25,222 bases of DNA from an uncultured Candidatus Binatia bacterium (GTDB taxonomy: Bacteria; Desulfobacterota; Binatia; DP-6): assembly GCA_964562865.1 (NCBI GenBank), contig CAZLYE010000298.1, forward strand, positions 1 through 25,222. Direction: 5' to 3'. Below the pieces are notes generated by a model. That model ran no database searches and was not told where the DNA came from. It was given only the letters and a program-made list of their open reading frames with translations. Of this stretch, positions 1 to 25,222 are shown piece by piece. The position numbers and the translations under genes were made by a program. The number at the start of each line of letters is the position of its first letter. Within the stretch, counting starts at the first letter, position 1.

Positions 1-57
1 CAGCCGACGATGCCCGACCCGTGCGCGGGCGTCCCCGCGAACCCGCTCTGCAGCTGA
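1..57 (+). CDS. 3' end of a gene entering from outside the window (…QPTMPDPCAGVPANPLCS*)
   Basis: Frame +1 is open from base 1 to TGA at 55-57, with G/C at nearly all third positions. A long hairpin follows immediately. Only 18 codons are visible. Confidence 0.4.
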   Translation, partial: QPTMPDPCAGVPANPLCS

Positions 58-60
58 TCG

Positions 61-174
61 GGTGAGCACGGGCGGGAGCCGGGGGCGCCGACGGGCGCTC
101 CTCGCGCGTCCCGCCCGGCCCCGCCGCCCACACCCCGAGTCTCGCCGGCGCTCCGGCTCCCGCCCGCGCTCGCC
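61..174. repeat. Long GC-rich inverted repeat / stem-loop between convergent genes (possible bidirectional terminator)
   Basis: 61-82 GGTGAGCACGGGCGGGAGCCGG pairs with 153-174 CCGGCTCCCGCCCGCGCTCGCC (22 bp, one mismatch, one G-T). Inner stem 85-90 GCGCCG pairs with 146-151 CGGCGC. No U-tract. Confidence 0.7.
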
Positions 175-196
175 CCGGCAGAGCGACCCGGGCGAC

Positions 197-808
197 TCAG
201 CCGGTCTGCCGCCGTCCCGCCTCGCCCTTGCGCGGCGTCGAGCGCAGCGCCGGTCGCCTGGCCGGTCCCGCTCCGCCGTCGGCCTGGAGCGCCGACTCGA
301 GCTCGTCGACGAACGCGAGCTCGACGTCCAGGTGCCGCACCCGCCGGCCGAGCCACAGCGGGCGCGTGACGCTGCCGTCGGGCGCCCGGCCGTCGCGCAC
401 CATGTCGTGCGCGCGCCCGAGGTCCCGACGCCGGGCCTTCAGCTCCTCGCGCCACTCGCCCAGCACGCGGCTCGCGCGTCGCCCGCCGTTCTTCACGACG
501 AGGAACGCACGCAGGGAGTGCTCGTGCTCGTCCGACCCGTCGCATCCGTCGCGCGCGGGCACGGCCAGCCACGCGTCGAACGTGGCGCACCCCGCGTCCG
601 TGATCTGGTACGGGATGCGACGCGGGTCCGCGTCGGCCGGGTTCTCGCCGGGGCGCACCAGCCCGCCGTCCCTGAGGCGCTGGAGCTCGCGGTAGAAGTT
701 CCCGACGCTCAGCGCGCGCCCGGTCCCGTCACGATACTCCTTCATGAGCGCGTAGCCGTGCTGCGCCCGCCCGTGGCGGAGAAGACCCAGGATCAGATGC
801 CGCATCAT
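197..808 (-). CDS. PadR-family transcriptional regulator (long type, with C-terminal helical domain)
   Basis: N-terminal LILGLL…HGYALMKE…GNFYRELQRL…GLV…RRIPYQITDAG is the PadR winged-helix signature, followed by an amphipathic C-terminal domain. Confidence 0.9.
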   Translation of the reverse strand: MMRHLILGLLRHGRAQHGYALMKEYRDGTGRALSVGNFYRELQRLRDGGLVRPGENPADADPRRIPYQITDAGCATFDAWLAVPARDGCDGSDEHEHSLRAFLVVKNGGRRASRVLGEWREELKARRRDLGRAHDMVRDGRAPDGSVTRPLWLGRRVRHLDVELAFVDELESALQADGGAGPARRPALRSTPRKGEAGRRQTG

Positions 809-924
809 CGATCGATCCTCCCTTCGCTGGTTGCCGCGATTCGTGTCTACATTCGCTGTGACTCATGCGCGCTAGCTTGTTCAAGAGCAAGACCGGCACG
901 GCGTCCCGATTTTCCGTCCGAGTC

Positions 925-950
925 GGAACAGGCCTCATTCCGGCCCCGAA
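925..950 (+). promoter_or_regulatory. Candidate ECF-type promoter GGAAC-N17-CGAA
   Basis: GGAAC at 925-929 and CGAA at 947-950. Same spacing and -10 element as the box at 4809-4834. Intergenic, pointing toward the Cys-rich ORF. Confidence 0.35.
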
Positions 951-1098
951 TACCGCGGCGCGGCCGACGGATGGCGATCGCCTCGCCGTCCGCGCACGAT
1001 CGTCATGCCGGTGACGCCGCGTCCACCGCCGAACGCCCCGCCATGCGATCCGCCACGTCGGAGCGAGCGGACGTCGGCGAAAAGGTGCCCTTTCGCGA

Positions 1099-1114
1099 GG
1101 GTACGCTCGTTGCA
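1099..1114 (+). promoter_or_regulatory. Candidate sigma54 -24/-12 promoter
   Basis: GGGTACGCTCGTTGCA is GG-N10-GC with ACG and TTGCA, against consensus TGGCACG-N4-TTGCW. Predicted +1 near 1125, next to the ATG at 1126. Confidence 0.5.
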
Positions 1115-1125
1115 AGTCCCCCCGC

Positions 1126-1344
1126 ATGCGCCAGAGCATGGCCGGCACGACCCTCCCTCGCACGCGCCGCCGGGATCCGGTTCCTGACGAGGCTCCGCTG
1201 AGCGACGAGTCGCCACGGCCGGACCCCGCCGAGTGCTGGTGCTGTGGCGTGCCGGCGCCGTGCCGCTGCGAGCGGGCGGGTCGGTGCGACGAGTGCGGGT
1301 GGTGCCGCGAGCACTGCCGGTGCTTCCGCGAGGGCGAGCGATGA
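1126..1344 (+). CDS. Cys-rich microprotein, 72 aa (metallothionein-like or Zn-finger-like)
   Basis: C-terminal CWCCGVPAPCRCERAGRCDECGWCREHCRC holds 10 Cys and 1 His. Third positions are GC-rich. The stop overlaps the next ATG (ATGA, 1341-1344). Alternative start at ATG 1138. Confidence 0.6.
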   Translation: MRQSMAGTTLPRTRRRDPVPDEAPLSDESPRPDPAECWCCGVPAPCRCERAGRCDECGWCREHCRCFREGER

Positions 1345-1601
1345 GCGCGCCGGGCAGTGACGTCGTCTGCCGCGTCGTCGCGCGCGTCACCGGGCGGGCA
1401 CCCCTCGAGGTCGAGATCGTGCAGGACGCCGACCCGCGCAACGGATGGCTGGTCCGCGTCTGGCTCGACGACGGGACGCTGCGCGACTACCGCCTGAGTG
1501 CCGCTGCGAACGGCGCCGTCCCCGACGAGCTCGTCGAGGAGCGGTTCCCGCGCTGGCCGCCGGCGGACATCCGCGGGCGGATCCAGCGCTGCCGCTGCTG
1601 A
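1341..1601 (+). CDS. Hypothetical protein, 86 aa (MSAPGSDVVCRVVARVTG…RIQRCRC)
   Basis: ATGA coupling to the upstream ORF, coding-like codon usage, globular beta-rich composition. Start trimmed from the track ORF 1233..1601. Confidence 0.7.
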   Translation: MSAPGSDVVCRVVARVTGRAPLEVEIVQDADPRNGWLVRVWLDDGTLRDYRLSAAANGAVPDELVEERFPRWPPADIRGRIQRCRC

Positions 1602-1635
1602 GCGCCCCCGGGAGCCGTGAGGTCGGTCGCCGCGC

Positions 1636-2646
1636 TCAGCGGAGCGCCGGCACGACCTCGGCGCCAAGCGCCCGGAGCGACCCGAGTGCCACCTCCCGCG
1701 GGATGTTCGCCGACCCCGGGATGAGCCACACGAAGTCGAGGCCGAGCGCGGCGAGGCGGTGCAGGCGCTCGCGCGCGTGGGCCGCCGGCCCGGCGACGGC
1801 GAACCAGTCGACGAACGCGTCGTCGATCCCGGCGGTGTGCGGCACGTTCGTCCGCGTGTGCTCGCGCATGTCGTAGTGCTCGCGGAGCCAGCGGGCCGCG
1901 GCGGCGAGCGGCGGCGGGAGCTCCGCGAGCCGGCTCCCGGGGAGCGCGGAGAACCGCGCGAAGCTCGCGGCGGAGCCGCGTGCGGCGTCCCGCGCGACGC
2001 GTGCGTCGTCGTGGACGACGCAGTTGACGAAGGCGCCCCAGCGGAGCGCACGCGGATCGCGACCCGCGACGCGGGCGGCCTCGCGCGCCCGCGCCACCAC
2101 CGTACCGACGTACGCGGCGTCGGCGCCGACGGCGAGGCACACGGCGTCCGCGCGCCGCGCCGCCACCTCGACCACCCGGCGTCCGGTCGCGGCGACCATG
2201 ACCGGCGGCTTCGCCACGCCTGCGTGCGGCTGCCACTCGAGACGGCTCGCGAACCCGTCCCGGTCGACGGCCTCGCCGGCGAGATACGCCTGCAGCAGCG
2301 TCACGTAGCGCTCGAAGCTGGCGACGGGATCCTCCCGCTTCCCGATCCGCTGCACCGCCGAGTCGCCGCGCCCGATGCCGACGACCGCGCGCCCGCCGCT
2401 CTCCACCTGGAGGGCGAGGGCGGCCGACGCCGTCACGGCCGGGTCGCGGGTGAGCGAGTTCGTGACGCCCGGACCGAGGATCAGACGCGAGGTAGCGGCC
2501 GCCGCGAGCGCGAGCTGGCCCCACACCTCCGGAAGGAGGTTCTGGCTGTCGGGAAAGAGGACGCCCGCGAAGCCGAGACCCTCCACGAACTGCGCGAGCG
2601 GAGCCGCCTGACGCGGCGGGGCGAAGAGGAGCACACCGACGTCCAT
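1636..2646 (-). CDS. Luciferase-like (LLM) flavin- or F420-dependent oxidoreductase
   Basis: EGLGFAGVLFPDSQ, LAAAATSRLILGPGVTN, ESGGRAVVGIGRGD and PPVMVAATGRRVVEVAARRADAV match the Mer-like LLM TIM-barrel. ATG at 2646 preferred over the track TTG at 2685. Confidence 0.9.
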   Translation of the reverse strand: MDVGVLLFAPPRQAAPLAQFVEGLGFAGVLFPDSQNLLPEVWGQLALAAAATSRLILGPGVTNSLTRDPAVTASAALALQVESGGRAVVGIGRGDSAVQRIGKREDPVASFERYVTLLQAYLAGEAVDRDGFASRLEWQPHAGVAKPPVMVAATGRRVVEVAARRADAVCLAVGADAAYVGTVVARAREAARVAGRDPRALRWGAFVNCVVHDDARVARDAARGSAASFARFSALPGSRLAELPPPLAAAARWLREHYDMREHTRTNVPHTAGIDDAFVDWFAVAGPAAHARERLHRLAALGLDFVWLIPGSANIPREVALGSLRALGAEVVPALR

Positions 2647-2685
2647 GCGACGGCCCCTATCGCAGCCCGCGGCCCCGTCACGCAA

Positions 2686-3375
2686 CTACCCGCGCATCCC
2701 GACCCTCCGCGTGCGCGACGCCGGCACGCGCCATCGCGCGAGCCAGACGGCCCCCAGCGCGGCCGAGAGCGTCGTCCACACGAGGACCGGAATCATGTGC
2801 CAGGCGAGGACGTGCAGCGAATCGTCGATCGGGCAGGCGACGCGCACGGCGGCCGTGCCGACGACGAACGCCGCGAGGCCCGCGAGCGCTCCCGTGGTGC
2901 GCGCCTCGAGCGGGGCGCCGCGGCGGACGGCCACGAGGATCGCCACCCAGGGCAGCAGACCGAACATGGTGACGCAGAGCGCGCACTGGAGCCCACTCTG
3001 GACGGCCGGACTCCCCGACGACGGCACCGCCGGCTCCGCCAGGAGGAGCACGGCGCTCGCGACACTCAGCACGAGCGCGAGCCAGGCCATCCGGCGCCCG
3101 TCGCGGCCGGGGACGGCGCCGTGGAACGCGGCGCTCGCCGCCGCCGTCGCGGCAGCGAGCAACGTCGCGAGCTCGAGGAGATGGAGCGGCTGGCCGAGCG
3201 TCTTCAGGTCGTGGCGGAGGCTCGCCGCCATCGCGACGCCGATCACGAGCGCGACGAGGAGGAGCCACGAGGCGAGACGTGCCGCCGGCGACCAGAGCGG
3301 GTGCACCGGCGCCAGATCGGCCTTGAGCCGCGCGACGAGCGTATCGTGGACCGGAGGTGTGCGGAGGGCCGTCAC
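2686..3375 (-). CDS. nrsF: NrsF / DUF1109 family membrane anti-sigma factor
   Basis: N-terminal LVARLKADLAPV, about six hydrophobic segments, RRGAP, Cys motifs QCALC and ACPID, and HVLAWH. GTGA overlap with the upstream ECF sigma stop. Confidence 0.88.
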   Translation of the reverse strand: MTALRTPPVHDTLVARLKADLAPVHPLWSPAARLASWLLLVALVIGVAMAASLRHDLKTLGQPLHLLELATLLAAATAAASAAFHGAVPGRDGRRMAWLALVLSVASAVLLLAEPAVPSSGSPAVQSGLQCALCVTMFGLLPWVAILVAVRRGAPLEARTTGALAGLAAFVVGTAAVRVACPIDDSLHVLAWHMIPVLVWTTLSAALGAVWLARWRVPASRTRRVGMRG

Positions 3376-3908
3376 AGGAGCTCCCGCAGCATCTTGTACG
3401 CCCGATGCGCGCGGACCTTGAGCGCGCCGGTCGTCGTGCCGGCGGCCTCGGCCGCCTCCTCGGGCGGCAGCCCGTCGAGCCGCAGCAGCCGGACGGCCTC
3501 ACGCTGGGACGCGGAGAGCGCCCCCAGGGCCTGCTCGAGACGCGTCTTCAGATGACCGTCGGCCTCGGTCGCCACCTCCGGGATCACGTCGACGAGGACC
3601 TCGTGCGCCTGGCGCGTGAGCCCGCGGCGCCGGTGGTCGGCCGCCACGCGTCGAGCGATCGCGAAGAACCACGGCTCGAGCGGGCGCGATGGCTCGTAGG
3701 TGTGCCGCGCGCGATGGAGCGCCATGAAGATCTCCTGATACACGTCCTGGGCGTCCTCCGACCGCCGCACGTGCCGCCGCACGAACCGCATCACGATCGG
3801 ACCCATCTCGTCGAGCAGCTCGCCATACGCATTCGCATCGCCCCGCTGCACCTCCGCCATGAGCCTGGCACGGCGATGGCTCGTCTCGTCACGGTCCCTC
3901 AGCTTCAT
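3372..3908 (-). CDS. ECF sigma factor, copy 1 (ECF16/SigF-like), coupled to nrsF
   Basis: Region 2 LMAEVQRGDANAYGELL…DVYQEIFMALHRARHTYEPSRPLEPWFFAIAR; region 4 LSASQREAVRL…GALKVRAHRAYKML. Start uncertain (3953, 3908 or 3860). Confidence 0.92.
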   Translation of the reverse strand: MKLRDRDETSHRRARLMAEVQRGDANAYGELLDEMGPIVMRFVRRHVRRSEDAQDVYQEIFMALHRARHTYEPSRPLEPWFFAIARRVAADHRRRGLTRQAHEVLVDVIPEVATEADGHLKTRLEQALGALSASQREAVRLLRLDGLPPEEAAEAAGTTTGALKVRAHRAYKMLRELL

Positions 3909-3909
3909 A

Positions 3910-3934
3910 TTCGTCAGGAGCGAGCGGAAGTTAC
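3910..3934 (-). promoter_or_regulatory. Candidate autoregulatory ECF16 box GTAACT-N15-CGAA
   Basis: Minus strand reads GTAACT (3934-3929), TCCGCTCGCTCCTGA, CGAA (3913-3910), T, ATG. Spacer is one base shorter than the 4809 box. Confidence 0.45.
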
Positions 3935-4174
3935 GGCAACCCGGGCGACGCATGTGAACCCGGTCGGCCGCCCGAGTCAATCCACCCTCGAGGGGTTTTG
4001 CGTTTCCGGAAGGTGTCGGCGCGAGGAATCTTCCGCGCTCGGGCGGTGCGCCGATGCCACCCATCCAGAGCCGCGTAACTCCTGCCGTGGCGCCCCCAAT
4101 GATCGAGAAGGGAAACGGCGCATCACGGTCCGCCGTGCACGGCGCCAGACTGCGGGCCGGAGCCCCTGCATCAC

Positions 4175-4771
4175 GTGGTACGCATCGCCACCACAGAGCC
4201 GGCGTCGGAGACCGCGGTCGTGGACCGCCGCGATCCGCCGTCGCGAGCCGAGCGGAGCATGCGCCGCGCGGAGCTGATGCGGTGCGCGCAGCGCGGGGAT
4301 CGGAGCGCCTACGGAGCGCTGCTCGAGGACTCGCTCGCGATCCTGACGACGCTCTTCCGCCGGCGGCTGTCGGATCCACGGGACGTCGAGGACGTCTGTC
4401 AGGAGACGTTGATCGCCGTGCATCGGGCGCGGCACAGCTTCGACGCGTCCCGGCCGTTCGAGCCCTGGCTCGTGGCCATCGCAGGGCACGTCCTCGCCGA
4501 CCACGTGCGGCGGCGCGTCCGCAGGCGCCCCGAGATCCTCGTCGCGATCCCCCCGGAAACGGTGGGAGAAGGCGACGGCGCGGCGGAGTTCGGCTTCGAG
4601 CAGGCCCTCGCGCGCCTGCCCGGAGCGCAGCGCGAGGCCTTCACGCTGATCCAGGTGGAGGGGCTGCCGGTCGAGACGGCCGCCGCCCGCGCCAACACCA
4701 GCGCCGCCGCGCTGAAGGTGCGCGCACATCGCGCGTACAAGGTCCTCCGCGACTCGCTGCGCCGAGTCTGA
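4175..4771 (+). CDS. ECF sigma factor, copy 2 (ECF16/SigF-like), divergent from copy 1
   Basis: LMRCAQRGDRSAYGALL…DVCQETLIAVHRARHSFDASRPFEPWLVAIA…LPGAQREAF…ALKVRAHRAYKVL. About half of aligned residues match copy 1 by manual count. GTG start is uncertain. Confidence 0.9.
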   Translation: MVRIATTEPASETAVVDRRDPPSRAERSMRRAELMRCAQRGDRSAYGALLEDSLAILTTLFRRRLSDPRDVEDVCQETLIAVHRARHSFDASRPFEPWLVAIAGHVLADHVRRRVRRRPEILVAIPPETVGEGDGAAEFGFEQALARLPGAQREAFTLIQVEGLPVETAAARANTSAAALKVRAHRAYKVLRDSLRRV

Positions 4772-4808
4772 GCGTCCGCGCGACGATCCGCCGAGAGATC
4801 GCGCCCCG

Positions 4809-4834
4809 GTAACCGCGGACGGATGGCGATCGAA
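4809..4834 (+). promoter_or_regulatory. ECF16/SigF-type promoter GTAACC-N16-CGAA
   Basis: GTAACC (4809-4814), GCGGACGGATGGCGAT, CGAA (4831-4834). Matches the consensus I recall for Caulobacter SigF. Lies 43 nt upstream of the ATG at 4878, next to two ECF16-type sigmas. Confidence 0.75.
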
Positions 4835-4877
4835 CTGTGGGAAGAGCGCAGTCATCCATCTCACGAAGGGGGGACCC

Positions 4878-6320
4878 ATGAGAAACACGTCGTTCGTTTC
4901 GTTGTCACTCGTTCTTCTCGCCACGTTCGCCGAGGCCGTCCAACCGCCGCCGCCCTGCCACCCGAACGCGACCGCGGGCATGGATGTCGCCGTCGTCAGC
5001 AACCGGGGGGACATCAAGAACCTTCCCGCTCCGTTGAAGGCGCAGCTCGTGCAGCTCGCCTCCCGGCCGCACAGCCAGCTTCCCACCCAGGCGTACGCCG
5101 AGGCGCACTTCGACAACGGCGCGCCTAAGCCGAGCCAGCTCTTCCAGTACTACCTCCTCGACACGAAGGGCTTCGAGCCGAATCCCTTCACGGCCCTGTT
5201 TCCGGGGATCAACGACCAGGCGATGCTGACGGCGACCGGCCCCGACTGCGACCTGCCGACGATCGGTGCGGTCCGCCTCGTCCTCGAGCCCAAGCCGGCT
5301 CTCCCGACGGACCCGAACAACGTGCGCGCGTTCATCGACGTCTTCACCGACGTCGAAGGGCTCTTCGTGATCAACAACGAGAGCGGCTGGTACGAGGGCT
5401 GGATGATCCACGACCTCGAGGTCGCGCCGACCGACAACACGCCCCGTCCCGACGGCCACGCGAAGTTCGGCATGCTCCTCAAGAAGGACGCCGACGCCCT
5501 CAAGGCGATGGGGATGGGCAACAACGTCTTTCCCCACACGTTCACGACCAACGGGAAGCCACCGGAGCCGCCCCAGCCGACGGACCAGTTCCCGACGAAG
5601 CAGACGAACCTCGTGCCGATCCAGCTGAGCATGGGGGCATGGAACACGCTCCAGCAGAGCGACGGGCACGGCTACTGGGAGTTCAACTACACCACGAACT
5701 GGATCCACCCGCTCTACGAGCTCCCCTTCACCGGCGGCCTCCCGGGCACCTTCGAGGCCGGCAAGGTCGGGGCGCTCCAGTCCATCGTCCCGGGTTCGGG
5801 CCCGGCGGGCATCAAGAACGATCCCGTCAGGTACGGCGACAACCCGAACAACAGGGGCGTGATCCAGGCCTCGGGTCCGCGCGACCCCGACAAGTTCGAC
5901 GCCGACGTCGACGATCAGCGCGAGTTTCGCCAGCGTTTCATTCCGAGCGGTCTCGCCAACGAGGTCTTCCTCGACGTCTACGAGCGGCTCGCCTCGTTCG
6001 AGCCGTCCGTCCACGACTTCAACCAGCGCCTCTTCGATGCGTACGCCGCGGAGGTCAAGAGGGTCGACACCAACGGCGACGGCGTCGTCTCGGCGTTCGA
6101 GGGCGACGTGGACACCGCCTCGGACGGCTTCCCCGACAACGAGCGGCTGTTCATTCCCGCGACGAAGTTCAACCGCTTCGCCGTGACGCGCGAGATCAAC
6201 GACGGGCTGCTCGCCCCGCGCTTCGCGCCCAGCCAGAAGGCGTGGGTGCTGTCGGGGATCATCCACCCCGTGAACCCGTCCGTGCCGGCCTCGACGGGCG
6301 AGGACAGCGACGACCGCTGA
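4878..6320 (+). CDS. Secreted protein of unknown function, 480 aa, with one EF-hand-like loop
   Basis: SD GAAGGGGGG; Sec signal peptide MRNTSFVSLSLVLLATFAEA; strong C/G-ending codon bias; DTNGDGVVSAFE at residues 397-408. No family recognised. Confidence 0.92.
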   Translation: MRNTSFVSLSLVLLATFAEAVQPPPPCHPNATAGMDVAVVSNRGDIKNLPAPLKAQLVQLASRPHSQLPTQAYAEAHFDNGAPKPSQLFQYYLLDTKGFEPNPFTALFPGINDQAMLTATGPDCDLPTIGAVRLVLEPKPALPTDPNNVRAFIDVFTDVEGLFVINNESGWYEGWMIHDLEVAPTDNTPRPDGHAKFGMLLKKDADALKAMGMGNNVFPHTFTTNGKPPEPPQPTDQFPTKQTNLVPIQLSMGAWNTLQQSDGHGYWEFNYTTNWIHPLYELPFTGGLPGTFEAGKVGALQSIVPGSGPAGIKNDPVRYGDNPNNRGVIQASGPRDPDKFDADVDDQREFRQRFIPSGLANEVFLDVYERLASFEPSVHDFNQRLFDAYAAEVKRVDTNGDGVVSAFEGDVDTASDGFPDNERLFIPATKFNRFAVTREINDGLLAPRFAPSQKAWVLSGIIHPVNPSVPASTGEDSDDR

Positions 6321-6321
6321 A

Positions 6322-6789
6322 TCAGCCCCGCTCGCAGATCACGACCGGGATCTCACGCGTCGTCCGATCCTGGTACTGCGCGTAGTCCGGGTACATGGCG
6401 ACGAGACGCGGCCAGAGGACGCGCCGCTCCTCTGGCCGCGCCGTCCTGGCGCGCATCGGCACGCGCTCCCCGCCGATCTCGACCTCGCAGCGGGGTTCGC
6501 TGCGGAGGTTCAGGTACCAGGCCGGATGGTGGCTCATGCCGCCCTTCGAGCCGACGACGACGACGCGGTCGCCGTCCCGCAGGTAGAGCAGCGCGACCGT
6601 CCGCAACGCCCCCGACTTCCGGCCGCGTGTCGTCACGAGACAGATCGGCGCGCCGCCACGGAAGCGTGCGCCCAGCCGGCCGCCCGTCAGCCGGAAGAGC
6701 CAGACGTTGGCGGCGGTCATGATCCGGATGAAGACGGTCCCGATCCACTCCTGCGTCGGCGTCCAGGGCTCGAGCGGTGTCTGGGCCAT
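6322..6789 (-). CDS. Deazaflavin (F420H2)-dependent nitroreductase-family oxidoreductase (Ddn-like)
   Basis: LVTTRGRKSGALRTVALLYLRDGDRVVVVGSKGG…HPAWYLNL…YAQYQDRTTREIPVV. SD GAGGGGG before ATG 6789. True start lies inside the track ORF 6322..7950. Confidence 0.93.
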   Translation of the reverse strand: MAQTPLEPWTPTQEWIGTVFIRIMTAANVWLFRLTGGRLGARFRGGAPICLVTTRGRKSGALRTVALLYLRDGDRVVVVGSKGGMSHHPAWYLNLRSEPRCEVEIGGERVPMRARTARPEERRVLWPRLVAMYPDYAQYQDRTTREIPVVICERG

Positions 6790-6806
6790 GGGTCCCCCTC
6801 CCAAAC

Positions 6807-8021
6807 TCAGTCGCGATACAGCCTGTGCGCGGCCGCTTCCCTCGCGAACGCCCGGATCTCTCCCCGCCACTCGGCCGCGAGGTCGCGCAGCGACGCTCCC
6901 GACTCGATCGCCTCCCGGATGCGCGGATCCCCGGTGAGGACGTCGATCGGCAGCCGATCCGTCACGTACTCGTAGGGCGGCTGCTTCCACGCGAATCGGT
7001 CGCGGTGGAGCGCGACGACGTCCTGCAGGAGCGCGAGCGTCGTCAGATACGGCTGGTAGCGCGCCGGGTCCGTCACGTGGATCTGGAAGCCGCGACAGAC
7101 CTCGCCGCTCCACTTGTGGAACGTCGGCTGGAAGTCGTGCTCGCGGAGGACGCACCCGGGAAGGCGGCGCTTCTCGAAGCGGGCACGCACCGCGAGGGGG
7201 TCGAGATACGGCGCGCCCCAGACCTCGAAGGGCCGCGTCGTCCCGCGTCCCTCGGAGAGGTTCGTGCCCTCGAGGAGCACCTGCCCGGGATAGACCGCCG
7301 CCGTCTCGGGCGTCGGCATGTTGGGTGACGGGAGCACCCACGGGAGCCCGGTCTCGTGGAAGCTCATGCGCCGCCGCCATCCCTCCATCGGGACGACGGT
7401 CAGCTCGCACGGGCGCTTCCCCGTGCGCTCGGGAAGGCGCGCGTTCACGAGGAGCGCCATCTCGCCGAGCGTCAGCGCGTGGCGCATCGGCACGGGGTAG
7501 AGCCCGACGAACGACTCGTAGCCCGGGCGGATCACGTTCCCCTCGAGCATCGTCCCGCCGATGGGGTTCGGGCGGTCGAGCACCACGACCGACTTGCCCG
7601 CCGCTGCGCACGCCTCGAGCGCGAGCGCGGTCGTCCACTCGAACGTGTACACGCGGGTGCCGACGTCCTGCAGGTCGACGACCAGCGTGTCGATGTGCTC
7701 GAGCATCGCCGGGGTGGGGCTCCGCGTCTCCGAGTAGAGGCTGAAGACGGGGATGCCGAGCCGGCCGTCGGTCGCGTGGCTCGACTCGATCATGTTGTCC
7801 TGCTTCTCGCCCGCGATGCCGTGCTGCGGGCCGAAGAGCGCCGTGAGCCGCGCGCCGCAGAGCCGGTGGAGGACGTCGCGCGACGACACGAGTCCGCGCG
7901 TGACCGACGCCTGGTGCATGAGAAGCCCGACGCGCCGCTCCCGGAGCCATCGCGGCCGCCGGTGCGCCAGCACCTCGAGCCCCGGCAGCACGCCCCGCGT
8001 CCTCCTCACCCCGTCTCCCAT
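6807..8021 (-). CDS. namZ: DUF1343 / exo-beta-N-acetylmuramidase NamZ family
   Basis: VGLLMHQAS, LFGPQHG, SLY, DLQDVGTRVYT, VVVLDRPNPIGG, LPWVLPSPNMPT, LEGTNLSEGRGTTRPFE. No signal peptide visible. Confidence 0.9.
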   Translation of the reverse strand: MGDGVRRTRGVLPGLEVLAHRRPRWLRERRVGLLMHQASVTRGLVSSRDVLHRLCGARLTALFGPQHGIAGEKQDNMIESSHATDGRLGIPVFSLYSETRSPTPAMLEHIDTLVVDLQDVGTRVYTFEWTTALALEACAAAGKSVVVLDRPNPIGGTMLEGNVIRPGYESFVGLYPVPMRHALTLGEMALLVNARLPERTGKRPCELTVVPMEGWRRRMSFHETGLPWVLPSPNMPTPETAAVYPGQVLLEGTNLSEGRGTTRPFEVWGAPYLDPLAVRARFEKRRLPGCVLREHDFQPTFHKWSGEVCRGFQIHVTDPARYQPYLTTLALLQDVVALHRDRFAWKQPPYEYVTDRLPIDVLTGDPRIREAIESGASLRDLAAEWRGEIRAFAREAAAHRLYRD

Positions 8022-8037
8022 CGTCCCCGCGCCGCGG

Positions 8038-8066
8038 ATTTCACACCGTCCGGGGCGCGAGATCAA
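8038..8066 (-). promoter_or_regulatory. Candidate sigma70 promoter TTGATC-N17-TGAAAT for namZ
   Basis: -35 at 8066-8061 and -10 at 8043-8038, just upstream of ATG 8021. Partial consensus match only. Confidence 0.35.
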
Positions 8067-8107
8067 ACATCGGGCGGGGAAGGGCCCGCGGCCCGCCCGC
8101 GGGGTGT

Positions 8108-8136
8108 TTGCGACCGGGGCCCGCGCCCGCTACCCT
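8108..8136 (+). promoter_or_regulatory. Candidate sigma70 promoter TTGCGA-N17-TACCCT
   Basis: -35 at 8108-8113 and -10 at 8131-8136, 10 nt before ATG 8147. Divergent from the namZ promoter. Confidence 0.5.
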
Positions 8137-8146
8137 TCGACGCGCT

Positions 8147-8365
8147 ATGGTGGTGGAGGACGTGGGGAACGAGGTGGTGCGGTTCGCCGTGCGCGTTGCT
8201 GGTCTCGCGCTGGCGGTGCCGATGGTGGCTGGGTTCGTCACGCTCGGCGCCGCGGTGCTGGTCGGGCGCTCGGTCCGCGAGGCGACGCGTCGGGGACGGA
8301 TGCTGCTGCCGTGGTGGAGAGTCCGCCGGGCGGATCCGCCCGCCGACGAGGCGCAGGCGGCCTGA
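8147..8365 (+). CDS. Small membrane protein, about 72 aa
   Basis: Hydrophobic stretch FAVRVAGLALAVPMVAGFVTLGAAVLVG followed by a basic tail. Fills the gap between two genes and has a promoter-like element upstream. Confidence 0.65.
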   Translation: MVVEDVGNEVVRFAVRVAGLALAVPMVAGFVTLGAAVLVGRSVREATRRGRMLLPWWRVRRADPPADEAQAA

Positions 8366-8371
8366 CCCGCC

Positions 8372-11305
8372 TCACCGCCCGACCAACGTCTTTCCCTTCT
8401 TCCTGAGCGTCGCCTCGCCGCGGAAGGACTGGCCGCCGCCCGTCATCCACAGGCGGACGACGTCTCCCGCGTTTGGCGCCGGCGTGACGGGCGAGATGGT
8501 GGCTCGCGCGCGCACGCCGCGCTTCCCGGCCTGCAGGACGAGCCCCGTGAGCGCGTGATCCGCGGCGGCCAGGCGGAGCGTGTGCCGGCCCTTCCGGCGG
8601 AGACCGGGCGTCCCGCAGTACGTCTCCGCGGCGGCGACGGTCATGCCGAACGCGGTCGCCGCGGGATCGAGCGTCAGACCCACCGGCACGTCGGCGACCA
8701 CCTTGGCGCGCGCGGCCCGCCGGCGGTGCGCCGGGCGGATCGCCACCTGACGCACCGCGAGCGCGCCGGCCGGGCAGTCCGGGTCCGCGGCGTCGATGAG
8801 GCCGTCGCCGTCGTCGTCCGCGCAGTCGCCGCAGCGAAGCTCCTCGTGGCAGTCGGCGATGCCGTTCCGGTTCACGTCGACGTCGGGCCGCGCGAGCCCG
8901 GGAACGACCACGGCGCCCCCGGTCATGGTGGCCGCCTGTGCGACCAGGTCGGGCGCACCGTCCCCGTTCACGTCGCCCGCCGCCAGGCCGAGCACGCGGC
9001 GGCCGAACGGAACCGCGCGTGCGGGCTCGAAGGTCCCGTCGCCGTGGTTGCGGAAGACGAACGCCCCGTTGCCGCCGAGCGCGGGGAACACGAGATCGAG
9101 ATGGCCGTCGTGGTCGAGGTCCGCGACCGGCAGCGGCCCGAGGATGCCGGGGAAGACCCGCCCGAGGGGTGGGAGTCCCGACGCGAACCCGAGCGCCTGG
9201 ACGAGGGTGTAGGTCCCGCCGCTCGCGCGGGCGATGCGGACGCGGAGCTCGCCCGTCGGATCGAACTCCAGGAGTGCCAGGTCGAGGTCGCCGTCGCCGT
9301 CGAAGTCTCCGCCCGTCAGTCCGAGGAAGGTGGTGGGGGGCGTCTGCGCCAGGATCGGCGCCTCCGCGACGAGCGTGCCCGCGTCGTTGCGGATCACCTG
9401 CACCTCCGTGATGCCCCCCGGAAGGAGGAGGAGCGTCACGAGGTCCGTGTCCCCGTCGCCGTCGACGTCGCCTGCGACCAGGTCCGTTCCCCGCCCCGCG
9501 AGCGCGACCGGCGGCTGCGCCGCGAACATCCCGCCACCGGTGCCGGCGAGCACGACGAGCGAGTTCACGTCGCTGTACGCCGCGGCGAGATCGAGGACGC
9601 CGTCGCCGGTGAACTCGCCCGCCACGATGGCGTTGGGGACGTTCGGGAGCACGTAGCTGTCCGCGGCGCCGATCGTCCCGCTCCCGGTGTTGCGGAGGAC
9701 GTACACCGTCATCGCGGCGCCGGCACCGACCACGAGGTCACGGTCGCCGTCGCCGTCCACGTCGACCAGGAGGATCCGCGTGGGCGTGTCGGCGAGCGGG
9801 AAGGCCGAGCCCACCTCGGCGACGGTGCCGTCCGCCGCGCCGCGTGCGATGACGATGGAGGAGCCGGTGCCCTGGAGGACGACGTCGGTCCGGCCGTCGC
9901 CGTCGAGGTCGCCCGCGGCGAACGCCGGCGCGCGCTCCGCACGCGCGTCCGCGAGCGACGTGAAGATGGGGGCGGCGAAGGCGACCGGAAAGGCGGCGTC
10001 GCAGGTGTCCGCGACGCCGTTGGCGTTGCAGTCGAGCCGGGGCGCCTCGCACGAGTCGGGCACGCCGCTCGCGTCGCAGTCGCGGGCGACCGCGGCCGCC
10101 CCGTGGAGGATGCTGACGGTGCCGTCGACCGAGTCCGAGGCGAGCACGTCCGTGTGGCCGTCGCCGTCGACGTCCGCGGCCGCGACGTCGAGCGGGCCGG
10201 TCCCGGCGGGGAAGGCCACGGGCGTGCTGAAGTGCCCGGTCCCATCGTTCAGGGCGAGGACGACGGCGTTCCCGGCCGACGAGACCGCGACCACGTCGGG
10301 CGCGCCGTTGCCGTCGACGTCGACCAGCTGGAGCGCGGTGCCCCCGGAGCCGGCCCGGACGGTCCCGGCGGCGGTGAAGGTCCCCGTGCCGTCGTTCAGG
10401 AAGATGTGGACGGCCGCGTCGGTCCCACTCAGGACGCCGAGGTCGAGGTCGCCGTCGGCGTCGAGGTCGGCGACGGCCAGCGAGGCAGGGTCGGGCACGG
10501 TGGCCGCGGTGGTCGCCGGGCCGACGATGTTGGTTCCGGTGCCCCGGAGAAGGCCGACCGTCCCGCTCCCGCGGTTCGCGATGAGCAGGTCGGCGTTGCC
10601 GTCCAGGTCGACGTCGGCGGCGACGAGCGCCTGCGGCCCGGTGCCGGTCGCGATCGTCGAGAACGGCCCGCTGAAGTTGCCCATGCCGTCGTTCAGGAGC
10701 GCGCGCACGCCTCCCCCGTCGCGGATGGAGATCGCGATCTCGGGCGCGCCGTCGCCCGTGACATCGAGGATCGCGAGGCCGTTCGGGTGACCCGGCACCG
10801 CGAACGGGCTGCCCGTGACGTCCGTGAACGTCCCGTCGCCGCCGTTCCGGAGGACCGACACGCTGTTCGCGTCGCCGTTCGCGACGACGAGGTCGGTGTT
10901 GCTCCCGAGGAGGATGATGCCCCCGCTCGTGTCGAGGACGGCGGCCGCGATGGCCTCGGGCCGGGCGCCGACGGTCACCGTCCCGGCGGTGGTGAACGTG
11001 CCGTCGGCGGCGCCGGCGAGGATCGTGACGGTCCCGGCCACGCGGTTCGCGACGGCCAGGTCACCGATCCCGTCGCCGGTCAGCTCCGCCGCGACCATGG
11101 CGGCTGGGAACGACCCGGCCGGCGTCGTGCTCCGCGTGAACCCGAGCGGGAAGAGGTCGCAGGCATCGGGGACGCCGTTCGCGTTGCAGTCGGCGGCCCC
11201 GCCGGCGATCTCCGTGGCGTCGTCGACGCCGTTCAGGTTGCAGTCCGTCGCGCCGGCCGTCGCGATCCACGCGAGCAGCACGAAGGGCACAGCCATCCTC
11301 CGCAT
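8372..11305 (-). CDS. Secreted FG-GAP/VCBS repeat protein (2 x 7 repeats) with DCNxNG Cys/Asp motifs
   Basis: Signal peptide MRRMAVPFVLLAWIATAGA; 14 DxDGDGxxDL-type repeats in two blocks of 7; DCNxNGVxDxC motifs; CADDDGDGLIDAADPDC near the C-terminus; SD GGAGG. Confidence 0.93.
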   Translation of the reverse strand: MRRMAVPFVLLAWIATAGATDCNLNGVDDATEIAGGAADCNANGVPDACDLFPLGFTRSTTPAGSFPAAMVAAELTGDGIGDLAVANRVAGTVTILAGAADGTFTTAGTVTVGARPEAIAAAVLDTSGGIILLGSNTDLVVANGDANSVSVLRNGGDGTFTDVTGSPFAVPGHPNGLAILDVTGDGAPEIAISIRDGGGVRALLNDGMGNFSGPFSTIATGTGPQALVAADVDLDGNADLLIANRGSGTVGLLRGTGTNIVGPATTAATVPDPASLAVADLDADGDLDLGVLSGTDAAVHIFLNDGTGTFTAAGTVRAGSGGTALQLVDVDGNGAPDVVAVSSAGNAVVLALNDGTGHFSTPVAFPAGTGPLDVAAADVDGDGHTDVLASDSVDGTVSILHGAAAVARDCDASGVPDSCEAPRLDCNANGVADTCDAAFPVAFAAPIFTSLADARAERAPAFAAGDLDGDGRTDVVLQGTGSSIVIARGAADGTVAEVGSAFPLADTPTRILLVDVDGDGDRDLVVGAGAAMTVYVLRNTGSGTIGAADSYVLPNVPNAIVAGEFTGDGVLDLAAAYSDVNSLVVLAGTGGGMFAAQPPVALAGRGTDLVAGDVDGDGDTDLVTLLLLPGGITEVQVIRNDAGTLVAEAPILAQTPPTTFLGLTGGDFDGDGDLDLALLEFDPTGELRVRIARASGGTYTLVQALGFASGLPPLGRVFPGILGPLPVADLDHDGHLDLVFPALGGNGAFVFRNHGDGTFEPARAVPFGRRVLGLAAGDVNGDGAPDLVAQAATMTGGAVVVPGLARPDVDVNRNGIADCHEELRCGDCADDDGDGLIDAADPDCPAGALAVRQVAIRPAHRRRAARAKVVADVPVGLTLDPAATAFGMTVAAAETYCGTPGLRRKGRHTLRLAAADHALTGLVLQAGKRGVRARATISPVTPAPNAGDVVRLWMTGGGQSFRGEATLRKKGKTLVGR

Positions 11306-11413
11306 CCCCCCACCTCCCACGGCACCACCCTTGTGACGCGACGGCGGCGTCTGTCAAGCGGATCGGATCCCGCATAGACTGCGCCCGGCGCCGACGCGGC
11401 GCGGGAGGAACGA

Positions 11414-11902
11414 ATGGCACGGCTCTTCCGGACGATCCTGGTGCCCCACGATTTCTCCCCGCACGCGACCGACGCGCTCCGCGTCGCGGCCGAGCTCGCT
11501 GCCGAGAGCAAGGGACGGCTCATCGTGCTGTACGCGATGCCGCTGGCGTATCCCGTGCCGGCGCTCGCGCCCGCCGCGCCCGCGGCGTGGATCCCGAGCC
11601 CGGTCCCGTCGCCGACGCTCGTCGCCCAGGAGCGCGAGCGGCTCCAGGCGCTCGTGGCGCGCGCCGTCTCGCGGCGCCGGAAGCTCCGCGCCGACTGCCG
11701 GGTCGTGATCGCGGACCCGTTCCAGGCGATCGTGGACGCCGCGCGCGACGCCACGGTGATCGTCATGAGCACGCTCGGCCGCACCGGGCTCGCGCACCTC
11801 CTCATGGGAAGCGTCGCGGAGAAGGTGGTCCGGCACGCGCCGATCCCCGTCCTGACGATCCGTCCGCGTGCCGGGAGGACCCGGCCGCCGCGCCGGCGCT
11901 GA
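11414..11902 (+). CDS. Universal stress protein (UspA family)
   Basis: FRTILVPHDFSPHATDAL…IVMSTLGRTGLAHLLMGSVAEKVVRHAPIPVLTI; SD GGAGG. Confidence 0.93.
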   Translation: MARLFRTILVPHDFSPHATDALRVAAELAAESKGRLIVLYAMPLAYPVPALAPAAPAAWIPSPVPSPTLVAQERERLQALVARAVSRRRKLRADCRVVIADPFQAIVDAARDATVIVMSTLGRTGLAHLLMGSVAEKVVRHAPIPVLTIRPRAGRTRPPRRR

Positions 11903-11923
11903 GCGCGCGCCCGGGACGCTCGC

Positions 11924-12523
11924 ATGCGCGCCCTGCACGGTCGGCTCCGCGCCGGGACAGGCCGGCGCCTCGTCGCGCTGGCCCTCGTCGCCGCGCTCGG
12001 ATGCACCGGGTCGCGCTCCACCGTCGCGCTCGTCGGCCCGACGGGCGAGCCGGTGCACCTCGCCGCGACGGAGCACGTGTGCGTCGCCGGCACGGAGGAC
12101 GCCCGCGACGGCACCCGGCAGTTCGGCGGCTCCGGACTGGCGGTCTCCGCGCGCACCGCGCGCGGGCTGCGCGCGAGCATCAAGAACGTCCAGGTCGTCC
12201 CCGACCTCGGGGGCGCCGCGATCGCGACGTGCCGCGCCCACCGCAATCGCTGGGTCGTGACACCGACGATCCTCCGCTGGGAGGAGCGGGCGCAGGGGGC
12301 GTCCGGCGCGCCCAACGTCGTGTGGGTCCGGCTCACCCTCCGCGACCTCACGAGCGACGGCGACGGCCACGAGATCGTCTTCCGGGCAGAGACGAGACAC
12401 ACCGTCGCGGGGCGCGCGCTCGGCGGCCTCCTGCAGTCACGCGCCGAGCCCGCGACCCGGCTGCTCGACGAGCGGTTCGACGGCGCCGTCCTCACGCTGG
12501 TCAACGGCGCGCCGGCCGAGTGA
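11924..12523 (+). CDS. Lipoprotein, DUF4823-like
   Basis: Lipobox LVAALGC. VVTPTILRWEERAQGASGAPNVVWVRLTLRD resembles the PTILxWEDRATxWSGxPD pattern I recall for DUF4823. Confidence 0.75.
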   Translation: MRALHGRLRAGTGRRLVALALVAALGCTGSRSTVALVGPTGEPVHLAATEHVCVAGTEDARDGTRQFGGSGLAVSARTARGLRASIKNVQVVPDLGGAAIATCRAHRNRWVVTPTILRWEERAQGASGAPNVVWVRLTLRDLTSDGDGHEIVFRAETRHTVAGRALGGLLQSRAEPATRLLDERFDGAVLTLVNGAPAE

Positions 12524-12540
12524 CCCCTGCCGAGCGGGCG

Positions 12541-13038
12541 CTACGCGGTCGAGTCGGCTTCGCCGTCGGCCGAGAGGCGATGGCGCCGCACGGGACCCGA
12601 CTCGGCGTCGAACGCGCACCGGGCGTGGTCCCGGCACCGTGCCGCGGCCGCCGCGTCGATCCAGTGGAGCTCCTCCCACGTCGCGATCGCGCGGTCCCAC
12701 CCCGAGCGGGTGGCCGGCACGGTGGAAGGCTGCATCGGCTTGTAGGTCTCGCGGAGCGTGCGGTACGTCCGCGCGAGCTCGCGGAGCAGGACGTCACGCA
12801 GCGTGACGCGGCCCGCGACCCACTCCCCGAGCAGCTGCTCGCCGGCCCGCCGCGCCGCGGCCTCGGTCGCGAACATCCGGTTGAGCGAGACGTTGTGGTC
12901 GCGCCCGGGCGTCGCCTCCCGCTCCTCGAGCTGGACGTCCGCCGTCCACCGGCCCCCCGCGGGACGACAGGTCACCTGGCCACTTCGGGCCGCCGGCGCC
13001 GTGGATGAGCCCACGGGCGGAGTGTCGGCAGCACGCAC
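12541..13038 (-). CDS. Hypothetical protein, about 165 aa
   Basis: Strongly C/G-ending codons from GQVTC onward. Fills the gap downstream of the esterase. Start uncertain (GTG 13038, no SD). Confidence 0.7.
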   Translation of the reverse strand: MRAADTPPVGSSTAPAARSGQVTCRPAGGRWTADVQLEEREATPGRDHNVSLNRMFATEAAARRAGEQLLGEWVAGRVTLRDVLLRELARTYRTLRETYKPMQPSTVPATRSGWDRAIATWEELHWIDAAAAARCRDHARCAFDAESGPVRRHRLSADGEADSTA

Positions 13039-13050
13039 GGCAAACTTGAA

Positions 13051-14868
13051 TCAGCGCGCCTGCGCGGCCTCGATGGGTCGGGCGCCGCACCGCTGCGCGT
13101 AGTCCTCCCGCGTGAAGTACGCCGAGTAGAGCGCCAGCTCCCGGAACCGCTCGCATTTCTCGCGCTCGGTCGGCATGCGCGGGTCCGCGTCGATCTCGGC
13201 GACCACGCTCGCCTTGGTCACGACGTCCGACGACATCCGGATCCCGCCGCCCGCCGGCGTGTCGAGGACGACGAAGGTGGGCTTCCCGTCCTCCGGCCCG
13301 TCCCACGCGCTCCAGCGAGGCAGCTCGCCATGCCGCCCCGTCCCGGGATCGCCCGCATGGGCGAACTCGGCCCAGTAGGACATCATCGCCGCCGAGAGCG
13401 CGGTCCGCCCCGGCTCGTTCTCCTTCGTCCACAGCCGGTCGGCCTCACGCCCGAGGTCGAAGTGTCCGAACACGAACGGGATCTCGAAGCCGTGTGCCGC
13501 CCCGAGGAGCCCGCCCAGGTCCAGCCCGAGGATGGTCGGCTCCTCGCGCCAGTCGAAGCGGTACGCCCACACCCGCTGCCCGTTCACCCGCCGCATCCGG
13601 AGCGCCACCTCGTCGACGGAGCCTGCCTTCCAGAGCTTGCTCCCGTACTCCGCGCTCAGCTCGTAGCTCGGCCGGTCGCGGACGACCGGGAAGATGCCGA
13701 ACCACCGTCGGACGAGCGCGGGATTGCTGAAGAGGAAGAGCTTCGTCTCGTCGCGCGTCGTCCCGAACACGACGGGGACCGGGTTGTACCGCCCGCGCTC
13801 GCCGAGCACGTCGAACGGCGCCTCGCGCGGGAGGACCGTCCCGTCCTGGAACACGGCCGGCAGGTCGAGGAGCCCGCCGAAGTTCCCGGGCGACGCGGCG
13901 GTGAGGAGCTCCTCGCTCGTCCGCGCGCGGAGGTAGCGCGCGATCTCGTCCCGGCTCATCGCGGCGAGGTGCGCCTTGGCCGCCGCGCGGTCCGCCGCAA
14001 CGTGGTCGGCGAGCAGGAGGGCGACGAGCAGCTCGTTCGAGCTGTTCCGGTGGCCGGGGATGGGATCGTCGGCGAACCGCTCCGCCTCGTCGGGCGTGGA
14101 CGTCCGGCGGCCCGCGCTCTCGACGATCGCACGGTGGAAGAGCCCGCGCGCGAGCGGCGAGGCGAGGAGCGTCACCACGTTCGTCCCGCCGGCCGACTCG
14201 CCGAAGATCGTCACGTTGCCGGGATCGCCCCCGAACGCCGCGACGTCGTCCCGCACCCACTCGAGGGCGCGGATCAGGTCGAGCGTCGTGAAGTTTCCCG
14301 AGCGCTCGGCCTCGGTGGTGCCCTCGCCGCGGAGCGCCACGTGCCGGAGCCACCCGAGCGGGCCGAGGCGATAGTTGAGGGTCAGCACGACGACGTCGCC
14401 CGACGTCGCGAGGTTGCTGCCGTCGAAGAACCCGCCGTGGCCGACCGAGTTCCCGCCGCCGTGGATCCACACCATGACGGGGAGCCCGCGCGCGTCCTTC
14501 GGCGCCCAGACGTTCAGGTAGAGGCAGTCCTCCGAGCCCGCCGGCGTCCCGCGCCGCACGCCCTCGATGCCGCCGAACGGGCTCGCGAGCTGCGGGCACG
14601 GCGACGCGACGCGGATTGCCTCGCGCGTCCCGGTCCACGGCGCCGGTGGCTCGGGGGCGCGCCAGCGGAGATCGCCGACCGGCGGCCGGGCGTACGGGAT
14701 GCCGAGCCACGCCCACCCGCCGTGACGCCCGGCCGTGCCGAGCACCGTTCCGGACGACGTCGTGCGCATCGTCGCCGGATCCGGTGCGGCGGGCGTGCGG
14801 TCGGCGCTCCCGCGCAGGCTCCCGCAGGCGGGCACGAGGACGAGCAGCAGAAGGAAGCCCCTTCCCAT
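13051..14868 (-). CDS. Type-B carboxylesterase, exported (possible lipoprotein)
   Basis: WLGIPYARPPVGDLRWRAP, SEDCLYLNVW, VMVWIHGGG, NVTIFGESAGG (catalytic Ser), GTTRDE, AAHGFEIPFVFG. N-terminus LLLLVLVPAC; SD GGAGG. Confidence 0.95.
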   Translation of the reverse strand: MGRGFLLLLVLVPACGSLRGSADRTPAAPDPATMRTTSSGTVLGTAGRHGGWAWLGIPYARPPVGDLRWRAPEPPAPWTGTREAIRVASPCPQLASPFGGIEGVRRGTPAGSEDCLYLNVWAPKDARGLPVMVWIHGGGNSVGHGGFFDGSNLATSGDVVVLTLNYRLGPLGWLRHVALRGEGTTEAERSGNFTTLDLIRALEWVRDDVAAFGGDPGNVTIFGESAGGTNVVTLLASPLARGLFHRAIVESAGRRTSTPDEAERFADDPIPGHRNSSNELLVALLLADHVAADRAAAKAHLAAMSRDEIARYLRARTSEELLTAASPGNFGGLLDLPAVFQDGTVLPREAPFDVLGERGRYNPVPVVFGTTRDETKLFLFSNPALVRRWFGIFPVVRDRPSYELSAEYGSKLWKAGSVDEVALRMRRVNGQRVWAYRFDWREEPTILGLDLGGLLGAAHGFEIPFVFGHFDLGREADRLWTKENEPGRTALSAAMMSYWAEFAHAGDPGTGRHGELPRWSAWDGPEDGKPTFVVLDTPAGGGIRMSSDVVTKASVVAEIDADPRMPTEREKCERFRELALYSAYFTREDYAQRCGARPIEAAQAR

Positions 14869-14977
14869 CGCGAACCTCCCTGACCTCGGCCCGAGCTATC
14901 AGGAAGGCGGGCGACGCCGCCAGCGCTCGTGCCGAGTCGTGGTTCGCGGCGACCGTGGACGCGACGCGCGGAGTCCG

Positions 14978-15007
14978 TTGACGCGCGCTCCCCCGGCGAC
15001 GTACTAG
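14978..15007 (+). promoter_or_regulatory. Weak sigma70-like element TTGACG-N17-GTACTA
   Basis: Good -35, atypical -10. The monooxygenase gene downstream has no SD. Confidence 0.3.
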
Positions 15008-15015
15008 CCAGGGTG

Positions 15016-16524
15016 ATGCTCCGTCCGCCCGCCGCTCCGCCGCGCATCGTGATCATCGGGGCCGGGTTCGGCGGCCTCTGCATGGGGATCCAGCTGAAGC
15101 GCGCGGGCATCGAGTCGTTCACGATCCTCGAGAAGGCCGACCGGCTCGGCGGCACGTGGCGCGACAACACCTATCCCGGGGCCGCGTGCGACTCGCCGTC
15201 GTTCCTCTACTGCTTCTCCTTCGAGCAGAAGACCGACTGGTCGCGGAAGTGGGCGCCGCAGCCCGAGATCCTCGCCTACATGGAGCACTGCGCGCGGAAG
15301 TACGACCTGCTGCCGCACCTCCGCTTCGGTGTCGAGGTGGCGAGCGCGCGCTTCGACGAGGCGGCCGCCGTGTGGCGGGTGCGGACCGTCGCCGGCGAGA
15401 CGTTCGAGGCCGAGGTGCTGGTGAGCGGCGTCGGGCAGCTGAACCGCCCCGCGTGTCCCGACGTCCCGGGGCTCGACCGCTTCGCGGGTGTGTCCTTCCA
15501 CTCGGCGCGCTGGCGGCACGAGCACGACCTGGCGGGGAAGAACGTCGCGGTCATCGGCAACGCGGCGAGCGCGATCCAGTTCATCCCGCGGATCGCGCCG
15601 GTGGTGAAGCGCCTGTACGTCTTCCAGCGGAGCGCCAACTGGATGGTCCCGAAGAACGACCGCGCGTACTCCGCGCGCGAGATCCGGCTGTTCGGACGCT
15701 TCCTTGCGCTCGCCCGCCTCTACCGCTGGTGGATCTGGCTCACCTACGAGTCGCGTTTCCCCGTGTTCCGCCAGAACCGGGTGCTGAGCCGCATGATGGC
15801 GAGGCTCGCCGAGCGCGGCATGCGCGAGCAGGTGCCGGACGCCGCCCTCCAGCGCGTCCTCGTGCCCGACTACCCGATCGGCGGCAAGCGGATCCTGATC
15901 TCCGACGACTACTACCAGGCGCTCGGACGGGACAACGTGGAGCTGGTGACCGCTCCGGTCGACCGCGTCACCCCCGACGCGATCGTCACGCGCGACGGCC
16001 GCACGCGGCCCGCCGACACGATCATCCTCGCGACCGGGTTCGAGACAACGTCGTTCCTCGTGCCGATGAAGATCGAGGGGCTCGGCGGGCGCTCGCTCAA
16101 CGACGCCTGGAAGGACGGCGCCGAGGCCTACCTCGGCATCAACGTGGCGGGTTTCCCGAACTTCTTCATGCTGTACGGCCCGAACACGAACCTCGGGCAC
16201 AACTCGATCATCTTCATGCTCGAGTGCCAGGTCCGCTACGTGATGGACTGCATCCGGACGCTCGTCGCGCGCGATCTCGCGTCCCTCGACGTGCGGCCCG
16301 ATGCGATGGCCGCCTACAACGCGCGGCTCCAGGCGGTGCTCGAACGGACCGTCTGGGCGAGGACGGGGAAGAGCTGGTACAAGCGCGCCGACGGGCGGAT
16401 CACGAACAACTGGTCCGGCACGACCGCGGCCTACTGGTGGCGGACCCGCCGCGCCGACCTGCGCGCGTATCGGCTGACGGCGCGCGCCGCCGCGGCCCGC
16501 GCGGCGATCGCCAAGGTCGCCTGA
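15016..16524 (+). CDS. Flavin-containing Baeyer-Villiger monooxygenase
   Basis: IIGAGFGG (FAD), GGTWRDNTYPGAACD, BVMO fingerprint FAGVSFHSARW, second Rossmann motif VIGNAASAIQ, DTIILATGF, PNFFMLYGPN. Start ATG 15016 or GTG 15013. Confidence 0.95.
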   Translation: MLRPPAAPPRIVIIGAGFGGLCMGIQLKRAGIESFTILEKADRLGGTWRDNTYPGAACDSPSFLYCFSFEQKTDWSRKWAPQPEILAYMEHCARKYDLLPHLRFGVEVASARFDEAAAVWRVRTVAGETFEAEVLVSGVGQLNRPACPDVPGLDRFAGVSFHSARWRHEHDLAGKNVAVIGNAASAIQFIPRIAPVVKRLYVFQRSANWMVPKNDRAYSAREIRLFGRFLALARLYRWWIWLTYESRFPVFRQNRVLSRMMARLAERGMREQVPDAALQRVLVPDYPIGGKRILISDDYYQALGRDNVELVTAPVDRVTPDAIVTRDGRTRPADTIILATGFETTSFLVPMKIEGLGGRSLNDAWKDGAEAYLGINVAGFPNFFMLYGPNTNLGHNSIIFMLECQVRYVMDCIRTLVARDLASLDVRPDAMAAYNARLQAVLERTVWARTGKSWYKRADGRITNNWSGTTAAYWWRTRRADLRAYRLTARAAAARAAIAKVA

Positions 16525-16531
16525 GCGCGCG

Positions 16532-17344
16532 TTACGTCCCGCGCGCGAGCCAGTGCGACGCGCGACGGAGCCAGTGCACGATCGAGTCCGCGGCCCCCGG
16601 CGCCAGCGCCGCGAGCTTCTCGAGCGTGCCCGCGCCCGGCGGCACGGAGATCTCGACCAGCTGGAAGCGGACCGCCGCGAAGACGGCCCACACCACCCAG
16701 GACGGCGGCATGTTCAGCGCGGTCGGCCAGAGCTCGACGAACTCGGGGTCGAGGTCGATCGCCGCCGCCATCGGCGTCTCGACCACGCCCGGGAGGACGA
16801 GCCCCACGTGGAGGCCCTCGCCGTGGAGCTCGGTGCGGAGCGCCTCCGTCAGGCCGACGAGCGCGAACTTGGTCGCGCAGTAGCCGCCGAGCGGCGATAC
16901 CCCGCGGCGACCCCCGAGCGACGCGACGTTGACGATCGTCCCACCGCCGTGCCCGCGCATCGTCGCGACCGCCTCCTGCATCACGTAGAGGGCGCCGAAG
17001 AGGTTCACCTCGAGCATCGCGCGGAGGTCCGCCGCACGGATCTCGGGGACGACCGCGGGGATCAGCACGCCCGCGTTGTTCACCACGACGTCCACCCGGC
17101 CGAAGCGCTCGAGCGTCCGCGCGAAGGCGCCGGCGACGGCGGCGCGCTCGGTCACGTCCGTCGGGACGACGAGGGTCTCCGTGCCCGCCGCGCGCGCCAC
17201 GTCCACGAGCGCGTCCCGCCGGCGCGCGACGAGGGCCACCCTCGCTCCCGCGGCCGCGAAGGCGAGCGCCGTCGCCCGGCCGATGCCGCTCGACGCCCCC
17301 GTCACGAGCACGACCTTGCCGCGGAAGTCGCTGAACCATGCCAT
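16532..17344 (-). CDS. Short-chain dehydrogenase/reductase
   Basis: VTGASSGIG, VNNAG, IVNVAS, YCATK catalytic motif. SD GGAGG inside the 3' end of the upstream hydrolase. Confidence 0.95.
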   Translation of the reverse strand: MAWFSDFRGKVVLVTGASSGIGRATALAFAAAGARVALVARRRDALVDVARAAGTETLVVPTDVTERAAVAGAFARTLERFGRVDVVVNNAGVLIPAVVPEIRAADLRAMLEVNLFGALYVMQEAVATMRGHGGGTIVNVASLGGRRGVSPLGGYCATKFALVGLTEALRTELHGEGLHVGLVLPGVVETPMAAAIDLDPEFVELWPTALNMPPSWVVWAVFAAVRFQLVEISVPPGAGTLEKLAALAPGAADSIVHWLRRASHWLARGT

Positions 17345-17350
17345 GCGCCG

Positions 17351-18574
17351 TCACCTCCGTCCGACGCTCGCCAGCGCGGCGGCGCCGATGCGCGCGATGC
17401 GGAGGTCCCCGAAGGGCGTCCCCATCCCGCTGTTCACGATCAGCGCGACCGCGAGCCGGCGGCCCGGGTCCGCCCACGCGCCCGAGCCACCGAAGCCGAA
17501 GTGCCCGAAGGCCCGCCGCGGCACGCCGCGCGTGGTGAAGACGCCGTGGTAGCCGAGCCGCCAGCGCATGTCGAAGGGGATCACCACCCGCGCCGGCGGC
17601 GGGCTCTGCGGCTCGGTCGCCCGCGCGAGCGTCTCGCGCGAGAGGAGGCGGACGCCGTCGATCTCGCCGCCGCCGGCGAGCGCGGCGTACATCCGCGCGA
17701 GCGAGCGCGCCGTGAAGAGCCCGTTGGCGGCGGGGATCGCGACCCGGAGCGTCTCGCGGGCACCGAACTCGAACGCGTCGATCCCGCGCGGAGCGAGCGC
17801 GTCGCGGATGCTCTCGACGTCGAGCTGCACCCCGACGACGCGCAGCACGTGCTCGAGGACGGAGAGCCCGCCCCGGCGGAGGTGCCGTGCCACGTCGCCG
17901 GCGAAGGGGAGCGTCGGCGCGAGGAGCCGCGGCTGCCACCACAGGAGCTCCGCCGCCCGGTCGAGCGCCTCCTCGGGCGCGCCGACGTACATCCCGTCGA
18001 GCCCGAGCGGCCGCGCGATCTCGTCCTGCACGAGCTGGGAGAAGCGCCGGCCCGTCACCCGCTGCGCGAGCTCGCCGACCAGGTAGCCGAAGGTGAGCCC
18101 GTGATAGCCCGTCCGCGTGCCGGGCGGGTGGATCGGCGCCGCGCGTTCGATCGCGTGGATCATGTACTCCCAGTCGAGCATGCGCTCCGCACGGTCGATC
18201 ATCTGGCGGATGTGGTAGAGCCCGGACTGGTGCGCGAGCACCTGGCGGACGGTGATCGCCTCCTTGCCCGCCTGCGCGAACTCGGGCCAGTGCGTCGCGA
18301 CGCGATCGTCGTAGTCGAGCCGCTTCTGGTCGACGAGGACGTGGAGCAGCGTCGCGGCGACGCCCTTCGTGGTCGAGAAGCTCGGCGCCATGGTGTCCGC
18401 GTGCCACGGCGTGCCGCGCGCGTCCCGGCTCCCGCCCCAGAGATCGACCACGCACTCGCCCCGGTGGTAGATGCACACCGCGGCGCCGCCCGGCCGTCGC
18501 GCGAGGATCGACCGGAGAACGGTCGCGACGCGCTCGAACCCGGGAGACACGTGGCCGTCGAGCACCGCCGTCAA
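17351..18574 (-). CDS. Serine hydrolase, class C beta-lactamase / EstB family
   Basis: VVDLWGG, FSTTK (SxxK), WPEFAQAGKEAITVRQVLAHQSGL, GYHGLTFG, AFGHFGFGGSGAWADP. Start uncertain (TTG 18574 or GTG 18565); the track extension overlaps tesB. Confidence 0.92.
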   Translation of the reverse strand: MTAVLDGHVSPGFERVATVLRSILARRPGGAAVCIYHRGECVVDLWGGSRDARGTPWHADTMAPSFSTTKGVAATLLHVLVDQKRLDYDDRVATHWPEFAQAGKEAITVRQVLAHQSGLYHIRQMIDRAERMLDWEYMIHAIERAAPIHPPGTRTGYHGLTFGYLVGELAQRVTGRRFSQLVQDEIARPLGLDGMYVGAPEEALDRAAELLWWQPRLLAPTLPFAGDVARHLRRGGLSVLEHVLRVVGVQLDVESIRDALAPRGIDAFEFGARETLRVAIPAANGLFTARSLARMYAALAGGGEIDGVRLLSRETLARATEPQSPPPARVVIPFDMRWRLGYHGVFTTRGVPRRAFGHFGFGGSGAWADPGRRLAVALIVNSGMGTPFGDLRIARIGAAALASVGRR

Positions 18575-18588
18575 CCCCCGGCCTGCGT

Positions 18589-18604
18589 AGCAGCGGGCGT
18601 GCCA
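18589..18604 (-). promoter_or_regulatory. Candidate sigma54 -24/-12 promoter
   Basis: Minus strand TGGCACGCCCGCTGCT, one mismatch to TGGCACG-N4-TTGCW. Intergenic, upstream of the serine hydrolase; predicted +1 near 18578. Confidence 0.55.
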
Positions 18605-18686
18605 CGCTTCGACGCGAGCCGCGGCGAGTCGGATTGTCGCGGGCGCGACGCCCGCTCGCGCGCGTTGCCACGCGTCGGAACCGGGC

Positions 18687-19547
18687 TCAGCGTGCCACCC
18701 GGATGAGGCCCTCCTGGGCGACCGACGCCAGCCGGACACCGCTCCGCGCGTGGATCGCGCCGAGGACGAGGCCCCGGCCGGCGACGGCGATCGGGCTCGC
18801 GCTCGTGAAGAGGGCCCAGTCGTCGAAGCGGACCGGCCCGTGGAGCCAGACGGCGTGATCGAGGCTCGCGCCCTGGCGCGCTCCCCACATGAGGCCGTGG
18901 GGCCGTGCCGCGGTGCTGAGGAGACCGCGGTCGCTCGCGAAGGCGAGGACGGCCGCGTGCACGAGCGGGTCGTCGGGCAGCGTTCCGCGCGGCCGGATCC
19001 AGAGCGCGCGCCGCGCGGGACGACCGACCGCGGGCACGGCGGCCTCGGGGTCGCACTCGCGCACCTCGAGTGGCCCGTCGGGCCGTCGCGCGCTCGGATC
19101 GCCGAGGATCCGGACGCGCAGCTCCTCCCAGTCGGGCAGCCCGTCCGGCGCCGCCGCGTCGGGCATCGGGTCCTGGTGCGCGAGCCCCTCGCGCACGCGG
19201 ACGAAGCTCGCGGTGAGGAGGAAGATCGTCTGGCCGGCCTGCCGTCCGACGACGCGGCGAGTGGTGAACTGGAGCCCGTCGCGCACCCGCTCGACGTCCC
19301 AGTCGAGCGGCTGCCCGTGGCGGCCGGGGCGCAGGAAGTGCGCGTGGAGCGCGTGGGGCGCCGCCTCGCGGACCGTCCGTCCCGCCGCGACCAGCCCCTG
19401 CGCGACGAGGAGCCCGCCGAACACGCGCCCGTCGCCTCGTCCGGGCGAGCCGCGGAACTGGTCCCTCCCCGCGGGCTCGAGGTCGAGACGGCGGAGGAGC
19501 GCGTCGACGCGCCGCTGCCCGCCCGCGTGCGTGGAGGCCTCGCTCAC
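18687..19547 (-). CDS. tesB: Acyl-CoA thioesterase II
   Basis: RVFGGLLVAQ, LHAHFLRPG, RVRDGLQFTTRRV, AFASD, ASLDHAVWLH, VAQEGLIR. GTGA overlap with the upstream accessory gene. Confidence 0.93.
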   Translation of the reverse strand: MSEASTHAGGQRRVDALLRRLDLEPAGRDQFRGSPGRGDGRVFGGLLVAQGLVAAGRTVREAAPHALHAHFLRPGRHGQPLDWDVERVRDGLQFTTRRVVGRQAGQTIFLLTASFVRVREGLAHQDPMPDAAAPDGLPDWEELRVRILGDPSARRPDGPLEVRECDPEAAVPAVGRPARRALWIRPRGTLPDDPLVHAAVLAFASDRGLLSTAARPHGLMWGARQGASLDHAVWLHGPVRFDDWALFTSASPIAVAGRGLVLGAIHARSGVRLASVAQEGLIRVAR

Positions 19548-19879
19548 CGCGTCGGGTGATCGTGGCCGGGTGCGCGCGCCGCGAGCACGCGCGCGCGCCC
19601 GTCGACCTCGGCCGCCCCGCAGAGCCCCTTCGCCGCGAGGAGATCCTCGAGCGCGCCGAGCCAGCACGCCCAGTAGCTCCAGCCGGCCCCATGCTCGTGC
19701 TCGGCGATCTCCGCGATGAGACGCCGGCGGAACTCTTCCCAGGCGAAGAGCCCGGCCTCGTGGAGCGCGACGGTCAGGCCGAAGACCCGGCTCTCCCACG
19801 GCGCCGCGAAGGCGAGCTCGCCGTTCCTCCGCGGCGGGGCCGCGGGGCCGGCGACGTCGAGCAGCGGCTCGGCGGTCAC
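19544..19879 (-). CDS. Nitrile hydratase accessory/activator protein (P14K-like)
   Basis: [44 protein letters not shown]…[13 protein letters not shown]; His-containing tail GHDH. GTGA overlaps at both ends. Confidence 0.9.
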
Positions 19880-20472
19880 GGGGCCTTCGCCCGCGCGACG
19901 CCGATCATCGCGTCGCGCGTCACGAGCGCCGCGAGCTCCGGCTCGCCGAGCCCTTCCGTTCCAGGCGGGCGCTCGGGCAGCACGAGGTAGCGGATCTCGG
20001 CGCTGCTGTCCCACACGCGGATCTCGACCGTCTCGTCCAGCGGAAGCCCCATCTCGGCGAGGACCGCGCGCGGCTCGCGGACGACGCGCGATCGGTAGGC
20101 GGGATCCTTGTACCACGACGGCGGGAGCCCGAGCACCGGCCAGGGATAGCAGGAGCACAGCGTGCACACGACGACGTTGTGGACGGCAGCCGTGTTCTCG
20201 AGGACCACGAGGTGCTCGCCCTCCTTGCCGCCGAACCCGAGCTCCGCGATCGCGCGCGTCCCGTCCGCGAGGAGCCGCCGCCGGTAGTCCGCATCCACCC
20301 ACGCGCGCGCGACGACCCGCGCGCCGTTCATCGGGCCGACGTCCTGCTCGTAGAGTCGGATGACCGCGTCGATCACCTCGCTCCGGACGAGCCCCTTCTC
20401 GCGGAGGAGGGACTCCAGCGCCTCGGCGCGGAGCGCCTCACGGCCGGGCGTCTCGTGGTGGTGGTCCGTCAT
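19876..20472 (-). CDS. nthA: Cobalt-type nitrile hydratase alpha subunit
   Basis: Metal site [10 protein letters not shown] (Thr/Tyr variant typical of Co-type), [39 protein letters not shown] overlap with nthB. Confidence 0.97.
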
Positions 20473-21074
20473 TCCTGGCGTGCGGGCTCGAGGTGGCTCT
20501 CGAACACGTCGACGTGGACGACGGCGCGCGCGTCGGCGGCGTCGCCCCAGAGCTCGCGCGCGGCGAAGCGCACGGCGTAGACGCGCTGCGGGTTCTCGCC
20601 GAGCCCGTGCGCGTTGGTGTCGGGGAAGACCCACGCCCCCTGCACGCGCGCGACGACGCCGCGGCGGCCGCGCACGTAGCGCGGGAGACGCGTGTGCCCG
20701 GTGGGATGGACGTCGCGGGCGACGACGGCGTCGCCGACGGCGAAGCGCGGTGCGGCGGCGACCTCGCGCTTCGCGCCCTGGGACGGGACACTGTCCGCCG
20801 GCAACGGGCCGTCGCCGGCGATCCCGGCCTCGACCACCAGCCGCTCGAGCGCCGCGAGCCAGCGGCCGTAGTAGCCCGCGGTCAGATAGACGGCCGGCGG
20901 CAGGCGCTCGATCGCGTGTCGGAAGGCGTCGACGGTGACGAGCCCCCGCGCGATCAGGAACCCGGGCAGCGCGAAGACGCGGCCCTCCCACGGCGCGTGG
21001 AAGACCGGCTCGTCCCGCTCGACCACGACGGGCCCGAACCCCTGCATGCCGCCCAGGTCGTGGATGCCGTCCAC
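20469..21074 (-). CDS. nthB: Nitrile hydratase beta subunit
   Basis: [67 protein letters not shown]. Confidence 0.96.
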
Positions 21075-21080
21075 GGCGGG

Positions 21081-21539
21081 TCAGCCCCCGCTCCGCGCGA
21101 GCGCGCGGTTCACGGACGCGAGCACCTCGTCGAGGAGCCGCGCGAGCTTCTCGTCGCCGCGCCCGAACTTGTCGAGCCGGGCGCTTCCGCCGCGCGCGTC
21201 GTACGTCCCGCGGCCGATGAGCACCCCGTCCTCGTAGAGACGGATGTCGGTGAAGGCGAGGTAGACCGCCATGTCCCACTTCCACTGCGCCTCGTACTCG
21301 AGGTGATAGCGGCACCCCGGCGGCCTCTCGCCCTGGAAGACGGTGGTCTCGATCCCGTGCCGTCCGAGCTGTTCGCGGAGGGTCGGCAGGAACTCCTTGC
21401 TCCACACCGCCCCGTTCTCCTGGACGCAGACCGACGGGATCACGCGCTCGGGAACCGGCTCGACGTGGGTCGTGATGGTGCAGCCGGCCGCGAGCACGCC
21501 CGCGAGGACGGCAGCCGCTCCAAGTGCGCCACGCCGCAT
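21081..21539 (-). CDS. Small lipoprotein, Sbal_3080-like
   Basis: Lipobox VLAAGC; VCVQEN…[18 protein letters not shown]…IGRGTY…LDKF resembles the Sbal_3080 pattern I recall. Start ATG 21539 or 21557. Confidence 0.78.
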
Positions 21540-21548
21540 CGCCCGGCG

Positions 21549-21577
21549 CGGTACCATGGGCCCGTCGGGACGGTCAA
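21549..21577 (-). promoter_or_regulatory. Weak sigma70-like element TTGACC-N17-GTACCG heading the lipoprotein/NHase operon
   Basis: TTGACC at 21577-21572, GTAC at 21554-21551. Same geometry as the element at 14978. Confidence 0.3.
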
Positions 21578-21578
21578 T

Positions 21579-21600
21579 GAACGCCGGAAGAACGCCGGAA
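21579..21600. repeat. Perfect 11-bp tandem direct repeat GAACGCCGGAA x2
   Basis: Copies at 21579-21589 and 21590-21600, with degenerate phased continuations to about 21631, in a divergent intergenic region. Confidence 0.8.
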
Positions 21601-21686
21601 ACTCCCGGAAGCCCTCGAAACCTCTCGGGAACGGCCGCGGGGCACGCCCTGAAGGGCCCTAAAGTCCCTCGGCATCCGGGCCGAGA

Positions 21687-23774
21687 ATGAGCGCGGGAGT
21701 CCCTGCGCCCATGGCGACCCAGACTACCGCCCGCCGGCCAGCAGAACACGCCCTTCTCCGCCTGCTGCAGCGGCAGGGAACCCTGCCCGACGCCGAGGCG
21801 GGACGCCTGACCGAGCTGGCGGCGACCAGCGACCTGCCCATCCAGGAGCTGCTCGCCCGCGAGGGGGTGGTGACGGAGCGGGAGCTCGCGGAGCTCCTCG
21901 CCCGGACGCTGCGCCTGCGGTTCGTCGAGCGGTCGGCGGTCTCCCCCGACCCGGCAGCGGCGGAGGTCCTGAGCGAGAGCGTGGCCACCCAGTACGGCGT
22001 CGTCCCGGTGCGGATCGACGGCGGGACCATCGAGGTCGCGACCGCGAACCCGCTCGACTTCGAGGCGCTGAAGGCGGTCGAGTTCGCCACCGGGCGCCGC
22101 GTCCGCGCGATCGTGACGACGCGCGCGGAGGCCTGGGAAGCGCCGCCCGCGCCCGCCCCGGAGCCCGCGCCCGAGCCAGCGATGGCGGCGGAGCCGGCGA
22201 TGGTGGCGGCGCCGGCGTCGCCGTCGGAGCCCGTGTCGGTGGCCGAGCCGCCGGCGCCGGAGCCCGAGCCGGCGCCGGCGCAGCTCGCTGCGGAGCCGCC
22301 GCGCGAGGACGCCGCTCCGGCCGATCCGGCGCCCGCATCGCCGGAGGCGCTCGCGCCACCCGAGCCGCCCGCGCCATTCGAGGCGCCCGCGTCACTCGAG
22401 CCGCCCGCGCCGTTCGAGCCGCCCGCGCCACCCGAGGCCGAGGCGCCTCCGCCGGCCGCGGACGCGTGGGAGCCGATGCCGCTAGCGGTCGTCAGTCCCG
22501 AGCAGGCGTCGCTGTCGGATCCCGACGTCGCCGAGGAGCTCCGCGCCGCGATGGACGAGCTCCGCAACGAGCAGCGGACGGCGGCGGCCGACACGCGCGC
22601 CGCGACCGCCGAGGCACGGGTCGCGGCCGAGCAGGCGGTCGAGCGCGCCACGGCCGCGCTCGAGGCGCTCCGCGAGCAGCTCGCCGACCTCCGCCGCGAG
22701 CAGTACGAGCAGGCCCGCGCGGCGAGGGTCATGTCGGAGCAGGCGGTCGAGCGGGCAGCCGCCGCCGTCGAGCCGCTCCGCGCGCAGATAGCGGAGCTCC
22801 GCCGGGACGTCGGCGAGCAGGCGCGCCTCGCCGCCGACGCCGGGGCGGAGGCGAGCCGCGCCCGCGAGGCCGCCGCCGAGGTCGGAGCACGAGTCGCCCA
22901 GGCGGGGCAGCCGTCCTCCGACCTCGGGGAGACGCGCGCTGCGGTGGCCGCCGTGCGCGACGAGCTCGCGCGGCTGCGGGCCTTCGTCGAGGACGAGATC
23001 ACGCCCAGGATCGCGGCCGCCGAGGGGGCGATTCCGGACGTCGAGCTGCTCCGGTTGACCGTGGACGAGCTGTCGCGGCCGCAGGCCGAGCAGCACGAGG
23101 CCAGCGCCCGGGCGTCGGCCGACGCGGCGCGCGCGATGGAGCAGGCCGACCGGGCGCTGCGTCGGATCACCGAGGCGACCCTGCCGCTCGCGGAGGAGCT
23201 CGGCGCGGTCCGCGCGGCCTGCGGCGAGCTCCGCGCCAGCCACGGCCGCCTCGAGGCGGCGATCGAGCAGCAGGCCGCGGAGACGGAGAAACGGACCGCC
23301 GCGCTCATCACGGGCCGCATGCGGTCCGTGGCGGAGACCGTCGAGGAGGTGCGGCGCTGGCACGAGCTGCAGAAGTCCTCGGCCGCCAACGCTCGGCTCG
23401 AGACGGCGCTCACGCGGCAGCAGGTGACGGAGGCGCTCCGCCGCGTGGAGGCGCTGGCGAGCGGGCCGTCGGCCGACGACCTCCGCGGGCTTCGCGACGA
23501 GATCGAGGCGATGCGGGCAGAGCAGCGCACGCTCGAGCCGCGCGTCGAGGAACGGACCGACACGCGCATCCGGAGCGCGATCGATCCTCTCGCCGCGCAG
23601 CTGCGTGACCTGCGCGGCACCGTCGCGTCACTCGGCGCGGGGCTGCGCGAGCTCGCGCAGACCGTCGGCTGGATCGCGACGGTGAACCGCCTCGCCGAGC
23701 GTCTGGCGGAGCTGACCGACCTCCCGGCGCGCCTGTTCGCCCGTCTGCGGTACGTCCCGCCCGAGCCGCGCTGA
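21687..23774 (+). CDS. T2SSE_N (GspE/PilB N-terminal, MshEN-like) domain + Pro/Ala/Glu linker + long coiled coil; no ATPase domain
   Basis: ELLAREGVVTERELAELLARTLRLRFV…VLSESVATQYGVVPVRIDGGTIEVATANPLDFEALKAVEFATGRRV; heptad-rich C-terminal 450 aa; no Walker A motif. Alternative start ATG 21711. Confidence 0.88.
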   Translation: MSAGVPAPMATQTTARRPAEHALLRLLQRQGTLPDAEAGRLTELAATSDLPIQELLAREGVVTERELAELLARTLRLRFVERSAVSPDPAAAEVLSESVATQYGVVPVRIDGGTIEVATANPLDFEALKAVEFATGRRVRAIVTTRAEAWEAPPAPAPEPAPEPAMAAEPAMVAAPASPSEPVSVAEPPAPEPEPAPAQLAAEPPREDAAPADPAPASPEALAPPEPPAPFEAPASLEPPAPFEPPAPPEAEAPPPAADAWEPMPLAVVSPEQASLSDPDVAEELRAAMDELRNEQRTAAADTRAATAEARVAAEQAVERATAALEALREQLADLRREQYEQARAARVMSEQAVERAAAAVEPLRAQIAELRRDVGEQARLAADAGAEASRAREAAAEVGARVAQAGQPSSDLGETRAAVAAVRDELARLRAFVEDEITPRIAAAEGAIPDVELLRLTVDELSRPQAEQHEASARASADAARAMEQADRALRRITEATLPLAEELGAVRAACGELRASHGRLEAAIEQQAAETEKRTAALITGRMRSVAETVEEVRRWHELQKSSAANARLETALTRQQVTEALRRVEALASGPSADDLRGLRDEIEAMRAEQRTLEPRVEERTDTRIRSAIDPLAAQLRDLRGTVASLGAGLRELAQTVGWIATVNRLAERLAELTDLPARLFARLRYVPPEPR
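22344..22433 (+). repeat. Intragenic 18-nt tandem repeat x5 (EALAPP/EPPAPF/EAPASL/EPPAPF/EPPAPP)
   Basis: Units start at 22344, 22362, 22380, 22398 and 22416; consensus GAGCCGCCCGCGCCA-Y-Y-C. Confidence 0.85.
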
Positions 23775-23775
23775 C

Positions 23776-23793
23776 ACCGCCGCCTCCGGCGGT
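23776..23793. terminator. Short hairpin directly after the stop codon
   Basis: ACCGCCG-CCTC-CGGCGGT (7-bp stem). No U-tract, so terminator function is uncertain. Confidence 0.35.
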
Positions 23794-23908
23794 CCTCCTG
23801 ACGCACGCCATGCGGGACACCATGGACGCCCCCCGGCATTGCCTTGGCAGAGTGTCCGTCTTTTGTGCCCCCCGGACCGCGGATCCGACGCCGGCGTCCA
23901 CCCTGGAA

Positions 23909-23924
23909 CGGCACAGGCGTTGCA
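23909..23924 (+). promoter_or_regulatory. Candidate sigma54 -24/-12 promoter
   Basis: CGGCACAGGCGTTGCA is GGCAC-N5-TTGCA. Predicted +1 near 23935; ATG at 23937. Confidence 0.55.
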
Positions 23925-23936
23925 CTGTGCAGGCGC

Positions 23937-25222
23937 ATGGCAGCGCCGCGGAATAGGGCCGAGGCGCCGGCGGCGCGCGGGGCGAAGGGGAATCCGGAGA
24001 CGTCTCCGGAGGCCGAGGCGCTCGGCAGGCGTCTCGAGGAGATCGAGGCCGCCGCGGCGGCGCCGGTCGACGCCCTCGAGCCGGCGCTCCGGGCGATCAT
24101 CGAGGCCACGGGGGCCGCCGCGGGCGCCCTCTGCCTCTACGATCAGCGGCGCGACCTCCTCCGCCTCGCGGCCGAGGTCGGGCTCTCGGACGACGGCTGC
24201 CACCGCCTGCGCACCGTCCGGCGCGGCGACATCAACTCGTGGGACATGCCGCTCCACGGGCTCCTGAACCGCCGCGCGTACCTGATCGAGAAGGCGTCGC
24301 AGAACCGCTACGTCCCTCCGCTCGTCGAGGACCTGGCGCGCGTGAGGACCGTCGCGTGCCTCCCGCTCCTCGCCGGGACGACGCCGGTCGGGAGCATCGT
24401 CCTCGTCACGGTCATGCCGCGCGTGTTCACGGAGCGCGACATCCGCGGCCTCGAGCAGGCGCTCCGCGCGCTCGCGAAGATGATCGAGGCGCTGCGGCGC
24501 CGCGAAGCCACCGTCTCCTCGACCGCCCGGGCGCCCGTGGCGCCGCCCACCGTGCGCGCCGATCTCCCGCGTGCGCCGCGGTCGGAGCGGCCCGCCCGCG
24601 GTCCCGACGAGCCGACGGGTGCCGATGCGGAGCACGTCCGGTCGCTCGCCGCCGCGCTCGAGGCGGCGCAGCGCGATCAGGCTCGCCTGGCCGCGGCGCT
24701 GCAGACGGCGGAGGCCGAGCGCGCGCGGCTCGCCGAGGTCGTCCGCGGCGAGGTCCCGGCGATCGACCATGCGGAGACGGAGCGGCTCCGGGCGCGGCTC
24801 GCCGAGGCGGAGGCGGGCGCGGCGCACGAGCAGCGCGCGCGCGAGGAGCTCGAGGCTGCCCTCCAGCGCGGCATGACCACGGGGCAGCACGACCTCCGCA
24901 GCGCGCTCGAGGCGGCGCGGCGGGCGGAGACGGCGCACGCCGCGGTCACGGCAGAGAACGCGGGGCTCACCGCCGAGCTCGAGCGTCTCCGCGCCGGCAT
25001 GCCGGTCGACGAGGCGCGCGCCGCGGAGCGACGGGACGCCGACCGGCTGCGCGCGCGGCTCGCCGAGTCCGAGGCCGGCGCCGCGCACGAGCAGCGCGCC
25101 CGCGAGCAGCTCGAGGCCGCCCTCGAGCGGAGCACGACCGAGAGCCAGCGGGCGCTGCGGGTCGCCCTCGAGGCGGCGCGGACCGCCTACGCGGCCCGGA
25201 TCGTGCTCGACGCCGAGAAGGC
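23937..25222 (+). CDS. GAF-domain protein with coiled-coil repeats, truncated by the window edge (absent from the ORF track)
   Basis: Manual translation is open from ATG 23937 to the end: AIIEATGAAAGALCLYDQRRDLLRLAAEVGL…VACLPLLAGTTPVGSIVLVTVMPRVFTERDIRGLE (GAF pattern), then heptad-rich helices. Confidence 0.85.
   Translation, partial: MAAPRNRAEAPAARGAKGNPETSPEAEALGRRLEEIEAAAAAPVDALEPALRAIIEATGAAAGALCLYDQRRDLLRLAAEVGLSDDGCHRLRTVRRGDINSWDMPLHGLLNRRAYLIEKASQNRYVPPLVEDLARVRTVACLPLLAGTTPVGSIVLVTVMPRVFTERDIRGLEQALRALAKMIEALRRREATVSSTARAPVAPPTVRADLPRAPRSERPARGPDEPTGADAEHVRSLAAALEAAQRDQARLAAALQTAEAERARLAEVVRGEVPAIDHAETERLRARLAEAEAGAAHEQRAREELEAALQRGMTTGQHDLRSALEAARRAETAHAAVTAENAGLTAELERLRAGMPVDEARAAERRDADRLRARLAESEAGAAHEQRAREQLEAALERSTTESQRALRVALEAARTAYAARIVLDAEK
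24780..25181 (+). repeat. Internal protein repeat, 261-nt (87-aa) period
   Basis: 24780-24920 ERLRARLAEAEAGAAHEQRAREELEAALQR…LEAAR versus 25041-25181 DRLRARLAESEAGAAHEQRAREQLEAALER…LEAAR. Confidence 0.85.

What the first reader, a model, noticed from the sequence alone, without database searches (positions are those of the whole stretch)
925..6320. Candidate undescribed stress system: twin ECF16 sigmas + NrsF + novel secreted EF-hand protein + 10-Cys microprotein
Seen: within 5.4 kb lie a Cys-containing NrsF anti-sigma, two paralogous sigmas, three related G(T/G)AAC…CGAA boxes (925, 3934, 4809), a 480-aa secreted unknown and a 10-Cys peptide. Established (from memory): SigF/NrsF in Caulobacter responds to heavy metals and controls DUF692/DUF2063/DUF2282/DoxX (bufferin-type) genes; related pairs elsewhere control methionine sulfoxide reductases. 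None of those effectors is in this window. Inference: the same sensor is wired to a different, uncharacterised output.
Basis: partly seen in the sequence, partly recalled or inferred. Interest (0 to 1): 0.8.

Follow-up and report, generated by a model that had tools for sequence, protein, structure and literature searches.

The report
ECF16 sigma pair driving unknown secreted protein
A known type of bacterial stress switch (a SigF/NrsF-like sigma factor and its membrane anti-sigma factor, here with a duplicated sigma) appears to control a secreted 480-residue protein from a widespread, highly conserved, unannotated family with no detectable structural relative; the 10-cysteine peptide nearby is a real gene but shows no link to the switch.

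Summary
The window holds an NrsF/DUF1109 anti-sigma (2686-3375), two paralogous ECF sigmas (50% identical), and a 480-aa Sec-type protein. GTAAC-N16/17-CGAA occurs twice where 0.03 is expected by chance. One box lies upstream of sigA. The other, a perfect ECF16 consensus, lies 44 nt upstream of the 480-aa gene.

The sigma/480-aa gene adjacency and the boxes are conserved in the closest relatives (79-85% identity: L083, L084/85, L086, L097, and a decayed copy in L090/93). They are absent from 80 species-representative genomes, so the ECF16 wiring is specific to this clade.

The 480-aa family is large (>3,385 homologues, 64-85% identity across phyla). It has no Pfam, NCBIfam or PDB match. A confident AlphaFold model (pLDDT 90.7) has no Foldseek neighbour. 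Family members sit next to other ECF sigmas and carry a different ECF-type promoter (TGAACC-N16-GGAAT) in Proteobacteria.

The box at 925 is no better than chance. The 10-Cys ORF is real and is paired with an 86-aa gene, but it is absent from the syntenic relative. "EF-hand protein" overstates what is a single DxNxDG loop. An LLM oxidoreductase gene that follows nrsF on the same strand was overlooked.

The parts
3372..3863 (-). sigA: ECF sigma factor (ECF16/SigF-like), first gene of the sigA-nrsF-LLM operon
   Evidence: Sigma70_r2 and r4_2. 79% identical to the syntenic L083 sigma. The stop codon overlaps the nrsF GTG start (GTGA). The upstream ORF extension 3864-3909 has GC3 of 0.53, so it looks non-coding.
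2686..3375 (-). nrsF: DUF1109/NrsF membrane anti-sigma factor
   Evidence: PF06532, E=8e-26, 91.6 bits. Six hydrophobic segments; Cys131, Cys134 and Cys181. Cys131 is invariant and Cys181 is kept in 3 of 4 relatives. These are the positions shown to matter in Caulobacter NrsF (PMC3511200).
1636..2646 (-). LLM-class (F420-type) oxidoreductase, probably co-transcribed with sigA-nrsF
   Evidence: Bac_luciferase E=2.4e-45; the best NCBIfam hits are F420 LLM families, all below their cut-offs. The ATG at 2646 lies 39 nt after the nrsF stop, with an AGGGG ribosome-binding site. No terminator-like site between nrsF and the LLM start; one lies inside the LLM gene (2590-2563) and terminator-like sites are not enriched over shuffles. 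Same operon position in L083, 85% identical.
3910..3934 (-). Putative sigA (autoregulatory) promoter: GTAAC-N16-CGAA
   Evidence: The same -35 and spacing are conserved in L083 (CCAA), L084 (CTAA) and L097 (N18-CCAA).
4075..4099 (+).
   Evidence: Conserved in L083 (9198) and L084 (294), in intergenic DNA that is otherwise 68% identical and full of gaps.
4175..4771 (+). sigB: orphan paralogue of sigA, with no anti-sigma gene of its own
   Evidence: Sigma70_r2/r4_2. 50% identical to sigA, with an identical region 4.2 helix ALKVRAHRAYK. 66-71% identical to the L083 and L084 copies, including the N-terminal extension. The start could also be the ATG at 4259.
4809..4834 (+). Promoter of the 480-aa gene: GTAACC-N16-CGAA, a perfect ECF16 consensus
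   Evidence: GTAACCGC and CGAACTGT are invariant in the window, L083, L084 and L085, while the spacer and flanks vary. It matches GTAACC-N16-CGAA (PMC3511200) and (T/C)GTAAC-N17-CGAA (PMC8315932). It ends 44 nt before the ATG at 4878.
4878..6320 (+). 480-aa exported protein of a large, unannotated, highly conserved family; the probable output of the sigma pair
   Evidence: No Pfam, NCBIfam or PDB sequence hit. More than 3,385 homologues. AF2 pLDDT 90.7, pTM 0.91. No Foldseek match in PDB or BFVD. Conserved DxNxDG loop at 397-408. N-terminal hydrophobic segment followed by AEA|VQPPPPCHPN; only two Cys, at 27 and 124.

Best explanation
This is a clade-specific ECF16-type (SigF/NrsF-like) envelope-stress switch with a duplicated sigma factor and a dedicated, previously undescribed target gene.

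Shown by sequence:
- sigA and nrsF are translationally coupled and are followed by an LLM oxidoreductase gene.
- sigA, sigB and the 480-aa gene each carry a GTAAC -35 box at ECF16 spacing. The two sigma genes have GTAAC-N16-C(G/C)AA. The 480-aa gene has GTAACC-N16-CGAAC.
- These boxes and the gene order are conserved in relatives.

Inferred:
- NrsF, a six-helix membrane protein with the conserved Cys131 and Cys181, holds SigA (and possibly SigB) inactive until a thiol-reactive envelope stress (metal, HOCl or another oxidant) releases it.
- Free SigA raises transcription of its own operon and of sigB.
- SigB and/or SigA then transcribe the 480-aa gene, giving a feed-forward cascade.
- The 480-aa protein is exported by the Sec pathway, binds Ca2+ at its DxNxDG loop, and acts in the periplasm or outside the cell.

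The biochemical activity of the 480-aa protein is unknown. The many invariant Asp, Glu, Arg and Trp residues suggest an enzyme or ligand-binding protein rather than a simple structural one. The 10-Cys peptide/86-aa gene pair next to the PadR gene is a separate unit.
For: - Module identity.
- Box statistics: GTAAC-N16/17-CGAA gives 2 hits against 0.03 expected. Three of the four GTAAC sites in 25 kb lie here and point at genes.
- Phylogenetic footprint of the 480-aa promoter in four sequences and of both sigma promoters.
- Conserved adjacency: L083 has sigma-NrsF divergent from sigB followed by the homologue. L084/85 have sigB followed by the homologue. L086 and L097 have sigma(-NrsF) divergent from the homologue, with a conserved CGTAACAAC...CCA(C/A) box pointing at it. 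L090/93 have an NrsF remnant plus GTAAC-N17-CCAA directly upstream.
- sigA and sigB share an identical region 4.2 helix, which fits a shared -35.
- The published ECF16 consensus and the role of the two cysteines: PMC3511200 and PMC8315932.
- The family is ECF-linked in general. ECF sigma genes occur at 7.5 per 100 kb within 1 kb of homologues, against about 1.4 per 100 kb at 2-5 kb.
- A different conserved ECF-type promoter, TGAACC-N15-17-GGAAY, is found in 14 of 149 upstream regions, against 2 and 0 in controls.
- In Amycolatopsis an ECF sigma with a Rieske protein is divergent from a homologue.
Against: - There are no expression data. All promoters are inferred from motifs.
- The sigma-gene boxes have N16 spacing and a variable -10 (CGAA, CCAA or CTAA), not the canonical N17-CGAA.
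- The assignment to ECF16 rests on the NrsF partner and the promoter, not on a group-specific profile or tree.
- Most homologues (about 87% of 153 non-redundant loci) have no sigma gene within 1 kb. None of 80 reference-genome loci has NrsF or the box, so the link is not a property of the family as a whole.
- Which sigma reads which promoter is not known, nor is the inducing signal.
- No terminator-like site lies between sigB and the 480-aa gene, so read-through could add to its expression.
Confidence: 0.65

Rival explanations
1. The 480-aa protein is not, or not only, the output. It is a periplasmic component of the signalling pathway, such as a co-sensor or modulator that acts on NrsF or on the orphan SigB. 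That would explain why it travels with ECF sigma genes.
For: - It sits next to ECF sigmas of at least three unrelated types and in different orders. In L028, L030 and L044 the order is homologue, then sigma, then S8 peptidase on one strand, with no recognisable anti-sigma gene.
- In Amycolatopsis an ECF sigma with a Rieske protein is divergent from a homologue.
- sigB has no anti-sigma gene of its own.
Against: - About 87% of homologues have no sigma gene within 1 kb.
- Identity of 64-85% across phyla is unusual for a partner-specific sensor, which would be expected to co-evolve with its sigma/anti-sigma pair.
- The gene has its own sigma-type promoter, as targets do.
Confidence: 0.15
2. One reading: the 10-Cys microprotein (1126-1344) and the box at 925 belong to the same regulon as a second, cysteine-rich (bufferin-like or metal-binding) output.
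For: - The ORF is real. In L169 the last 33 codons are conserved with all 7 Cys, with 9 synonymous and 4 non-synonymous changes. It is followed by the 86-aa partner, which is 78% identical.
- A GGAAC-N17-CGAA site lies upstream.
- An 18-nt near-copy of the 480-aa promoter spacer lies at 963-980.
Against: - The box is at chance level: 0.30 expected, and 28% of shuffles have at least one. It has GGAAC rather than the GTAAC found in every conserved box.
- It lies 176 nt from the ATG.
- The pair is absent from the syntenic relative L083, which keeps everything else.
- The peptide has no signal peptide, and no MNIO/DUF692 partner was found among the ORFs scanned, unlike bufferins (PMC11626156).
- A divergent PadR regulator gene at 197-808 is the simpler candidate regulator.
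Confidence: 0.1
3. Chance juxtaposition: the 480-aa gene merely lies beside a sigma/anti-sigma locus and is transcribed by the housekeeping sigma factor. The GTAACC-CGAA match has no function.
For: - Homologues in most genomes stand alone in variable contexts.
- There are no expression data.
Against: - The match has an expectation of 0.03 and is invariant across four diverged sequences.
- The adjacency recurs in at least five distinct loci.
- No sigma-70-like promoter is found in 700-6900.
Confidence: 0.05

Closest known systems
Caulobacter crescentus SigF-NrsF (the ECF16 prototype; PMC3511200, PMC11626156)
   Same: - An ECF sigma gene followed by a six-helix DUF1109/NrsF anti-sigma gene.
- Cysteines at the equivalent positions, 131 and 181.
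- Target promoter GTAACC-N16-CGAA.
- A small regulon encoded close to the sigma gene.
   Different: - The known targets (the bufferin operon with DUF2282, DUF692, DUF2063 and DoxX, and sulfur-metabolism genes) are absent here.
- The target here is a 480-aa exported protein of an unannotated family.
- A second, orphan sigma paralogue sits between the module and the target.
- An LLM oxidoreductase gene follows nrsF.
Brucella BcrS-AbcS, Azospira SigF-NrsF and Bradyrhizobium EcfF-OsrA (ECF16 systems that control MsrPQ and a Met-rich peptide; PMC8315932, PMC4436054, PMC3420878)
   Same: - The same sigma/anti-sigma architecture.
- The same TGTAAC-N17-CGAA promoter type.
- The target lies next to and divergent from the sigma gene.
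   Different: - There is no methionine sulfoxide reductase and no Met-rich scavenger peptide in the window.
- The inducing signal (HOCl or ROS in those systems) is untested here.
EF-hand / DxDxDG calcium-binding loop proteins
   Same: One 12-residue loop, D397-x-N-x-D-G-x-x-S-x-x-E408, preceded by a helix (381-396). The loop is conserved across the family.
   Different: - There is only a single loop and no paired helix-loop-helix.
- All Pfam EF-hand models score below their cut-offs.
- The loop makes up under 3% of a mostly beta-strand, 450-residue domain that has no structural neighbour.

Membership tests
ECF16 (SigF-like) sigma factors | ECF architecture: sigma-70 regions 2 and 4 only | tested here: met
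   Both sigmas hit Sigma70_r2 and Sigma70_r4_2 and nothing else. NCBIfam TIGR02937 sigma70-ECF scores above its cut-off.
ECF16 (SigF-like) sigma factors | A cognate anti-sigma of the DUF1109/NrsF type encoded immediately downstream | tested here: met
   Met for sigA: nrsF starts at a GTGA overlap with the sigA stop. Not met for sigB, which is followed by the 480-aa gene and has no anti-sigma gene.
ECF16 (SigF-like) sigma factors | Target promoter (T/C)GTAAC-N17-CGAA | tested here: met
   The box at 4809-4834 is an exact match, conserved in L083, L084 and L085. The sigma-gene boxes deviate, with N16 spacing and C(G/C/T)AA. The consensus comes from PMC3511200 and PMC8315932.
ECF16 (SigF-like) sigma factors | Placement in the ECF16 group by a group-specific profile or phylogeny | not testable with these tools
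   No ECF-group HMM library was available. The best NCBIfam hits (PRK12512, PRK12539) are generic and below their cut-offs.
NrsF (PF06532) anti-sigma factors | Pfam model hit above the gathering score | tested here: met
   91.6 bits against a cut-off of 26.8, covering positions 1-204 of the 204-position model.
NrsF (PF06532) anti-sigma factors | Six transmembrane helices and two conserved cysteines (C131 and C181 in Caulobacter) | tested here: met
   Six hydrophobic segments by Kyte-Doolittle hydropathy; Cys at 131, 134 and 181. C131 is invariant, and C181 is conserved in 3 of 4 relatives.
NrsF (PF06532) anti-sigma factors | Binds and inhibits its sigma factor, and releases it on stress | not testable with these tools
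   This needs a two-hybrid or fractionation experiment.
Bufferin-type or Msr-type ECF16 regulon | DUF692 (MNIO), DUF2063, DUF2282 or BUF_6/12Cys precursor with a signal peptide, DoxX, or MsrP/Q next to the sigma gene | tested here: not met
   None of these families was found among the window ORFs scanned. The 10-Cys peptide has no signal-like hydrophobic segment, and no MNIO partner was found among the ORFs scanned.
EF-hand proteins | A Pfam EF-hand model above its cut-off, with paired helix-loop-helix motifs | tested here: not met
   EF-hand_5 gives E=0.16, 11.9 bits against a cut-off of 25.9. 41 of 101 relatives give sub-threshold hits, the best at E=0.002. There is only one loop, although its D, N, D, G and E positions are conserved.
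DUF4331 (the label UniRef gives to the Amycolatopsis relatives) | Match to the Pfam DUF4331 model | tested here: not met
   No DUF4331 hit at E<=10 for the window protein, P0325 or P0327. None at E<=1 for 101 family members. A remote relationship is not excluded, because no profile-profile test was possible.

The most novel reading that the evidence does not exclude
The 480-aa protein defines a previously undescribed exported protein family with a fold not represented in the PDB and a Ca2+-binding loop. It would serve as a general envelope-stress effector (or periplasmic co-sensor) in soil bacteria of many phyla. It has been placed independently under at least three different ECF sigma families: ECF16/NrsF in this clade, a TGAACC-N16-GGAAT sigma in Proteobacteria, and a sigma paired with a Rieske protein in Amycolatopsis.
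Probability: 0.45. Interest if true: 0.7.

Novelty: new variant of a known kind. Interest (0 to 1): 0.55.

Why it matters
ECF16 systems are known to sense metals, HOCl and oxidants, and to switch on bufferins or methionine sulfoxide reductases. This locus shows the same sensor type, duplicated, wired to a different gene. That gene belongs to one of the more striking unannotated families seen here:
- It has thousands of members.
- Members are 64-85% identical across Acidobacteria, Proteobacteria, Actinobacteria, Chloroflexi and others.
- The protein is exported.
- It has no domain annotation and no structural neighbour in the PDB.

Regulatory context is so far the only functional clue for the family. 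It points to envelope stress, and it gives a concrete way to study the protein: cultured carriers exist in Paraburkholderia, Massilia, Janthinobacterium, Dyella and Amycolatopsis.

Tried and rejected
- AlphaFold on a shallow alignment (46 sequences, 74-84% identical) failed, with pLDDT 35. It worked only after distant relatives were added.
- Sequence and profile searches of the PDB found nothing.
- Foldseek against PDB and BFVD gave best E-values of 0.55 and 0.23, with TM-scores of about 0.1 or lower among the top hits.
- Pfam, NCBIfam and a tblastn search of plasmids found nothing for the 480-aa protein.
- The UniRef label 'DUF4331' could not be reproduced, and no paper mentions that family.
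- The strict box G[TG]AAC-N15-19-CGAA upstream of homologues occurs in 1 of 82 genome loci, so general conservation is rejected.
- NrsF was searched for by tblastn and by a profile HMM in all 168 loci. It is present only in L083, L097 and L139, with a remnant in L090/93.
- L139 was considered as an independent ECF16-to-homologue operon. This was rejected because a terminator hairpin separates the homologue from the genes driven by the box.
- L036 (sigma, then a 197-aa secreted protein, then the homologue) has no clear box.
- The micro ORF and the 86-aa ORF have no Pfam or NCBIfam hit.
- The contig of a second 86-aa homologue had no DNA available, so conservation of the 925 box could not be tested.
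- The taxon of the window could not be determined.


Full report
**Anatomy of the region**

The window has about 74% G+C, so ORF lists are crowded with spurious frames. I separated real genes by codon-position G+C and by family hits. The genes in and around the finding are:
- PadR regulator, 197-808(-).
- A 72-aa ORF, 1126-1344(+), with exactly 10 Cys. It overlaps by ATGA an 86-aa ORF, 1341-1601(+), which has a clear coding signature (GC3 0.93).
- LLM-class oxidoreductase, 1636-2646(-).
- NrsF/DUF1109, 2686-3375(-) (PF06532, 91.6 bits).
- ECF sigma 'sigA', 3372-3863(-). Its stop overlaps the nrsF GTG start (GTGA).
- ECF sigma 'sigB', 4175-4771(+).
- A 480-aa ORF, 4878-6320(+), with no family hit.
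- A convergent deazaflavin-dependent nitroreductase-family gene (6322-6801) and NamZ (6807-8066).

sigA and sigB are 50% identical and share an identical region 4.2 helix, ALKVRAHRAYK. NrsF has six hydrophobic segments and Cys131, Cys134 and Cys181. Cys131 is invariant in four relatives and Cys181 is kept in three. These are the two positions whose substitution de-represses the regulon in Caulobacter (PMC3511200).

**The boxes**

The published ECF16 recognition sequence is GTAACC-N16-CGAA (PMC3511200), also written (T/C)GTAAC-N17-CGAA (PMC8315932).
- GTAAC-N16/17-CGAA occurs twice in the 25 kb, where 0.03 is expected. No shuffle out of 100 reached two.
- The two sites are 3910-3934(-), upstream of sigA, and 4809-4834(+), which ends 44 nt before the ATG of the 480-aa gene. 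The second is an exact match to the consensus.
- GTAAC itself occurs only four times in the window. Three of the four lie here, each pointing at a gene.
- The third is at 4075(+), GTAAC-N16-CCAA, upstream of sigB.
It is no better than chance (0.30 expected; 28% of shuffles have at least one).
- No sigma-70-like promoter was found in 700-6900 and terminator-like sites were not enriched over shuffles; none lies between nrsF and the LLM start or between sigB and the 480-aa gene.

**Conservation in the closest relatives**

The two nearest homologues of the 480-aa protein (85% identical) lie on contigs that keep the arrangement.
- L083 has sigma-NrsF-(Gluconate_2-dh3)-(GMC oxidoreductase)-LLM on one strand. 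On the other strand it has sigB followed by the homologue.
- L084/L085 have sigB followed by the homologue, with the start of a divergent sigA at the contig edge.
- Upstream of the homologue, GTAACCGC and CGAACTGT are invariant in all four sequences, while the 16-nt spacer and the flanks vary.
- The sigma-gene boxes keep GTAAC and the N16 spacing, with -10 elements CGAA, CCAA or CTAA, in intergenic DNA that is otherwise poorly alignable.

In the next clade (79-80% identity):
- L097 has sigma-NrsF divergent from the homologue, and L086 has a divergent sigma at its contig edge.
- Both share a conserved CGTAACAAC.GCC...CCAC element pointing at the homologue, and a GTAACAATTGGC element pointing at the sigma gene.
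- L090/L093 carry only a 97-codon C-terminal remnant of NrsF directly upstream. A GTAAC-N17-CCAA box lies at its end. This looks like a decayed copy of the same module.

**How general is the link?**

It is not general for ECF16.
- In 80 loci from species-representative genomes (64-80% identity; Acidobacteria, Alpha-, Beta-, Gamma- and Deltaproteobacteria, Acidimicrobiia, Chloroflexi, Binatia, Myxococcota), tblastn and a profile HMM found no NrsF. Only 1 of 82 upstream regions had a G[TG]AAC-N15-19-CGAA box.
- Neighbouring genes are otherwise variable.

The one recurrent neighbour is an ECF sigma gene.
- Across 153 non-redundant loci, sigma genes occur at 7.5 per 100 kb within 1 kb of the homologue. 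This falls to 4.6, 2.1, 1.8 and 0 per 100 kb in successive 1-kb bins.
- In Proteobacteria the partner is a different, conserved sigma (L028/L141 type, 10 loci), often with a subtilase gene next door.
- There the homologue is preceded by a different conserved ECF-type promoter, TGAACC-N15-17-GGAAY. It occurs in 14 of 149 upstream regions, against 2 in reverse-complement controls and 0 in coding controls.
- In Amycolatopsis samaneae an ECF sigma with a Rieske-domain protein is divergent from the homologue.

So the family has repeatedly been placed under ECF control, and the ECF16/NrsF wiring is one clade's version of this.

**The 480-aa protein**

- It has a short N-terminal hydrophobic segment followed by AEA|VQPPPPCHPN, no other hydrophobic segment, and two Cys, at 27 and 124. 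This fits Sec export.
- The family is large: more than 3,385 hits among the candidates scored.
- It is compact. At 50% clustering almost everything collapses into one cluster, with a handful of full-length relatives at 33-48% identity.
- No Pfam, NCBIfam or PDB sequence or profile match exists.
- A shallow alignment gave a useless model (pLDDT 35). After adding the distant clade, AlphaFold gave pLDDT 90.7 and pTM 0.91 for a mostly beta-strand protein with a few helices.
- Foldseek found nothing in the PDB (best E 0.55) or in BFVD (best E 0.23), with TM-scores of about 0.1 or lower among the top hits. No AlphaFold-DB library was available, so 'no known fold' holds only relative to solved structures.
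- The 'EF-hand' is one DxNxDGxxSxxE loop (397-408) after helix 381-396. Its D, N, D, G and E positions are conserved, but every Pfam EF-hand model scores below its cut-off.
- Across the whole family the invariant residues are mainly Asp, Glu, Arg, Gly and Pro, plus Trp171, Trp175 and His264. This is compatible with an enzyme or a ligand- or metal-binding protein, but it identifies no activity.
- UniRef labels two Amycolatopsis relatives 'DUF4331'. I could not reproduce this, and no paper mentions that family.

**The microprotein**

The ORF is real.
- A short contig (L169) begins inside its homologue. It conserves the last 33 codons with all seven Cys, with nine synonymous and four non-synonymous changes.
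- That ORF is followed, after a 29-nt insertion, by a 78%-identical homologue of the 86-aa gene.

Nothing ties this pair to the sigma module.
- It is absent from L083, which keeps every other part.
- The box at 925 is at chance level and lacks the GTAAC found in all conserved boxes.
- The peptide has no signal peptide, and no MNIO partner was found among the ORFs scanned, unlike the bufferins of the Caulobacter SigF regulon (PMC11626156).
- A divergent PadR gene is the simpler candidate regulator.
- An 18-nt near-copy of the 480-aa promoter spacer at 963-980 is unexplained.

**Most likely mechanism**

Shown: the gene content, the overlaps, the box statistics and the conservation.

Inferred:
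- NrsF sequesters SigA (and perhaps SigB) until a thiol-reactive envelope stress releases it.
- SigA then raises transcription of sigA-nrsF-LLM and of sigB from the N16 boxes.
- SigB and/or SigA fire the perfect N17 box and produce the exported 480-aa protein.

The different spacing and -10 elements of the sigma-gene boxes and the target box hint at a division of labour between the two paralogues. This is speculation.

**Verdict**

The sigma/anti-sigma module is an ordinary member of a known kind. The new elements are:
- the duplicated orphan sigma;
- the target family itself, which is widespread, strongly conserved, unannotated, structurally unmatched and repeatedly ECF-linked.

The system type is known, two of the five listed parts do not belong, and nothing is yet known about what the protein does.

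Noticed in passing
window 1126-1601 (+), with PadR at 197-808 (-): A 72-aa 10-Cys ORF and an 86-aa ORF overlap by ATGA and form a real two-gene unit. It is conserved in L169 (mostly synonymous changes, all Cys kept) and in the P0388 contig. Neither ORF has a family hit or a signal peptide. The unit is absent from the syntenic L083.
   Followed up: partly
window 963-980 vs 4815-4832; also 1045-1071 vs 4230-4256 and 1060-1074 vs 3917-3931: Short near-copies (18 nt at 94% identity, and others) of sequences from the 480-aa promoter spacer, the 5' region of sigB and the sigA promoter spacer lie in the PadR/microprotein intergenic region. They may be remnants of a duplicated promoter region, or chance matches in GC-rich DNA.
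   Followed up: partly
L017, L018, L021, L028, L030, L035, L038, L044, L048, L141 (box also in L019, L024, L040, L043, L059, L063, L115, L120, L152, L155, L165): Proteobacterial homologues of the 480-aa protein carry a conserved ECF-type promoter, TGAACC-N15-17-GGAAY, about 140-190 nt upstream. They often have a conserved ECF sigma of another type next door, followed by a Peptidase_S8 gene and with no recognisable anti-sigma gene.
   Followed up: partly
L090 4487-4780 and L093 (same region): A 97-codon C-terminal fragment of NrsF lies directly upstream of the homologue on the same strand, with GTAAC-N17-CCAA at its end. This appears to be a decayed ECF16 module.
   Followed up: partly
L084 294-1605: In this relative the GTAAC-N16-CCAA box that precedes sigB elsewhere is followed first by a 408-aa ORF (GC3 0.88). 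The ORF has a signal/TM-like N-terminus, Thr-rich linkers and a Cys-rich C-terminal half. It may be an extra regulon member.
   Followed up: no
L139 778-4784: In an organism with 55% G+C, sigma-NrsF is divergent from a perfect GTAACC-N16-CGAAC box. The box precedes a 356-aa secreted protein and a DHOR di-haem peroxidase-like gene. The 477-aa homologue follows after a terminator hairpin.
   Followed up: partly
L173 (Amycolatopsis samaneae) 3639-6419: An ECF sigma gene and an overlapping Rieske-domain gene are divergent from a family member. A TGTAAC lies about 95 nt upstream of the family member's ATG.
   Followed up: no
window 1636-2646 and 6322-6801; L083 4283-9063: F420-type genes (an LLM oxidoreductase and an F420H2-dependent quinone reductase-like gene) flank the module. 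In L083 the sigma operon also carries Gluconate_2-dh3 and GMC oxidoreductase genes between nrsF and LLM.
   Followed up: partly
P0325 and P0327 (Amycolatopsis relatives): UniRef names these proteins 'DUF4331 domain-containing protein'. hmmscan against Pfam finds no such hit in them or in 101 family members.
   Followed up: partly
window 4878-6320: The G+C of the 480-aa gene (about 66%) is lower than that of its flanks (72-76%), but its GC3 (0.94) matches the host. The dip therefore reflects amino-acid composition rather than recent acquisition, even though the family has clearly moved between phyla.
   Followed up: partly

Follow-up and report, generated by a model that had tools for sequence, protein, structure and literature searches.

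The locus described here raises the question of whether a short, cysteine-dense reading frame in DNA of high G+C content is a gene and, if so, what kind of protein it encodes. The window (the whole stretch of DNA that was analysed, 25,222 nt) carries at positions 1126–1344 of the forward strand a frame with an ATG start, 72 codons and a stop, whose product is MRQSMAGTTLPRTRRRDPVPDEAPLSDESPRPDPAECWCCGVPAPCRCERAGRCDECGWCREHCRCFREGER. Cysteines occupy residues 37, 39, 40, 46, 48, 54, 57, 60, 64 and 66, and a histidine residue 63. This gives the spacing CxCC-x5-CxC-x5-CxxCxxC-x2-H-CxC, so that the residue positions match exactly the 10-Cys pattern described in an earlier note on this DNA. The last four putative ligands (C54-x2-C57-x2-C60-x3-C64) can also be read as CxxCxxCxxxC. 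Residues 1–36 comprise 7 Pro, 6 Arg, 4 Asp and 3 Glu and were modelled with low confidence (AF2 pLDDT ~60), in agreement with the disordered, Pro/Arg/Asp-rich N-terminal half that the same note had reported.

G+C content of the window is 74% overall and 66–80% per kilobase, and for this reason open frames alone carry little weight. The frame might be no gene at all, and represent either a chance opening in 74% G+C DNA or the shadow of another frame or strand. High G+C gives long ORFs in all frames, and the G+C content by codon position of the whole Cys ORF (0.70/0.70/0.86) is unusually high at position 2, which is attributable to its richness in Cys, Arg, Pro, Gly and Ala. No Shine-Dalgarno sequence was found before the ORF and no sigma-70 consensus promoter or terminator at the locus. 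None of the RNA runs searched contains the window locus; the runs in which it does occur are labelled wetland, peat and soil. In 120-base sliding windows, third-position G+C of the Cys frame was 0.85–0.95 across the Cys-rich part, for comparison with ~0.93 in the undoubted genes of the window. When all six frames of the window were scanned, six or more Cys codons per stop-free 30-codon stretch were reached at this locus only. First-order Markov simulations of the window (200 runs) gave maxima of 4 to 7 Cys per 30 stop-free codons and never reached 8, as against the 10 observed. The earlier claim that ten Cys codons in one frame are improbable by chance was thereby borne out, and the same numbers argue against a non-coding origin.

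A word-indexed protein search with the 72-aa ORF gave no match. When 1.84 billion representatives were searched exhaustively with HMMER, seven homologous proteins were found (E 4.6e-15 to 4.5e-4), which have a common core and unrelated N-termini. Family loci were collected with hand-made DNA patterns for the Cys spacing, encoding only CRC-x5-CxxCxxCxxHCRC, and at least ~57 distinct metagenome contigs with the family core were obtained. The homologue contigs have 61–75% G+C and unrelated flanks, which again speaks against a compositional artefact. Among 185,579 GTDB species representatives the DNA pattern detected no family member, all 19 of 19 matches being low-complexity repeats of the CRC/CCC type, and tblastn against reference plasmids and phages gave chance-level matches only.

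For analysis of selection, the window was compared with a 756-nt NCBI metagenome contig (L001), which encodes a homologue, at 78% identity, of the 86-aa protein that follows the Cys ORF in the window. Just upstream of that homologue lies a frame encoding ...GVPAPCRCERSGRCDECGWCRDHCRCFRDGTR*. Of 16 nucleotide differences between the two Cys frames, 13 fall on codon position 3, and the codon changes comprise 9 synonymous and 4 non-synonymous ones. Entropy by codon position across 39 distinct DNA versions was 0.41/0.38/0.98. The value of dN/dS, which the earlier note had proposed as a check, was 0.15 in the Cys frame (0.23–0.26 without the pattern-fixed codons) and thus the lowest of the frames; four of the other five exceeded 1.5. 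The antisense frame sharing the wobble position gave 0.30. Since stops interrupt it within the core at 22 of 55 loci, an antisense gene was ruled out as the source of conservation. In close wetland contigs, 8 of 13 differences from the window in the Cys half were at position 3 and the others concerned variable residues or the conservative exchange R53K, whereas differences in the N-terminal half (6/4/3 by codon position) were unbiased. Several family copies are frameshifted, which suggests a partly decaying multi-copy family.

These comparisons show a real gene whose product is subject to purifying selection. By the same data the non-gene reading is refuted, and a practically negligible probability is assigned to it. 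Annotation missed a genuine protein-coding gene at 1126–1344: the protein collection includes the 86-aa neighbour and lacks the Cys ORF, an omission by annotation pipelines that had been foreseen from the letters.

The conserved Cys10-His1 core (C37 to C66, followed by F67) corresponds to positions 1234–1326 (+) and was delimited by alignment of the 39 DNA versions, dN/dS and AF2 modelling. The family consensus is CWCCG-x3-P-CRC-[ED]xAG[KR]-CxxC[GD]WC-x2-HCRCF. The search pattern prescribed the His and seven of the Cys; C37, C39 and C40 lie outside it. Of these pattern-free residues, C37 and C39 were present in 39/39 versions and C40 in 36/39, with replacement by Ala in one clade, so that the retention of Cys spacing among homologues, another check named beforehand, is clearly present. 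Further positions not demanded by the pattern were conserved as well, namely W38 (33/39), G41 (38/39), P45 (34/39), [ED]49 (39/39), A51 (37/39), G52 (39/39), [KR]53 (38/39), W59 (38/39) and F67 (34/39), and H63 and R65 are conserved alongside the Cys. The strong conservation of W, G, P, AG[KR] and F around the Cys argues for a defined fold. A few further family copies were observed with a lost Cys or a frameshift.

The Pro/Arg/Asp/Glu-rich tail in front of the core (residues 1–36; 1126–1233, +) is variable. N-termini could not be aligned between homologues and range from ~14 residues to more than 200 in stop-to-stop reading frames; for clade A, to which the window belongs, ~14–37 residues separate the nearest in-frame start codon from the first Cys, and some clades have open frames of more than 200 codons with a hydrophobic segment. 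AF2 modelling with an eight-sequence alignment yielded pLDDT values of ~60 for the tail and 70–81 for the core, which was predicted to contain two short helices. Together with the lack of codon-position bias, this suggests that the tail is probably a poorly constrained, disordered appendage. Foldseek searches with the AF2 model revealed no significant neighbour in the PDB (one match, E=9), and the AF2 model had no match in BFVD; having no structural neighbour, the predicted fold is unvalidated. The protein sequence of the window contains neither a hydrophobic segment nor a signal peptide. From this we infer a location in the reducing cytoplasm, in which the Cys would serve as metal ligands rather than form disulfides.

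For detection of more distant relatives, the looser pattern CxC-x5-CxxCxxCxxHCxC, in which the upstream CxCC was not required, was run on IMG/VR. The scan returned low-complexity repeats and ~17 ordinary proteins, 10 of which carry CxCC[G/K/S/N] 5–25 residues upstream; the same was seen in four metagenome proteins. Proteins with the skeleton CxCC-(x5-x25)-CxC-x5-CxxCxxC-x2-HCxC and no repeat character are thus encoded on predicted viral contigs as well as on other metagenome contigs, and all ten Cys and the His were invariant in a 17-sequence alignment with one variable insert. A second group ('GQLWQE', 7 Cys and His) is without CxCC. In one viral protein the domain is N-terminal to DUF4406, and in another it precedes two CxxCxGxG repeats. 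The domain gene is located between terminase and portal in two viral genomes and upstream of terminase in one. At a further locus (L142), a complete DAPG hydrolase domain is followed in frame by the family core. The Cys/His domain of the viral relatives matched no family in Pfam-A, NCBIfam 20, PHROGs v4 or PADLOC. With the family HMM, one viral protein (L175) was detected at E 7e-5 and the others at 0.02–0.3; as only one viral protein is convincingly reached, the superfamily link rests mainly on the ligand skeleton.

For comparison with known families, the Cys ORF was searched against Pfam-A (hmmscan, E<=1) and NCBIfam 20, with 0 families in either case, and against PHROGs v4 and PADLOC, with no match. 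A PDB sequence search with the single Cys protein gave noise only, and a literature search for such a motif or family found nothing relevant. Four families were considered individually and rejected. Membership in SmtA/BmtA (PF02069) was dismissed for lack of a profile match at E<=1, in line with the earlier remark that the pattern is unlike the SmtA metallothionein. The tesmin/TSO1-like CXC family (PF03638) gave no Pfam match and a Foldseek PDB value of E=9 only. WhiB-like proteins (PF02467) gave no Pfam match and have a different Cys spacing. For Fer4, the CxxCxxCxxxC spacing is present, the next residue is Arg and not Pro, and there was no Pfam match.

The composition of the core invites the interpretation as a metallothionein-like buffer or detoxifier, in which Cys10His would bind several Zn(II), Cd(II) or Cu(I) ions and protect from their excess. 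Cys makes up about a third of the core, which has three CxC motifs and one His, and CxC-rich spacing is typical of Cu(I)/Zn metallothioneins. The eleven ligands equal the number in SmtA, whose cluster is Zn4Cys9His2, and in the metallothionein alpha-domain cluster; MymT has CxC motifs and a Cu(I) cluster. With SmtA/BmtA and MymT, the product shares small size, a presumably cytoplasmic location, a dense Cys array and a His among the putative ligands. It differs from them in Cys spacing, in a far stronger conservation of non-Cys residues, and in having phage relatives and enzyme fusions. An NrsF/ECF-sigma pair is located 1.3 kb from the Cys gene in the window, and in Caulobacter such systems are responsive to heavy metals; however, this neighbourhood is not conserved at other loci. 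Further points against a buffer are that neither the Pfam family of bacterial metallothioneins nor any other was matched, that the nearly invariant non-Cys residues include a Phe and two Trp, and that relatives lie beside phage terminase and portal genes or are fused to enzymes. Genes for metal transporters or metal-responsive regulators were found neither in the window nor in related contigs, and no riboswitch or RNA family was detected upstream of the Cys gene. Of the buffer suggested in the earlier note, the mode of action is conceivable and the affiliation with SmtA/BmtA falls; as an explanation of the family it is considered unlikely.

The CxxCxxCxxxC stretch can alternatively be taken as the signature of a miniature Fe-S protein, in which CxxCxxC and a remote Cys would hold a [4Fe-4S] cluster and the remaining ligands a second cluster or Zn, and which would act as electron carrier or as a redox-, O2- or NO-sensing, WhiB-like partner. 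The stretch C54-x2-C57-x2-C60-x3-C64, in which Gly often follows the second Cys, reproduces the motif of clostridial-type 2x[4Fe-4S] ferredoxins, PsaC and NuoI, and these were the only PDB sequences matched by the superfamily profile, all on the CxxCxxCxxxC stretch. The matches were non-significant (E 0.076 or worse) and spanned 13–15 residues. Unlike clostridial-type ferredoxins, the Cys protein has a single motif, Arg for Pro after the fourth Cys, and six further Cys plus His; these seven additional invariant ligands go beyond what a single cubane explains. Like WhiB-like (Wbl) proteins, it is a small Cys protein occurring in bacteria and phages and possibly dependent on a partner. The analogy is limited to lifestyle: the four Cys of Wbl proteins are spaced differently, and there is no sign of an actinobacterial origin here. 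Neither Fer4 nor WhiB gave a Pfam match at E<=1. An Fe-S protein is taken seriously as a rival, though judged unlikely, somewhat more so than the buffer.

A multi-Zn domain accommodates the conserved residues better. Repeated CxC within ~30–40 residues is shared with the Zn3Cys9 CXC domains (LIN54, MSL2, pre-SET) and with the metallothionein beta-domain. Tesmin/LIN54, MSL2 CXC and pre-SET are eukaryotic DNA- or chromatin-binding domains. The order of motifs differs from that of the Zn3Cys9 CXC domains, to which there was no Pfam or Foldseek PDB match. The proposal of a multi-Zn finger made in the earlier note appears favoured by the conserved Cys/His and flanking residues. The ~32 conserved C-terminal residues would fold around a compact metal-thiolate cluster with 10 Cys and 1 His as ligands, and all eleven could be used by three Zn(II) joined through bridging thiolates or by a Zn4-type cluster. 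A trinuclear Zn-thiolate cluster would make the most economical use of such a ligand set. We infer metal binding, and the identity and number of the ions, from these ligands; the best candidate is Zn, and Fe-S or Cu(I) are alternatives. By its sequence, the family is undescribed and of a known general kind, namely a Cys-rich, putatively metal-binding microdomain.

The layout of the product also resembles that of a RiPP precursor, with an N-terminal leader and a Cys-rich core that would be thioether-crosslinked or otherwise modified and then released, as the earlier note had considered. Small size, a leader-like stretch before a Cys-rich C-terminus and paralogous copies in some contigs fit this reading, and SCIFF/ranthipeptide precursors likewise are short peptides with an N-terminal stretch and a Cys-rich C-terminus. 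Unlike in SCIFF/ranthipeptide loci, no radical-SAM maturase is adjacent. By Pfam scans and neighbour clustering of 56 loci, no radical-SAM, LanB/C/M, YcaO, protease or exporter genes were found in the 25-kb window or in related contigs. The would-be leader is unconserved and of variable length and the would-be core nearly invariant, which is the reverse of RiPP families; the window core contains no Ser or Thr; and the domain also occurs at the N-terminus of and inside larger proteins, including enzymes. Because of the missing maturase, the reversed conservation and the embedding in enzymes, this claim of the earlier note was abandoned and a RiPP precursor is regarded as highly improbable.

Genomic context was evaluated as a guide to function. 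In the window, the TGA stop of the Cys gene overlaps the ATG of the next gene as ATGA at 1341–1344 (+), and the translational coupling described earlier is thereby confirmed at the level of the stop/start overlap. The downstream gene (1341–1601, +) encodes the called protein P0001 of 86 aa, predicted to be beta-rich, and has a coding-type G+C content by codon position (0.77/0.54/0.93). Conserved features of this partner are Cys10, an RWPPxxIRG motif and a C-terminal RCRC, its conserved Cys being Cys10 and those of the CRC. It immediately follows the Cys ORF at five distinct loci of clade A (window, L001, L002, L040 and L061), the outer flanks of which differ. Spacing varies from a 4-nt overlap in the window and L002 to gaps of 1 nt in L061 and 27 nt in L001. 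A sixth homologue (P0003) is encoded on a JGI contig with upstream room for a Cys ORF. With the partner HMM no match was obtained in other clades, so the partner is confined to clade A, and a search of GTDB genomes and metagenomes with the partner alignment yielded no related loci. The AF2 model of the partner shows five strands (pLDDT 64) and had no significant fold match in the PDB; no match was found in Pfam, NCBIfam, PHROGs or PADLOC. The Cys protein and the 86-aa partner probably act as a pair.

The pair is placed between a divergently transcribed PadR-family regulator (197–808, −; Pfam PF03551, E 4e-11) and a convergent luciferase-like oxidoreductase (1636–2685, −). PadR might conceivably regulate the pair; this link is weak, since PadR is absent beside other family members. 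A conserved upstream DNA block at 997–1060 (+), identified by blastn and MAFFT alignment with the closest relative (L040), is a candidate promoter or operator and had no match in Rfam. An ECF-type promoter (GAAC...CGTC) within it was considered and dropped, the spacing being 21 nt on alignment. The alignment with L040 also contains a second short conserved block of putative function, GGTACGCTCGTTGCA (1100–1114, +), 12 nt before the ATG and with a TAnnnT hexamer.

In other clades the neighbours are different. The most recurrent one is a small ribbon-helix-helix (RHH) protein on the same strand, present at 13–14 of 56 loci in several clades, with Pfam matches (HicB, RHH_10, 56B_RHH, Antitox_RHH) that fall short of the curated cut-offs. 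The RHH gene usually ends 30–60 nt ahead of the Cys ORF; L066 has it downstream with ATGA coupling, and in L087 it starts 13 nt past the stop. Most loci with enough flank are without RHH. One clade (GC 61–66%) has a conserved 52-aa ORF with two TM segments after the Cys ORF. In this clade the flanks are mosaic, contigs may contain the gene twice (L031, L070), some copies are frameshifted and an IS66 transposase lies close by. At a clade-E locus, soil metatranscriptome contigs cover the downstream 52-aa ORF and not its Cys ORF. With one partner limited to a single clade and RHH present at about a quarter of the loci, there is no single conserved partner for the whole family.

The RHH association and the mosaic flanks would also agree with a mobile, toxin-antitoxin-like or regulatory cassette, in which the Cys microprotein is an effector or co-regulator of RHH (or PadR), for instance as a metal- or redox-sensing subunit acting in trans, in a 'split NikR-like' arrangement. 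The same-strand RHH genes next to the Cys ORF, which follow it closely in L066 and L087, the duplicated copies, the IS66 transposase and the absence from GTDB representatives point in the same direction. However, PADLOC assigned 0 families to the Cys protein, the 86-aa partner and the RHH neighbour, there was no match to a toxin family, well-flanked loci mostly lack RHH, and in the clade of the window RHH and mobile-element genes are both missing from the vicinity. Such a cassette is therefore thought very unlikely. Weak PADLOC matches (E 0.009–0.03) were seen to the 52-aa ORF only. The cassette reading is one of biological role and does not conflict with the metal-thiolate chemistry proposed above.

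The explanation preferred here is an undescribed family of small cytoplasmic proteins with a structured metal-thiolate domain, used as an interaction or regulatory module and not as a metal sponge or peptide precursor; it is given about an even chance of being correct. A structured cluster domain is suggested by eleven conserved ligands in 30 residues, the conserved aromatic and Gly residues, the compact model, the likely cytoplasmic location and the modular reuse of the domain. Function through a protein partner, and with it a putative regulatory or adaptor role, is suggested by the tight coupling to a Cys-bearing partner or the adjacency of RHH. In clade A, the translationally coupled Cys gene product would act through the beta-rich 86-aa protein; in other clades, the small DNA-binding RHH protein, as the usual same-strand neighbour, may take this place. 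More tentatively, and with a chance clearly below even, Cys10-His1 might define an unrecognised metal-cluster superfamily of uncultivated, probably soil or wetland, bacteria and tailed phages, the stand-alone bacterial form of which would be a trans-acting metal- or redox-sensing subunit for RHH, PadR or the 86-aa partner.

Cys-rich microproteins are a blind spot of annotation, being passed over by gene callers in genomes of high G+C content. Should the domain prove to bind a defined metal cluster, it would provide a new compact scaffold for metalloprotein chemistry, metal sensing and protein design, and a handle on a gene set common to uncultivated bacteria and phages. To our knowledge, few types of bacterial metallothionein have been described, and a metal buffer would add a new one. 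If the sensor reading is true, the family would represent a new class of 'metallothionein-like' sensor microprotein that gene callers have systematically missed.

Over all clades, the commonest neighbour of the Cys ORF was a conserved ribbon-helix-helix family (WVQLATRIPKxLHRxLKLHCV...FVVxALxEKLG), which adjoined it on the same strand in L031, L137, L128, L085, L110, L053, L094, L047, L142, L125, L066 and L087 (L numbers denote related metagenome or predicted viral loci). In L076 and 13 other loci, clade-E Cys ORFs were followed downstream by a highly conserved 52-aa ORF with two TM segments (MRPEVAGLIAGATVTLSSVLFGLAAKDTNPWFVVWVVLSAT...; L076 429-587). Soil metatranscriptome contigs covered L076 371-602, corresponding to this 52-aa ORF, and left the Cys ORF uncovered.

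L031 and L070 each carried two paralogous Cys ORFs per contig, approximately 2.1 kb apart. The cores in L031 lay at oriented positions 3252 and 5335, equivalent to 6868-6930 and 4785-4847 (-) of the stored locus. The flanking blocks were shuffled from contig to contig, giving a mosaic arrangement, and in L121 an IS66 transposase adjoined the Cys ORF copy. Several clade-E copies were frameshifted, either between CWCC and CRC or directly after CRC, and in L072 the conserved Trp codon was replaced by TGA. Either decay of paralogues or errors in assembly would account for these clade-E copies (L004, L005, L051/L075, L092/L107 and L072).

Fusions to other domains were found at three loci. At 1523-2320, L142 encoded a complete DAPG hydrolase domain followed in frame by the Cys core; in viral L175 a related Cys module was N-terminal to DUF4406 and in viral L173 it preceded two DnaJ-like CxxCxGxG repeats. 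On four predicted phage contigs, ORFs with the related Cys module were located inside or adjoining the packaging module, either flanked by terminase large subunit and portal (L168, L177) or close to the terminase (L173, L147).

A separate small-protein family was defined by the pattern M-x-GQLWQE-CxC-G-x-EPVCxxCExCxKHCxC-GKP...PYRRGIGQGFG, with seven Cys and a His and lacking CxCC. It was represented in L017, L029, L032, L036, L095, L098, L100 and L102, and additionally in L113, L147, L157, L159, L166, L176, L193 and L200. Its sources were other metagenome contigs (several designated Hain-H.., one a GTDB MAG labelled CG_2015) and viral contigs. No family match was obtained for it.

Elsewhere in the window, an NrsF-type anti-sigma factor gene (2686-3375, -) overlapped an ECF sigma gene (3372-3950, -), and a second ECF sigma gene was located on the opposite strand (4175-4771, +). 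These genes lie 1.3 kb from the Cys ORF and were not conserved beside other members of its family. A 480-aa ORF with strong coding signal (4878-6320, +) had no Pfam match; its local G+C of about 0.66 is below that of the rest of the window. The nitrile hydratase beta subunit gene (20469-21074, -) was adjoined by a 222-aa ORF (21081-21749, -), which had no Pfam match at E ≤ 0.001 and occupies the expected place of the alpha subunit.

Upstream of the Cys ORF, two non-coding blocks (997-1060 and 1100-1114) showed conservation shared with contig L040, the closest relative; the gene preceding them differs between the two contigs. Neither an Rfam match nor a sigma-70 consensus was found in these blocks, which may represent an operator or promoter. 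At the downstream end, the Cys ORF (1126-1344, +) overlaps its 86-aa partner (1341-1601, +) by ATGA in the window. Relative to this arrangement, clade-A locus L001 contained, in the region 96-132, a 27-nt insertion repeating the ATGAGCG junction, which held the stop of the Cys ORF and the start of the partner apart. Translational coupling of the two ORFs is therefore not universal.

Follow-up and report, generated by a model that had tools for sequence, protein, structure and literature searches.

ECF sigma factors and their anti-sigma factors are commonly viewed as one-to-one modules, and natural cascades of paralogous ECF sigmas are known mainly from the alphaproteobacterial general stress response. 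A locus from an uncultured wetland bacterium of the Candidatus Binatia raises the question of what a second sigma does in such a module when it brings no anti-sigma of its own: within a 25,222-nt stretch of contig CAZLYE010000298.1 (the whole of which is referred to here as the window), two ECF sigma genes lie head to head and only one of them is followed by a gene for an NrsF-type anti-sigma. A sequence-only reading of the window had suggested an old duplication, with the extra copy acting in a cascade, as an amplifier or as a thiol-regulated variant.

Architecture of the locus

The genes and promoter boxes concerned are:

1636..2685, minus strand: luciferase-like monooxygenase gene (PF00296, E 2.4e-45), with no gap to the nrsF stop
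2686..3375, minus strand: nrsF, encoding an NrsF-type (DUF1109) membrane anti-sigma (PF06532, E 8e-26, full-length)
3372..3908, minus strand: sigma 1, ECF sigma (Sigma70_r2 and r4_2), cognate partner of NrsF
3910..3934, minus strand: P_sig1, ECF16-type box GTAACT-N15-CGAA
4075..4099, plus strand: P_sig2, ECF16-type box of the sigma-1 flavour, GTAACT-N15-CCAA
4259..4771, plus strand: sigma 2, ECF sigma (Sigma70_r2 and r4_2) without an anti-sigma gene of its own
4809..4834, plus strand: P_p480, canonical ECF16 box GTAACC-N16-CGAA, with the p480 start 44 nt downstream
4878..6320, plus strand: p480, secreted protein of 480 aa, the module's locally visible output

The start of nrsF overlaps the stop of sigma 1 by 4 nt, and the sigma1-nrsF operon probably includes the luciferase-like monooxygenase gene as its third; in assembly L001, too, a Bac_luciferase gene ends the same-strand run downstream of nrsF. 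A tblastn search of the window returned this single NrsF, which upholds the earlier statement that only the first sigma copy is coupled to one. Sigma 1 thus has the downstream DUF1109/NrsF gene expected of ECF16, and the next gene after sigma 2 is p480. Cysteines of the window NrsF lie at positions 131, 134 and 181: Cys131 and Cys181 correspond to the residues of demonstrated importance in Caulobacter NrsF, where they are the two conserved cysteines of the ECF16 type (PMC3511200), and Cys134 is extra. The nrsF gene has a dN/dS of 0.24-0.39.

Two of the start codons deserve revision. The ATG at 3908 lies 1 nt past the -10 element of P_sig1 and has no counterpart in L156 and L166; because the -10 abuts this codon and both relatives do without it, the true start of sigma 1 is probably the ATG at 3860 (MAEVQRGD). 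Sigma 2 probably begins at the ATG at 4277, with GGAG 4 nt upstream, since its orthologues begin MARAQ. Scans for other regulatory elements returned no Rfam match in 2500-6500 and no match to sigma-70-type promoters, and the folding of the sigma 2 5' leader is not unusual (z = 0.23).

Two old paralogues of one family

An alignment of 167 aa puts the identity of the two sigmas at 50% (E 2e-45), in line with the earlier estimate that about half of their aligned residues are common, and HRARH and SRPxEPW occur in both copies as described. Each has the regions 2 and 4 (Sigma70_r2, Sigma70_r4_2) of an ECF, or group 4, member of the sigma-70 family, a class of proteins of about 160-200 aa in which these are the only regions, and they score 80.8 and 59.1 bits against TIGR02937 (cut-off 42.9). 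The identical ALKVRAHRAYK helix in region 4.2, to which attention had been drawn, is indeed present in both, but it proved to be a signature of the whole ECF16-like family rather than a peculiarity of this pair; used as a search pattern, it recovered about 140 family loci, with a sigma gene followed directly by nrsF in 114 of 139. By sequence, then, sigma 1 and sigma 2 are paralogues within one ECF16-like family of the SigF/NrsF type, and do not fall into unrelated ECF groups. The label is 'ECF16-like' because the best NCBIfam matches (PRK12539, PRK12512, PRK12536) are all below their own cut-offs and the best annotated relative, itself NrsF-coupled, is only 34-41% identical. The closest relatives of the sigmas and of NrsF come from metagenome-assembled genomes of Candidatus Binatia and 'uncultured deltaproteobacterium'; orthologues of sigma 1 are 63-75% identical, and nrsF always comes after them.

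The paralogy is old, and this much of the duplication proposed earlier stands. A recent or simple local duplication finds no support in identity ranks or in the neighbour-joining tree: for either copy, at least 80 sequences in the database are closer relatives than its neighbour is, the sigma 2 clade is distinct (bootstrap 97) with a poorly supported placement inside the family (bootstrap 6-24), and the basal member of that clade, L168, has an NrsF of its own.

Sequence comparison likewise marks sigma 2 as intact and under purifying selection, with a dN/dS of 0.16-0.26 (sigma 1: 0.24-0.40). Its reading frame is intact in all the sigma-2 lineages recovered, and the next gene downstream is always p480. 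The head-to-head junction is spanned by contigs of four separate metagenome runs, including X3 (3748-4516), X4 (3824-4242) and X2 (4025-4510) from wetland, and the synteny of the window recurs, divergent pair included, in the independent assemblies L001 and L086/L172. That sigma 2 might be a decaying duplicate, or the junction a mis-assembly, consequently has next to no probability.

Direct redox control of sigma 2 through its two cysteines fares scarcely better. The count itself, two in sigma 2 and none in sigma 1, was right, and is what made a thiol switch attractive; Cys9, however, is confined to the window and a twin that is 96% identical to it, and Cys47 is replaced by Arg in five of the eight aligned clade members (P0002-P0006). 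With neither cysteine conserved, the thiol-regulated variant is rejected as highly improbable.

Promoter boxes and their partition

Exactly three ECF16-type boxes are found in the window, before sigma 1, sigma 2 and p480. The exact pattern GTAAC-N15-18-CGAA has two matches in 25 kb against 0.06 expected, one of them being P_sig1. Boxes had previously been listed at 925, 3934 and 4809: the latter two are exact ECF16-type boxes, and the box at 4075-4099, some 180 nt before sigma 2 starts, is an addition to that list. The candidate at 925 is dropped as a regulon member, since it reads GGAAC instead of GTAAC and so lacks the invariant T; at up to two mismatches such sites number 12 against 8.6 expected, which is chance level. 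Measured against the ECF16 consensus (T/C)GTAAC-N16/17-CGAA, P_p480 is an exact match, also to the Caulobacter sigmaF motif (PMC3511200), and P_sig1 and P_sig2 read as N15 variants. Across the family, a GTAAC-N14-18-C[GC][AT]A box is found in 76 of 121 distinct upstream regions, where a near-identical pattern (N15-17) has a background of 0.03 per 310 nt, and it agrees with the published ECF16 motif (PMC3511200; PMC8315932).

L001 and L086/L172 have all three boxes at the corresponding positions. A box at the P_sig1 position is present in L001, L086, L156, L115/L120, L177 and L173, and P_sig2 is kept in L002, L001 and L086/L172, where the boxes form islands in an otherwise diverged intergenic region. 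In L169/L170, sigma 2 and p480 lie beside unrelated genes; because these loci are without an adjacent sigma1-nrsF, and no GTAAC box occurs within 168 nt upstream of the L169 sigma 2, a link from sigma 1 to sigma 2 is not universal.

The promoter of the target differs with the presence of sigma 2. Before p480, the distinct GTAACC-N16-CGAA form stands in all five sigma-2 lineages (window/L002, L171, L001, L086/L172 and L169/L170), whereas the box is N15-(C/G)CAA in all three lineages without sigma 2; P_sig1 and P_sig2 retain the GTAACT-N15 form. The partition belongs to one clade and could be a single evolutionary event. In the relatives without sigma 2, p480 directly adjoins sigma1-nrsF in three arrangements (L156, L166/167, L177-180, L091, L115/120), and where divergent from it is preceded by a separate box of the sigma-1 type. 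We infer from the sequences that p480 is a target of the SigF/NrsF-type module.

A proposed second tier between sensor and target

Because both sigma genes and the downstream gene share a promoter class, a cascade or amplifier, as first suggested, is plausible. Our preferred reading, to which we give a probability of roughly 0.5, is that an ECF16-like envelope-stress module has been extended by a second functional sigma into a two-tier cascade or a coherent feed-forward loop from sensor to effector. The sensor pair would consist of sigma 1 and NrsF, its six-helix anti-sigma in the membrane. By analogy with the systems of Caulobacter, Brucella and Bradyrhizobium, NrsF would tether sigma 1 there. 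An oxidant, hypochlorite or a thiol-reactive metal acting at the periplasmic cysteines of NrsF would, on the same analogy, free sigma 1, which would then read GTAACT-N15-C[C/G]AA at sigma1-nrsF and at sigma 2 and so induce both itself and sigma 2. Sigma 2, with no anti-sigma gene of its own, would in turn read GTAACC-N16-CGAA just downstream and drive p480, a drive that may also include sigma 1 and read-through from the sigma 2 transcript. In close relatives, metatranscriptome contigs extend over sigma 1, a portion of sigma 2 and the boundary between sigma 2 and p480; being of low depth and open to DNA carry-over, they are weak evidence for transcription of the module genes; since an RNA contig runs from sigma 2 into p480, the latter could be merely co-transcribed. 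The assignment of each sigma to its box, and the freedom of sigma 2 from NrsF, are the conditional parts of this reading.

A more specific version of the same reading, possible but doubtful as a whole, places sigma 2 beyond the hold of NrsF as an output sigma whose preference has shifted to N16-CGAA, with the p480 promoter re-tuned after sigma 2 was inserted between sensor and target; the result would be a dedicated two-tier ECF16 cascade, a source of delay, gain or memory, with the very widespread periplasmic p480 as a new effector of oxidant or metal stress. A loss of NrsF binding by sigma 2 is nevertheless unsupported, because nearly every family-conserved residue is kept, the only changes being T60S, L113F, G146S/N and G150A.

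It is this conservation, together with the NrsF-coupled basal member of the sigma 2 clade, that brings in an unlikely alternative, in which NrsF binds both sigmas. As nrsF is made 1:1 with sigma 1, extra sigma 2, made from promoters of the same class, would titrate the anti-sigma as soon as induction begins, leaving more free sigma and a sharp or self-locking response, and all three promoters would be read more or less redundantly. The common GTAAC -35 of the three promoters and the identical recognition helix of the two sigmas agree with such stoichiometric amplification, as does the N-terminal segment of NrsF, which is the same in genomes with and without sigma 2. Full redundancy, however, does not predict a P_p480 whose spacer and -10 differ wherever sigma 2 exists; sigma 2 and p480 also occur away from sigma1-nrsF (L169), and sigma 2 has other residues in place of two region-4 glycines whose conservation among coupled sigmas is 83-93%.

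At the other extreme, and less probable still, sigma 2 could be an insulated second regulator, governed by an anti-sigma encoded elsewhere or purely at the level of transcription, autoregulating from P_sig2 and controlling p480, so that its place beside sigma1-nrsF would be historical and cross-talk slight. This would suit a distinct clade to which dozens of foreign family members are at least as close as sigma 1 is, the unrelated neighbours of sigma 2 in L169/L170, and the existence of NrsF-less family members elsewhere, such as L111 with an upstream zf-HC2-like ORF. It sits badly with a P_sig2 of the sigma-1 flavour, unlike the box before p480, and with the membership of p480 in the sigma1/NrsF module of genomes that have no sigma 2; the shared recognition helix, moreover, makes insulation at the -35 unlikely.

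Relation to known ECF circuits

Sensor and promoters alike resemble those of the characterised ECF16 systems, namely SigF-NrsF of Caulobacter crescentus, BcrS-AbcS of Brucella, EcfF-OsrA of Bradyrhizobium and RpoE7-EcfR7 of Sinorhizobium: in these, as in the window, a sigma gene precedes one for a six-helix DUF1109/NrsF protein with two conserved cysteines, promoters are of the GTAACC-N16-CGAA class, the sigma operon is autoregulated (by prediction in the window) and a small target operon diverges from the sigma gene (PMC3511200, PMC8315932, PMC6180224). The window departs from them in its low identity to the nearest annotated alphaproteobacterial member (34-41%, as above), in its region-4.2 helix (ALKVRAHRAY against AVKVIVHRGL), in its local target (p480 against DUF2282/DUF692/DUF2063 or Msr genes) and in the second, NrsF-less sigma of the same family that is built into the locus.

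The closest annotated relative, the SigF locus of Asticcacaulis excentricus pASTEX01, consists of a sigma-NrsF operon preceded by genes for proteins of DUF2282 and DUF692, domain families that belong to the Caulobacter SigF regulon (PMC3511200). Its asymmetry is the inverse of that in the window, with one sigma followed by two NrsF paralogues in place of two sigmas and one NrsF, and it is without p480; as a positive control for the motif search, it gave no exact box.

As a whole, the two-sigma module looks closest to the SigT-SigU and EcfG paralogue cascades, and looks like a variant of known designs. Among the EcfG (ECF15) sigmas of the alphaproteobacterial general stress response, as in SigT to SigU (Caulobacter) and EcfG2 to EcfG1 (Sphingopyxis granuli), a master ECF held by an anti-sigma transcribes a paralogue of similar specificity, which serves a subset of the regulon (PMC8103513). 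The same logic is proposed here, and sigma 2 has both a box of the first-sigma class, kept in three lineages, and no adjacent anti-sigma gene, so that on its gene order and promoters the module would work like such a cascade without being a member of that system. Release in EcfG (ECF15) is by PhyR-NepR partner switching, whereas the window has the membrane anti-sigma NrsF, and neither PhyR nor NepR was found among its scanned genes. Unlike sigma 2 of the window, EcfG paralogues do not stand between a sensor operon and a single dedicated target, and systematic re-tuning of the target promoter is not described for those cascades. The locus is compact and evolutionarily replicated, with sister lineages that have or lack sigma 2 and a target promoter that differs to match, and it bears on the way in which an existing circuit takes up a paralogous sigma and on promoter-specificity drift inside one ECF group.

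The putative target protein p480

The N-terminus of p480 reads as a signal peptide. The protein is highly conserved and carries no annotation; it has more than 3,300 homologues, with thousands of close ones in soil Acidobacteriota and Binatia, and no sequence match in Pfam, NCBIfam, PHROG or the PDB. An AF2 model from an alignment of 70 diverse sequences reached pLDDT 79 and pTM 0.83 (a shallow version with 37 sequences gave pLDDT 34.6), and a Foldseek search of this predicted structure against the PDB returned no match. The ECF16-type promoter suggests a role for p480 in periplasmic oxidant, hypochlorite or metal stress, and the locus provides a first regulatory handle on the protein. When Pfam was searched at E up to 10, a sub-threshold EF-hand match was the only one, and the DTNGDGVVSAFE loop is a candidate for Ca2+ binding.

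Two sigma factors and one anti-sigma

The window (G+C ~74%) holds ordinary chromosomal genes (PadR, luciferase-like monooxygenase, NamZ, an FG-GAP protein, Usp, an esterase, a flavin monooxygenase, an SDR and nitrile hydratase), with no mobile elements among the genes scanned. At its core lie two divergent ECF sigma genes, a single nrsF, the gene for a 480-aa secreted protein (p480) and three candidate ECF16-type promoter boxes.

Features of the core locus
2686-3375, minus strand: NrsF, full-length PF06532 match (E 8e-26)
3372-3908, minus strand: sigma 1, Sigma70_r2 and r4_2, 4-nt overlap with nrsF
3934-3910, minus strand: P_sig1 box, exact GTAAC-N15-18-CGAA, just before sigma 1
4075-4099, before sigma 2: P_sig2 box, found once family -10 variants are allowed
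4259-4771, plus strand: sigma 2, Sigma70_r2 and r4_2
4809-4834, plus strand: P_p480 box, exact GTAAC-N15-18-CGAA, 44 nt before p480
4878-6320, plus strand: p480, signal-peptide-like N-terminus, no family annotation

The sequence-only reading described two divergent ECF sigmas sharing about half their residues, of which only the first is coupled to NrsF and only the second carries (two) cysteines. All of this is borne out: the proteins are 50% identical over 167 aligned residues (E 2e-45), with ALKVRAHRAYK, HRARH and SRPxEPW in common, and the window's one NrsF copy overlaps sigma 1. The thiol switch proposed for sigma 2 is rejected, since its cysteines are not conserved among orthologues.

The ATG opening the 178-aa reading of sigma 1 lies one base past the end of the P_sig1 -10 element (window 3906-3913) and is missing from two relatives (L156, L166); translation more probably begins at the 3860 ATG (MAEVQRGD) than at 3908. 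A conserved GAGTCGGGGGACC stands just downstream of the same -10 element. After nrsF the window has only a luciferase-like monooxygenase, unlike the longer run in the related locus L001 (908-4463: gluconate-2-dehydrogenase subunit 3, GMC oxidoreductase, luciferase-like monooxygenase); the sigma 1 operon seems to carry redox enzymes along with it.

In metatranscriptome assemblies from soil and freshwater, contigs with 90-98% identity match sigma 1, part of sigma 2, and a stretch that begins in the 3' portion of sigma 2 and continues into p480; as assembled contigs of low depth with possible DNA carry-over, they weakly suggest transcription and some read-through. Two RNA-run contigs, X22 and X23, each from its own metatranscriptome, stop at 3934/3935, on the G of the GTAAC box, unlike the start expected from P_sig1; either the assembly broke there or the transcript may have another origin.

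A family of NrsF-coupled sigma factors

The best NCBIfam models are the same for both sigmas, which score below the cut-offs. The alignment of the sigma 2 clade, with the peptide ALKVRAHRA / KVRAHRAY itself as pattern, was scanned against 185,579 species genomes and the metagenomes of JGI and yielded 139 family loci; where the genomes are labelled, they are Candidatus Binatia or uncultured MAGs described as 'deltaproteobacterial' or Myxococcales. In 114 of these nrsF directly follows the sigma gene; 13 others end at a contig edge, four have a divergent NrsF-like membrane ORF and eight have none. That the two copies are paralogues of one ECF family is supported, and the identical ALKVRAHRAYK helix is, across the collected sequences, a signature of the whole family rather than peculiar to the pair.

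The closest annotated relative, the Asticcacaulis excentricus pASTEX01 sigma (41% identical to sigma 2, 34% to sigma 1), has NrsF genes after it and genes for DUF2282 and DUF692 before it; both domain families occur in the Caulobacter SigF regulon (PMC3511200). The window NrsF has Cys131 and Cys181, positions whose substitution in Caulobacter NrsF releases sigmaF (PMC3511200). Because of the NrsF coupling, this relative and these cysteine positions, the family is named ECF16-like.

Several variants of the module were encountered. The pASTEX01 locus (L181, 3465-5324) has the inverse asymmetry, one sigma then two consecutive NrsF family genes. L111 (2580-3619; also L105, L112, L113) encodes a family sigma that carries the ALKVRAHRAYK helix, shares 55% identity with sigma 2 and has no downstream NrsF; immediately upstream is a short ORF whose H-x3-C-x2-C motif resembles that of zinc anti-sigmas, and this lineage may represent a swap of anti-sigma type inside the family. 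L098 has two family sigma genes 4.6 kb apart on one contig (4856-4968 and 9806-10106), nrsF following the first and the locus end truncating the second, with a back-to-back pair of GTAACC-N15-CGAA boxes at each; L006/L053 and L007/L009 are likewise pairs from single MAGs, so that several modules per genome are common in these organisms.

Promoter boxes and the p480 target

The Caulobacter sigmaF motif is GTAACC-N16-CGAA (PMC3511200) and the ECF16 consensus (T/C)GTAAC-N17-CGAA (PMC8315932). The window has two exact GTAAC-N15-18-CGAA matches where 0.06 would be expected, and allowing family -10 variants gives exactly three boxes, all position-conserved in L001 and L086/L172 as islands in an otherwise diverged spacer. 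Family-wide, 76 of 121 distinct upstream regions carry a box (background for a near-identical pattern, 0.03 per 310 nt). The spacer between the sigma promoters also holds a short GC hairpin with a T-rich run behind it (3984-4006, plus strand), which is not conserved in L001 or L086.

A box near 925, earlier listed with those at 3934 and 4809, had to be dropped: 925-950 reads GGAAC-N16-CGAA, which is outside the GTAAC class and at chance level. It stands after the divergent padR, and downstream a Cys-rich 72-aa ORF (1126-1344) overlaps a 122-aa ORF (1233-1601) with better codon statistics; neither has a Pfam match.

Relatives that lack sigma 2 and have a sigma 1 orthologue of 63-70% identity keep p480 directly next to sigma1-nrsF, placed in one of three ways: divergently (L156, L166/167, L177-180), on the same strand and upstream (L091), or downstream of nrsF (L115/120). 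More distant lineages have p480 solitary and without a box. This distribution makes p480 the signature target of the sigma1/NrsF subgroup; in the window lineage sigma 2 has come to lie between P_sig1 and P_p480. In the three sigma-2-less lineages with divergent p480, both promoters have N15 and a (C/G)CAA -10, as would fit a single sigma serving the two. P_p480 takes the form GTAACC-N16-CGAA in each of the five sigma-2 lineages, and P_sig1 and P_sig2 stay GTAACT-N15-C(C/G)AA. Mainly on this partition, sigma 1 is proposed as reader of P_sig1 and P_sig2, and sigma 2 of P_p480; as the sigma-2 lineages are one clade, the partition may be a single historical change.

Our preferred reading, at a probability of about 0.5, adopts the earlier idea of a sigma cascade by way of these boxes, leaving aside its thiol variant. 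NrsF would sequester sigma 1 until stress on its periplasmic cysteines freed it; sigma 1 would then induce the operon that encodes it, of which the adjoining luciferase-like monooxygenase gene is probably a part, together with sigma 2, which, having no anti-sigma gene, would drive p480, making NrsF, sigma 1, sigma 2 and p480 a cascade or feed-forward loop. Its sensor half resembles ECF16 SigF/NrsF systems and its two-sigma logic that of the paralogue cascades in ECF15, from SigT to SigU and from EcfG2 to EcfG1 (PMC8103513), although the module lies outside that group. Full-text literature searches turned up no account of a locus that incorporates an ECF16 paralogue lacking NrsF.

Homologues of p480 number more than 3,300 (55-85% identity), forming essentially one full-length cluster in a 50%-identity library; the few named are 'hypothetical protein' from Blastocatellia, Thermoanaerobaculia, Acidobacteriota and Binatia MAGs. 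It is very strongly conserved among Acidobacteriota, Binatia and other soil MAGs. Pfam, NCBIfam, PHROG and PDB sequences gave no match, a sub-threshold EF-hand match at DTNGDGVVSAFE (an EF-hand-like loop) being the sole hint. A confident AF2 model from a 70-sequence alignment (pLDDT 79.4, pTM 0.83) likewise matched nothing in the PDB by Foldseek (best E 1.1, TM <=0.12). The lower G+C of p480 arises at codon positions 1 and 2, GC3 being 0.94 as in its neighbours, so the gene is native rather than recently acquired.

Age and recurrence of sigma 2

The old paralogy proposed from sequence alone is upheld, a simple local duplication is not supported: at least 80 database relatives are closer to each copy than its neighbour is, and NJ bootstrapping with 90 non-redundant members of the family recovers sigma 2 as a monophyletic clade (support 97), its placement within the family having support of only 6-24. 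At the base of the clade, P0007/L168 (61% identity) has an nrsF that overlaps the end of its sigma gene, so the sigma 2 lineage descends from an NrsF-coupled sigma. With dN/dS of 0.16-0.26 among orthologues (sigma 1, 0.24-0.40; NrsF, 0.24-0.39), sigma 2 is constrained at least as strongly as sigma 1 and NrsF, and these comparisons point to an old, distinct and functional gene. Only four family-conserved positions are consistently changed in it (T60S, L113F, G146S/N, G150A). The main alternative to the cascade is that NrsF binds both sigmas, sigma 2 acting as a stoichiometric amplifier; it draws on sigma 2 having no sequence sign of lost NrsF binding, and we consider it rather unlikely.

The same divergent pair, sought in relatives, was found with its order (nrsF <- sigma1 | sigma2 -> p480) in L001, a 56-kb ENA contig whose sigma 2 is 72% identical, and in L086/L172; the sigma1/sigma2 junction is also spanned by contigs from four separate wetland metagenome runs. 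Given this recurrence and the dN/dS of sigma 2, an assembly artefact or pseudogene is rejected. In the two large scans two adjacent family sigmas occurred in L086 only, so the pair is rare.

The sigma2 -> p480 order recurs in L171 and L169/L170, and the gene upstream of sigma 2 in L169 is an unrelated one; sigma 2 and p480 can therefore occur apart from sigma1-nrsF. This, with the existence of other NrsF-less family members such as L111, speaks for a sigma 2 that is insulated and takes its input from an unlinked source, a reading we hold less probable still than a shared NrsF. The L169 upstream gene (1-906), on the same strand as sigma 2, encodes a Cys- and Thr-rich protein and may be co-transcribed with it.

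What the first reader, a model, noticed from the sequence alone, without database searches (positions are those of the whole stretch)
4809..4880. Exact SigF-type promoter in front of the unknown secreted protein
Seen: GTAACC-N16-CGAA, 37 nt after the stop of sigma copy 2 and 43 nt before a gene with a strong SD. Established (from memory): this is the consensus described for Caulobacter SigF. Inference: the 480-aa protein is the primary direct target, which gives a functional handle on an otherwise unannotatable gene.
Basis: partly seen in the sequence, partly recalled or inferred. Interest (0 to 1): 0.7.

Follow-up and report, generated by a model that had tools for sequence, protein, structure and literature searches.

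The report
Conserved SigF-type promoter before secreted-protein gene
An exact, evolutionarily conserved recognition site for a stress-responsive SigF/ECF16-type sigma factor sits in front of a very widely conserved secreted protein of unknown function. This is an ordinary kind of regulation, but it is so far the only functional clue to an otherwise unannotatable protein family.

Summary
GTAACC-N16-CGAA lies at 4809-4834(+), 37 nt after the stop of the second ECF sigma gene and 43 nt before the ATG of a 480-aa signal-peptide protein ("p480"). It is the only exact match in 25 kb (0.02 expected). The published Caulobacter sigmaF site and the ECF16 consensus are the same motif.

The locus is a genuine ECF16 system. 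An NrsF anti-sigma (six hydrophobic segments, Cys131/134/181) follows sigma copy 1.

The motif is conserved with exact spacing in every relative that has sigma2->p480: six lineages plus a metatranscriptome variant. Spacer and flanks diverge.

Both have a spacer one base shorter: one before sigma1-nrsF (3934-3910, minus strand) and one before sigma2 (4075-4099).

p480 has no Pfam, NCBIfam or PDB-fold relative. It is 65-85% identical across phyla and repeatedly neighbours ECF modules.

Verdict: a very probable functional ECF16-type promoter that makes p480 a direct output. Which sigma reads it is inferred only, possibly as a sigma1->sigma2->p480 cascade. Read-through from sigma2 is not excluded, and no transcription start site (TSS) data exist. 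New member of a known kind, moderate interest.

The parts
4809..4834 (+). P3: ECF16/SigF-type promoter GTAACC-N16-CGAA. The -35 is 4809-4814 and the -10 is 4831-4834; the conserved extension CGAACT runs to 4836. The predicted TSS is about 4840-4843.
   Evidence: exact, unique. (conserved in L081, L082/83, L084/L166, L165 and L167). (a variant with 5 spacer substitutions and none in the boxes).
4865..4873 (+). Shine-Dalgarno-like GAAGGGGGG, 4 nt before the ATG of p480. The surrounding CACGAA(A/G)GG is conserved in relatives.
4878..6320 (+). p480: a 480-aa secreted protein. It has a signal peptide ending AEA|V, invariant Cys27/Cys124, and an EF-hand-like loop D397-E408 (6066-6101). It has no known family or fold.
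4277..4771 (+). ECF sigma copy 2 ('sigma2'), 164 aa from ATG 4277. Alternative starts are ATG 4259 and GTG 4175. No anti-sigma gene is adjacent.
4075..4099 (+). P2: SigF-like box GTAACT-N15-CCAA upstream of sigma2.
   Evidence: Conserved in L081, L084/L166, L082 and L164.
3910..3934 (-). P1: SigF-like box GTAACT-N15-CGAA upstream of sigma1-nrsF, a putative autoregulatory promoter.
3372..3908 (-). ECF sigma copy 1 ('sigma1'). The called ATG at 3908 lies 1 nt after the -10 of P1, so the likely real start is the conserved Met at 3860.
2686..3375 (-). NrsF (DUF1109) anti-sigma. It overlaps the sigma1 stop by 4 nt (GTGA), has six hydrophobic segments, and has Cys at 131, 134 and 181.
   Evidence: PF06532, E 8e-26, full length.. 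PMC3511200.
4775..6307 (.). A 1533-bp segment (P3 plus nearly all of p480) that is absent from a contig 97% identical in nucleotide sequence (L164). The junction lies at AGCG microhomology.
   Evidence: Not verified in reads.

Best explanation
4809-4834 is a functional ECF16 (SigF-type) promoter that makes the secreted protein p480 a direct output of the adjacent sigma/anti-sigma switch.

Shown: the locus encodes an NrsF-type membrane anti-sigma, translationally coupled to sigma1. A paralogous orphan sigma2 is divergently transcribed. Three SigF-like boxes are correctly oriented before sigma1-nrsF (P1), sigma2 (P2) and p480 (P3). P3 is conserved with exact spacing across all sigma2->p480 loci.

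Inferred mechanism: an oxidant, chlorine-species or metal signal acts on the periplasmic cysteines of NrsF and releases sigma1. Sigma1 then fires P1 (autoregulation) and P2 (sigma2), both of the class GTAAC[T/G]-N15-C[C/G]AA. Sigma2, which has no anti-sigma of its own, then fires P3 (GTAACC-N16-CGAA, the canonical ECF16 spacing). Transcription would start about 6-9 nt after CGAA and produce a short-leader p480 mRNA.

Confidence is about 0.8 for 'functional ECF16-type promoter driving p480'.
For: (1) The exact consensus is unique in the window, with 0.02 expected. The three related boxes all fall within 925 bp at the sigma locus, and 0 of 100 shuffles give 3 or more.

(2) The consensus is verified in the literature.

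(3) The ECF16 context is present: sigma2/sigma4-only sigmas, and NrsF PF06532 over its full length with Cys131/181 as in Caulobacter.

(4) Phylogenetic footprint. An unanchored MAFFT alignment of window, L081 and L082/83 keeps GTAACC, the 16-nt distance and CGAACTGT, while the flanks diverge. With L084 added, motif columns are 10/10 invariant against 14/82 elsewhere, Fisher p=3e-7. New instances come from L165, L166 and L167. The X19 variant has 14 substitutions and 1 deletion in the 106-nt intergenic region, including 5 in the spacer and 0 in the boxes.

(5) Background. There are 0 exact and 3 relaxed matches in 640 kb of unrelated loci, against 112 relaxed matches in 342 kb of SigF loci.

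(6) Single-sigma relatives with a divergent p480 (L130, L156, L147) also carry a SigF-like box before p480. The p480-SigF link is therefore clade-wide.

(7) In L165 the box ends 9 nt before the ATG, which only makes sense if transcription starts there.

(8) For the cascade. P2 is N15/CCAA in 4 of 4 lineages and P3 is N16/CGAA in 6 of 6. In single-sigma loci the p480 box is N15/CCAA. N16 boxes occur almost only behind sigma2. Sigma2 forms its own clade with a one-residue linker deletion, but it has the same -35 recognition helix, ALKVRAHRAYK, which matches the shared GTAAC.
Against: There is no transcript 5' end, reporter or binding data. The metatranscriptome material is low-depth assembled contigs without direction.

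No terminator lies between sigma2 and p480: the consensus scan finds none, and the hairpins there fold no better than shuffles. A 616-nt RNA-library contig spans 4554-5170, so read-through from P2 may contribute or even dominate. DNA carry-over is an alternative explanation for that contig.

The evidence for sigma2 specificity comes from essentially one evolutionary contrast, two-sigma clade versus single-sigma clade.

Most p480 homologues elsewhere (80 GTDB loci) have no SigF box or SigF/NrsF neighbour, so the wiring is lineage-specific.

A 97%-identical contig lacks P3 and p480 altogether.
Confidence: 0.8

Rival explanations
1. P3 is a real ECF16 promoter, but it is read by the NrsF-gated sigma1 (or equally by both sigmas). 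Sigma2 is then a redundant or differently tasked paralogue and there is no cascade.
For: Both sigmas have the same region-4.2 recognition helix and all three boxes share GTAAC. In single-sigma relatives the sigma1 orthologue evidently serves the p480 box (L130, L156, L147). In the window P1 itself has CGAA, like P3. The characterised ECF16 sigmas use N16/N17 spacing with a single sigma.
Against: P3 differs from P1/P2 by one spacer base in all six lineages, and from P2 also in the -10 (CGAA vs CCAA). That difference has been maintained through the divergence of the clade. N16 boxes are almost confined to the position behind sigma2.
Confidence: 0.3
2. p480 is expressed mainly as the second gene of a sigma2-p480 operon, by read-through from P2. 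The P3 box is then a minor internal or booster promoter.
For: The gap is only 106 nt. No terminator-like site is found and the hairpins are no better than shuffles. The X19 RNA-library contig covers 4554-5170 continuously.
Against: Perfect conservation of both boxes and of the spacing in an otherwise fast-diverging intergenic region argues for selection on promoter function. In L165 the box abuts the ATG. RNA-library contigs may include DNA and carry no strand information.
Confidence: 0.2
3. The match is a chance occurrence, or a conserved element with another role such as an operator for a different regulator or an RNA element.
For: The motif has only 10 specified bases. No direct functional data exist.
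Against: Only 0.02 matches are expected per window. There are 0 in 640 kb of background. The location behind a SigF-type sigma is conserved in six or more lineages. No Rfam family matches 3700-5000, and there is no significant RNA structure.
Confidence: 0.04

Closest known systems
Caulobacter crescentus sigmaF-NrsF and its promoters (sigF-nrsF, CC3254-57, CC2907-05, CC2748)
   Same: It has the identical core motif GTAACC-N16-CGAA. The sigma is followed by a 6-TM NrsF with two conserved periplasmic cysteines. There is a box in front of the sigma operon itself, and a neighbouring gene for an exported product acts as a target (PMC3511200).
   Different: This locus has two paralogous sigmas at about 50% identity and one NrsF. 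The sigma genes' own boxes have a spacer one base shorter, mostly with CCAA. The target is an unrelated 480-aa orphan protein rather than bufferin, Msr or DUF-type genes. The organism is an uncultured wetland/soil bacterium with 74% GC.
Brucella melitensis BcrS/AbcS (ECF16) and PbcrXQP; Azospira SigF/NrsF; Bradyrhizobium EcfF/OsrA
   Same: These are ECF16 sigma plus DUF1109 anti-sigma systems. The promoter is TGTAAC-N17-CGAA with a mapped TSS. The target operon lies adjacent to the sigma gene and responds to HOCl, ROS or metals (PMC8315932).
   Different: Their targets are methionine-rich peptide / MsrPQ systems. No such genes flank this locus; instead there are a luciferase-like monooxygenase, NamZ and an F420H2-quinone-reductase-like gene. 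No inducer can be inferred here.
ECF sigma cascades (for example Caulobacter SigT->SigU; recalled from memory and not checked here)
   Same: One anti-sigma-controlled ECF sigma would transcribe a second, orphan ECF sigma, which then drives the output genes.
   Different: Here both tiers would belong to the same ECF group and would be discriminated only by one spacer base and one -10 base. This is purely inferred.

Membership tests
ECF16 (SigF-like) sigma/anti-sigma system | The sigma factor has only regions 2 and 4 (ECF architecture). | tested here: met
   Both copies hit PF04542 and PF08281, and TIGR02937 above its cut-off.
ECF16 (SigF-like) sigma/anti-sigma system | The cognate anti-sigma has a DUF1109/NrsF domain and six transmembrane segments, and is encoded directly downstream of the sigma. 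| tested here: met
   For sigma1: PF06532 at E 8e-26 covers profile positions 1-204 of 204, with a 4-nt overlap with the sigma1 stop and six hydrophobic peaks. For sigma2 the feature is NOT met: no NrsF is adjacent in any of the sigma2-clade loci.
ECF16 (SigF-like) sigma/anti-sigma system | NrsF has two conserved cysteines (Caulobacter C131 and C181). | tested here: met
   Cysteines lie at 131, 134 and 181. The paper gives C131 and C181. Equivalence is by position only; no alignment with the Caulobacter protein was made.
ECF16 (SigF-like) sigma/anti-sigma system | The target promoter consensus is (T/C)GTAAC-N17-CGAA, which equals GTAACC-N16-CGAA. | tested here: met
   P3 matches exactly in core and spacing, although the base before GTAAC is G rather than T/C. 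P1 and P2 have GTAAC-N16-C[G/C]AA, which is a variant.
ECF16 (SigF-like) sigma/anti-sigma system | There is an autoregulatory box in front of the sigma-anti-sigma operon. | tested here: inconclusive
   A conserved box (P1) is present at 3934-3910 and in most of the 80 related soil loci. Its activity has not been tested, and its -10 abuts the called ATG.
ECF16 (SigF-like) sigma/anti-sigma system | The sigma falls in group ECF16 according to the ECF classification HMMs or phylogeny. | not tested
   No ECF-group library was available. Only generic NCBIfam sigma models hit, all below their specific cut-offs.
SigF regulon member (direct target gene) | Transcription of the gene depends on the sigma and starts downstream of the box. 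| not testable with these tools
   Only assembled, unstranded, low-depth metatranscriptome contigs were available. No 5' ends could be read.

The most novel reading that the evidence does not exclude
The locus is a two-tier, within-family ECF16 cascade. NrsF-gated sigma1 switches on itself and an orphan paralogue, sigma2, through GTAAC-N16-CCAA-type boxes. Sigma2 carries a one-residue shorter sigma2-sigma4 linker and has shifted to the one-base-longer GTAAC-N17-CGAA box, which it uses to drive p480. p480 itself would be a fold-orphan, Ca-binding-loop-containing secreted protein. It is 65-85% identical across phyla and has been wired repeatedly and independently to different ECF sigma families (SigF/NrsF here; a TGAACC-type ECF with a ZAS-like anti-sigma and an S8 peptidase in Burkholderiales, Xanthomonadales and Caulobacterales). 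That would imply a general envelope-stress effector of unknown chemistry.
Probability: 0.35. Interest if true: 0.6.

Novelty: new member of a known kind. Interest (0 to 1): 0.42.

Why it matters
For this locus, the result turns a bare hypothetical protein into a testable ECF16 output. p480 belongs to a large family: more than 3,300 clusters at 90% identity, spread over Acidobacteriota, Proteobacteria, Chloroflexota, Actinomycetota and Myxococcota. It has no Pfam or NCBIfam model and no PDB fold relative, even though the AF2 model is confident. Its regulatory wiring to oxidant- and metal-sensing SigF/NrsF systems, and to a second ECF type elsewhere, is at present the only clue to its role.

The paired sigmas come with two conserved promoter classes that differ by one spacer base. 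That makes them a compact natural test case for how ECF paralogues stay insulated from each other, which is also of interest for orthogonal ECF parts in synthetic biology.

None of this is surprising in kind. ECF sigmas usually control their neighbours.

Tried and rejected
- **Terminator between sigma2 and P3.** The consensus scan found none. Hairpins in four orthologous gaps fold no better than shuffles (z from -1.5 to +0.3). There is therefore no evidence for transcriptional insulation.
- **Known RNA families.** An Rfam scan of 3700-5000 gave nothing. There are no tRNAs in the window.
- **Motif upstream of p480 in 80 GTDB genomes.** It is absent apart from one weak hit in L069, and SigF/NrsF neighbours are absent too. 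Family-wide SigF control of p480 is rejected; the link is lineage-specific.
- **Conserved neighbours of p480.** There are none, except for a different ECF / anti-sigma / S8 module in about 10 loci.
- **Function of p480.** Pfam, NCBIfam and PDB sequence searches were negative. Distant 35-53% relatives are also negative apart from a sub-threshold EF-hand hit. The first AF2 model was unusable (pLDDT 36). The second was good (pLDDT 74, pTM 0.79), but Foldseek against PDB gave no hit (best E 1.4, TM about 0.1).
- **TSS from metatranscriptomes.** Only unitig-like contigs were available, and their ends reflect strain branching rather than 5' ends. They were not used as TSS evidence.
- **Verification of the p480-less variant (L164) in reads.** Four wetland runs showed no 4774|6308 joint, although X4 unitigs end at 4774 and 6309. 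This is unresolved.
- **The exact N16 motif in L144/L145.** It lies inside a truncated p480 remnant ORF and was judged a chance match.
- **Taxonomy of the organism.** It was not determined. The GTDB scan returned no locus with this architecture.

Full report
**1. The observation**

Positions 4809-4834 on the + strand read GTAACC-GCGGACGGATGGCGAT-CGAA. The stop codon of the upstream ECF sigma gene is 4769-4771, so 37 nt lie in between. The ATG of the 480-aa ORF is at 4878, which is 43 nt after the CGAA, and it is preceded by GAAGGGGGG at 4865-4873.

The pattern occurs once in the 25,222-bp window on both strands, against 0.02 expected from dinucleotide-preserving shuffles. Allowing one mismatch adds nothing.

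Kohler et al. 2012 searched for 'the sigmaF-binding sequence (GTAACC-N16-CGAA)' and showed that the -35 element is needed for sigmaF-dependent reporter activity (PMC3511200). The Brucella BcrS paper quotes the ECF16 consensus as (T/C)GTAAC-N17-CGAA (PMC8315932).

**2. The locus**

The window has about 74% GC. Sequencing-run indexing places it in wetland metagenomes.

The genes around the site, from Pfam:

- A PadR regulator (197-808, -).
- A luciferase-like monooxygenase (1636-2685, -).
- NrsF/DUF1109 (2686-3375, -), at E 8e-26 over the full-length profile.
- ECF sigma copy 1 (3372-3908, -), which overlaps nrsF by 4 nt.
- ECF sigma copy 2 (4277/4259-4771, +), transcribed divergently from copy 1.
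- The 480-aa ORF (4878-6320, +).
- An F420H2-quinone-reductase-like gene and NamZ, both convergent with the 480-aa ORF.

NrsF has six hydrophobic segments and cysteines at 131, 134 and 181. This matches the six TM segments and the functionally important C131/C181 of Caulobacter NrsF. So this is a genuine SigF/NrsF (ECF16-type) module, plus an extra orphan sigma.

The two sigmas are about 50% identical. They are paralogues, not recent copies.

**3.

Relaxing the search to GTAAC-N16/17-C[G/C]AA gives exactly three hits in the window. All lie within 925 bp and each points at a gene:

- P1: GTAACT-N15-CGAA on the minus strand (3934-3910), before sigma1-nrsF.
- P2: GTAACT-N15-CCAA (4075-4099), before sigma2.
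- P3: the reported site.

The expected number is 0.02, and no shuffle out of 100 reaches three.

**4. Comparative evidence for P3**

p480 has more than 3,385 homologous 90%-identity clusters, 75-85% identical among the best 120.

The closest relatives (85% identity) sit in the same architecture. L081 has nrsF<-sigma1 | sigma2->p480, and L082/L083 have sigma2->p480. An unanchored MAFFT alignment of the sigma2-p480 gaps keeps GTAACC, the 16-nt distance and CGAACTGT, while the rest diverges and carries indels.

Further searches added more sigma2-clade loci:

- A metagenome scan with sigma2 added L084.
- A protein search with sigma2, followed by contig look-ups, added L165, L166 (the same lineage as L084) and L167.

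Every sigma2-clade locus that reaches past the sigma2 stop carries GTAACC-N16-CGAA.

With window, L081, L082 and L084 anchored on the motif, the 10 motif columns are all invariant, against 14 of 82 other columns (Fisher p=2.7e-7). That test is partly circular because of the anchoring, so one search is the independent support.

A soil metatranscriptome contig from a strain about 94% identical differs from the window at 14 positions plus one deletion within the 106-nt gap. Five of those differences are in the spacer and none is in either box.

As an empirical background, 640 kb of unrelated p480 loci contain 0 exact and 3 relaxed matches. By contrast, 342 kb of SigF-type loci contain 112 relaxed matches and 9 exact ones. 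Seven of the nine exact matches are P3 orthologues. The other two are one sequence inside a p480 remnant ORF.

In L165 the CGAA ends only 9 nt before the ATG. This is hard to reconcile with anything but a start site at or just before the start codon.

**5. The wider SigF family in these soils**

Most of the 80 sigma loci show GTAAC[C/T]-N15-CGAA about 50 nt before the sigma->nrsF operon, and often a second box on the divergent strand. This is the expected autoregulatory arrangement, but with a spacer one base shorter than the Caulobacter consensus.

Within the sigma1 clade, p480 recurs next to sigma1-nrsF in several arrangements:

- Divergent in L130, L156 and L147.
- Upstream in L088.
- Downstream in L105, L108 and L146.

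In the divergent cases a GTAAC[C/T]-N15-CCAA box precedes p480. The p480-SigF link is therefore older than the sigma2 duplication.

It is not family-wide, however. Among 80 GTDB genomes carrying p480 there is no such box within 300-400 nt upstream (apart from one weak hit in L069) and no SigF/NrsF neighbour.

**6. Which sigma reads P3?**

This is inference only.

Evidence for a shared -35 specificity: both sigmas share the region-4.2 helix ALKVRAHRAYK, in line with the common GTAAC -35.

Evidence that sigma2 has a shifted preference, which would give a cascade NrsF -| sigma1 -> (P1, P2) -> sigma2 -> P3 -> p480:

- P2 is N15/CCAA in all four lineages where it is seen.
- P3 is N16/CGAA in all six lineages.
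- P1 is N15 (CGAA in the window, CCAA in L081 and L084).
- In single-sigma loci the p480 box is N15/CCAA.
- The sigma2 clade is monophyletic and has a one-residue deletion in the sigma2-sigma4 linker.

The contrast rests on essentially one evolutionary event, so I give it about 0.45.

The alternatives are that sigma1 or both sigmas read P3, or that read-through from P2 dominates. These remain open for three reasons: no terminator is detectable; an RNA-library contig spans 4554-5170; and no 5' ends are available.

**7. What p480 is**

p480 has a Sec-type signal peptide (…ATFAEA|VQ), two invariant cysteines (27, 124), and a canonical EF-hand-like loop, D397-x-N-x-D-G-x-x-S-x-x-E408.

It has no Pfam or NCBIfam hit and no PDB sequence hit. 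Against 1.84 billion representatives of 50%-identity clusters, the best hit by far is a single full-length representative (P0121, 78% identity). The other listed hits are mostly shorter sequences, plus a few 35-53%-identical full-length outliers. Those outliers are also Pfam-negative, apart from a sub-threshold EF-hand.

An AF2 model built with those outliers in the alignment is reasonably confident (pLDDT 74, pTM 0.79). It finds no PDB fold relative (best Foldseek E 1.4, TM about 0.1).

Neighbour clustering across the 80 GTDB genome loci finds only one recurrent partner. It is a different ECF sigma with a ZAS-like anti-sigma and an S8 peptidase, seen in about 10 loci, and a TGAACC -35-like box lies upstream of p480 there. 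So p480 looks like a repeatedly ECF-wired envelope protein of unknown chemistry.

**8. Comparison with known systems and verdict**

The promoter, the anti-sigma and the layout match the Caulobacter SigF/NrsF and Brucella BcrS/AbcS paradigms. The differences are the second orphan sigma, the two promoter classes, and the novel target.

Membership of ECF16 is met for all the features that could be tested on sigma1/NrsF and P3. Sigma2 lacks the defining adjacent NrsF. Formal ECF-group HMM placement was not possible.

The finding is real and well supported as regulatory annotation. It is a new member of a known kind, with moderate interest that comes mainly from p480 and the possible within-family cascade.

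Noticed in passing
window 3910-3934 (-) and 4075-4099 (+): There are two further SigF-like boxes: P1 (GTAACT-N15-CGAA) before sigma1-nrsF and P2 (GTAACT-N15-CCAA) before sigma2. Both are conserved in L081, L084 and L164. Their spacer is one base shorter than that of P3 and of the Caulobacter consensus.
   Followed up: yes
window 3906-3913 (-); sigma1 start: The -10 of P1 ends 1 nt before the ATG (3908) that ORF callers use for sigma1, and the same holds in most relatives. In L130 and L156 that codon is ATC. A transcript from P1 could not include this ATG, so the real start is probably the conserved Met at 3860 (LMAxxQRGD). By analogy, sigma2 probably starts at 4277.
   Followed up: partly
window 3974-3980 (TTGACTC on the minus strand), overlapping a terminator-like hairpin at 3984-3996 (+): A TTGACTC box lies about 70-130 nt upstream of sigma1 and is conserved in many SigF loci (window, L081, L088, L105, L130, L149, L096 and others). 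It may be the -35 of a housekeeping promoter giving basal sigma1-nrsF expression, or an operator. No conserved -10 partner was seen.
   Followed up: partly
L164 (JGI 3300036865 contig) versus window 4775-6307: A contig 97% identical to the window over sigma1-sigma2 jumps from 4774 to 6308. It therefore lacks P3 and all but the last 13 nt of p480, with the junction at AGCG microhomology. This is either a natural deletion variant of the promoter-plus-gene cassette or an assembly artefact. X4 unitigs end at 4774 and 6309, but no joint was seen in four runs.
   Followed up: partly
window 4878-6320 (p480); EF-hand-like loop at 6066-6101: p480 is 65-85% identical across Acidobacteriota, Alpha-, Beta- and Gammaproteobacteria, Chloroflexota, Actinomycetota and Myxococcota. 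Yet it has no Pfam or NCBIfam model and no PDB fold match at pTM 0.79. The unusually strong conservation suggests tight functional constraint and/or frequent horizontal transfer.
   Followed up: yes
L015, L016, L019, L026, L028, L033, L036, L038, L042, L046: In Burkholderiales, Rhodanobacteraceae, Casimicrobiaceae and Caulobacterales, p480 neighbours a different ECF sigma with a ZAS-like anti-sigma and an S8 peptidase. A TGAACC(G) -35-like box lies upstream of p480. This looks like a second, independent ECF wiring.
   Followed up: partly
L165 504-541: Here the P3 orthologue ends only 9 nt before the p480 ATG (CGAATTTGAGGGCATG). This implies a leaderless or near-leaderless mRNA in that lineage.
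   Followed up: no
L082 294-1605: In L082 a P2-type box (GTAACG-N15-CCAA) precedes a 408-aa, signal/TM-bearing, Cys- and Thr-rich protein that is inserted between P2 and sigma2. Its C-terminal Cys-rich part recurs in L108 and L086. It may be another SigF-controlled exported protein.
   Followed up: partly
L145 199-531 (-), L144: A truncated remnant of p480 (C-terminal ~115 residues, 51% identity) lies about 2.9 kb from a sigma-nrsF pair. An exact GTAACC-N16-CGAA inside it is probably a chance match.
   Followed up: partly
window 4554-5170; run X19 (soil metatranscriptome): A 616-nt contig from an RNA library of a strain about 94% identical covers the sigma2 3' end, the gap and the p480 5' end continuously. 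p480 and both sigma genes are represented in several soil metatranscriptomes. This indicates expression in situ and possible read-through, though DNA carry-over is not excluded.
   Followed up: partly
window 4530-4550 region of sigma2 (alignment column after ...HVRRRV): All sigma2-clade proteins lack one residue in the linker between regions 2 and 4, relative to all sigma1-type proteins. This coincides with the one-base-longer promoter spacer behind them. It is a correlation only.
   Followed up: no
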